Below are positions 1 to 64,000 of a stretch of 64,000 nt of DNA, in pieces. The stretch lies in the NCBI GenBank assembly GCA_964016885.1, contig OZ024740.1:429288001-429352000 (forward strand). The letters run 5' to 3'. The DNA comes from Eledone cirrhosa. Lineage: Eukaryota. A program made the translations under genes and the position numbers. Under the pieces are notes generated by a model. It was not told where the DNA came from. It ran no database searches and saw only the letters and a program-made list of their open reading frames with translations. Numbering within the stretch: position 1 is the first letter of the stretch; the number at the start of each line of letters is the position of its first letter.

Positions 1-2039
1 ACAATTGCTCAAAGATCTGTTGGACATTACTGGAGAAGTAAGCAGGAAGTTATACACATGGTACTATTGCGGAAACCAACTGAAGGGAGACACAATAGAG
101 GAAGTTATACACAAGGTACTATTGTGGGAACCAACTCAAGGGAGACACAGTAGAGGAAGTTATACACAAGGTACTATTGTGGGAACCAACTCAGGGGAGA
201 TACAGTAGAGTAAGTTATACACAAAGTACTATTGTGGGAACCAACTCAGGGGAGATACAGTAGAATAAATTATACACAAGGTACTATTGTGGGAACCAAC
301 TCACGGGAGACACAGTAGAGGGAGTTATACACAAGGTACTATTGTGGGAACCAACTCAAGGGAGACACAGTAGAGGAAGTTATACACAAGGTACTATTGT
401 GGGAACCAACTCAAGGGAGACATAGTAAAGGGTGTTATACACAAGGTACTATTGTGGGAACCAACTTAAAGGGGGAGACACAGTAGAGGGAGTTATACAC
501 AAGGTACTATTGTGGGAACCAACTCAAGGGAGACAGGTAGATGGAGTTATACACAAGGTTCTATTGTGGGAACCAACTCAAGGGAGACACATTAGGGGAA
601 GTTATACACAAGGCACTATTGTGGGAACCAACACAAGGGAGACATAGTAGGGGAAGTTATACACAAGGTACTATTGTGGGAACCAACTGAAGGGGGAGAC
701 ACAGTAGAGGGAGTTATACACAAGGTTCTATTGTGGGAACCAACTCAAGGGAGACACAGTAGGGCAAGTTATACACAAGGTACTATTGTGGGAACCAACT
801 CAAGGGAGACACAGTAGGGGAAGTTATACACAAGGTACTATTGTGGGAACCAACTCAAGGGAGACACAGTAGGGGAAGTTATACACAAGGCACTATTGTG
901 GGAACCAACTCAAGGGAGACACAGTAGGGGAAGTTATACACAAGGTACTATTGTGGGAACGAACTCAAGGGAGACACAGTAGGGGAAGTTATACAGAAGG
1001 TACTATTGTGGGAACCAACTCAAGGGAGACACAGTAGGGGAAGTTATACACAAGGTACTATTGTGGGAACCAACTCAAGGGAGACACAGTAGAGGAAGTT
1101 ATACACAAGGTACTATTGTGGGAACCAACTCAAGGGAGACACAGTAGGGTAAGTTATACACAAGGTACTATTGTGGGAACCAACTCAAGGGAGACACAGT
1201 AGGGGAAGTTATACACAAGGTACTATTGTGGGAACCAACTCAAGGGAGACACAGTAGAGGAAGTTATACACAAGGTACTATTGTGGGAACCAACTCAAGG
1301 GAGACACAGTAGGGTAAGTTATACACAAGGTACTATTGTGGGAACCAACTCAAGGGAGACACAGTAGGGGAAGTTATACACAAGGTACTATTGTGGGAAC
1401 CAACTCAAGGGAGACACAGTAGAGGAAGTTATACACAAGGTACTATTGTGGGAACCAACTCAAGGGAGACACAGTAGGGGAAGTTATACACAAGGTACTA
1501 TTGTGGGAACCAACTCAAGGGAGACACAGTAGAGTAAGTTATACACAAGGTACTATTGTGGGAACCAACTCAAGGGAGACACAGTAGAGGAAGATATACA
1601 CAAGGTACTATTGTGGGAACCAACTCAAGGGACAACACAGTAGGGGAAGTTATACACAAGTTACTATTGTGGGAACCAACTCAAGGGAGACACAGTAGGG
1701 GAAGTTATACACAAGGTACTATTGTGGGAACCAACTCAAGGGAGACACAGTAGGGGAAGTTATACACAAGGTACTATTGTGGGAACCAACTCAAGGGAGA
1801 CACGGTAGATGGAGTTATACACAAGCTACTATTGTGGGAACCAACTCAAGGGAGACACAGTAGGGGAAGTTATGCACAAGGCACTATTGTGGGAACCAAC
1901 TCAAGGGAGACACAGTAGGGGAAGACCTGCTCTAACCTTCATTAATCAACTCTCAGATGATACGAACCTCAGTAAGGGACAGTTACCTGGAGGAATGGTA
2001 AATCGTGGATTGAGGAGAGACTCTGTGAGAAATGTTTGA
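1..2039 (+). mobile_element. RTE-like LINE ORF2 C-terminal remnant, interrupted by a minisatellite expanded from its own sequence
   Basis: Frame 1 from position 1 reads QRSVGHYWRSKQEVIHMVLLRKPTEGRHNRG. After the array it continues VMHKALLWEPTQGRHSRGRPALTFINQLSDDTNL..MVNRGLRR. This resembles the RTE-clade C-terminal motif (RFAGHCWR..LLWEP..GxRxRGRP..TYIDQL..D). Confidence 0.8.
46..1924 (+). repeat. 55-bp minisatellite, ~34 copies (GAAGTTATACACAAGGTACTATTGTGGGAACCAACTCAAGGGAGACACAGTAGGG)
   Basis: Period of 55 read directly (GAAGTT at 101 and 156). There are no unique spacers. Confidence 0.97.
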
Positions 2040-2338
2040 CTGTGGTTACAATGGTGATGTACATGAGAACTATTTATCATTGGAACAACTCATCATGTTG
2101 TTTTCTGAACTTTTAGGTTCACTTAAGTTTATGTGAAACTTAGCACCAGAAAAATAAAACCATTTCTTTCTATTTATGTGACACATTAGTTTCGATTTGT
2201 CACATGAAATTCTGTTCCGTACTTTCCGTTGATGAAAATAATCTTTACACGCGTGTTTTCTTTATAAATAATCATGTCCATATCTGTAAAACATGAATTT
2301 ATATATTGATAAAAATATAAGTAAGTATACTTATTTGA

Positions 2339-2413
<75 letters not shown>

Positions 2414-2813
2414 AATATATATATATATGCAAAAGTTCTATTTAAATTGTTGGGATACAACAAGCAAATATTTTTATAACTGATATAAAGCACTCGACAA
2501 GTATTTGGAGTAAATATACGATATTAACAAATGGAAACTATATTTATAAAACCATATCTATTTTATTATACATATTTCAAGGATACCATGTTAAATTATG
2601 GTATGCTTTCATCATACAAAATACAATATATACCAGTTTTATAAATAAATATTGACATACCCTTTCAAAATGCAACCGTTACTTTTGGAAGACATCAGGG
2701 ATAGTGGATTTGTTTATCTTAGTAAGTCGTTGTGTTAAGGAGAAGGAAAAAGACGGAGAGAGAGAAAAGCCGAGAGAGAGAAAAGTAGAGAAAGAAAGGG
2801 CGAGATAAAGAAA

Positions 2814-2946
2814 GAAAAAGAAAAAAGAAAAAAGAAAAAAGAAAAAAGAAAAAAGAAAAAAGAAAAAAGAAAAAAGAAAAAAGAAAAAAGAAAAAAGAAA
2901 AAAGAAAAAAGAAAAAAGAAAAAAGAAAAAAAGAAAAAAGAGAAAA
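2814..2946. repeat. (GAAAAAA)n 7-bp repeat
   Basis: Seen directly in the sequence. Confidence 0.95.
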
Positions 2947-3852
2947 ACAAGAGAGAGATATCAAAACACCAGACAGAGAGAAAAAATCAAGAGAGAGAAA
3001 TATAGAGATAGAGAGAGGGGATAGAACGAAAACCTTAAGTCATGTCATATTAAGTTAAGTTAACAATTGAGATGAAATGAATAAATAAAATTAGAAATAT
3101 TAATATTCATGAATGGAATATACATATATAATATGATAAATTAATCATTGTTTAACTATGATTAGATATTTAGTTTAAAAATTGAGATCAATATATTAAA
3201 AATTGGAATTTAAACATTACGAAATATATATATTGCTAGAGAAATTACCTATCATATAACACGTACACACGCAAAAATACACATAAATATATATATATAC
3301 ACACTCAGAAAATACACATTATATCTACTCCCGTATATAATATATACATACAAAGCATGAATGATTTTTTTTTTATTAATGTTATACATCCCTTGTGTTA
3401 TTAAATAAAAAATGTTAATATATATATATAAATATATAGGATTAGCTTTCATGCATTTATGGCTGTTAAATTATGCCTATCTGCAATGAAATTGTATGGG
3501 TACACATGTACATGTACACACATAATTCTTACATATACATATATAAACATGTGTGTGCATCCTCATCCAATTGGTAGACACGCGTCACTCATGCATATAT
3601 ACAGACAGACATATATTCATAAAAATGCATATAACACATGTATATGTATGTTAATACACATATATACATACATACTCGTATAGAGATAAGTATACATCAA
3701 TATATTACATAGTATAATTGAGTACATAAAATACAAAAGGATTATATTTTGGAAATATAATTATATCAATATAACTTAAAAACAATATATATATATAGTT
3801 TAGGGATTGTAACATCCAGTTACTGTTCACCAAAGTGAGCACTTTGTATGTA

Positions 3853-3916
<64 letters not shown>

Positions 3917-3920
<4 letters not shown>

Positions 3921-4082
3921 CATGCAGTACAAGTCAACAACTTAGAATTTACTTACACAATCGCTGTTATATATATTTCAGTGATAGCTTTTATCACCGA
4001 AATATATATAAATATATATATAACAACGATTAGGAATAAATGAAGTAAATTCTAACCTGTTGACTTGTACTTCATGATTATA
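3917..4082. repeat. Imperfect fold-back inverted repeat embedded in (TA)n
   Basis: TAATCATGCAGTACAAGTCAACAACTTAGAATTTACTT is mirrored by AAGTAAATTCTAACCTGTTGACTTGTACTTCATGATTA. There are inner arms ATCGCTGTTATA../..TATAACAACGAT. Confidence 0.85.
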
Positions 4083-4183
4083 TATATACTCCGGAGTAAA
4101 CAGACTCACTTGTGTACTTTGTGGAGTGCTTTATCCTGCATACTATAGTGTTGGTGATAAACTGACACATACTCTACTAAATA

Positions 4184-4225
<42 letters not shown>

Positions 4226-4334
4226 TATGATATCCCTGAAATATATATAATGAAATAAATATGGTTTTATAAATATAGTTTCCATTTATTTAATATCGTT
4301 ATTTAATATCGTATATATATATATATATATATAT

Positions 4335-5410
4335 TAGGGTAGCCCTTAGCAATAGGTACTTTTCCGAAAGTTAACATTTTGCTGCTCCCACCCTCTAATT
4401 TTGTTTCAATCAAAAAAAAAACACGGTGTGTGGAAAATCTCAGCTCAATGGACAACTGTTGGGCGACCCTCAAACGCCTTGAAGTTGGAACATAGTATAC
4501 GCAACGATTAATTCTGTTCAAAAGTGGTATACTGTTACCTATCTCGACCATTTTCTTTTTTCTTCTTAGAGAAATTTATGTGGACACATCCGAGTAACCC
4601 CTGCAGATGTCCAAAAATATTCTGAATCAAATTTACCAATAGTTAATTTGAAAAATTACTGAAATAACATGAAAAATTTAAGAAATATTAGGTTTTCTTA
4701 ATAAAGCACACAACTTCTATAAGAGAAACGCATTTTTATTTACAACAATAATTTCTATAGAAACAATGTCTTTCAAGGACATAATGTGAACACTGAACAC
4801 TGAATATTGAACATGATTTTTGCATGGTGGATTGGCAGTATCGGTAGAGAGTCGGACACCATGATTTGAAGCATAGAGTTACGTCCCTTTATGATCTGAG
4901 TTCAAATCCCGCCGCGGTTAACTTTGCGTTTCATCCTTACGGGGTCGATAAAATAAAGTACCAGTAATGTACTGGGTAATTTGCTGGCTTTGTGCCAAAA
5001 GTAGAAAGAATTATTTTTGCATAAGAGAGAATTTAGTGACAGTTGGGTGTGTTTTACGGTTTTCAGTAAAACAAATTGTTTCTCAGTTTCATATTTTGTG
5101 AGAATGTTATTGTAATCCTGAGTGAGTTTGACACCTCTTTCTACTACATCACTCACAACAACTGTCTTCTCAAGTTTTTCAACTCCACTTTTGTAACCAG
5201 GATCATCCTTCCATGTTGAGGGGCCTTTGTCGAAGAAATCGGTGTTGATAGAAAATCATGTGAAGAAAGTTTTTGTACCAGGAGTTTCAAAAGACGAAAA
5301 CTCGATGTTTGTAGAGGAATGCAAGTCAATTTGGTGCAGAATGTTAATTTTCTTCCTTTTCTTCACCTTTGTCTGCTTCCAGCATAACTCGAACAATATT
5401 TGCCTTAACC
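4335..5410 (-). mobile_element. hAT-like (hATm-type) DNA transposon remnant: terminus plus transposase C-terminal pseudogene
   Basis: Terminus TAGGGTAGCCCTTA at 4335 matches the TIR of the 9263-9580 element. Minus strand ~5410-5030 reads TKTFFT*FSINTDFFDKGPSTWKDDPGYKSGVEKLEKTVVVSDVVERGVKLTQDYNNILTKYETEKQFVL, similar to the recalled motif 'VVND.AERGVKL.QDYN.ILTK.EEQKQFLL' of hATm-like transposases. Confidence 0.65.
4833..5015 (+). mobile_element. tRNA-derived SINE family A (Nin/Deu-like central domain), copy 1
   Basis: B-box-like GAGTTCAAATC, then TTTGCxTTTCATCCTTACGGGGTCGATAAAATAAAGTACCAG, ending AAGTAGAAA(C/G)AATTATT. Seven copies occur in the window. Confidence 0.85.
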
Positions 5411-8400
5411 TCTCCTTGCTCTCCTTTTTTCATTGCTCTCCCTTATCCTTGATCTCCTTACTCTCCTTTTCTCATTGCTCTCCTAGCTCTCGTTTTGTTA
5501 TTACTCTCCTTACTCTCCTTTTCTCATTGCTCGACTTCCTCTCCTTTCCCATTGCTCTCCTTGCTCTCCTTTTCTCATTGCTCGCCTTCCTCTCCTTTTC
5601 CCATTGCTCTCCTTGCTCTCCTTATCTCATTGCTCTCATTGCTCTCCTTTTCTCATTGCTCTCATTGCTCTCCTTTTCTCACTGCTCTCCTTCCTCTCCA
5701 TCCTTTCATTTTCTCATTGTTTTACTTGCTCTCCTTTTCTCATTGCCCACCTTGCTGTCTTTTTCTCCCTGTTCTCCTTGTTCTCCTTTTCTCTTTGCTC
5801 TCCCTGCTCTCCTTTTCTCATTATTCTACTTTTCTCCTTGCTTTCCTTGCTCTCCTTTTCTCATTGCTCTTCTTGTTTTCCTTTGTCATTGTTTTCCTTG
5901 CTCTCCTTGTTCTTCTTGATTGCATTCCTTTTATCCTTGCTCTTCTTTTATCATTGCTCTATTTGCTCTTCTTTTCTTATTGCTTTCTCTGCTCTCCTTT
6001 ATCCCTGCTCTCTTTATCTCATTGCTCTCCTTGCTCTCCTTTTCTCATTGCTCTCTTTGGTCTCCTTTTCTCATTGCTCTTCTTCTATCATTGCTCTACT
6101 TGCTCTTCTTTTCTTATTGTTCTCTCTGCTCTTCTTTTCTCATTGCTCTCCTTGCTTTCCTTGCTCTCCTTTTATCCTTGCTCTCCTTTTATCCTTGCTC
6201 TCCTTTTCTCATTGTTCTCCTTGCTTTCCATTTCTCCTTCCTCGCTTTGCTCTCTTTTTCTCCTTGCTCTCCTTTTCTCCTTACACTCCTTGTTCTCCTT
6301 TTCTCATTGCTCTCCTTCTTCTCCTTTTCTCCTTGCTCTCCTTTTCTCATTGCTTTCCTTACTCTCCTTTTCTCATTGCTCTTCTTGTTCTCCTTTCTCA
6401 TTGCTTTCCTTGCTCTCCTTGCTCTCCATTTCTCCTTGCTCTCCTTGTTCTTCTTGCTCTCCTTTTATCCTTGCTCTCCTTGCTCTTCTTTTATTATTGT
6501 TATACTTGCTCTTCTTTTCTTATTGCTCTCTCTGCTCTCCTTTTATCCTTGCTTTCCTTGCTCTCCTTTTTACATTGCTCTCCTTGCTTTCCATTTCTAC
6601 TTCGTCTCCTTGCTCTCCTTTTCTCATTGCTCTCTTTGCTCTCATTGCTCTCTTTTTCTCCTTGCTCTCCTTTTCTCCTTACACTCCTTGTTCTCTTTTT
6701 CTCATTGCTCTCCTTGTTCTCCTTTTCTCCTTGCTCTCCTTTTCTCATTGCTTTTCTTGCTCTCCTTTTCTCATTGCTCTTCTTGTTCTCCTTTCTCATT
6801 GCTTTCCTTGCTCTCCTTGCTCTCCTTGCTCTCCCTTTCTCCTTGCGCTCCTTGTTCTTCTTGCTCTCCTTTTATCCTTGCTCTCCTTGCTATTCTTTTA
6901 TTATTGTTCTATTTGCTCTTCTTTTCTTATTGCTCTCTCTGCTCTCCTTTTATCCTTGCTTTCCTTGCTCTCCTTTTTACATTGTTCTCCTTGTTTTCCA
7001 TTTCTCCTTCATCTCCTTGCTCTCCATTTCTAATTGCTCTCTTTGCTCTCATTGCTTTCTTTTTCTCCTTCCTCTCCTTTTCTCCTTCCTCTCCTTGCTA
7101 TCCTTTTCTCCTTGCTCTCCTTGCTCTCCTTTTCTCATTGTTCTACTTTCTCTCCTTTTCTCCTTGCTCTCCTTGTTCTCTTTTTCTCATTGCTCTCCCT
7201 GTTCTCCTTGCTCTCCTTTTCTCATTGTTCTACTTGCTCTCCTTTTTCCTTGCTTTCCTTGCTCTCCTTTTCTCCTTGCTCTCCTTGCTCTCCTTGCTCT
7301 CCTTGCTCTCCTTTTCTCATTGCTCGCCTTCCTCTCCTTTTCCCATTGCTCTCCTTGCTCTCCTTATCTCATTGCTCTCATTGCTCTCCTTTTCTCATTG
7401 CTCTCATTGCTCTCCTTTTCTCACTGCTCTCCTTCCTCTCCATCCTTTCATTTTCTCATTGTTTTACTTGCTCTCCTTTTCTCATTGCCCACCTTGCTGT
7501 CTTTTTCTCCCTGTTCTCCTTGTTCTCCTTTTCTCTTTGCTCTCCCTGCTCTCCTTTTCTCATTATTCTACTTTTCTCCTTGCTTTCCTTGCTCTCCTTT
7601 TCTCATTGCTCTTCTTGTTTTCCTTTGTCATTGTTTTCCTTGCTCTCCTTGTTCTTCTTGATTGCATTCCTTTTATCCTTGCTCTTCTTTTATCATTGCT
7701 CTATTTGCTCTTCTTTTCTTATTGCTTTCTCTGCTCTCCTTTATCCCTGCTCTCTTTATCTCATTGCTCTCCTTGCTCTCCTTTTCTCATTGCTCTCTTT
7801 GGTCTCCTTTTCTCATTGCTCTTCTTCTATCATTGCTCTACTTGCTCTTCTTTTCTTATTGTTCTCTCTGCTCTTCTTTTCTCATTGCTCTCCTTGCTTT
7901 CCTTGCTCTCCTTTTATCCTTGCTCTCCTTTTATCCTTGCTCTCCTTTTCTCATTGTTCTCCTTGCTTTCCATTTCTCCTTCCTCGCTTTGCTCTCTTTT
8001 TCTCCTTGCTCTCCTTTTCTCCTTACACTCCTTGTTCTCCTTTTCTCATTGCTCTCCTTCTTCTCCTTTTCTCCTTGCTCTCCTTTTCTCATTGCTTTCC
8101 TTACTCTCCTTTTCTCATTGCTCTTCTTGTTCTCCTTTCTCATTGCTTTCCTTGCTCTCCTTGCTCTCCATTTCTCCTTGCTCTCCTTGTTCTTCTTGCT
8201 CTCCTTTTATCCTTGCTCTCCTTGCTCTTCTTTTATTATTGTTATACTTGCTCTTCTTTTCTTATTGCTCTCTCTGCTCTCCTTTTATCCTTGCTTTCCT
8301 TGCTCTCCTTTTTACATTGCTCTCCTTGCTTTCCATTTCTACTTCGTCTCCTTGCTCTCCTTTTCTCATTGCTCTCTTTGCTCTCATTGCTCTCTTTATC

Positions 8401-9110
8401 TCCTTGCTCTCCTTTTCTCCTTACACTCCATGTTCTCTTTTTCTCATTGCTCTCCTTGTTCTCCTTTTCTCCTTGCTCTCCTTTTCTCATTGCTTTTCTT
8501 GCTCTCCTTTTCTCATTGCTCTTCTTGTTCTCCTTTCTCATTGCTTTCCTTGCTCTCCTTGCTCTCCTTGCTCTCCCTTTCTCCTTGCGCTCCTTGTTCT
8601 TCTTGCTCTCCTTTTATCCTTGCTCTCCTTGCTATTCTTTATTATTGTTCTATTTGCTCTTCTTTTCTTATTGCTCTCTCTGCTCTCCTTTTATCCTTGC
8701 TTTCCTTGCTCTCCTTTTTACATTGTTCTCCTTGTTTTCCATTTCTCCTTCATCTCCTTGCTCTCCATTTCTAATTGCTCTCTTTGCTCTCATTGCTTTC
8801 TTTTTCTCCTTCCTCTCCTTTTCTCCTTCCTCTCCTTGCTATCCTTTTCTCCTTGCTCTCCTTGCTCTCCTTTTCTCATTGTTCTACTTTCTCTCCTTTT
8901 CTCCTTGCTCTCCTTGTTCTCTTTTTCTCATTGCTCTCCCTGTTCTCCTTGCTCTCCTTTTCTCATTGTTCTACTTGCTCTCCTTTTTCCTTGCTTTCCT
9001 TGCTCTCCTTTTCTCCTTGCTCTCCTTGCTCTCCTTGCTCTCCTTTTATCCTTGCTCTCCTTTTCTCATTGCTCTCCCTGCTCTCCTTTTCTCATTGCTC
9101 TTTTATCCTT
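5410..9110. repeat. Pyrimidine-rich low-complexity array (TTGCTCTCC / TTTTCTCA modules) containing a 1742-bp near-perfect tandem duplication
   Basis: Identical ORF translations are offset by 1742 (6189/7931, 6500/8242, 5920/7662). Confidence 0.92.
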
Positions 9111-9262
9111 GTATCTATGTACTTGTTTATATACACATAGAATAAGAAAGGGGGAGCAATGAGAAATATGTAAGAAGGATAAGGAGAATATATATATATA
9201 TATTACACAATACCGAGTAATCATTTCTCTCAGCTGTCAACCACATACGGATATATGTATAT

Positions 9263-9580
9263 TAGGGTGGCCCTTAGCAATAGCTATTTTTCTGAAAATT
9301 AAAATTTTGCTGCTCCTTAAACGAAATATAGGTATTTGCCCTATACCTGCGCTCTGTCCCCAGCTTTGCAAGATGTCTTCCCCATTATATTTATTGTCAC
9401 CTATCCTTCTAATACCAAGAATTAAACACTTTTTATCGGAAAAAATGACTTTCCGGGCGAAAATTTCAAAATTTCACGGTCGATGAGGGTCGCTTTTGCA
9501 TAGATTGGTTTCTTGTTAGTTGGAACAAGATAGGGGTGGGAGCTAAACTTTTAGAACATTGAAAAATAAGGGCCACCCTA
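9263..9580. mobile_element. Non-autonomous DNA transposon (MITE) with 14-bp TIR TAGGGTGGCCCTTA
   Basis: TAGGGTGGCCCTTA at 9263 and TAAGGGCCACCCTA ending at 9580. The left subterminal sequence is shared with 4335-4390. No clear 8-bp TSD. Confidence 0.75.
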
Positions 9581-9952
9581 TTAAAAATTTATATATGTAT
9601 GTATATATATATATACACAGTTGGGTGCGGATGCATTCATGTATATATGTGTGTGTCCGCATGTATCTGTGTGTTTCTAAATATATTGTTAATAACTCCC
9701 TCTGGTCGAGCAATCTTTGAAGTGTGGGGACAACTGGAAAGCTTCCATTACTCATACTTCTAGCCTTCTTCACCACCTCTTCTGCGGCCTCGATATGAAT
9801 ACCCCCTCCGCCTCCGTGGTATTTTCTTCGTGGTTATAAGAGGCTTAGCTCTGTTTCTCGACCGTTATATCGCGTGACTATCTCCCCCTCCGCCTTTTGG
9901 GATTCTTTCTCACGTCGTGTAGACGCGTTCTTGAGACTAGTAAAATGAGGTA

Positions 9953-10042
9953 TCCTCTTGATAAGTCGGCAGACCTCGCAGGGACTCTATGTCTTTATGA
10001 TATATTGTTTTTGTTTATGCCACGAAACTACGTAGTCGAGGA
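9953..10042 (+). ncRNA. Type I hammerhead ribozyme, U3-A8 core variant
   Basis: Stem I UCCUC/GAGGA; core UUGAUAA; long stem II closed by GUcGGCA/UGCCAC; GAAA; palindromic stem III ACUACGUAGU. Predicted GUC cleavage after 10037. Confidence 0.75.
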
Positions 10043-10547
10043 ATTTAGGAGCAGTTTAGGTATGATACATTTTATTACTAATTATATCTAAATGTTTCTT
10101 CTCTCTTCATAATGTATTTTTAACTCTGATACTGGTTCAGTCTAGTTCAACTGAATTGGTCTGTCCCGGTCATTCATTGAGCAACATCGGTGAAGTTGGC
10201 ACCCTTAACTCACAGTTGGGTGCGGATGCATTCATGTATATATGTGTGTGTCCGCATGTATCTGTGTGTTTCTAAATATATTGTTAATAACTCCCTCTGG
10301 TCGAGCAATCTTTGAAGTGTGGGGACAACTGGAAAGCTTCCATTACTCATACTTCTAGCCTTCTTCACCACCTCTTCTGCGGCCTCGATATGAATACCCC
10401 CTCCGCCTCCGTGGTATTTTCTTCGTGGTTATAAGAGGCTTAGCTCTGTTTCTCGACCGTTATATCGCGTGACTATCTCCCCCTCCGCCTTTTGGGATTC
10501 TTTCTCACGTCGTGTAGACGCGTTCTTGAGACTAGTAAAATGAGGTA

Positions 10548-10637
10548 TCCTCTTGATAAGTCGGCAGACCTCGCAGGGACTCTATGTCTTTATGATATAT
10601 TGTTTTTGTTTATGCCACGAAACTACGTAGTCGAGGA
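10548..10637 (+). ncRNA. Type I hammerhead ribozyme, U3-A8 core variant (second tandem copy)
   Basis: Same sequence as 9953-10042. Predicted cleavage after 10632. Confidence 0.75.
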
Positions 10638-10866
10638 ATTTAGGAGCAGTTTAGGTATGATACATTTTATTACTAATTATATCTAAATGTTTCTTCTCTC
10701 TTCATAATGTATATATATATATATATATATATGTAGATAAATCTACCAAAAGTTTACGGTAGTGTCCAATCCGTATGAAGAACTCAATGTAATCCGGATA
10801 TCATGGAAAGAAGAGATGCATTCAAAAATCACTTTCGGTGAAAGATAAACGGAATACAGAGTCAAG

Positions 10867-11270
10867 ATAAAATATTAAAAAAATAATGAATAAAACAATG
10901 AAACAGTTCCTTATATTAAACAAAAAAAGTTCATTATTTAACGATCGTTTCTAGGACATATATGTGTTAGAATTGGCATGCATATTCAAAAGATCTATGT
11001 ACAAAATTATACAAACTATCAAAGAGAATATACATACCATCACATATATATGCTGTCTTCAGAAATAATTATTTCTGAAGACAGCATATATATGTGATGG
11101 TATGTATATTCTCTTTGATAGTTTGTATAATTTTGTACATAGATCTTTTGAATATGCATGCCAATTCTAACACATATATGTCCTAGAAACGATCGTTAAA
11201 TAATGAACTTTTTTTGTTTAATATAAGGAACTGTTTCATTGTTTTATTCATTATTTTTTAAATATTTTAT
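10867..11270. repeat. Spacer-less near-perfect palindrome with 202-bp arms, axis at 11068/11069
   Basis: Centre ...TCTTCAGAAATAA|TTATTTCTGAAGA...; the arms mirror out to 10867 and 11270 with one visible mismatch. Confidence 0.95.
11068..11204 (+). ncRNA. Hammerhead-like motif with long stem II (mirror copy on the minus strand at 10933-11069)
   Basis: Stem I AUUAUUU/AAAUAAU; CUGAAGA; ~100-nt stem II region with an unpaired base; GAAA-CGAUCG-UU. Confidence 0.55.
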
Positions 11271-11570
11271 ATATATATGTATATATATGCATGCACTATA
11301 TATATATATAGTGTTAGAAGGTAAGGCGACACATACAAGAGATGGACATTCCCCCTTCGTCAGCTGTTAACTACAGATCACGGATATTTCGGCGCATTAT
11401 AAACAGTACATCTATCCATAGCGCGCCCATAGCCTTTTGTTAATCAAAACTCCACGAGGGAAAGAATTGATAGCGAAGAGAGAGAGAAAGAAAATAGAGA
11501 AGAAAAAAAGGAAAAAAAGAAATGAACATACCGATAGAAGGGGGAACACAAGACAATGGCACATGTGAGT

Positions 11571-11693
<123 letters not shown>

Positions 11694-11778
11694 AAAAATT
11701 GAACGGGAACAAAACAGAAAGGCTGTACGAACAAAGGTTTATTAGTTTCCCGCTCTTGAGAGTGGGTGGTGGTGGGGA

Positions 11779-11810
11779 ACGACGTTTCGGGCATAAGCCC
11801 TTCTTCAGGT
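11779..11810 (-). ncRNA. Minimal PLE-type hammerhead
   Basis: Minus strand reads AC-CUGAAGA-AGGGCUUAUGCCC-GAAA-CG-UC-GU. Stem I is only 2 bp. It lies downstream of a PLE RT fragment. Confidence 0.6.
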
Positions 11811-11930
11811 GAAAAGTGTGTGGGAAGAGAGTTCCAAGGGTGTGTAGGGGAGTGGTGGAGAGGCATATAGAAAAAAGGGGGTGAAAGGAAACGGTACAAA
11901 TGAAATTAAATATAAAAACATGATAAAAAT

Positions 11931-12188
11931 ACTACAGAGGCGGCGGATCCTGAGGAGTTGGGAGTAGGGAATAGTGTTTAGTGTGTGTCGGGTGGGAAGA
12001 GGTGAAGTCGAGGTAAGAGTGGGAGTCGGTGGGTTTGAAGAAGGCGGAGGTGACGAGGGAGTGGTGGGAGGGTCGAAACCGACGGAGATGTCTAAGAAGT
12101 GGACGTGAGTGGTGGAGATAGAGGTGGTGAAGTGGATGGGGGGGTGGAAGGAGCAGAAGAAGGAGAGAAAGGAGTCGAGCTGTTCTCG
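11931..12188 (-). pseudogene. Penelope-like element reverse transcriptase C-terminal/thumb fragment (frameshifted)
   Basis: Joining two frames gives EQLDSFLSFFCSFHPPIHFTTSISTTHVHFLDISV / LVTSAFFKPTDSHSYLDFTSSHPTHTK / TIPYSQLLRIRRLCS. These are the hallmark PLE motifs FLD, KPTD.HSYL, S.HP, IPYSQ.LR.RR.CS. Confidence 0.9.
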
Positions 12189-12227
12189 GATATATATATA
12201 TACACACACACACACGCACACACTTAC

Positions 12228-12513
12228 TATGTATTTTGCAAATTTTTTTATCTGAAATCTTGTGTTGAAATAGATATTGTTATATTTTGGGAGGTCATGC
12301 TGGCAATAGAAAGCACACACGCACTTGAAGGATTTCACTATAATTTATTATCATAATTTCCTAGTTTAGTTGTTGATTATCATCAAAGATCTTTCGTCAC
12401 ACATTTTGTTACTTCATCAGTGACTACTTTTATTGTTATTTTGTGTCGCTCCTTTGTTCTGTCTTAGAACAAGATGGTGACGAAAGAGCTTTGATGACAA
12501 TCACCAACTAAAC
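12228..12513 (-). mobile_element. PLE pLTR fragment with degenerate hammerhead (~12382-12424) and a short inverted copy
   Basis: Homologous to 18842-19108. Minus strand reads UCA-CUGAUGA-aGUAAC..GUGAC-GAAA-GAUC-UU-UGA. Positions ~12477-12513 are an inverted copy of ~12364-12400. Confidence 0.7.
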
Positions 12514-12671
12514 AACCATCAGATTATTAAACTAACTGACTGGGAAATTATAATAATAAATTGAAGTGAAATCTAACAAGTGTGTATTTCTTTCATTGGC
12601 AGTATAACCCTCCCAAAGTATAACAATATATATATATTTGTGCGTGTGAGTGTGTATAAATATATATATAA

Positions 12672-12749
<78 letters not shown>

Positions 12750-12802
12750 GAATAGAATGAAATGAAATTTCATTTCTCACTCTTAGTACGGCACTTACTT
12801 AG

Positions 12803-12856
12803 ATGTAAGTATGTACGTATATGTACATACATATATGCATACAGACGTACAGTAGC

Positions 12857-12895
<39 letters not shown>

Positions 12896-13257
12896 CAGGC
12901 ACACATATATATATCTACGTATCAGTTTAGCGAACATTTATTATAATGCTCGCTTCGTCCGTTTGTAAACAAACGGACAGCCTGATTTATGCCGTACGGT
13001 GTTAAGGCAACCACGTCACCTTTTTGTTCAACACTGACACAGGAACGATGTACTAGTTTCAAGCTTGTTAGCTATCGTCAGCACCGTATACCCTTCTGCC
13101 AGATGGTTGAACTTTCGAAAGTATATACTTTCCTTATGAAAATTAACGGCTGAGCAGCCTAATTTGCATATCGAGTGAGTTCAGACAAAGCGAGCATTAT
13201 AATAAATGTTCGCTAAACTGATACGTACATATATATATATATATATATGTGTGCCTG

Positions 13258-13325
<68 letters not shown>

Positions 13326-13380
13326 AGCTACTGTACGTCTGTATGCATATATGTATGTACGTATACATACATACTTACAT
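12803..13380. repeat. Long inverted repeat (arms include TA tracts) enclosing a ~220-bp unique core with a hammerhead
   Basis: TACGTATCAGTTTAGCGAACATTTATTATAATGCTCGCTT mirrors AAGCGAGCATTATAATAAATGTTCGCTAAACTGATACGTA. Outer arms ATGCATACAGACGTACAGTAGC / GCTACTGTACGTCTGTATGCAT. Confidence 0.9.
13045..13087 (-). ncRNA. Minimal Type I hammerhead ribozyme
   Basis: ACGGUG-CUGACGA-uAGCUaacaAGCUu-GAAA-CUAG-UA-CAUCGU. Stem III is the palindrome ACUAGU and stem II is closed by U.U. Confidence 0.7.
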
Positions 13381-13549
13381 ATATATATATATAGATATAT
13401 ATAGATATTAGAAAGTGAGGTTTTTTTACAAAATGAAAAATAAACGAGGTGTCCTACACGAGTGAAAGTATAAAGAAAAAAAGATGAAATCGAAAATGCA
13501 GCTGGAGTCTTATTTTTTTAAAAATATATATATTTATTTGGTTCCTTTA

Positions 13550-13585
13550 CTTTTGAAAAGCAGAAGAACTGCGAAACCGGTAAAG
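13550..13585 (+). ncRNA. Minimal Type I hammerhead, U3-A8 variant (same family as 16713-16750), in a short fold-back
   Basis: CUU-UUGAAAA-GCAGaagaaCUGC-GAAA-CCGG-UA-AAG. Confidence 0.65.
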
Positions 13586-14112
13586 GAACCAAATAAATAT
13601 ATATATATATTTTTTAAATAAGACTCCAGTTGATATATATATATATATATATATATATTATTTCAAGCATCATATCGAATCTGAAGCTGCAATGAGGTGG
13701 TCGCTAAGCGCTCACTGATGCGAGAAATGATTTAAATCCTCCATTCCGATTCCGCCGTCAGAGTGAACATATTAAGTTATACGAGAGAAATAGCATGAAC
13801 AATATATAGACCAAGGGTATACATCTATAGTATATAACAACGACGACGAATACCATATTGGAAAAGAATTATATATACATGGTGATTCAAAAAATGCAGA
13901 TATATTTTGATTACCTGTACAGACAATATTTCTTAGAAGGAGGAACCGCTTCAAAAGTGGCCCCTCGTCAGGCGAGCTGAGACGAGAAACGAAAAGAAAC
14001 CTCTTTAGTCGTCTATATTTGGTTTTAAACTATGAATATATATATATTTATTTAATATAGAAATGGCTTCTACGGGACGAGAATAGTTTCATTCGGTTCT
14101 AGTCCTTGTCAA

Positions 14113-14320
14113 GGCGCGTGGCTTAGTGATTAGAGCATTGGGCTTGCAATCGAAAGGCTGTGAGTTCAATTCTCGGTCCCGGTGATGTGTTGTTTCCTTG
14201 AGCAAGACACTTTATTTCACGTTGCTCCAGTTTACTCAGATGTAGAAATGATATGATAGGGACTGGGGTCCTTATAATTAAATCACCCAAAACACCTCCA
14301 ACGAGATATACCTTGGAGGA
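14113..14320 (+). mobile_element. tRNA-derived SINE family B (CORE-like), copy 1
   Basis: A box TGGCTTAGTGATT, B box GAGTTCAATTC, CORE-like CCTTGAGCAAGACACTT. A second copy is at 29463. Confidence 0.85.
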
Positions 14321-14438
14321 GGCCAGCTAAACGTGCATAGGTGTGAGCTGTCACACACTCACACACACAGTCCTTTAGAAGCTATGTATTGAGTACCTTA
14401 CTTACTGTGGTTACGCCTGATTGAACCCGGGATAAACT

Positions 14439-14476
<38 letters not shown>

Positions 14477-14534
14477 CGTGTGTGTAGTTGATAGCTGGAG
14501 GCAAGAGTACTCAATGCCGAAGTAGAGTTTTAAA

Positions 14535-14648
14535 ATTCATTTTATTATGGCTGGTCTTCTTATTCAAGAGTTTTGCCTGTTTATCACAGGATTTAAACAG
14601 ACGAAACTCCAGAGTAATAAGACTCACTATTTAGCCATAATAAAATGA

Positions 14649-14650
<2 letters not shown>
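14535..14650. repeat. Imperfect fold-back containing the 3' half of a hammerhead (GAAA-CUCCAGAG-UA)
   Basis: Paired arms ATTCATTTTTATTATGGCT / AGCCATAATAAAATGAAT, CTTATT/AATAAG and CTGTTTA/TAAACAG. Confidence 0.7.
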
Positions 14651-14707
<57 letters not shown>

Positions 14708-14820
14708 TATTCATCACCCCACCCCCACTCTCAAGCGTGAAATTAATAATAACATTTGTACTGCCTCTTTGCTTCCACGTTTTATTATTTCCTTGATTAC
14801 TGTCGCAACTTTAAAATATA

Positions 14821-14907
<87 letters not shown>

Positions 14908-15202
14908 CTCTGATTATTTTCATTTATTAATTCATCATTGAGCCACATCGTGAATGGTTGCCAAAACATATATATCTGTGACTTTGTCGTGTATATGTAA
15001 ATCTTTATATTTAATAATCTCCCATAAGATTGAGATGCAATTTGGGCAATATTGGGCTGCGCTTTCTACCAACCAGCCCACTCGCCGTAAGCAACCAATC
15101 ACATTCTTTCTGACTTGACCACTGCCACGTCACAGTTCTTAGTCATTTTGAATTCGTTTATGGCGGAGATCACTTAAGAAAACCATTTGTCCAAACGAGT
15201 TT

Positions 15203-15282
15203 GTTTCCTGATGAGTTCGAAGCTCGAGATGTTATCCTTAATATGATATTTTCGGATGCGAACGAAACCCGAGGGTAGAAAC
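15203..15282 (+). ncRNA. Type I hammerhead ribozyme with extended stem II
   Basis: GUUUC-CUGAUGA-GUUCG...CGAAC-GAAA-CCCGAGGG-UA-GAAAC. Inner stem II pairs CGAG/UUCG and AUGUUAU/AUGAUAU. Predicted cleavage after 15277. Confidence 0.85.
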
Positions 15283-15572
15283 GTAATCCTGGTATGTGTA
15301 TATGCATTTCTTCTAACTTTAATGTTATACCTAATTGTGTATGGTTGACGGGATTTTTAATCGATTTCCACGTGCTGTTGAAATGTTGGGTAAATATTCT
15401 ATGGTGGTTGGCCGCGAAGAGATTGCTGTCGTTTATTTATCTACTATTTCTTCATAGGTGCCTTTTAATCTTATAGCCTGGTCTAATTGATTTTTTGTGT
15501 AGCTAATTATGCTAATTGGGAGAGGAAATGATGTATATATATTATCAAATGATTCTATGGACATACTTTATA

Positions 15573-15619
<47 letters not shown>

Positions 15620-15749
15620 GATAAATCTACCAAGAGTTTACGGTAGTGTCCAATCCGTATATATATATATTTATATGTTTGCATATATATGAGCACTGTA
15701 CTCTATAATTTCATTATTATTATTATTACTATTATATATATCATTATTA

Positions 15750-15854
15750 AATATAGAAATATGTCTAATACAGGACTAGAACTGTTTCATTTGTATGAAA
15801 TCATCAGGCTTACAAATGAAACAGTTCTAGTCCTGTAGAAGACATTTCTATATT
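15750..15854. repeat. Fold-back element (same family as 16918-17054) with HHR-like CUGAUGA..GAAACAGUU on the minus strand
   Basis: TACAGGACTAGAACTGTTTCATTTGTA mirrors TACAAATGAAACAGTTCTAGTCCTGTA. Confidence 0.8.
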
Positions 15855-15855
15855 A

Positions 15856-16026
15856 AATAATTGTTTCTACTTTTGGCACAAGGCCACCAGTTTCCCAGTA
15901 CATTACTGGTACCTTATTTTATTGACCCCGTATGGCTGAAAGGCAAAGTTAACCTCGGCCGGATTTGAGCTCAGATCGTAAAGGACCGTAACTCTGCTGC
16001 AAAGCATGGCGTCCGATACTGCCAAT
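15856..16026 (-). mobile_element. SINE family A, copy 2
   Basis: Reverse complement of the 4833-5015 family sequence. Confidence 0.85.
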
Positions 16027-16180
16027 CCACCGCCCTATATTTCTATATTAAATAATGATGTTTACACTCTACTGATGTATTGAGTACACTTTCAACCGAG
16101 GTTACCCCCAATTTCACTCGGTATCTACACACACATATATATATACGCATAAACATATATATATATACATATATACATAT

Positions 16181-16272
<92 letters not shown>

Positions 16273-16597
16273 GATTACATACATATATATATGTATATAC
16301 ATATATATATATACACACATATACATGCATATATATATATATATATATAGACACATACATATACATATATACACATACACACACACACATATACATATAT
16401 TTTTATATTTATATATATATATACAGGTTTTTTTTATACACGTTTTTCATACAGCTTTTTATACAGGTTTTTTTTACAAAATGAAAAATAACCGAGGTGT
16501 CCTACACGAGTGAAAGTATAAAGAAAAAGAGATGAAATCGAAAATGCAACTGGAGTCTTATTTTTTTTTTTTTTTAAATATATATATTTATTTGGTT

Positions 16598-16635
16598 CCT
16601 TTACCGGTTTCGCAGTTTTTCTGCTTTTCAAAAGG
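16598..16635 (-). ncRNA. Minimal Type I hammerhead, U3-A8 variant
   Basis: CCUU-UUGAAAA-GCAGaaaaaCUGC-GAAA-CCGG-UA-AAGG on the minus strand. Confidence 0.72.
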
Positions 16636-16712
16636 TGAGTTGAGATGGAGGGTCTGTGGTTTTTCTCACATCTCAACTGTGAGAAAAACGACAGACCCTC
16701 CATCTCAACTCA

Positions 16713-16750
16713 CCTTTTGAAAAGCAGAAGAACTGCGAAACCGGTAAAGG
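16713..16750 (+). ncRNA. Minimal Type I hammerhead, U3-A8 variant
   Basis: CCUU-UUGAAAA-GCAGaagaaCUGC-GAAA-CCGG-UA-AAGG. Stem III is the palindrome ACCGGU. Predicted cleavage after 16746. Confidence 0.75.
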
Positions 16751-16917
16751 AACCAAATAAATATATATATTTTTTTAAAAAATAAGACTCCAGTTGCATT
16801 TTCGATTTCATCTCTTTTTCTTTATATATATATATATATATATATAGGTAAGTTATTCCGGGTTGAATCGGAGGTAACTACAGTAAGTAAGGTACTCAAT
16901 ACATAGCAGAGTATAAA

Positions 16918-17054
16918 AGTTTTAATATAGATGAGATTCTACAGGACTAGAACTATTTCATTCTTTAGAAATTATCAGGAATCATCAGAGATTCCTGATG
17001 ATTTCTAAAAATGAAGCAGTTCTAGTCCTGTAGAATCTCATCTATATTAAAACT
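16918..17054. repeat. Fold-back element with degenerate HHR-like cores
   Basis: AATATAGATGAGATTCTACAGGACTAGAACT mirrors AGTTCTAGTCCTGTAGAATCTCATCTATATT. CTGATGA lies near the axis. Confidence 0.85.
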
Positions 17055-17491
17055 ATATATATATATATATACATATACATATACACACACACACATTCAA
17101 GCTGCGAGAAAATGGTGTATGCGAGAGAAAGAAAGAGGAGAGCAGAGTAAAGATTCCTTCGAAGTAGGAAATATTCAGTCATTATAATTCTTAAGTGTAT
17201 GTGTGTAGTTCCTTTATATCTGCTGTCGAGTAAGACATGATAAACCAGTAGAATAGCAAGCTAGTTGCTTCATCTACGCCCCTACACCAGGTGCTAAATG
17301 AGCAGGTGTGTTGCTAAAGAATTTCCTTCAGACCATTAGATTCAAGTGTTATAATTTTCGAAATAATCTTTCAAAGTGGAGTGCATGCCAGAGGCAGATT
17401 CACAAACAGCTTTATGAATGTTCTGTGTGGTGTCAAAACGAGAAATTCAATACATACTTATGTATGAATTTATATATCTACAGATATTTAA

Positions 17492-17614
<123 letters not shown>

Positions 17615-17755
17615 TATATATATATATTCATTAGTTAAGCAAAACAAGACCACAGACTTCACAAGGAAGACATTATTAAAAGATTGTCAACATATTTTAG
17701 TTTGATGTAAGGAATGTAGAGAATAATAATAATAATATTAATAATAATAATGTCC

Positions 17756-17876
17756 GTTTACAATTGTTTCGCTACTCCATATAATATTTCTGGATCAGAT
17801 GACTATATATCATAATTGATCTGGTTCAGTTGAAAATAATTAACATATTTAAAATAACAGAATGGCTCATCGGAAC
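17756..17876 (-). ncRNA. Degenerate hammerhead (U4C) with long stem II
   Basis: GUU-CCGAUGA-GCCAUUCU...GGAGUAGC-GAAA-CAAUUG-UA-AAC. Confidence 0.45.
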
Positions 17877-18235
17877 TTCAAAGGAATATAAATTAAAATA
17901 ATGGGATAATGTTACATAATATAATGTTCCATATATTGGTTTATACTATGGTGTCTTGGTCGCATCAGCTGTCAGCCATAATCAAGCAGTGTTCATCTGT
18001 CGAGGCTGCATTGTGTGAGATCTGCCTATGGGCAACAAGATGGCTGCCAAAGGGCATATTTACCTTACTAATTAGAGCGTGTTTTCAGGGGAAGTAACTT
18101 CTCAAGAGATTAGAGATTGTGAGTATTTATAGTTAAGTGCTAGTTTTTAAATTTTCCAGCTCTGCGCACCTAACTTCTGCACGAACCCAGCCACCTAGCT
18201 GCTTTCTACTGCATATTGCACATTGAGCATATGCC

Positions 18236-18668
18236 TTTATTTTTATTTCTATGTTCTCTAATTTACCCTTATGTTCTATTTTAGCATGTTGGTAGAGTAC
18301 AGATGATTCTTTACTATCTTGAAGGTCTCGCCAGTGTTCATTTATCCGTTCCCCTACACTACAAGCTGTCTCACCTATGTACACTATATTTTTATCTCTA
18401 CATTGTCCTTCAGTACATCTTATGCTATATACTACATTTCTAGTTTTACAGTTAATATGGTGGCTTAATTTACAGGTTATACATTTCTTATCTATACATG
18501 AGGGTCTTTGGAACGGGTATGTCTTGCTAATAAGTGTTTTTATGGAGGTACCTGGTCGTTCTACTATCTTAATATTGAGTTTATGTTTATCTAGGGCCCT
18601 TCTAAATGTGTAAGCTAGTTCACCTCTAGAGGTTGTATCGATGAACATTACACTCTGGTATTTATTGC
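18236..18668 (-). pseudogene. Second, truncated PLE GIY-YIG endonuclease fragment
   Basis: Diverged copy of ~19435-19868 containing [20 protein letters not shown]. It lacks the C-terminal E/N motifs. Confidence 0.9.
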
Positions 18669-18758
<90 letters not shown>

Positions 18759-18785
18759 TATATATATATACATATATATATATAC

Positions 18786-18841
<56 letters not shown>

Positions 18842-18845
<4 letters not shown>

Positions 18846-20037
18846 TTTCTGAATTTGTTTAGCAAGATTCTTTATCTGAAATCGTGTGTTGAAACCGATA
18901 ATGTTATACTTTGGGAGGGTCATGTTGCCAATAAGTAACACACGCACCAGTTGCTTTCACTTCAATTTATTATATATTTATAAATTTATAAATTTACAAA
19001 TCTACAAACTTATAAATTTCTGGTTGGTTGGTTGGTTCCACAACCAGATAGTTGTTTATATATAGTCATAGTCCTTTCGTCACACACTCTGTGACCTCTT
19101 CAGTGACTGGGGATTCCTTTCTTTGTTTCTGTGCCTTTCCTTTCTTCTGTCCTACGCCATTTTGTTTCTGTGTGTGTGTTGTGTGCTCAGTTTGCGCATG
19201 CGCCACATCCGGGTGTCTGTGTGTGTTTGTGTTCATTTATCTATTTGTTTATTTATTTACACGTTGTTGGTTGGTTGTTTGTTCTATGTGTGTGTGTGTT
19301 TTCATTTTGTCCTTAATTGTAAGTTGTGATGTTGCTGTTCCACTCATATTTTCTATTTAATTTTGGTTGTAATTCTTTTATGCTTACTGCCTCTGTAATT
19401 TGCCTAAACATTGCATCTTTTCTGTGTGTGGATTCTATTTTTATTTCTATGTTCTCTAATTTACCCTTGTGTTCTATCTTAGCATGTTGGTAGAGTACAG
19501 ATGATTCTTTATTATCTTGAAGGTCTCGCCAGTGTTCATTTATCCGTTCCCCTATACTACGAGCTGTCTCACCTATGTACACTATATTTTTGTTTCTACA
19601 TTGTCCTTCAGTACATCTTATGCTATACACTACATTTCTAGTTTTACAGTTAATATGGGGCCTTATTTTACAGGTTATACATTTCTTATCTATACATGAG
19701 GGTCTTTGGAACGGGTATGTCTTGCTAATAAGTGTTTTTACGGGGGTACCTGGTCTTTCTACTATCTTAATATTGAGTTTATGTTTATTTAGGGCCCTTC
19801 TAAATTTGTAGGCTAGTTCGCCTCTAGGGGTTGTATTGATGAACATTACACTCTGGTATTTATTGCTATCATACCATGAGTTTATTCTATTGGCCTTGTT
19901 CCTAGTTCTTTCTATTCTATTCCGTAATTTGCTCCTATACAAGGGGCAGGTCCCATTTATGTCATTATTTAACATTTTTTCCCATTTGGTTCTGGCTGCT
20001 CTATACGCTCTGATTCCAGGTACCTCCGTAAAATCAT
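18842..20037 (-). mobile_element. 5'-truncated Penelope-like element: linker plus GIY-YIG endonuclease (open to the stop at 19313) and 3' pLTR with hammerhead
   Basis: [11 protein letters not shown] linker, [48 protein letters not shown]. Bounded by (TAG)n and (TA)n. Confidence 0.92.
19064..19108 (-). ncRNA. Minimal Type I hammerhead in PLE pLTR
   Basis: AGUCA-CUGAAGA-g-GUCACagaguguGUGAC-GAAA-GGAC-UA-UGACU, about 200 nt after the GIY-YIG stop codon. Confidence 0.78.
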
Positions 20038-20099
<62 letters not shown>

Positions 20100-20237
20100 T
20101 TTGAGACACGTTTTACTGACTTCACAAAACAGTCTAGATGCGATGTTTGGGGATTATTTCTCTGTATGTGAAATGGCAAAGTCGATAGAATGCTTTGCAA
20201 TATTCGTTCCACCATATATATACATATATATATCTCT

Positions 20238-20330
<93 letters not shown>

Positions 20331-20798
20331 CATATATATACATATATATTATATATATATATATAAATATATATCACATATATATATATGTAACGGGTCC
20401 CCCTGTATTTTTGAACGAAACATCCGCTGAGAAAGCAGTTTCCTCGTTCGTCTCTTTACTAGAAGTCAGATATTTTTTTTTTTATGTGGGCTGACAGTAA
20501 TTGATTAAGGAACTGCAGAAACCCAAAAAGCTAGAATTTAACATCCTTCTAGCGGGTCCGGGTGAGTTTTTACATTCATTTAATTTATTAATTTATTAAT
20601 TTATTATTTGAGTGACCCGAATTTTCCTGGTCGTTTTTTTCGGCTGTGCGAATGATTTTAGGCATCGTCTCTATGTGTTGGTATTTTAACGATAGTTATA
20701 GCTCTGGTTTATCCAAACTATTAAGCCCTCTGCCACACATGTCGAAGATTGTTTATTGTTATTTCGTGGTCCGAGATTCTGATTCTCGATTATTTACT

Positions 20799-20869
<71 letters not shown>

Positions 20870-21236
20870 GTATACATATATATCATATATATATACATAT
20901 CTATTACATATATATACATATATATACATATATATACATATATATTACATATATATACATATATATACATATATATACATATATATATTACATGTATATA
21001 CATATATATTAAATATATATACACATATATCACCCGTCATTAATGACGAGTGTTATACTAAAATAACATTTGATTTAGTAATTCCTTCATTACAACATTC
21101 TCTGTAAATATCCATGAATCCTCCATTTTCTTTGACTTTCCCCCTCACGTCACTCAGGCCAATCCTTTATATATGTTTTCACGTTCATTTATATCAATTA
21201 CAATAATCTCTTTCATGTTTTTACCAATCATGTGAA

Positions 21237-21416
21237 TTGGCAGTGTTGGTAGAGGGTCGGATGCCATGCTTTCCAGCATAGTTACGTCCCTTTACGATCT
21301 GAGTTCAAATCCCGCCGAGGTTGACTTTGCCTTTCATCCTTACAGGGTCGATAAAATAAAGTACCAGTAATGCACTGGGTAATTGCTGGCCTTGTGCCTA
21401 AAGTAGAAACAATTAT
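21237..21416 (+). mobile_element. SINE family A, copy 3
   Basis: Matches the family sequence. Confidence 0.85.
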
Positions 21417-21627
21417 CAAACATAAAACTATTGAATTACGATCACTTTGTTGTATTTATTTCCTCACTGCTACTGGGATTCCTGGTTTGTTGCTGCTCGT
21501 CTTCCTATTGTCAGAGCATGGATATATTCAGAAATATTCAAAAATTGATAATAGATGGGTAGGTAGATAGATATAAAGTTAGATAGATAGATAGAGAGAG
21601 AGGGTGGATAGATAGATAAATAGATAT

Positions 21628-24600
21628 ATTTCTTTATTTGCCACAAGGGCGCACAAGAAGAGGGGACAATACAAAGACATGCTGGGAATTTTACATACAA
21701 TCGTATAAAAATATAAAAACAAACAATTACAACAATCGAAATCCCGAATAGGGGGGAGGCGCCACAAATTGGTTGTTTAATACCCCGTCGATAGAACAAC
21801 CCTCAACTCCAGGAGCGTATTGTGCAAGTGCACCTTTCTTCATTTTACTCTCCTCTTCAACCTACAGGCTTATAAACAGAGAAGGCCCAATCACTCGGGC
21901 CATTTTCGCTTCATTCACCCACCTTTCAGTAAATTTACTGAGGTGCAGTGCCTCTCTCTCCACTTTGATTCTCCTTCTAAAGTGGTACCTAAAGAAGGGA
22001 ATCAATTGTTGTCCAGAGAGAAAGGCATCTGTCCTCAGTCCTCTCAATCTCGTCCACCATATAACTTCTTTCACCATAGCCACCGTACAGAGGAAAACCG
22101 TTTTTGAAAGAGGCTGGCGGTTTGATCCTTACTATGGACTCGGCAGTCAACTGGATTTGTCCCATACACGACAGCAGTTGTTCAGCATAGTTCCACAGGT
22201 CGGTTACACCCGGGCAGTGTACAATTGCGTGCAAGACTGTTTCAATGTCCTGCGCGCATCTTGGACACGTCCTCTTGGAAGGATCCTGCCGGGGCGTCCG
22301 TGCCTGTAGATCTTGTCACGAACCGGTAGAGCTCCTCGGTAGCACTGCCAGGCCAGGGACCTCTGGAAGTTGTCCATAGGTCCCGGGCGGAAAGTCCTAC
22401 CAAACAGACTGGTGAGCTCATCGTCTTCGACGCCCAGAGTCTCTCCGAGCACGTCGTCGCCCTTGTAACGTACAATCTCTCTATAGAATGGAGTCTCCAC
22501 TGATTGCTGCGCCCGCTTGCCAGAGGACTATGAGCGCCTGAGCGCATTCAATGTGCCAGGCGCCCATCGTTTTCGGTCTTTTCTTGACCCAGGACTGCAG
22601 CTCCCTCAGCGAGACGAGCTGTGGGAAAACCTGCCTCACAAACGGTGCCCACACCGGTTGGGGGTCGGTGAGGAATACCTGGAGATGCCGCAGCCTCAGC
22701 CCATGTTTGCGCATCATCAGCCACGGCAATTCCAGCCCTCCGTTGGAAGGGTGCTGACAACAGACGGATCTCCTCACCAGCGGAGCCTGCTTCTTCCACA
22801 GAAACTGGAGGAGCATGCGTTCCATCTTGACGAGGTGTTCACGGGGACAAGGCACGACAGTCAAGCGGTAGTAGATGACGGACGCTATGAAAGTGATCGC
22901 CACCTCCACTCGACCTTTCAAGGACAATTTGCACTCTGCCCACTTCTGGGTGAGTGCAAACACCTTGGTCGTGACCTCGTTCCAGTTTTTCTCCACCTGG
23001 TGGTCTGGACCGAACCAGACCCCGAGCAATTTCACCGGTCCGTCCGTCCAGCGTCCGACGACGCTGTCCGACTTCATCGGTTTGCCTCTCCAGGTACCGA
23101 GTTGCAAACAGACAGACTTGTCCGGGTTTAGTTTTGCTCCCGTTAGCGTTTCGTATTCTTTCAGTAAGTTGCCGATCACCCCAATTTCCAAAGTGCTCGA
23201 CACCATTACCGCCACGTCGTCGGCATAAGCCGACGCCTCTTTGCGCAGTCCCGGTTCTAGAGAGATGTCCTGCAACAGCTCCAATTTCCGCAGTAGTGGC
23301 TCTAGAGTCAATACATACAGAATGGAGGAGAGATGGCACCCCTGTCGAATGGAACGCGTGATTGCGAACGGCTCCGATAGGTAGCCGTTCACCTTGACCC
23401 TCGAGCAGATGCTGGTGTGCATCGCCTCGATCCATCCTCTGAACACGGGACCGAAACCGGCCGCCCTGAGAACCGCTTCCAAGTATCGATGGTCGACCCT
23501 ATCGAAATCCTTAGACTGATCCAAGTTGATCAGAACCCCACCGAAGCCGGGTTTACACCCTACCCTCTCTATGATGTATCGCATGAGATGGAGGTTGTCG
23601 TGTATGAACCTGGTCGGGATTACACACGTTTGCGCTTTCCCTACCAGGTTCTCGACGACAAGCGCCAACCTCGTCGCTACCACCTTGGCCAAAATCTTTA
23701 ACTCTGTGTTGAGCAGAGTTATGGGCCTGAAATTGTTAATTTCGTCCCCCTTGTTCTCGTCTTTCCTAATCAGCGTTACTACGCCCTTGCCTGCAGAACC
23801 GGGAATTCTCCCGTTCTGCTGCCAATTGTAGTAGACGGCTTCGAGGACGCCAGAGAACAAGTCCGGCATGCTTATGTAAAACTCATAGGGTAGACCATCT
23901 AGACCTGGTGACTTGCGTTTCCCGCAGCGGCCCAGAGCGTCCCGTATCTCAGTGTCCGTGATCGGTCTTTCGCAGAACTCGGCGTCCGTGTTCGAGAGAC
24001 GCGACAGGCCGTCGAGGTATAAACCTAGTCCATTGCCCCGTTCGGCTCACCGTCGTTCTGCTCAAACAGTCGCGCAAAGTGCTGCTGAAAGGCCGCGCAC
24101 ATTTGCTTGGGGTCAAGTAGCACGCGTCCCTTTTGGTCTTTCAAAGACCGAATCGTGGACTTGTTGCCACTTTTTGCCTCCGCCACTCGGGCCCAGCTGA
24201 CAGCTTTCGCTCTTTCGTTTCCTAGAGCACGTGTTTTGCTTCTGACCACGCAGCCTTCGTGTTTCGCATCGAAGAACTGGTCCAGTGCCGTTCTCGACGC
24301 TAACACTCTAGACGCGTTGCCACTTCTAAGTGCCTCCTCTACCTTGGCTACTAGTTCTCTTTCTATTCTGTTTTTCTCTAAGGCTAACTCTCTGCTATAC
24401 CCTATCGATTCTATTCTAATTGCTTTCTTGAGAGAGTACCACCATCTATTGTTGACGATGGCTCCCGTTAACTGTTACTTGAGTAGTCTACTTATCCTTT
24501 CACTGTAAGCTTTACGTGCCGGCAACGACACGTTCAGCTTCCAGTATCCGGGTCCCTGTCTATGTGTTCTATCACAGTTGACTAAGCAGACGACTAATTT

Positions 24601-26135
24601 GTGATCTGAATAGGCAACCATGTGCATTCGTGGACAGCTTAACATCTCCTTGTTCCTTTCTCTAATGAAGAACCTATCTAAATACGATCTAGATGTCCCG
24701 CTGCAGTTTGCCCACGTCCACTGTGGTGCAGTCGGGAAATCCAGTCGATACCTATCGGCCAGTTGGAATTGGCCGATTAACGTTTTGAGGCTGTTGCACC
24801 CTCTCTACTGGGACATGCTCCCACATAGTCCCATCGTTAATCTAGGATACCATTCCAGTCCCCCACTAAAAGTAAGGAGCGAGACGTTCCCAGAAAAGAC
24901 ACTAGACGCTTAAAGAAGTCTGGCCGTGATTGCGATTGCCCGGTCGGGGCATAAACGGTCACCAGTCTGAAGGCTCCACTTCCAATACTGTTCACGTCTA
25001 GGACTACCAGTCTACCCTCCGGGTCCAAGTGTACTTGCTGTACTTCGACGTCCAGGTTCTTCCGAAACATGACAGCCACTCCACCCCCACCTCCTGGCTG
25101 ACAGAGAGATGCGTAGATCTCAAAGTCGTCGAAGATGGGGGTTAGTTGCTGCCTGTTGTGGATCCTGGACTCGGTGATGGCTATCACATCCATACCGTGT
25201 GACCTAAGGTCGTTTAAAAGTTGGCCCTGTTTCCAGGGCATCCCTAGGCTACGCACATTCACGCTTCCAACTCGTAAACTAGCTATGTTGGTGAAGAAGA
25301 GTTGGAGAAAAAGGACGAAAGGCGCCTTTACCTTTTCGTTTCCTGGAGATCGTGTTGTTCAATCTCCATTTGGGTGCTGGATGGGGTGTTGGGTGGGGTG
25401 GGGAAACATTTTAACAGGACGCGGTTGATGGGTTTCTGGCAGGGGTTGCCCCCGTCCTGTGAAAATTTATTTTTTAGGTCATTGTAGGTTTCCATAGAAA
25501 CCCTTATAAGTTTAAGGTGTAATTCTGCCTTGACGAAAGTTTTGCCCTCCGTCTCCACCTTGGGGTTTTGGGAGATGACCTCTATCAAACTCTTGTGGTT
25601 TGTGTTGATGTATGCGTATTGTTATTTGTGTTTTTGTTGTGTTGTTTTAGTTTGTTGTTCGTTCGGGAGTTTTCTTGTTATGGTGGGTGCTTGATTTTGG
25701 GTGGTGTTGGTGTTGGTTTTGCTGGTAGGGGATGTTTGATTGTGGTGTTGTTTGTGTTGTTGTTTGTGTCTGTGGTTGTGTTGGTGTTGGTGATTGGAGT
25801 TTTGGGGGTTTTATGGTGTCTCTTTTTTTGTTTTTTAGATTTCCGCGGCTCTCCCTCTTCTTCACTTAAAGAAGGAGAAGCAGCTTCATCCGTCGATGAA
25901 TAATCATCGTCAGGTGTGTGGGGTAGGGGTATGTTGTGTGGTGATGGTGTTTCGGTGTGTGTGTTTGTGGTAGTGTTTGATGGAGTGGGATGGGGTGGGG
26001 CTGTGTTCTTCAGGGGTGTTGTCTCTGTTTTTTCTGTTGTTGTTGGTTGAGTGTCTGTTTGTTTTGGTGTGGTTGCTCGTTTCGTCTGTCGTTGTACTTG
26101 TGGAGGTGGTGGTTGTTTAAGTGTTGGTGTTGGTA
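21628..26135 (-). mobile_element. Tx1/L1-like non-LTR retrotransposon, 5'-truncated within ORF1
   Basis: GC-richer block containing a low-complexity ORF1 tail, APE, RT and Cys/His C-terminus. AATAAA at 21638-21633 is followed by a (TATC)n tract. Confidence 0.9.
21862..25286 (-). pseudogene. LINE ORF2 (AP endonuclease + reverse transcriptase + CCHC), disrupted by frameshifts and stops
   Basis: APE: SVNVRSL..DVIAITES..GGGVAV..EGRLV..VYAP..VGDWN. RT: KSPGLDGL, NFRPITLLNTELKI, LDQSKDFDRVDH, IRQGCHLS, SAYADD. C-terminus: ALPVRDK..HAIVHC. Confidence 0.92.
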
Positions 26136-26553
26136 ATCATCACCATCACCATACCCATCACCATCATCACCATCATCACCATCACCATCACCGTCACCAT
26201 CACCATCACCATCACCATCATCACCATCACCATCACCATCACCATCATCATCACCATCATCATCACCCTCATCACCATCATCACCATCACCATCACCATC
26301 ATCACCATCATCACCCTCATCACCATCACCATCACCATCATCACCATCACCATCATCATCACCATCACCATCACCATCATCACCATCACCATCACCATCA
26401 TCATCATCACCATCACCATCACCATCATCACCACCATCACCATCAACACCATCACCATCACCATCACCACCACCATCATCACCATCACCATCACCATCAT
26501 CACCATCACCATCACCATCACCATCATCACCATCATCACCATCATCACCATCA
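26136..26553. repeat. (CAT/CAC)n compound microsatellite
   Basis: Seen directly in the sequence. Confidence 0.95.
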
Positions 26554-26685
26554 TTAACTGTTCGCGACAAAATCTCATTAGTTGGTGGAAGATAATGTCA
26601 ATGTGAAAATGTGTGGGGGTGGGGGTGGGTAGGAGAGGAGGAAGGGGGAGGGAGGGAAGGAAAGAAATAGAGCAGGCGGGAAGAA

Positions 26686-27047
26686 GTGGTGGTGGTGGTT
26701 GTGGTGTAGTGGTGGAGTGGTGGTGGTGTAGTGATGGAGTGGTGGTGGTGGTGTAGTGATGGAGTGGTGGTGGTGGTGGTGTAGTGGTTGTGGTGGTGGT
26801 GGTGGTGTAGTGGTGGTGTAATGGTGTTGGTGGCGTAGTGGTGGTGTAGTGGTGGTAGTGGCGTAGTGGTGGTGGGGGCGTAGTGGTGGTAGGGGCGTAG
26901 TGGTGGTGTAATGGTGGTGGTGGTGTAGTGGCGGTGTAGTGGTGGTGTAGTGGTGGTGTAGTGGTGGTGGTGGCGTAGTGGTGGTGTAGTGGTGGTGTAG
27001 TGGTGGTGGTGCAGTGGTGGTGTAATGGTGGTGGTGGTGTAGTGGTG
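26686..27047. repeat. (GGT/AGT)-rich compound repeat
   Basis: Seen directly in the sequence. Confidence 0.92.
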
Positions 27048-27204
27048 TACAGGTACGTCAATACTCATCTTTTTCCATTTCTCCGAGGGTTCTTAACCCC
27101 ACTATCAGGCTAAATAATTTCTTTAATTTCTTTAGTCAAAATACGGCGATAGCTTATATTTATAATAATTTCAAACCCACTCTCTGTTTCGAAAATATTC
27201 TTAC

Positions 27205-27239
<35 letters not shown>

Positions 27240-27246
27240 GTGTGTG

Positions 27247-27328
<82 letters not shown>

Positions 27329-27397
27329 TGTGTATATATATATATATATATAGTGACGAAACATAAGTCAAATGCATGAACTCATAATCCTTTATTT

Positions 27398-27453
27398 ACT
27401 GCCATATATATTTCGATGATAGCCATTGAATGGCTATGACCTCATCAGGCAGT
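27398..27453 (-). ncRNA. Type I hammerhead with G at the cleavage position (probably inactive)
   Basis: ACUGC-CUGAUGA-GGUcAUAGCCAuucaaUGGCUAUcAUC-GAAA-UAUAUA-UG-GCAGU. Confidence 0.7.
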
Positions 27454-27516
27454 TAGTCAGTTCTTAGATATGCCAGCTCTGTGTTTATAGTGTTGATGGT
27501 ATCAGAGCCTTGGGAC

Positions 27517-27589
<73 letters not shown>

Positions 27590-28001
27590 AAGGAAATCTC
27601 TATTTTATAGTTCTGGTATGTCAAATTAATACCATAGTACAACGACTGTATCATAGACACCCTATATATTTACAGGGGTACTTAGTACCTGTGGGAATAT
27701 TGATCTCCTTTTATATATTCTCTGTTATGTAGAGAACAAATCTGTTGTTTTATTTAGCTGCTATTTTTAGTGGCGTGATAGACAACACGTCTATGTTTAC
27801 TTCCACTTCTACTAAGAGCTGTTTCATGTGCAGGTCAAGTTTACGGCATCATTCGATCGTGTACTAGCTGGCAGGTGGCAATATATGTTGCCGTTCCTGG
27901 TGAAACCGCCGGTAAAAGCAAAAGGAATAGGTAAATATTTAAATTATATTTTTTAATTTATTTTAAAAAATTGTTTGAATCTTACTTGCTCCGCTTATCT
28001 C

Positions 28002-28098
<97 letters not shown>

Positions 28099-28377
28099 CA
28101 AAAATGTCACCTCGTATAACAAGTAATTAACTTCCAAGGTCAAAGGTTAATTGACCAGCTACATTAATTAATCCCGCTACAAATGGATGAGCTCAATTAA
28201 AAATAGAAAGATGCGACTAATTAGTAATCTGTAATAGTGGAAATAGAGGGCAGAATGAGGATAGTGTCTCTCACTGGATACGTATATCATTTCATAATAT
28301 CGTTTGAGTTGTTTTCTGGGAGAGGAGATATTGCTGGTGTGGTAGGATTGAGGCTTTCTTTTCTTCTGTGTACTACT

Positions 28378-28549
28378 AATAATTGTTTCTACTTTTGGCA
28401 CAAGGCCAGCAAATACCCAGTACATTACTGGTACTTTATTTTATCGACCCCGTAAGGATGAAAGGCAAAGTTAACCTCGGCGGGATTTGAAATCAGAATG
28501 CAAAGGGTCGTAACTTTATGCTGCAAAACTCTCTACCGATACTGCCAAT
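28378..28549 (-). mobile_element. SINE family A, copy 4
   Basis: Matches the family sequence. Confidence 0.85.
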
Positions 28550-28584
28550 AATTTGCAGAGAAGGGGAAAGTTCATTAAATCTTC

Positions 28585-28701
28585 CCCAGTGCATTACTGG
28601 TACTTTATTTTATCGACCCCGTAAGGATGAAAGGAAAAACTAACCTCGCGGGGATTTGAATTCAGAACGTAAAGGGCCGTAATTCTATGTCGCAAAGCAT
28701 G
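28585..28701 (-). mobile_element. SINE family A, partial copy 5, followed by (TAC)n(AAG)n
   Basis: Central domain matches the family. Microsatellites occupy 28706-28829. Confidence 0.8.
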
Positions 28702-28705
28702 TCTT

Positions 28706-28770
<65 letters not shown>

Positions 28771-28830
28771 AAGAAGAAGAAGAAGAAGAAGAAGAAGAAG
28801 AAGAAGAAGAAGAAGAAGAAGAAGAAGAAT

Positions 28831-29440
28831 TTAACATGTATACATGGTGTACTTGCAAAGAGGTTTAATGAGATGCTGTCGGAGCCAGAAATGACCCACC
28901 CGGCTGGCTCTCTAGGGGGAATATCACACGGAGCCCAAAGTATGTGACAGTAAACCTCCAAAACTACAAACCAATAATATACCTTCCTAGAACCTACAAG
29001 ACCTTAACTGCAATAATATCGCAGAAACTGAGCAACTTGGGAAAAAAGCTGCCCCCATTCAGAAGAGCAGAATGGATGTTGTATAGGCCCATATGACTGT
29101 AAAGATCAGTTACTAATCAACAAAGCTATATCAATAACTTACAAAAATCAATGGCATGGATTGGTTACCAGAAGGCTTTTGACAGTGTTCCACATACGTG
29201 AGTATTGAACAACCTTAAACAAAGTACGCCAACAATAAAAAAACATTTATCAAACACACTGTATCAAATAACTCTGCATGGACAAGCGAAAGCTGGATTT
29301 ATATATACGGAGCCTACCCCAATAGATAGAGGGATATTTCACCATTCCTCTTCTACCTAGCATTGACAACATTATCTGCGACACTAAATAGTCCTGGACT
29401 ACGTCAAGAAAATTAATCATCTCTATATGGATTATCTAAT
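28831..29440 (+). pseudogene. R4/Dong-like LINE reverse transcriptase fragment, heavily decayed
   Basis: Pieced frames give FNEMLSEPE..PGWLSRG..QNYKPIIYLPRTYKTLTAII..EEQNGCCIGPYDCKDQLLINKAI..MAWIGYQKAFDSVPH..IDRGIF..PFLFYLAL..KINHLYMD. This resembles the R4-clade motifs EEQKGC..CKDQLLI / AWIDY.KA.DSVPH. Confidence 0.8.
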
Positions 29441-29462
29441 GAATATATCCCCAGACATGATA

Positions 29463-29660
29463 GGCGCATGGTTTAGAGCAGTGGGCTTGCAATCGAAAGG
29501 TTGTGACTTCAATTCTCGGACCGGGTGATGTGTTGTTTCCTTGAACAAGACACTTTATTTGATGTTGCTCCAGTTTACTCAGCTGTAGAAATGAGATGAT
29601 AGAACTGGGGGTCCCTATCATTAAATTACCTAAGACACCTCCAACGAGATATACCTTGGA
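29463..29660 (+). mobile_element. SINE family B (CORE-like), copy 2
   Basis: Homologous to 14113-14320. Confidence 0.85.
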
Positions 29661-29895
29661 AAAGCACATATCGTTATATGCTTTTTCTATGAAAATTAGT
29701 AGTGGGCAGACTAATTTGCATAGAGTGTGAGTACGCACCGGTTCAGCGGAGACGATAAAAACAAATGACGAAACGAAATTAAATTTCGTTTCGTTTGTAA
29801 CTCACTTTTGTATGACTGACGCTTAAACAATTAAGTTTAAAAAATTACATCTACATATATACATCTACATCTATATAACGATATGTGCTTTTACA

Positions 29896-29991
29896 ATTCT
29901 CCAGAAGGGCCGGTAGATAGGTAAATATTGCTGATGAGTTGTAACAACAACGAAACTAGTTCAATATTCCTTGTCTGGCCTTCTGGAGAAT
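29896..29991 (+). ncRNA. Minimal Type I hammerhead ribozyme (core 29924-29968) with long extended stem I
   Basis: AAUAUUG-CUGAUGA-GUUGUaacaACAAC-GAAA-CUAG-UU-CAAUAUU. Outer stem AUUCUCCAGAAGG/CCUUCUGGAGAAU. Predicted cleavage after 29961. Confidence 0.88.
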
Positions 29992-30189
29992 AGAGGGAAG
30001 GTGTTCCCTCAAAAACCAGTATGACTCTAAAAACCGGTTTGTCTGTGTGTTTACATACAGAATAGCTGGGTGCTCACAGTAAAGCAACCAGTGAAAGACT
30101 TGTTACATATACATATGTATACGTGTGTGTATTCATATACACACTAGTATTTCAGTATGCATATGTAGATGTAATTTTTTTAACTTAAT

Positions 30190-30287
30190 TGTTTATATAT
30201 ATATTACACACACAGAAATGTATATATATTTCTGTGTGTATATATATATATATATATATTACACACATAGAAATGTATATATATTTC

Positions 30288-30328
<41 letters not shown>

Positions 30329-30355
30329 CACACACAGAAATGTATATATATTTCT
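30190..30355. repeat. 3 tandem copies of a self-complementary unit (ACACAGAAAT-GTATATAT-ATTTCTGTGT) separated by (TA)n
   Basis: Seen directly in the sequence. Confidence 0.8.
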
Positions 30356-30474
30356 TAGAACAAAATTATTATTAATGTTTTGCTGTTCATAACAATTGGA
30401 ATTGAAAAATTACTTTTGAAATTATTAGTTATTTTACTAATGCTTAGATATGTAAAAATGAAGCAATGTTTCTA

Positions 30475-30647
30475 ATAATTGTTTCTACTTTTGGCACAAG
30501 ACCAGCAATTATCCCAGTGCATTACTGGTACTTTATTTTATCGACCCCGTGAGGATGAAAGGAAAAGTTAACCTCGGCGGTATTTTAATTCAGACCGTAA
30601 AGGGACGTATGAAGCATGGTGTCCGACTCTCTACAGATTCTGCCAAT
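30475..30647 (-). mobile_element. SINE family A, copy 6
   Basis: Matches the family sequence, with an internal deletion. Confidence 0.82.
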
Positions 30648-31171
30648 CGACCACCCTAATGTCTGTACGTAATGAGGGAGTGAGAGGGGAGAGAAAGAAA
30701 AGCAGAGGTGAAGTGACGAAGTGACTCTCTCCTCCTCCTCCTCCTCCTCCATCTCCCCATTCGTCACAGCGATAGAGGGGAGGAATGTTAGTGTGTTACA
30801 AAGAGAAAGAGTGAGAGTGAGAGAAACAGACAGACTAAAAGAGAGGGATAGCTGGAGAGAGAGAGAGATAGCAACCACGCGCCCACGTGTTTCCACTGTC
30901 GGACAGACAGACAGAGAAATTGCTGGTTATATATTATAAGGAGATAACATATATATAACATCTAATATAATATATAACATAAATATAACATCTAATATAA
31001 TATATAACATATATATAACATATTATATAATATATAACTTTATTTCAACTTTAGATTATATTGTTCTACTGAAAACCCTATCATTTAATATCTACAATTG
31101 TCTAATGAATTCTTATATTCCGTCTGATTAATACTAGGTGGGAAAACAACTGTCTTGACTCAGTCGTTTGT

Positions 31172-32384
31172 TGGTCAGTGCTCTGAAGGTATGGTCAGTG
31201 GTCTAAAGGTATGGTCAGTGGTCTGAAGGTATGGTCAGTGGTCTAAAGGTATGGTCAGTGGTCTGAAGGTATGGTCAGTGGTCTAAAGGTATGGTCAGTG
31301 GTCTGAAGGTATGGTCAGTGGTCTAAAGGTATGGTCAGTGGTCTAAAGGTATGGTCAGTGCTCTGAAGGTATGGTCAGTGGTCTAAAGGTATGGTCAGTG
31401 CTCTGAAGGTATGGTCAGTGGTCTAAAGGTATGGTCAGTGGTCTGAAGGTATGGTCAGTGGTCTGAAGGTATGGTCAGTGGTCTAAAGGTATGGTCAGTG
31501 GTCTGAAGGTATGGTCAGCGGTCTGAAGGTATGGTCAGTGGTCTGAAGGTATGGTCAGTGGTCTAAAGGTATGGTCAGTGGTCTGAAGGTATGGTCAGTG
31601 GTCTAAAGGTATGGTCAGTGCTCTGAAGGTATGGTCAGTGGTCTAAAGGTATGGTCAGTGGTCTAAAGGTATGGTCAGCGGTCTGAAGGTATGGTCAGTG
31701 GTCTAAAGGTATGGTCAGTGGTCTAAAGGTATGGTCAGCGGTCTGAAGGTATGGTCAGTGGTCTAAAGGTATGGTCAGTGGTCTGAAGGTATGGTCAGTG
31801 GTCTAAAGGTATGGTCAGCGGTCTGAAGATATGGTCAGTGGTCTAAAGGTATGGTCAGTGGTCTGAAGGTATGGTCAGTGGTCTAAAGGTATGGTCAGCG
31901 GTCTGAAGATATGGTCAGTGGTTTAAAGGTATGGTCAGTGGTCTGAAGGTATGGTCAGTGGTCTGAAGGTATGGTCAGTGGTCTAAAGGTATGGTCAGTG
32001 GTCTGAAGGTATGGTCAGTGGTCTAAAGGTATGGTCAGTGGTCTGAAGATATGGTCAGTGGTCTAAAGGTATGGTCAGTGGTCTGAAGGTATGGTCAGTG
32101 GTCTGAAGGTATGGTCAGTGGTATAAAGGTATAGTCAGTGGTCTGAAGATATGGTCAGTGGTCTAAAGGTATGGTCAGTGGTCTGAAGGTATGGTCAGTG
32201 GTATAAAGGTATAGTCAGTGGTCTGAAGATATGGTCAGTGGTCTAAAGGTATGGTCAGTGGTCTGAAGGTATGGTCAGTGGTCTGAAGGTATGGTCAGTG
32301 GTCTGAAGGTATGGTCAGTGGTCTAAAGGTATGGTCAGCGGTCTGAAGATATGGTCAGTGGTCTAAAGGTATGGTCAGTGGTCT
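31172..32384. repeat. 20-bp minisatellite (GGTATGGTCAGTGGTCT[A/G]AA), ~60 copies
   Basis: Exact period of 20 with no indels seen. Confidence 0.97.
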
Positions 32385-32959
32385 TTTGTTTGTATTACAC
32401 TGCTTAATACAACTCCAACACAACTAGTGGAAACTACCAACTACGCATCGTATGTGCTCACTCTGGTGAACCTACATGAATTAGACGTTACAATTCCTAT
32501 ATATGTATGCATATATATATATATATATATGGAGACCCTATTAATAATTAATAATTATGAAAATTTAATTAACAAAAAAAGTGAATTATTCTCAAATTGC
32601 CTTCATAAAGCTTCCTCTACATTCCAAGCCTCGCAAAAGGTCAGGAAAAAACACTAAATATATAGGTTCTAATTTTTGACGTTTCTTATCAACTGAGTGC
32701 GTAAAATGTTATAACAGATTATAAAACCTTATAATAATTGTTTACTCATTTATGATATGATTAATGTTAGATTAAGGGTTCTATAGAAATATATTAACAT
32801 ATAGATTGTTAACATGATCTCTTGATGAATATGCATATCATTTGATTGTGTTGATACATTTAATTTGATTGGGATTCTTGTATTTTCTTAAATATATAGC
32901 TTATATGGTTGGCAGTTGTAATGAACCGTAAACCATTCATGCATTTATGTATTTATGTA

Positions 32960-34200
32960 TTTATTCTTTTGGAGTATGTTAGTTTTAAGATTCAGGATGT
33001 TTGATTTATATATTTATATTTATTTATATATATGTATGGTATATGCGTCGTACACGATCCTAGTCGACAAACTTTTTCCACTTAACTTGATGTAAAACTT
33101 CAATTATAACTTTACTAACAATGATTTTATTATTTATTTATTATATGTATGTGGATCACTAATATCGTCCTGAGTTCCGAACAGAATACTCTGTATATAT
33201 TTAGACAAATGTGAATATCTGGTTTAATAACATGCTTCTAGCTACATTTATAAGTACTTTAGATACTTAAGGACATTCTAGTGTTATAATTGTTAAATAT
33301 TTTCTAAATTATATAACGATTATTATTTTTTTAATATAATTAAATTCGGGTTACCTCCGGGTCGATGAAAATCTTAAGTTTTCTCTTTCTCATGTTTACA
33401 GACACTTTAAATATGATATTATACTATAATATAGATCCTTAAAAATGTTCTTGTATTTTTAAATTATATAGCTTAGATATTTGACACTTATATGATCGCA
33501 AACAATTTACTTATTTACTTTGAATCTGGTTCTTATCTTTTATGATTCATGAAGTTTGATTTGTATATTTATAGTATATATGTATTACATGATCCTAATA
33601 TAATAATTGATGTAAAACCTTAATTTTATCAATATTAACAGTAACTTATTTATTGTATTATATTATATTATGTTATGTATAACTGACTAATATCGTCTTG
33701 AACTTTAGACAATATACTTGTTGTATATATTTAGACAAATGCGTATATCTAATTTAATAATACCCTTTTTTAAGTTTAATTATAAGGCCTTTAGATACTT
33801 TAGGGCATTCTAATTGTTAATTTTTAATTTTTAAAGTTATAACTGTAATTATTTTCTAAATTATATAATGAGAATTATTATTTTAATATTAAAAAAATGT
33901 TTTTAATATAATTGTTTCTACTTTAGGCACAAGGCCAGCAACTACCCAGTACATTACTGGTACTTTATTTTATCGACCCCGTAAGGATGAAAGGCAAAGT
34001 TAACCTCGGCGGGATTTGAACTCAGACTGTAAAGGGACGTAACTATGCTAGAAAGCATGGCGTCCAACCCTCTACCGATACTGCCAATTCACATAATATA
34101 AGATAATATAATTTAATATGGTTTACCTTCGTGTGGATGAAAATACTAAGTCCCTTCTTTCTCATGTTTGCAAATACTTTAAATATGATTTTATAAATTA
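32960..34200. repeat. Old diverged tandem duplication (~530-bp period) of AT-rich sequence
   Basis: AATATCGTC..GTATATATTTAGACAAATG at ~33161 and ~33689. GATGAAAAT..CTTTCTCATGTTT..ACTTTAAATATGAT at ~33365 and ~34137. Confidence 0.75.
33908..34088 (-). mobile_element. SINE family A, copy 7
   Basis: Matches the family sequence and is present in only one unit of the surrounding duplication. Confidence 0.87.
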
Positions 34201-34935
34201 AATATGTCAGTATACTTTAATATTAATATAGATATTTATAAACTTTTATATCCTGAAATATTATACCTTTAGATTAATTCATTATTCTGAACTAACATAA
34301 ATGATTCGAAATTTAACGGTCAGCCGGATACATTTGGATATACATAGTGTATATAATTAATTGTTAGTATATTTCTAATTAACTAAGGACTCGAAATTAA
34401 ACCCTCATATAATTACACCCAGATATATTTAATATTTAGATTGATGGATACTTCTAGATAATTCAAAGATTCGAGTTTACTCTTTCACAAAGCTATGCCC
34501 AAATGTATATTCATGTATTTATATAGATATATATTTTTTTGCATCATATAATCACACCCTATTCATCCACGACAATACAAATCTCCCTCCCTATGTTTTA
34601 TACTATAACAATTATTCCTCCTTGTCTCTCTATCCTTGATCAATTCTCTTTTGCTTTCTATACTTCTAGTAACTATATTTTTTCCTCATCTGTTTCTCTC
34701 TGTCTTTCTTCTCTCTTTCTTCTTGCTTCACAAATTTAAATTATTTGAATCTCTAACAGTTATGTAAATTGGTATTATGTATTTTTAAGCTTTCTCACAC
34801 GCACCCTCTGTATTATATGTAAATGTTTTCATGTCTCAATCTTAAGGTATATAAATATTGAGTTTTGTCATATCTTATTCACTACATGACTAAATCTTAA
34901 CCATCTACCATGTCAGGGTATGTCATGCATCATCT

Positions 34936-35002
34936 TATTTTATCTGATGAGAACGTACTGTTGAAGATAGCTCAGTACCTCTGAAATATGTATAATAAGA
35001 TA
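34936..35002 (+). ncRNA. Type I hammerhead-like motif
   Basis: UAUUUUAU-CUGAUGA-gaacGUACUG..CAGUACcucu-GAAA-UAUGUA-UA-AUAAGAUA. The base of stem II is weak. Confidence 0.6.
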
Positions 35003-35140
35003 TACTTGATCACACGAATGTCTATTTTTGTTAATATTTTGAATTAATATTAATAACTCTGGAAAACCATTATTGTTGAGTGCTTCCAATCTATTGTAAA
35101 ACTCATTCTTTGATTTATTCATTGAACCTTGTTTAACCTT

Positions 35141-35232
<92 letters not shown>

Positions 35233-35494
35233 TATATAAATATAAATATAAATATTATACATATATATACACGAAAATCCCATTGCTGAATTCTACTGCG
35301 GGGGTGAATAGTTGACTTTCACTATTATAGGCTTTCTAATGAAGTGTAATAATCATTTAAGTATTGCATATGATTGAACAATATATGTTGTAGTCAGCAT
35401 ATGTAGACAATTATAATAGACACGGAAACATATGTTAAAGCAAATAAATTCCTAATCTCCTTCACGTCGGCGTTTTACTTTTCTTGGTGCAATA

Positions 35495-35563
<69 letters not shown>

Positions 35564-35566
35564 TAA

Positions 35567-35610
<44 letters not shown>

Positions 35611-35691
35611 ACACTACTGCTCAGAAATACAATTTTAATGGTTTAACATGAATGGATTTACTTATTCCCTTTGTTTTTGTTATCTTTACCG

Positions 35692-35717
35692 TTACTACTA
35701 CTACTACTACTACTACA

Positions 35718-35783
<66 letters not shown>

Positions 35784-37184
35784 GCTACTACTGCTACTGC
35801 CACCACTATAACTGCTGCTGTTGCTGCTGCCACTGCTACTCCTACTGCTAACACCACCACATCCACTACCGGTACTACCACTATTACCACTACCACCACA
35901 ACTACTACCACCACGACAACCACCACCCCATCTACCACTAACAGCACTACCACTACTACTACCACTACCACCACTGCGACTAATACTACCACCACTACCA
36001 CCAACACCACCACCACTACTAGTAACACCACTACTACCAATACTACCACCACCACCACTACTACTACTAACACCACAACCACCAACACTACTACCACCAC
36101 TACCAGCACTACTACTACCACCACCACTACCACCTCCACCACAGCCAACAACACCACCACTACTACCACCACTACCAGCACTACTAATGCCACCACCACC
36201 ACTACCACCACTAACACAACCACCACTGCCCCCACAACCTCCACCACTATCACCACCACCACCACTACCACTACCACTACTACCACCACCACTACCACCA
36301 CTACTACTACCACCACCACCACTGCCATTACCACCACTACCACCAACACTACCACCACCACCACCACTACCACCACCACTACTACCACCACCACCACTAC
36401 CACCCCCACCACTACCACCACCACCACCACTACCACTACTACAACCAACACTACCACCACCACTACCACCACTAATACTACCACCACTACCACCACAACT
36501 ACCACCACCACTACTAACACCGCCACTACTACCACCACTACTACCACCACCACTACCACTACTACCACCACGAGCACCACCACTACCACCTCTACCACTA
36601 CCATCACTACCACTACCACTACCACCACTATCACCACCACTACCACCACCACCACTGCCACCACCACTACCACCACCACCACTACCACCACCACTACCAC
36701 CACCAGCACTATCACCACCACTACCACCACCACCACTGCCACCACCACTACCACCACCACTACCACCACCACTACCACCACCACCACTACCACCCCCACC
36801 ACTACCACCACCGCCAACACTACCACTACTACAATCAACACTACCACCACCACTACCACCACTAATACTACCACCACTACCACCACAACTACCACCACCA
36901 CTACTAACACCACCACTACTACCACCACTACTACCACCACCACTACCACTACTACCACCACGAGCACCACCACTACCACTTCTACCACTACCATCACTAC
37001 CACTACCACTACCACCACTATCACCACCACTACCACCACCACCACTGCCACCACCACTACCACCACCACCACTACCACCACCACTACCACCACCACCACT
37101 ATCACCACCACTACCACCACTACCACCGCCACTACCACCACCACCACTACCACCACCACCACCACTACCACCACCACCACCACT
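35692..37184. repeat. (ACT/ACC)n compound trinucleotide array with an internal ~390-bp duplication
   Basis: Seen directly. Marker CGAGCACCAC occurs at 36571 and 36961. Confidence 0.93.
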
Positions 37185-40100
37185 AGTTGTAACTTCCTAA
37201 CACTAATATGTCAGTCATTGATTTAACTGTTAGTTCCAACTTCCTAACACTAATATGTCAGTCATTGATTTAACTGTTAGTTGTAACTTACTAACACTAA
37301 TATGTCAGTGATTGATTTAACTGTTAATTCTAACTTCCTAACACTAATATGTCAGACATTGATTTAACTGTTAGTTCTAACTTCCTAACACTAATATGTC
37401 AGTCATTGATTTAACTGTTAGTTCTAACTTCCTAACACTAATATGTCAGTCATTGATTTAACTGTTAGTTCTAACTTCCTAACACTAATATGTCAGTCAT
37501 TGATTTAACTGTTAGTTCTAACTTCCTAACACTAATATGTCAGCCATTGATTTAACTGTTAGTTGTAACTTCCTAACACTAATATGTCAGCCATTGATTT
37601 AACTGTTAGTTGTAACTTCCCAACACTAATATGTCAGTCATTGATTTAACTTTTGTAACTTCCTAACACTAATATGTCAGTCATTGATTTAACTGTTAGT
37701 TGTAACTTCCTAACACTAATATGTCAGTCATTGATTTAACTGTTGTAACTTCCTAACACTAATATGTCAGTCATTGATTTAACTGTTAGTTCTAACTTCC
37801 TAACACTAATATGTCAGCCATTGATTTAACTGTTAGTTGTAACTTCCTAACACTAATATGTCAGCCATTGATTTAACTGTTAGTTGTAACTTCCCAACAC
37901 TAATATGTCAGTCATTGATTTAACTTTTGTAACTTCCTAACACTAATATGTCAGTCATTGATTTAACTGTTAGTTGTAACTTCCTAACACTAATATGTCA
38001 GTCATTGATTTAACTGTTAGTTGTAACTTCCTAACACTAATATGTCAGTCATTGATTTAACTGTTAGTTCTAACTTCCTAACACTAATATGTCAGTCATT
38101 GATTTAACTGTTAGTTGTAACTTCCTAACACTAATATGTCAGTCATTGATTTAACTGTTAGTTCTAACTTCCTAACACTAATATGTCAGTCATTGATTTA
38201 ACTGTTAGTTCTAACTTCCCAACACTAATATGTCAGTCATTGATTTAACTGTTAGTTGTAACTTCCTAAAACTAATATGTCAGTCATTGATTTAACTGTT
38301 AGTTGTAACTTCCTAACACTAATATGTCAGTCATTGATTTAACTGTTAGTTCTAACTTCCTCACACTAATATGTCAGTCATTGATTTAACTGTTAGTTGT
38401 AACTTCCTAAAACTAATATGTCAGTCATTGATTTAACTGTTAGTTGTAACTTCCTAACACTAATATGTCAGTCATTGATTTAACTGTTAGTTCTAACTTC
38501 CTCACACTAATATGTCAGTCATTGATTTAACTGTTAGTTCTAACTTCCTAACACTAATATGTCAGTCATTGATTCAACTGTTAGTTCTAACTTCCTAACA
38601 CCAATATGTCAGTCATTGATTTAACTGTTAGTTCTAACTTCCTAACACTAATATGTCAGTCATTGATTTAACTGTTAGTTCTAACTTCCTAACACTAATA
38701 TGTCAGCCATTGATTTAACTGTTAGTTGTAACTTCCTAACACTAATATGTCAGCCATTGATTTAACTGTTAGTTGTAACTTCCCAACACTAATATGTCAG
38801 TCATTGATTTAACTGTTATTTCTAACTTCCTAACACTAATATGTCAGTCATTGATTTAACTGTTAGTTGTAACTTCCTAACACTAATATGTCAGTCATTG
38901 ATTTAACTGTTAGTTCTAACTTCCTAACACTAATATGTCAGTCATTGATTTAACTGTTAGTTGTAACTTCCTAACACTAATATGTCAGTCATTGATTTAA
39001 CTGTTAGTTCTAACTTCCTAACACTAATATGTCAGCCATTGATTTAACTGTTAGTTCTAACTTCCTAACACTAATATGTCAGTCATTGATTTAACTGTTA
39101 GTTCTAACTTCCTAACACTAATATGTCAGTCATTGATTTAACTGTTAGTTCTAACTTCCTAACACTAATATGTCAGCCATTGATTTAACTGTTAGTTCTA
39201 ACTTCCTAACACTAATATGTCAGTCATTGATTTAACTGTTAGTTGTAACTTCCTAACACTAATATGACAGCCATTGATTTAACTGTTAGTTGTAACTTCC
39301 CAACACTAATATGTCAGTCATTGATTTAACTTTTGTAACTTCCTAACACTAATATGTCAGTCATTGATTTAACTGTTAGTTGTAACTTCCTAACACTAAT
39401 ATGTCAGTCATTGATTTAACTGTTGTAACTTCCTAACACTAATATGTCAGTCATTGATTTAACTGTTAGTTCTAACTTCCTAACACTAATATGTCAGCAA
39501 TTGATTTAACTGTTAGTTCTAACTTCCTAACACTAATATGTCAGTCATTGATTTAACTGTTAATTGTAACTTCCTAACACTAATATGTCAGTCATTGATT
39601 TAACTGTTAGTTGTAACTTCCTAACACTAATATGTCAGTCATTGATTTAACTGTTAGTTGTAACTTCCTAACACTAATATGTCAGTCATTGATTTAACTG
39701 TTAGTTCTAACTTCCTAACACTAATATGTCAGTTATTGATTTAACTGTTAGTTGTAACTTCCTAACACTCATATGTCAGTCATTGATTTAACTGTTAGTT
39801 CTAACTTCCTAACACTAATATGTCAGTCATTGATTTAACTGTTAGTTCTAACTTCCCAACACTAATATGTCAGTCATTGATTTAACTGTTAGTTGTAACT
39901 TCCTAAAACTAATATGTCAGTCATTGATTTAACTGTTAGTTGTAACTTCCTAACACTAATATGTCAGTCATTGATTTAACTGTTAGTTCTAACTTCCTCA
40001 CACTAATATGTCAGTCATTGATTTAACTGTTAGTTCTAACTTCCTAACACTAATATGTCAGTCATTGATTCAACTGTTAGTTCTAACTTCCTAACACCAA

Positions 40101-43100
40101 TATGTCAGCCATTGATTTAACTGTTAGTTGTAACTTCCTAACACTAATATGTCAGTCATTGATTTAACTGTTAGTTCTAACTTCCTAACACTAATATGTC
40201 AGTCATTGATTTAACTGTTAGTTCTAACTTCCTAACACTAATATGTCAGCCATTGATTTAACTGTTAGTTGTAACTTCCTAACACTAATATGTCAGCCAT
40301 TGATTTAACTGTTAGTTGTAACTTCCCAACACTAATATGTCAGTCATTGATTTAACTGTTATTTCTAACTTCCTAACACTAATATGTCAGTCATTGATTT
40401 AACTGTTAGTTGTAACTTCCTAACACTAATATGTCAGTCATTGATTTAACTGTTAGTTCTAACTTCCTAACACTAATATGTCAGTCATTGATTTAACTGT
40501 TAGTTGTAACTTCCTAACACTAATATGTCAGCCATTGATTTAACTGTTAGTTCTAACTTCCTAACACTAATATGTCAGTCATTGATTTAACTGTTAGTTC
40601 TAACTTCCTAACACTAATATGTCAGTCATTGATTTCACTGTTAGTTCTAAATTCCTAACACTAATATGTCAGCCATTGATTTAACTGTTAGTTGTAACTT
40701 CCCAACACTAATATGTCAGTCAATGATTTAACTTTTGTAACTTCCTAACACTAATATGTCAGTCATTGATTTAACTGTTAGTTGTAACTTCCTAACACTA
40801 ATATGTCAGTCATTGATTTAACTGTTAATTGTAACTTGCTAACACTAATATGTCAGTCATTCATTTAACTGTTAGTTGTAACTTCCTAACACTAATATGT
40901 CAGTCATTGATTTAACTGTTAGTTGTAACTTCCTAACACTAATATGTCAGTCATTGATTTAACTGTTAGTTCTAACTTCCTAACACTAATATGTCAGTCA
41001 TTGATTTAACTGTTAGTTGTAACTTCCTAACACTAATATGTCAGTCATTGATTTAACTGTTAGTTCTAACTTCCTAACACTAATATGTCAGTCATTGATT
41101 TAACTGTTAGTTCTAACTTCCCAACACTAATATGTCAGTCATTGATTTAACTGTTAGTTGTAACTTCCTAAAACTAATATGTCAGTCATTGATTTAACTG
41201 TTAGTTGTAACTTCCTAACACTAATATGTCAGTCATTGATTTAACTGTTAGTTCTAACTTCCTCACACTAATATGTCAGTCATTGATTTAACTGTTAGTT
41301 CTAACTTCCTAACACTAATATGTCAGTCATTGATTCAACTGTTAGTTCTAACTTCCTAACACTAATATGTCAGTCATTGATTTAACTGTTAGTTGTAACT
41401 TCCTAACACTAATATGTCAGTCATTGATTTAACTGTTAGTTCTAACTTCCTAACACTAATATGTCAGTCATTGATTTAACTGTTAGTTGTAACTTCCTAA
41501 CACTAATATGTCAGTCATTGATTTAACTGTTAGTTGTAACTTCCTAACACTAATATGTCAGCCATTGATTTAACTGTTAGTTCTAACTTCCTAACACTAA
41601 TATGTCAGTCATTGATTTAACTGTTAGTTGTAACTTCCTAACACTAATATGTCAGTCATTGATTTAACTGTTAGTTGTAACTTCCTAACACTAATATGTC
41701 AGTCATTGATTTAACTGTTAGTTCTAACTTCCTAACACTAATATGTCAGTCATTGATTTAACTGTTAGTTGTAACTTCCTAACACTAATATGTCAGTCAT
41801 TGATTTAACTGTTAGATGTAACTACCTAACACTAATATGTCAGCCATTGATTTAACTGTTAGTTGTAACTTCCTAACACTAATATGTCAGCCATTGATTT
41901 AACTGTTAGTTGTAACTTCCTAACACTAATATGTCAGTCATTGATTTATCTGTTAGTTCTAACTTCGTAACACTAATATGTCAGTCATTGATTTAACTGT
42001 TAGTTGTAACTTCCTAACACTAATATGTCAGTCATTGATTTAACTGTTAGTTCCAACTTCCTAACACTAATATGTCAGTCATTGATTTAACTGTTAGTTG
42101 TAACTTCCTAACACTAATATGTCAGTCATTGATTTAACTGTTAGGTCTAACTTCCTAACACTAATATGTCAGTCATTGATTTAACTATTAGTTCTAACTT
42201 CCTAACACTAATATGTCAGTCATTGATTTAACTGTTAGTTCTAACTTCCTAACACTAATATGTCAGCCATTGATTTAACTGTTAGTTCTAACTTCCTGAC
42301 ACTAATATGTCAGTCATTGATTTAACTGTTAGTTCTAACTTCCTAACACTAATATGTCAGTCATTGATTTAACTGTTAGTTCTAACTTCCTAACACTAAA
42401 AATGTCAGCCATTGATTTAACTGTTAGTTGTAACTTCCTAACACTAATATGTCAGCCATTGATTTAACTTTTGTAACTTCCTAACACTAATATGTCAGTC
42501 ATTGATTTAACTGTTAGTTGTAACTTCCTAACACTAATATGTCAGTCATTGATTTAACTGTTGTAACTTCCTAACACTATTATGTCAGTCATTGATTTAA
42601 CTGTTAGTTCTAACTTCCTAACACTAATATGTCAGCCATTGATTTAACTGTTAGTTCTAACTTCCTAACACTAATATGTCAGTCATTGATTTAACTGTTA
42701 GTTGTAACTTCCTAACACTAATATGTCAGTCATTGATTTAACTGTTAGTTGTAACTTCCTAACACTAATATGTCAGTCATTGATTTAACTGTTAGTTGTA
42801 ACTTCCTAACACTAATATGTCAGTCATTGATTTAACTGTTAGTTGTAACTTCCTAACACTAATATGTCAGTCATTGATTTAACTGTTAGTTCTAACTTCC
42901 TCACACTAATATGTCAGTCATTGATTTAACTGTTAGTTCTAACTTCCTTACACTAATATGTCAGTCATTGATTTAACTGTTAGTTCTAACTTCCTAACAC
43001 TAATATGTCAGCCATTGATTTAACTGTTAGTTCTAACTTCCTAACACTAATATGTCAGTCATTGATTTAACTGTTAGTTCTAACTTCCAACACTAATATG

Positions 43101-46100
43101 TCAGTCATTGATTTAACTGTTAGTTCTAACTTCCTAACACTAGTATGTCAGCCATTGATTTAACTGTTAGTTGTAACTTCCTAACACTAATATGTCAGCC
43201 ATTGATTTAACTGTTAGTTGTAACTTCCCAACACTAATATGTCAGTCATTGATTTAACTTTTGTAACTTCCTAACACTAATATGTCAGTCATTGATTTAA
43301 CTGTTAGTTGTAACTTCCTAACACTAATATGTCAGTCATTGATTTAACTGTTAGTTCTAACTTCCTAACACTAATATGTCAGTCATTGATTTAACTGTTA
43401 GTTGTAACTTCTCAACACTAATATGTCAGTCATTGATTTAACTTTTGTAACTTCCTAACACTAATATGTCAGTCATTGATTTAACTGTTAGTTGTAACTT
43501 CCTAACACTAATATGTGAGTCATTGATTTAACTGTTAGATCTAACTTCCTAACACTAATATGTCAGTCATTGATTTAACTGTTAGATGTAACTACCTAAC
43601 ACTAATATATCAGCCATTGATTTAACTGTTAGTTGTAACTTCCTAACACTAATATGCCAGTCATTGATTTAACTGTTAGTTGTAACTTCCTAACACTAGT
43701 ATGTCAGTCATTGATTTAACTGTTAGTTGTAACTTCCTAACACTAATATGTCAGTCATTGATTTAACTGTTAGTTGTAACTTCCTAACACTAATATGTCA
43801 GTCATTGATTTAACTGTTAGTTGTAACTTCCTAACACTAATATGTCAGTCATTGATTTAACTGTTAGTTCCAACTTCCTAACACTAATATGTCAGTCATT
43901 GATTTAACTGTTAGTTGTAACTTCCTAACACTAATATGTCAGTCATTGATTTAACTGTTAGTTCTAACTTCCTAACACTAATATGTCAGTCATTGATTTA
44001 ACTGTTAGTTCTAACTTCCTAACACTAATATGTCAGTCATTGATTTAACTGTTAGTTCTAACTTCCTAACACTAATATGTCAGCCATTGATTTAACTGTT
44101 AGTTCTAACTTCCTAACACTAATGTGTCAGTCATTGATTTAACTGTTAGTTCTAACTTCCTAACACTAATATGTCAGTCATTGATTTAACTGTTAGTTCT
44201 AACTTCCTAACACTAATATGTCAGCCATTGATTTAACTGTTAGTTGTAACTTCCTAACACTAATATGTCAGCCATTGATTTAACTGTTAGTTGTAACTTC
44301 CCAACACTAATATGTCAGTCATTGATTTAACTTTTGTAACTTCCTAACACTAATATGTCAGTCATTGATTTAACTGTTAGTTGTAACTTCCTAACACTAA
44401 TATGTCAGTCATTGATTTAACTGTTGTAACTTCCTAACACTAATATGTCAGTCATTGATTTAACTGTTAGTTCTAACTTCCTAACACTAATATGTCAGCC
44501 ATTGATTTAACTGTTAGTTCTAACTTCCTAACACTAATATGTCAGTCATTGATTTAACTGTTAGTTGTAACTTCCTAACACTAATATGTCAGTCATTGAT
44601 TTAACTGTTACTTGTAACTTCCTAACACTAATATGTCAGTCATTGATTTAACTGTTAGTTCCAACTTCCTAACACTAATATGTCAGTCATTGATTTAACT
44701 GTTAGTTGTAACTTCCTAACACTAATATGTCAGTCATTGATTTAACTGTTAGTTCTAACTTCCTCACACTAATATGTCAGTCATTGATTTAACTGTTAGT
44801 TGTAACTTCCTAACACTAATATGTCAGTCATTGATTTAACTGTTAGTTGTAACTTCCTAACACTAATATGTCAATCATTGATTTAACTGTTAGTTCTAAC
44901 TTCCTAACTCTAATATGTCAGTCATTGATTTACCTGTTAGTTGTAACTTCCTAACACTAATATGTCAGTCATTGATTTAACTGTTAGTTCTAACTTCCTC
45001 ACACTAATATGTCAGTCATTGATTTAACTGTTAGTTCTAACTTCCTAACACTAATATGTCAGTCATTGATTCAACTGTTAGTTCTAACTTCCTAACACTA
45101 ATATGTCAGTCATTGATTTAACTGTTAGTTGTAACTTCCTAACACTAATATGTCAGTCATTGATTTAACTGTTAGTTCTAACTTCCTAACACTAATATGT
45201 CAGTCATTGATTTAACTGTTAGTTGTAACTTCCTAACACTAATATGTCAGTCATTGATTTAACTGTTAGTTGTAACTTCCTAACACTAATATGTCAGCCA
45301 TTGATTTAACTGTTAGTTCTAACTTCCTAACACTAATATGTCAGTCATTGATTTAACTGTTAGTTGTAACTTCCTAACACTAATATGTCAGTCATTGATT
45401 TAACTGTTAGTTGTAACTTCCTAACACTAATATGTCAGTCATTGATTTAACTGTTAGTTCTAACTTCCTAACACTAATATGTCAGTCATTGATTTAACTG
45501 TTAGTTGTAACTTCCTAACACTAATATGTCAGTCATTGATTTAACTGTTAGATGTAACTACCTAACACTAATATGTCAGCCATTGATTTAACTGTTAGTT
45601 GTAACTTCCTAACACTAATATGTCAGCCATTGATTTAACTGTTAGTTGTAACTTCCTAACACTAATATGTCAGTCATTGATTTATCTGTTAGTTCTAACT
45701 TCGTAACACTAATATGTCAGTCATTGATTTAACTGTTAGTTGTAACTTCCTAACACTAATATGTCAGTCATTGATTTAACTGTTAGTTCCAACTTCCTAA
45801 CACTAATATGTCAGTCATTGATTTAACTGTTAGTTGTAACTTCCTAACACTAATATGTCAGTCATTGATTTAACTGTTAGGTCTAACTTCCTAACACTAA
45901 TATGTCAGTCATTGATTTAACTATTAGTTCTAACTTCCTAACACTAATATGTCAGTCATTGATTTAACTGTTAGTTCTAACTTCCTAACACTAATATGTC
46001 AGCCATTGATTTAACTGTTAGTTCTAACTTCCTGACACTAATATGTCAGTCATTGATTTAACTGTTAGTTCTAACTTCCTAACACTAATATGTCAGTCAT

Positions 46101-49100
46101 TGATTTAACTGTTAGTTCTAACTTCCTAACACTAAAAATGTCAGCCATTGATTTAACTGTTAGTTGTAACTTCCTAACACTAATATGTCAGCCATTGATT
46201 TAACTTTTGTAACTTCCTAACACTAATATGTCAGTCATTGATTTAACTGTTAGTTGTAACTTCCTAACACTAATATGTCAGTCATTGATTTAACTGTTGT
46301 AACTTCCTAACACTATTATGTCAGTCATTGATTTAACTGTTAGTTCTAACTTCCTAACACTAATATGTCAGCCATTGATTTAACTGTTAGTTCTAACTTC
46401 CTAACACTAATATGTCAGTCATTGATTTAACTGTTAGTTGTAACTTCCTAACACTAATATGTCAGTCATTGATTTAACTGTTAGTTGTAACTTCCTAACA
46501 CTAATATGTCAGTCATTGATTTAACTGTTAGTTGTAACTTCCTAACACTAATATGTCAGTCATTGATTTAACTGTTAGTTGTAACTTCCTAACACTAATA
46601 TGTCAGTCATTGATTTAACTGTTAGTTCTAACTTCCTCACACTAATATGTCAGTCATTGATTTAACTGTTAGTTCTAACTTCCTTACACTAATATGTCAG
46701 TCATTGATTTAACTGTTAGTTCTAACTTCCTAACACTAATATGTCAGCCATTGATTTAACTGTTAGTTCTAACTTCCTAACACTAATATGTCAGTCATTG
46801 ATTTAACTGTTAGTTCTAACTTCCAACACTAATATGTCAGTCATTGATTTAACTGTTAGTTCTAACTTCCTAACACTAGTATGTCAGCCATTGATTTAAC
46901 TGTTAGTTGTAACTTCCTAACACTAATATGTCAGCCATTGATTTAACTGTTAGTTGTAACTTCCCAACACTAATATGTCAGTCATTGATTTAACTTTTGT
47001 AACTTCCTAACACTAATATGTCAGTCATTGATTTAACTGTTAGTTGTAACTTCCTAACACTAATATGTCAGTCATTGATTTAACTGTTAGTTCTAACTTC
47101 CTAACACTAATATGTCAGTCATTGATTTAACTGTTAGTTGTAACTTCTCAACACTAATATGTCAGTCATTGATTTAACTTTTGTAACTTCCTAACACTAA
47201 TATGTCAGTCATTGATTTAACTGTTAGTTGTAACTTCCTAACACTAATATGTGAGTCATTGATTTAACTGTTAGATCTAACTTCCTAACACTAATATGTC
47301 AGTCATTGATTTAACTGTTAGATGTAACTACCTAACACTAATATATCAGCCATTGATTTAACTGTTAGTTGTAACTTCCTAACACTAGTATGTCAGTCAT
47401 TGATTTAACTGTTAGTTGTAACTTCCTAACACTAATATGTCAGTCATTGATTTAACTGTTAGTTGTAACTTCCTAACACTAATATGTCAGTCATTGATTT
47501 AACTGTTAGTTGTAACTTCCTAACACTAATATGTCAGTCATTGATTTAACTGTTAGTTCCAACTTCCTAACACTAATATGTCAGTCATTGATTTAACTGT
47601 TAGTTGTAACTTCCTAACACTAATATGTCAGTCATTGATTTAACTGTTAGTTCTAACTTCCTAACACTAATATGTCAGTCATTGATTTAACTGTTAGTTC
47701 TAACTTCCTAACACTAATATGTCAGTCATTGATTTAACTGTTAGTTCTAACTTCCTAACACTAATATGTCAGCCATTGATTTAACTGTTAGTTCTAACTT
47801 CCTAACACTAATGTGTCAGTCATTGATTTAACTGTTAGTTCTAACTTCCTAACACTAATATGTCAGTCATTGATTTAACTGTTAGTTCTAACTTCCTAAC
47901 ACTAATATGTCAGCCATTGATTTAACTGTTAGTTGTAACTTCCTAACACTAATATGTCAGCCATTGATTTAACTGTTAGTTGTAACTTCCCAACACTAAT
48001 ATGTCAGTCATTGATTTAACTTTTGTAACTTCCTAACACTAATATGTCAGTCATTGATTTAACTGTTAGTTGTAACTTCCTAACACTAATATGTCAGTCA
48101 TTGATTTAACTGTTGTAACTTCCTAACACTAATATGTCAGTCATTGATTTAACTGTTAGTTCTAACTTCCTAACACTAATATGTCAGCCATTGATTTAAC
48201 TGTTAGTTCTAACTTCCTAACACTAATATGTCAGTCATTGATTTAACTGTTAGTTGTAACTTCCTAACACTAATATGTCAGTCATTGATTTAACTGTTAC
48301 TTGTAACTTCCTAACACTAATATGTCAGTCATTGATTTAACTGTTAGTTCCAACTTCCTAACACTAATATGTCAGTCATTGATTTAACTGTTAGTTGTAA
48401 CTTCCTAACACTAATATGTCAGTCATTGATTTAACTGTTAGTTCTAACTTCCTCACACTAATATGTCAGTCATTGATTTAACTGTTAGTTGTAACTTCCT
48501 AACACTAATATGTCAGTCATTGATTTAACTGTTAGTTGTAACTTCCTAACACTAATATGTCAATCATTGATTTAACTGTTAGTTCTAACTTCCTAACTCT
48601 AATATGTCAGTCATTGATTTACCTGTTAGTTGTAACTTCCTAACACTAATATGTCAGTCATTGATTTAACTGTTAGTTGTAACTTCCTAACACTAATATG
48701 TCAGTCATTGATTTAACTGTTAGTTGTAACTTCCTAACACTAATATGTCAGTCATTGATTTAACTGTTAGTTGTAACTTCCTAACACTAATATGTCAGTC
48801 ATTGATTAAACTGTTAGTTGTAACTTCCTAACACTAATATGTCAGTCATTGATTTAACTGTTAGTTGTAACTTCCTAACACTAATATGTCAGTCATTGAT
48901 TTAACTGTTAGTTCTAACTTCCTAACACTAATATGTCAGTCATTGATTTAACTGTTAGTTGCAACTTCCTAACACTAATATGTCAGTCATTGATTTAACT
49001 GTTAGTTCTAACTTCCTAACACTAATATGTCAGTCATTGATTTAACTGTTAGTTCTAACTTCCTAACACTAATATGTCAGCCATTTATTTAACTGTTAGT

Positions 49101-52100
49101 TGTAACTTCCTAACACTAATATGTCAGTCATTGATTTAAATGTTAGTTGTAACTTCCCAACACTAATATGTCAGTCATTGATTTAACTTTTGTAACTTCC
49201 TAACACTAACATGTCAGTCATTGATTTAACTGTTAGTTGTAACTTCCTAACACTAATATGTCAGTCATTGATTTAACTGTTGTAACTTCCTAACACTAAT
49301 ATGTCAGTCATTGATTTAACTGTTAGTTCTAACTTCCTAACACTAATATGTCAGCCATTGATTTAACTGTTAGTTCTAACTTCCTAACACTAATATGTCA
49401 GTCATTGATTTAACTGTTAGTTGTAACTTCCTAACACTAATATGTCAGTCATTGATTTAACTGTTAGTTGTAACTTCCTAACACTAATATGTCAGTCATT
49501 GATTTAACTGTTAGTTCTAACTTCCTAACACTAATATGTCAGTCATTGATTTAACTCTTAGTTCTAACTTCCTAACACTAAAATGTCAGCCATTGATTTA
49601 ACTGTTAGTTCTAACTTCCTAACACTAATGTGTCAGTCATTGATTTAACTGTTAGTTCTAACTTCCTAACACTAATATGTCAGTCATTGATTTAACTGTT
49701 AGTTCTAACTTCCTAACACTAATATGTCAGCCATTGATTTAACTGTTAGTTGTAACTTCCTAACACTAATATGTCAGCCATTGATTTAACTGTTAGTTGT
49801 AACTTCCCAACACTAATATGTCAGTCATTGATTTAACTTTTGTAACTTCCTAACACTAATATGTCAGTCATTGATTTAACTGTTAGTTGTAACTTCCTAA
49901 CACTAATATGTCAGTCATTGATTTAACTGTTGTAACTTCCTAACACTAATATGTCAGTCATTGATTTAACTGTTAGTTCTAACTTCCTAACACTAATATG
50001 TCAGCCATTGATTTAACTGTTAGTTCTAACTTCCTAACACTAATATGTCAGTCATTGATTTGACTGTTAGTTGTAACTTCCTAACACTAATATGTCAGTT
50101 ATTGATTTAACTGTTAGTTGTAACTTCCTAACACTAATATGTCAGTCATTAATTTAACTGTTAGTTGTAACTTCCCAACACTAATATGTCAGTCAATGAT
50201 TTAACTTTTGTAACTTCCTAACACTAATATGTCAGTCATTGATTTAACTGTTAGTTGTAACTTCCTAACACTAATATGTCAGTCATTGATTTAACTGTTA
50301 ATTGTAACTTGCTAACACTAATATGTCAGTCATTCATTTAACTGTTGGTTGTAACTTCCTAACACTAATATGTCAGTCATTGATTTAACTGTTAGTTGTA
50401 ACTTCCTAACACTAATATGTCAGTCATTGATTTAACTGTTAGTTCTAACTTCCTAACACTAATATGTCAGTCATTGATTTAACTGTTAGTTGTAACTTCC
50501 TAACACTAATATGTCAGTCATTGATTTAACTGTTAGTTCTAACTTCCTAACACTAATATGTCAGTCATTGATTTAACTGTTAGTTCTAACTTCCCAACAC
50601 TAATATGTCAGTCATTGATTTAACTGTTAGTTGTAACTTCCTAAAACTAATATGTCAGTCATTGATTTAACTGTTAGTTGTAACTTCCTAACACTAATAT
50701 GTCAGTCATTGATTTAACTGTTAGTTCTAACTTCCTCACACTAATATGTCAGTCATTGATTCAACTGTTAGTTCTAACTTCCTAACACTAATATGTCAGT
50801 CATTGATTTAACTGTTAGTTGTAACTTCCTAACACTAATATGTCAGTCATTGATTTAACTGTTAGTTCTAACTTCCTAACACTAATATGTCAGTCATTGA
50901 TTTAACTGTTAGTTGTAACTTCCTAACACTAATATGTCAGTCATTGATTTAACTGTTAGTTGTAACTTCCTAACACTAATATGTCAGCCATTGATTTAAC
51001 TGTTAGTTCTAACTTCCTAACACTAATATGTCAGTCATTGATTTAACTGTTAGTTGTAACTTCCTAACACTAATATGTCAGTCATTGATTTAACTGTTAG
51101 TTGTAACTTCCTAACACTAATATGTCAGTCATTGATTTAACTGTTAGTTCTAACTTCCTAACACTAATATGTCAGTCATTGATTTAACTGTTAGTTGTAA
51201 CTTCCTAACACTAATATGTCAGTCATTGATTTAACTGTTAGATGTAACTACCTAACACTAATATGTCAGCCATTGATTTAACTGTTAGTTGTAACTTCCT
51301 AACACTAATATGTCAGCCATTGATTTAACTGTTAGTTGTAACTTCCTAACACTAATATGTCAGTCATTGATTTAACTGTTAGTTCTAACTTCGTAACACT
51401 AATATGTCAGTCATTGATTTAACTGTTAGTTGTAACTTCCTAACACTAATATGTCAGTCATTGATTTAACTGTTAGTTCCAACTTCCTAACACTAATATG
51501 TCAGTCATTGATTTAACTGTTAGTTGTAACTTCCTAACACTAATATGTCAGTCATTGATTTAACTGTTAGGTCTAACTTCCTAACACTAATATGTCAGTC
51601 ATTGATTTAACTATTAGTTCTAACTTCCTAACACTAATATGTCAGTCATTGATTTAACTGTTAGTTCTAACTTCCTAACACTAATATGTCAGCCATTGAT
51701 TTAACTGTTAGTTCTAACTTCCTGACACTAATATGTCAGTCATTGATTTAACTGTTAGTTCTAACTTCCTAACACTAATATGTCAGTCATTGATTTAACT
51801 GTTAGTTCTAACTTCCTAACACTAAAAATGTCAGCCATTGATTTAACTGTTAGTTGTAACTTCCTAACACTAATATGTCAGCCATTGATTTAACTTTTGT
51901 AACTTCCTAACACTAATATGTCAGTCATTGATTTAACTGTTAGTTGTAACTTCCTAACACTAATATGTCAGTCATTGATTTAACTGTTGTAACTTCCTAA
52001 CACTATTATGTCAGTCATTGATTTAACTGTTAGTTCTAACTTCCTAACACTAATATGTCAGCCATTGATTTAACTGTTAGTTCTAACTTCCTAACACTAA

Positions 52101-55100
52101 TATGTCAGTCATTGATTTAACTGTTAGTTGTAACTTCCTAACACTAATATGTCAGTCATTGATTTAACTGTTAGTTGTAACTTCCTAACACTAATATGTC
52201 AGTCATTGATTTAACTGTTAGTTGTAACTTCCTAACACTAATATGTCAGTCATTGATTTAACTGTTAGTTGTAACTTCCTAACACTAATATGTCAGTCAT
52301 TGATTTAACTGTTAGTTCTAACTTCCTCACACTAATATGTCAGTCATTGATTTAACTGTTAGTTCTAACTTCCTTACACTAATATGTCAGTCATTGATTT
52401 AACTGTTAGTTCTAACTTCCTAACACTAATATGTCAGCCATTGATTTAACTGTTAGTTCTAACTTCCTAACACTAATATGTCAGTCATTGATTTAACTGT
52501 TAGTTCTAACTTCCAACACTAATATGTCAGTCATTGATTTAACTGTTAGTTCTAACTTCCTAACACTAGTATGTCAGCCATTGATTTAACTGTTAGTTGT
52601 AACTTCCTAACACTAATATGTCAGCCATTGATTTAACTGTTAGTTGTAACTTCCCAACACTAATATGTCAGTCATTGATTTAACTTTTGTAACTTCCTAA
52701 CACTAATATGTCAGTCATTGATTTAACTGTTAGTTGTAACTTCCTAACACTAATATGTCAGTCATTGATTTAACTGTTAGTTCTAACTTCCTAACACTAA
52801 TATGTCAGTCATTGATTTAACTGTTAGTTGTAACTTCTCAACACTAATATGTCAGTCATTGATTTAACTTTTGTAACTTCCTAACACTAATATGTCAGTC
52901 ATTGATTTAACTGTTAGTTGTAACTTCCTAACACTAATATGTGAGTCATTGATTTCACTGTTAGATCTAACTTCCTAACACTAATATGTCAGTCATTGAT
53001 TTAACTGTTAGATGTAACTACCTAACACTAATATATCAGCCATTGATTTAACTGTTAGTTGTAACTTCCTAACACTAATATGCCAGTCATTGATTTAACT
53101 GTTAGTTGTAACTTCCTAACACTAGTATGTCAGTCATTGATTTAACTGTTAGTTGTAACTTCCTAACACTAATATGTCAGTCATTGATTTAACTGTTAGT
53201 TGTAACTTCCTAACACTAATATGTCAGTCATTGATTTAACTGTTAGTTCCAACTTCCTAACACTAATATGTCAGTCATTGATTTAACTGTTAGTTGTAAC
53301 TTCCTAACACTAATATGTCAGTCATTGATTTAACTGTTAGTTCTAACTTCCTAACACTAATATGTCAGTCATTGATTTAACTGTTAGTTCTAACTTCCTA
53401 ACACTAATATGTCAGTCATTGATTTAACTGTTAGTTCTAACTTCCTAACACTAATATGTCAGCCATTGATTTAACTGTTAGTTCTAACTTCCTAACACTA
53501 ATGTGTCAGTCATTGATTTAACTGTTAGTTCTAACTTCCTAACACTAATATGTCAGTCATTGATTTAACTGTTAGTTCTAACTTCCTAACACTAATATGT
53601 CAGCCATTGATTTAACTGTTAGTTGTAACTTCCTAACACTAATATGTCAGCCATTGATTTAACTGTTAGTTGTAACTTCCCAACACTAATATGTCAGTCA
53701 TTGATTTAACTTTTGTAACTTCCTAACACTAATATGTCAGTCATTGATTTAACTGTTAGTTGTAACTTCCTAACACTAATATGTCAGTCATTGATTTAAC
53801 TGTTGTAACTTCCTAACACTAATATGTCAGTCATTGATTTAACTGTTAGTTCTAACTTCCTAACACTAATATGTCAGCCATTGATTTAACTGTTAGTTCT
53901 AACTTCCTAACACTAATATGTCAGTCATTGATTTAACTGTTAGTTGTAACTTCCTAACACTAATATGTCAGTCATTGATTTAACTGTTACTTGTAACTTC
54001 CTAACACTAATATGTCAGTCATTGATTTAACTGTTAGTTCCAACTTCCTAACACTAATATGTCAGTCATTGATTTAACTGTTAGTTGTAACTTCCTAACA
54101 CTAATATGTCAGTCATTGATTTAACTGTTAGTTCTAACTTCCTCACACTAATATGTCAGTCATTGATTTAACTGTTAGTTGTAACTTCCTAACACTAATA
54201 TGTCAGTCATTGATTTAACTGTTAGTTGTAACTTCCTAACACTAATATGTCAATCATTGATTTAACTGTTAGTTCTAACTTCCTAACTCTAATATGTCAG
54301 TCATTGATTTACCTGTTAGTTGTAACTTCCTAACACTAATATGTCAGTCATTGATTTAACTGTTAGTTGTAACTTCCTAACACTAATATGTCAGTCATTG
54401 ATTTAACTGTTAGTTGTAACTTCCTAACACTAATATGTCAGTCATTGATTTAACTGTTAGTTGTAACTTCCTAACACTAATATGTCAGTCATTGATTAAA
54501 CTGTTAGTTGTAACTTCCTAACACTAATATGTCAGTCATTGATTTAACTGTTAGTTGTAACTTCCTAACACTAATATGTCAGTCATTGATTTAACTGTTA
54601 GTTCTAACTTCCTAACACTAATATGTCAGTCATTGATTTAACTGTTAGTTGCAACTTCCTAACACTAATATGTCAGTCATTGATTTAACTGTTAGTTCTA
54701 ACTTCCTAACACTAATATATCAGCCATTGATTTAACTGTTAGTTCTAACTTCCTAACACTAATATGTCAGTCATTGATTTAACTGTTAGTTCTAACTTCC
54801 TAACACTAATATGTCAGTCATTGATTTAACTGTTAGTTCTAACTTCCTAACACTAATATGTCAGCCATTTATTTAACTGTTAGTTGTAACTTCCTAACAC
54901 TAATATGTCAGTCATTGATTTAAATGTTAGTTGTAACTTCCCAACACTAATATGTCAGTCATTGATTTAACTTTTGTAACTTCCTAACACTAACATGTCA
55001 GTCATTGATTTAACTGTTAGTTGTAACTTCCTAACACTAATATGTCAGTCATTGATTTAACTGTTGTAACTTCCTAACACTAATATGTCAGTCATTGATT

Positions 55101-58100
55101 TAACTGTTAGTTCTAACTTCCTAACACTAATATGTCAGCCATTGATTTAACTGTTAGTTCTAACTTCCTAACACTAATATGTCAGTCATTGATTTAACTG
55201 TTAGTTGTAACTTCCTAACACTAATATGTCAGTCATTGATTTAACTGTTAGTTGTAACTTCCTAACACTAATATGTCAGTCATTGATTTAACTGTTAGTT
55301 CTAACTTCCTAACACTAATATGTCAGTCATTGTTTTAACTCTTAGTTCTAACTTCCTAACACTAAAATGTCAGCCATTGATTTAACTGTTAGTTCTAACT
55401 TCCTAACACTAATGTGTCAGTCATTGATTTAACTGTTAGTTCTAACTTCCTAACACTAATATGTCAGTCATTGATTTAACTGTTAGTTCTAACTTCCTAA
55501 CACTAATATGTCAGCCATTGATTTAACTGTTAGTTGTAACTTCCTAACACTAATATGTCAGCCATTGATTTAACTGTTAGTTGTAACTTCCCAACACTAA
55601 TATGTCAGTCATTGATTTAACTTTTGTAACTTCCTAACACTAATATGTCAGTCATTGATTTAACTGTTAGTTGTAACTTCCTAACACTAATATGTCAGTC
55701 ATTGATTTAACTGTTGTAACTTCCTAACACTAATATGTCAGTCATTGATTTAACTGTTAGTTCTAACTTCCTAACACTAATATGTCAGCCATTGATTTAA
55801 CTGTTAGTTCTAACTTCCTAACACTAATATGTCAGTCATTGATTTGACTGTTAGTTGTAACTTCCTAACACTAATATGTCAGTTATTGATTTAACTGTTA
55901 GTTGTAACTTCCTAACACTAATATGTCAGTCATTAATTTAACTGTTAGTTGTAACTTCCTAACACTAATATGTCAGTCATTGATTTAACTGTTAGTTGTA
56001 ACTTCCTAACACTAATATGTCAGTCATTGATTTAACTGTTAGTTCTAACTTCCTAACACTAATATGTCAGTCATTGATTTAACTGTTAGTTGTAACTTCC
56101 TAACACTAATATGTCAGTCATTGATTTAACTGTTAGTTCCAACTTCCTAACACTAATATGTCAGTCATTGATTTAACTGTTAGTTGTAACTTCCTAACAC
56201 TAATATGTCAGTCATTGATTTAACTGTTAGTTCTAACTTCCTCACACTAATATGTCAGTCATTGATTTAACTGTTAGTTCTAACTTCCTAACACTAATAT
56301 GTCAGTCATTGATTTAACTGTTAGTTCTAACTTCCTAACACTAATATGTCAGCCATTGATTTAACTGTTAGTTCTAAATTCCTAACACTAATATGTCAGT
56401 CATTGATTTAACTGTTAGTTGTAACTTCCTAACACTAATATGTCAGCCATTGATTTAACTGTTAGTCGTAACTTCCCAACACTAATATGTCAGTCATTGA
56501 TTTAACTTTTGTAACTTCCTAACACTAATATGTCAGTCATTGATTTAACTGTTAGTTGTAACTTCCTAACACTAATATGTCAATCATTGATTTAACTGTT
56601 AGTTCTAACTTCCTAACTCTAATATGTCAGTCTATGATTTAACTGTAAGTTGTAACTTCCTAACACTAATATGTCAGTCATTGATTTAACTGTTAGTTGT
56701 AACTTACTAACACTAATATGTCAGTCATTGATTTAACTGTTAGTTGTAACTTCCTAACACTAATATGTCAGTCATTGATTTAACTGTTAGTTGTAACTTT
56801 CTAACACTAATATGTCAGTCATTGATTAAACTGTTAGTTGTAACTTCCTAACACTAATATGTCAGTCATTGATTTAACTGTTAGTTGTAACTTCCTAACA
56901 CTAATATGTCAGTCATTGATTTAACTGTTAGTTGTAACTTCCTAACACTAATATGTCAGTCATTGATTTAACTGTTAGTTCTAACTTCCTAACACTAATA
57001 TATCAGCCATTGATTTAACTGTTAGTTCTAACTTCCTAACACTAATATGTCAGTCATTGATTTAACTGTTAGTTCTAACTTCCTAACACTAATATGTCAG
57101 TCATTGATTTAACTGTTAGTTCTAACTTCCTAACACTAATATGTCAGTCATTGATTTAAATGTTAGTTGTAACTTCCCAACACTAATACGTCAGTCATTG
57201 ATTTAACTTTTGTAACTTCCTAACACTAACATGTCAGTCATTGATTTAACTGTTAATTGTAACTTCCTAACACTAATATGTCAGTCATTGATTTAACTGT
57301 TGTAACTTCCTAACACTAATATGTCAGTCATTGATTTAACTGTTAGTTCTAACTTCCTAACACTAATATGTCAGCCATTGATTTAACTGTTAGTTCTAAC
57401 TTCCTAACACTAATATGTCAGTCATTGATTTAACTGTTAGTTGTAACTTCCTAACACTAATATGTCAGTCATTGATTTAACTGTTAGTTGTAACTTCCTA
57501 ACACTAATATGTCAGTCATTGATTTAACTGTTAGTTGTAACTTCCTAACACTAATATGTCAGTCATTGATTTAACTGTTAGTTCTAACTTCCTAACACTA
57601 ATATGTCAGTCATTGATTTAACTGTTAGTTGTAACTTCCTAACACTAATATGTCAGTCATTGATTTAACTGTTGTAACTTCCTAACACTAATATGTCAGT
57701 CATTGATTTAACTGTTAGTTCTAACTTCCTAACACTAATATGTCAGCCATTGATTTAACTGTTAGTTCTAACTTCCTAACACTAATATGTCAGTCATTGA
57801 TTTAACTGTTAGTTGTAACTTCCTAACACTAATATGTCAGTCATTGATTTAACTGTTAGTTGTAACTTCCTAACACTAATATGTCAGTCATTGATTTAAC
57901 TGTTAGTTGTAACTTCCTAACACTAATATGTCAATCATTGATTTAACTGTTAGTTCTAACTTCCTAACTCTAATATGTCAGTCATTGATTAAACTGTTAG
58001 TTGTAACTTCCTAACACTAATATGTCAGTCATTGATTTAACTGTTAGTTGTAACTTCCTAACACTAATATGTCAGTCATTGATTTAACTGTTAGTTCTAA

Positions 58101-61100
58101 CTTCCTAACACTAATATGTCAGTCATTGATTTAACTGTTAGTTGTAACTTCCTAACACTAATATATCAGTCATTGATTTAACTGTTAGTTCTAACTTCCT
58201 AACACTAATATATCAGCCATTGATTTAACTGTTAGTTCTAACTTCCTAACACTTATATGTCAGTCATTGATTTAACTGTTAGTTCTAACTTCCTAACACT
58301 AATATGTCAGTCATTGATTTAACTGTTAGTTCTAACTTCCTAACACTAATATGTCAGTCATTGATTTAAACGTTAGTTGTAACTCCCCAACACTAATATG
58401 TCAGTCATTGATTTAAATTTTGTAACTTCCTAACACTAACATGTCAGTCATTGATTTAACTGTTAGTTGTAACTTCCTAACACTAATATGTCAGTCATTG
58501 ATTTAACTGTTGTAACTTCCTAACACTAATATGTCAGTCATTGATTTAACTGTTAGTTCTAACTTCCTAACACTAATATGTCAGCCATTGATTTAACTGT
58601 TAGTTCTAACTTCCTAACACTAATATGTCAGTCATTGATTTAACTGTTAGTTGTAACTTCCTAACACTAATATGTCAGTCATTGATTTAACTGTTAGTTG
58701 TAACTTCCTAACACTAATATGTCAGTCATTGATTTAACTGTTAGTTGTAACTTCCTAACACTAATATGTCAGTCATTGATTTAACTGTTAGTTGTAACTT
58801 CCTAACACTAATATGTCAGTCATTGATTTAACTGTTAGTTGTAACTTCCTAACACTAATATGTCAGTCATTGATTTAACTGTTAGTTGTAACATCCTAAC
58901 ACTAATATATCAGTCATTGATTTAACTGTTAGTTCCAACTTCCTAACACTAATATGTCAGTCATTGATTTAACTGTGTGTTGTAACTTCCTAACACTAAT
59001 ATGTCAGCCATTGATTTAACTGTTAGTTCTAACTTCCTAACACTAATATGTCAGCCATTGATTTAACTGTTAGTTGTAACTTCCCAACACTAATATGTCA
59101 GTCATTGATTTAACTTTTGTAACTTCCTAACACTAATATGTCAGTCATTGATTTAACTGTTAGTTGTAACTTCCTAACACTAATATGTCAGTCATTGATT
59201 TAACTGTTAGTTCTAACTTCCTAACACTAATATGTCAGCCATTGATTTAACTGTTAGTTGTAACTTCCAACACTAATATGTCAGCCATTGATTTAATTGT
59301 TAGTTGTAACTTCCCAACACTAATATGTCAGTCATTGATTTAACTGTTAGTTCTAACTTCCTAACACTAATATGTCAGCCATTGATTTAACTGTTAGTTG
59401 TAACTTCCTAACACTAATATGTCAGCCATTGATTTAACTGTTAGTTGTAACTTTCCAACACTAATATGTCAGTCATTGATTTAACTTTTGTAACTTCCTA
59501 ACACTAATATGTCAGTCATTGATTTAACTGTTAGTTGTAACTTCCTAACACTAATATGTCAGTCATTGATTTAACTGTTAGTTGTAACATCCTAACACTA
59601 ATATGTCAGTCATTGATTTAACTGTTAGTTGTAACTTCCTAACACTAATATGTCAGTCATTGATTTAACTGTTAGTTGTAACTTCCTAACACTAATATGT
59701 CAGTCATTGTTTTATCTGTTAGTTCTAACTTCCTCACACTAATATGTCAGTCATTGATTTAACTGTTAGATCTAACTTCCTAACACTAATATGTCAGTCA
59801 TTCATTTAACTGTTAGTTCTAACTTCCTAACACTAATATGTCAGCCATTGATTTAACTGTTAGTTCTAACTTCCTGACACTAATATGTCAGTCATTGATT
59901 TAACAGTTAGTTCTAACTTCCTAACACTAATATGTCAGTCATTGATTTAACTGTTAGTTCTAACTTCCTAACACTAATATGTCAGCCATTGATTCAACTG
60001 TTAGTTGTAACTTCCTAACACTAATATGTCAGTCGTTGATTTAACTGTTAGTTGTAACTTCCCAACACTAATATGTCAGTCATTGATTTAACTTTTGTAA
60101 CTTCCTAACACTAATATGTCAGTCATTGATTTAACTGTTAGTTGTAACTTCCTAACACTAATATGTCAGTCATTGATTTAACTGTTGTAACTTCCTAACA
60201 CTAATACGTCAGTCATTGATTTAACTGTTAGTTCTAACTTCCTAACACTAATATGTCAGCCATTGATTTAACTGTTAGTTCTAACTTCCTAACACTAATA
60301 TGTCAGTCATTGATTTAACTGTTAGTTGTAACTTCCTAACACTAATATGTCAGTCATTGATTTAACTGTTGTAACTTCCTAACACTAATATGTCAGTCAT
60401 TGATTTAACTGTTAGTTCTAACTTCCTAACACTAATATGTCAGCCATTGATTTAACTGTTAGTTCTAACTTCCTAACACTAATATGTCAGTCATTGATTT
60501 AACTGTTAGTTGTAACTTCCTAACACTAATATGTCAGTCATTGATTTAACTGTTAGTTGTAACTTCCTAACACTAATATGTCAGTCATTGATTTAACTGT
60601 TAGTTGTAGCTTCCTAACACTAATATGTCAGTCATTGATTTAACTGTTAGTTGTAACTTCCTAACACTAATATGTCAGTCATTGATTTAACTGTTAGTTC
60701 TAACTTCCTAACACTAATATGTCAGTCATTGATTTAACTGTTAGTTGTAACATCCTAACACTAATATGTCAGTCATTGATTTAACTGTTAGTTCCAACTT
60801 CCTAACACTAATATGTCAGTCATTGATTTAACTGTGTGTTGTAACTTCCTAACACTAATATGTCAGCCATTGATTTAACTGTTAGTTCTAACTTCCTAAC
60901 ACTAATATGTCAGCCATTGATTTAACTGTTAGTTGTAACTTCCCAACACTAATATGTCAGTCATTGATTTAACTTTCGTAACTTCCTAACACTAATATGT
61001 CAGTCATTGATTTAATGTTAGTTGTAACTTCCTAACACTAATATGTCAGTCATTGATTTAACTGTTAGTTCTAACTTCCTAACACTAATATGTCAGCCAT

Positions 61101-64000
61101 TGATTTAACTGTTAGTTGTAACTTCCTAACACTAATATGTCAGCCATTGATTTAACTGTTAGTTGTAACTTCCCAACACTAATATGTCAGTCATTGATTT
61201 AACTGTTTGTTGTAACTTCCTAACACTATTATGTCAGTCATTGATTTAACTGTTAGTTCTAACTTCCTAACACTAATATGTCAGTCATTGATTTAACTGT
61301 TAGTTCTAACTTCCTAACACTAATATGTCAGCCATTGATTTAACTGTTAGTTGTAACTTCCTAACACTAATATGTCAGCCATTGATTTAACTGTTAGTTG
61401 TAACTTTCCAACACTAATATGTCAGTCATTGATTTTACTTTTGTAACTTCCTAACACTAATATGTCAGTCATTGATTTAATTGTTAGTTGTAACTTCCTA
61501 ACACTAATATGTCAGTCATTGATTTAACTGTTAGTTCTAACTTCCTAACACTAATATGTCAGTCATTGATTTAACTGTTAGTTGTAACTTCCTAACACTA
61601 ATATGTCAGTCATTGATTTAACTGTTAGTTGTAACATCCTAACACTAATATGTCAGTCATTGATTTAACTGTTAGTTGTAACTTCCTAACACTAATATGT
61701 CAGTCATTGATTTAACTGTTAGTTGTAACATCCTAACACTAATATGTCAGTCATTGATTTAACTGTTAGTTGTAACTTCCTAACAGTAATATGTCAGTCA
61801 TTGATTTAACTGTTAGTTCTAACTTCCTAACACTAATATGTCAGTCATTGATTTAACTGTTAGTTCTAACTTCCTAACACTAATATGTCAGTCATTGATT
61901 TAACTGTTAGTTGTAACTTCCTAACACTAATATGTCAGTCATTGTTTTATCTGTTAGTTCTAACTTCCTCACACTAATATGTCAGTCATTGATTTAACTG
62001 TTAGATCTAACTTCCTAACACTAATATGTCAGTCATTCATTTAACTGTTAGTTCTAACTTCATAACACTAATATGTCAGCCATTGATTTAACTGTTAGTT
62101 CTAACTTCCTGACACTAATATGTCAGTCATTGATTTAACTGTTAGTTCTAACTTCCTAACACTAATATGTCAGCCATTGATTCAACTGTTAGTTGTAACT
62201 TCCTAACACTAATATGTCAGCCGTTGATTTAACTGTTAGTTGTAACTTCCCAACACTAATATGTCAGTCATTGATTTAACTTTTGTAACTTCCTAACACT
62301 AATATGTCAGTCATTGATTTAACTGTTAGTTGTAACTTCCTAACACTAATATGTCAGTCATTGATTTAACTGTTGTAACTTCCTAACACTAATACGTCAG
62401 TCATTGATTTAACTGTTAGTTCTAACTTCCTAACACTAATATGTCAGCCATTGATTTAACTGTTAGTTCTAACTTCCTAACACTAATATGTCAGTCATTG
62501 ATTTAACTGTTAGTTGTAACTTCCTAACACTAATATGTCAGTCATTGATTTAACTGTTAGTTCTAACTTCCTAACACTAATATGTCAGTCATTGATTTAA
62601 CTGTTAGTTCTAACTTCCTAACACTAATATGTCAGTCATTGATTTAACTGTTAGTTGTAACTTCCTAACACTAATATGTCAGTCATTGATTTAACTGTTA
62701 GTTGTAACTTCCTAACACTAATATGTCAGTCATTGATTTAACTGTTAGTTCTACCTTCCTAACACTAATATGTCAGTCATTGATTTAACTGTTAGTACTA
62801 ACTTCCTAACACTAATATGTCAGTCATTGATTTAACTGTTAGTTGTAACTTCCTAACACTAATATGTCAGTCATTGATTTAACTGTTAGTTCCAACTTCC
62901 TAACACTAATATGTCAGTCATTGATTTAACTGTTAGTTGTAACTTCCTAACACTAATATGTCAGTCATTGATTTAACTGTTAGTTCTAACTTCCTCACAC
63001 TAATATGTCAGTCATTGATTTAACTGTTAGTTCTAACTTCCTAACACTAATATGTCAGTCATTGATTTAACTGTTAGTTCTAACTTCCTAACACTAATAT
63101 GTCAGCCATTGATTTAACTGTTAGTTCTAACTTCCTAACACTAATATGTCAGTCATTGATTTAACTGTTAGTTCTAACTTCCAACACTAATATGTCAGTC
63201 ATTGATTTAACTGTTAGTTCTAACTTCCTAACACTAATATGTCAGCCATTGATTTAACTGTTAGTTGTAACTTCCTAACACTAATATGTCAGCCATTGAT
63301 TTAACTGTTAGTTGTAACTTCCCAACACTAATATGTCAGTCATTGATTTAACTGTTAGTTGTAACTTCCTAACACTAATATGTCAGTCATTGATTTAACT
63401 GTTAGTTCCAACTTCCTAACGCTAATATGTCAGTCATTGATTTAACTGTTAGTTGTAACTTCCTAACACTAATATGTCAGTCATTGATTTAACTGTTAGT
63501 TCTAACTTCCTAACACTAATACGTCAGTCATTGATTTAACTGTTAATTCTATCTTCCTAACACTAATATGTCAGTCATTGATTTAACTGTTAGTTCTAAC
63601 TTCCTAACACTAATATGTCAGCCATTGATTTAACTGTTAGTTCTAACTTCCTAACACTAATATGTCAGTCATTGATATAACTGTTAATTCTAACTTCCTA
63701 ACACTAATATGTCAGTCATTGATTTAACTGTTAGTTCTAACTTCCTAACACTAATATGTCAGCCATTGATTTAACTGTTAGTTGTAACTTCCTAACACTA
63801 ATATGTCAGCCATTGATTTAACTGTTAGTTGTAACTTCCCAAAACTAATATGTCAGTCATTGATTTAACTGTTAGTTGTAACTTCCTAACACTAATATGT
63901 CAGTCATTGATTTAACTGTTAGTTGTAACTTCCTAACACTAATATGTCAGTCATTGATTTAACTGTTGTAACTTTCTAACCATAATATGTCAGTCATTGA
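37185..64000. repeat. 47-bp satellite array, ~570 monomers, running off the window end (GTTAGTT[G/C]TAACTTCCTAACACTAATATGTCAG[T/C]CATTGATTTAACT)
   Basis: Continuous tandem repeat with recurrent 43-bp deletion variants. No ORFs and no inserted elements were seen. Confidence 0.99.

Follow-up and report, generated by a model that had tools for sequence, protein, structure and literature searches.

What kind of element places two perfect 502-bp direct repeats, each with a predicted hammerhead ribozyme, into a (TA)-rich tract of the 3.0 Gb genome of Eledone cirrhosa? The question is raised by an insertion in the window, i.e., the whole 64,000-nt stretch of DNA analysed here (Table 1). The initial annotation described two 502-bp direct repeats with a 93-bp spacer, flanked by (TA)n, and this description is exact. 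The repeats have zero differences and recur with a period of 595 nt, and (TA)-rich tracts are directly visible on both sides. The 502/93/502 layout is peculiar to the window copy and results from 5' truncation at monomer position 174. A target-site duplication is not discernible within (TA)n, either for the window copy or at other loci.

Table 1. Coordinates of the insertion, its parts and its target tracts in the window.
Feature	Position	Strand	Remarks
Left (TA)-rich target tract	9588..9615	.	Sequence
Whole insertion, single arm	9616..10712	+	1.84 monomer units of 595 nt, starting at monomer position 174 and ending at +80
First 502-bp repeat	9616..10117	+	Monomer 174-595 followed by 1-80
Short hairpin predicted to sequester the stem I 5' strand	9947..9957	+	Prediction; see monomer block 501-520
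Type I hammerhead motif 1, predicted cut after 10037	9953..10042	+	U3-A8 core, 59-nt stem II, 10-nt palindromic stem III; stem I 5' strand 9953-9957, core 9958-9964, GAAA 10024-10027, stem III 10027-10036, GUC ending at 10037, stem I 3' strand 10038-10042
Monomer of 595 nt, from one predicted cut to the next	10038..10632	+	42% G+C; sequence, folding
93-bp "spacer"	10118..10210	+	Monomer positions 81-173, present only once in the window copy
Second 502-bp repeat	10211..10712	+	Same sequence as the first
Long-end site (+244 to +252)	10281..10289	+	Used as 3' junction by 40 of 91 arms; lies inside the window copy
Candidate internal promoter element, a motif that we take to be GC-box-like	10397..10407, again 10479..10489	+	Kept in sister family B
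Second type I hammerhead motif, predicted to cut after 10632	10548..10637	+	Motif 1 shifted by 595
Short-end site (+80)	10706..10712, also 10111..10117	+	Forms the 3' junction in 44 of 91 arms and in the window copy
Right (TA)n target tract	10713..10734	.	Common to the insertion and the neighbouring Hydra-PLE insertion; sequence

The element had been annotated as lacking an RT or EN open reading frame. In agreement with this, its longest stop-to-stop frame is 80 aa, and searches of the monomer for RT or EN remnants gave zero matches to a Hydra-PLE profile or to 102 homologous proteins. The single ORF with RT and C-terminal GIY-YIG that defines an autonomous Hydra-clade Penelope-like element (PLE) is absent from the window element. 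Searching the genome with the monomer gave 157 matches among the 40 scored of 1,227 candidates, nearly all of them 98-100% identical. Exact genome-wide matches numbered 7,696 for an 18-mer of the ribozyme and 2,162 for a 23-mer of this subfamily, with 0 matches for the reversed control in both cases. The ribozyme count excludes chance, a single-copy sequence and an assembly duplication. Since the first 100 of the 7,696 matches sit in 49 loci, the genome might contain ~3,800 insertions. Dispersed tandem copies with variable ends had been predicted, and the copies are indeed dispersed, reach 7.66 units in the longest array (L171) and have variable 5' ends, but their 3' ends are fixed. At the sequence level the element thus corresponds to an animal non-LTR retrozyme, as initially proposed, with non-coding dispersed tandem units that each contain a predicted hammerhead.

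A sister family, here called B, is ~74% identical overall to the monomer, has both ribozyme arms kept and is non-coding too. It was located through the tail of a divergent neighbour in L045, not through the ribozyme, and its 24-mer has 225 exact matches genome-wide (reversed control 0). Family B and the intermediates (L085-L109, L200-L239) are 73-87% identical to the window monomer and have the same core and the same two ends. A 9-kb head-to-head candidate, L200, proved to be a duplicated short insertion. In several family B copies (L202, L207, L234) the short-end site is adjoined by a GC-rich stretch ending in CTAG, presumably a Helitron-like 3' end.

The claim that both repeats carry the same hammerhead with a GUC site was borne out, but the core is UUGAUAA, not CUGANGA, and therefore has the rare U3-A8 variant in place of C3-G8. 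The features of a type I core are otherwise present (a 3-8 pair, G5, A6, A9, G12-A14 and an NUH site, here GUC). Rfam gave zero matches over the whole window at gathering score, and within 9500-12000 no hammerhead family appeared even with E relaxed to 10. Among the loci examined, all motifs of this family carry U3-A8. A gapped search for the canonical C3-G8 core preceding this stem III gave 0 matches, a result on which we place no reliance as the pattern had no positive control. U3-A8 is a natural covariation with activity in vitro according to the accessible text of PMC3088659, and it also occurs in Schistosoma PLEs, where it was reported to be active in vitro (PMC4209133).

When the 97-nt motif is folded in isolation, its centroid is three-way and contains both stem I and stem II (z -1.7), and the fold of the 595-nt monomer beats 100 of 100 shuffles (z -6.3). 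In context, stem I has a predicted probability of ~0, and the monomeric active fold lies 2-7 kcal/mol above the predicted minimum, seemingly because the conserved upstream arm competes for stem I. A dimeric fold is predicted to be 2.5-13 kcal/mol better than two monomeric folds, yet still 4-11 kcal/mol above the predicted minimum. As a prediction, the earlier suggestion that the palindromic stem III favours dimeric cleavage therefore stands. Opening the core within a circle would cost 8 kcal/mol. Such folding would be in keeping with a ribozyme that stays off in the circle and depends on a partner copy or a protein.

Conservation was compared over 7 divergent arms, some of which were picked up via the core pattern and are thus partly selected; here monomer block 501-520 is 98% and block 581-595 is 100% identical vs 77% elsewhere, and the core too is 100% identical. 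The two-sided covariation signal was not above that of shuffles (161 of 500 reach the score), with 87% of cells paired, and the pairing of stem II is maintained through one-sided (G-U) changes. In the main text of 10.64898/2026.07.22.740005, only 1 of 9 Xenopus retrozyme dimers was cleaved in vitro, and an anole PLE could do without cleavage in vitro, with no reads that terminated at the cut (PMC11167929, accessible text). The window contains more minimal hammerhead motifs in other PLE remnants, at 11778-11812 (-) and 29931-29961 (+).

The 3' ends were analysed in 60 loci taken in position order from contig C1 (L140-L199; 35 found with the ribozyme pattern and 25 with the subfamily pattern). 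These loci contain 91 arms, of which 44 have their end at +74..86 and 40 at +236..254, leaving 7 with other ends. Arm 3' ends nearly always abut (TA)n, while 5' ends vary. Each site follows a predicted long hairpin on its 3' side, the short-end site at a distance of ~10 nt (hairpin at monomer 1-70) and the long-end site directly (hairpin at monomer 173-237). Loose (AT)n ends were seen at both sites (10117 for the short end, 9686 as the equivalent of the long end) in run X1, possibly derived from the sample used for the assembly. Arms shorter than 165 nt make up 9 of 38 long-end and 4 of 38 short-end arms, a difference too weak to use.

Pairing of the ends was counted in 89 insertions, i.e., L140-L199 plus 29 of the first 60 loci. 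The remaining 31 were omitted, in most cases because they overlap or are truncated at the locus edge; the readable ones agree with the end pattern, except for odd ends in L048 and L028. There are 41 two-armed head-to-head insertions in the set, and 38 of these combine a short with a long end (0 short+short, 0 long+long, 3 odd-ended), a distribution with P ~3e-12 under independent choice of ends. The window copy is single-armed with a short end. A hand count of 40 family B pattern loci gave 19 short+long pairs, 2 odd ones and 1 apparent short+short pair (L207), which has complex flanks and one end abutting another element.

Coding PLEs with similar insertions exist in the same genome. The right-hand neighbour of the window insertion, at 10735-11270, is a head-to-head, 5'-truncated insertion of a coding Hydra-clade PLE, here called Hydra-1. 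It includes a perfect 202+202 palindrome (10867-11270), ends at +73 and +205 and has its own type I hammerhead with a stem II of ~105 nt and a palindromic stem III. A near full-length copy of Hydra-1 (L081) has SLKNIPIP, RWR, DKT, CxCx5C and GIY-YIG-type motifs, which are Hydra-clade marks in the accessible text of PMC8557442. Both ends are visible in 12 Hydra-1 loci and are short+long in 11 of them (hand count); the apparent short+short case, L083, has complex flanks. Hydra-2 (L110-L139) has many copies, open frames of ~784 aa and tandem arrays of ~3.5-kb units, together with a U3-A8 hammerhead with a long stem II and ends at +20 and ~+100. All 6 of its head-to-head pairs with both ends visible are short+long. 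Like Hydra-1, it inserts head to head into (TA)n. Two four-unit Hydra-2 arrays (L128/L117/L129/L118 and L124/L113/L123/L111) show an alternating ABAB variant at one site each, which hints at a dimeric template or at duplication of a dimer.

Two further families, Hydra-3 and Hydra-4 (L241-L261), one of them with open frames of ~758 aa, have no similarity to the monomer. blastn of the monomer against Hydra-1 to Hydra-4 gave nothing credible, the best short hits having E 0.007-0.03 or being TG/TA repeats. The genome searches for a partner scored 40-126 candidates each. Neptune-like PLE 3' fragments are also present in the window (18133-18858 and 18845-20236, both (-)) and end in (TA)n; they show a weak GIY-YIG match below the Pfam cut-off and a short hammerhead near 19060-19110. 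As this Neptune-like PLE also targets (TA)n, the partner need not belong to the Hydra clade, although this is the best candidate. The window family itself shows 5' truncation, partial tandems, an inverted 5' arm, an optional 3' tail and a microsatellite target, the insertion features of non-autonomous PLEs as given in the accessible text of PMC8557442. A tail that is optional at one end is likewise described for PLEs (PMC3846280, PMC8557442).

Sequence variants inside the insertions provide information on the template. Diagnostic variants were fixed across all units 167 times and mixed 6 times. Private variants were fixed in every pass in 23 cases, where double mutation would be expected to give 0.14, and 14 of these span both arms. 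Opposite arms disagreed at 2 of 294 diagnostic sites vs 93 expected. The 58 near-complete insertions contain 30 haplotypes, and recurrent unit-specific variants are at chance level (9 vs 8.1 expected). Because haplotypes are fixed across units and opposite arms, each insertion, even with 7.66 units, is by its sequence a copy of one monomer. The identity of the window repeats had been taken to imply a recent origin. At ~0.002 substitutions per site per unit ~2 differences would be expected between them and 0 are seen; they are identical mostly because they were copied from one template, and their identity is only weak evidence of youth. Contigs of ~620 nt in runs X4 and X6 were considered as evidence for circles and rejected, as they fit a collapsed tandem.

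Co-occurrence and pLTR similarity have led to the proposal that PLEs mobilise retrozymes via circular RNA. We read the window insertion as an animal non-LTR retrozyme that was likely mobilised by a Penelope-like RT/GIY-YIG protein and likely copied from a monomeric RNA circle of 595 nt, and give this reading as a whole a probability of roughly 0.6. Taken separately, the assignment to PLE-type retrozymes is very likely to be correct, while the circular RNA template is somewhat better than an even guess.

The main competitors to the circular RNA concern the template. Linear read-through transcripts of long tandem master loci, whose units are kept alike by gene conversion or by the masters being few and young, could be provided by long arrays such as that in L171, and the coding Hydra-2 elements form tandems too. 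This is quite improbable in view of the many haplotypes, each fixed across units and opposite arms, and of the lack of any inherited unit order above chance; arrays copied in this way could moreover only shrink with each round of 5' truncation. A cleaved linear monomer of the same PLE-mobilised element, with its ends held by stem I and the RT jumping the nick without a covalent circle, would explain a single haplotype per insertion equally well. Type I hammerhead geometry juxtaposes the cleaved ends and thereby speaks for such a jump. Stops or indels would be expected at the cut, yet 183 of 184 crossings of the cleavage site are identical with 0 indels (roughly one crossing in each locus owes its inclusion to the search pattern or to the best BLAST score, which leaves about half of the 184 free of such selection), and 5' ends lie near the cleavage site in 1 of 91 arms vs 1.8 expected. 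We consider nick-jumping unlikely. The clean crossings together with the single haplotypes argue against both linear templates and fit a covalent circle. They would be equally compatible with an RNA circle and with a rolling-transcribed DNA circle. In the latter case the ribozyme would be idle, and a 595-bp DNA minicircle, formed by repeat recombination or cDNA circularisation, would give uncleaved multimers by rolling transcription for a PLE to copy. This would likewise account for a bottleneck at the monomer and for clean junctions, predictions disfavour the active fold, and cleavage is dispensable for a PLE in vitro (PMC11167929). The ribozyme arms, however, are unchanged between the ~74% identical families, a conservation which is partly selected by the core pattern and could equally reflect protein binding, and we find an idle ribozyme about as doubtful as nick-jumping.

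Other explanations concern the element itself. The ends, the target and the inversions are all of PLE type, and the neighbour at 10735-11270 is exactly a truncated PLE end, so the family might consist of nothing but tandem pLTRs or gutted remains of a coding PLE located elsewhere in the genome; a rare parent might be missed among the 40-126 candidates scored per search. However, none of the arms in the 60 position-ordered loci or in the 40 loci of the sister family enters PLE coding sequence, the sequence past +250 returns to the ribozyme and not to an ORF, there is no coding remnant, and the four coding Hydra families have no shared sequence with the monomer. A pLTR remnant is therefore very improbable. 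The layout of the window copy also resembles an LTR-type mini-element (a TRIM or plant-like LTR retrozyme) in which 502-bp LTRs would enclose a core of 93 bp. Such elements have fixed LTR ends, a type III hammerhead and a short TSD. Here nearly every copy has its own 5' boundary, the tandem units are permuted, inversions occur frequently and the hammerhead is of type I, and we rejected this candidate as hardly credible.

In the preferred reading, a retrozyme copied from an RNA circle, transcription would run across two ribozymes, and cleavage at the two GUC sites, probably by a dimeric hammerhead and perhaps protein-assisted, would be followed by ligation to a circle, as in known retrozymes. 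A PLE protein, probably a dimer, would bind the segment 3' of the ribozyme and cut both strands of (TA)n; insertion in (TA)n is the observed part of this step. The two DNA ends would then prime at +80 and ~+245 on the same RNA. The ends, their pairing and the shared haplotype are observed, and each end of the double-strand cut may prime one of the two sites on the same RNA. Each RT would circle the template, often for more than one lap, and pass straight through the cleavage site, a read-through that is observed as sequence. Finally, the two cDNAs would join head to head, or a single arm would be fixed as in the window.

The animal non-LTR retrozymes in the accessible text of PMC7229834 and the main text of 10.64898/2026.07.22.740005, the supplements of which may list similar families, resemble the window family in their non-coding tandem units with one type I hammerhead each, <50% G+C, self-paired monomer, thousands of copies and coexisting PLEs. 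Their monomers measure 150-450 bp (PMC7229834) or 51-972 bp (10.64898/2026.07.22.740005), compared with 595 nt here. The window family differs in its U3-A8 core and 59-nt stem II, in its short dispersed arrays with head-to-head arms, and in its two fixed ends in (TA)n; no pLTR homologue was found, and cleavage and circles are predicted only. Hydra-clade PLEs (PMC8557442, accessible text; Hydra-1 L081 and Hydra-2) share the (TA)n target, 5' truncation, the inverted 5' arm and two 3' ends, and Hydra-2 further resembles the window family in its U3-A8 core, in the bulged base of stem II and in a stem III that is nearly palindromic. Unlike these, the window family has no ORF and no sequence that aligns with theirs. 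The gap between the two ends is ~165 nt in the window family, 132 in Hydra-1, ~80 in Hydra-2 and 30-40 bp in the published PLEs of PMC8557442.

The Poseidon PLE of Anolis carolinensis likewise has, in vitro, two internal RT start sites downstream of its hammerhead, with both strands extended and a predicted dimer (PMC11167929). It is coding, and its start sites are described in the accessible text as not homologous to the target, whereas the ends of the window family are on short UA-rich patches that resemble (TA)n and are used as a strict pair. Replacement of C3-G8 by U3-A8 is also seen in Schistosoma Cercyon PLEs (PMC4209133) and in other natural ribozymes (PMC3088659). The Schistosoma motifs are minimal and mostly single as far as PMC4209133 describes them, while U3-A8 is found here in every tandem non-coding unit. 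A circular template for PLE tandems was put forward in 2014 (PMC4209133), and the accessible text of PMC8557442 describes the mechanism of tandem and inverted PLE insertions with a one-sided tail as open. A literature search, in which few subscription papers were covered, revealed no U3-A8 retrozyme, no count of strict short+long pairing and no haplotype evidence for a monomer template.

The class of element is already known, and the value of this family lies in its evidence on mechanism. It offers countable footprints of PLE mobilisation, namely the strict short+long rule, one haplotype per insertion over both arms, and seamless passage of the cleavage site. Since one genome offers both the 595-nt RNA and Hydra families whose long open frames provide candidate enzymes, the model is open to in vitro testing. 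We tentatively suggest, as an idea that is rather more likely to fail than to hold, that the family is a genomic record of a PLE reaction in which a dimeric enzyme primes both (TA)n cut ends at two fixed sites and copies one circular RNA twice by rolling circle. Its U3-A8 lineage would have persisted through ~25% divergence as a parasite of Hydra-clade elements, with which it has structure in common and no alignable sequence. If true, the PLE tail, the head-to-head inversion and tandems longer than a unit would be explained by one mechanism.

The surroundings of the insertion are rich in other repeats. A MITE-like short element with inverted terminal repeats (9260-9584) lies immediately to its left. 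A broken LINE at 22481-25358 (-) contains RT and endonuclease/exonuclease/phosphatase domains. Satellite arrays occupy 37184-64000, 45-1924, 5410-9101 and 31172-32384 of the window, with units of 47 bp (~575 copies), 55 bp, 9/26 bp (pyrimidine-rich) and 20/40 bp.
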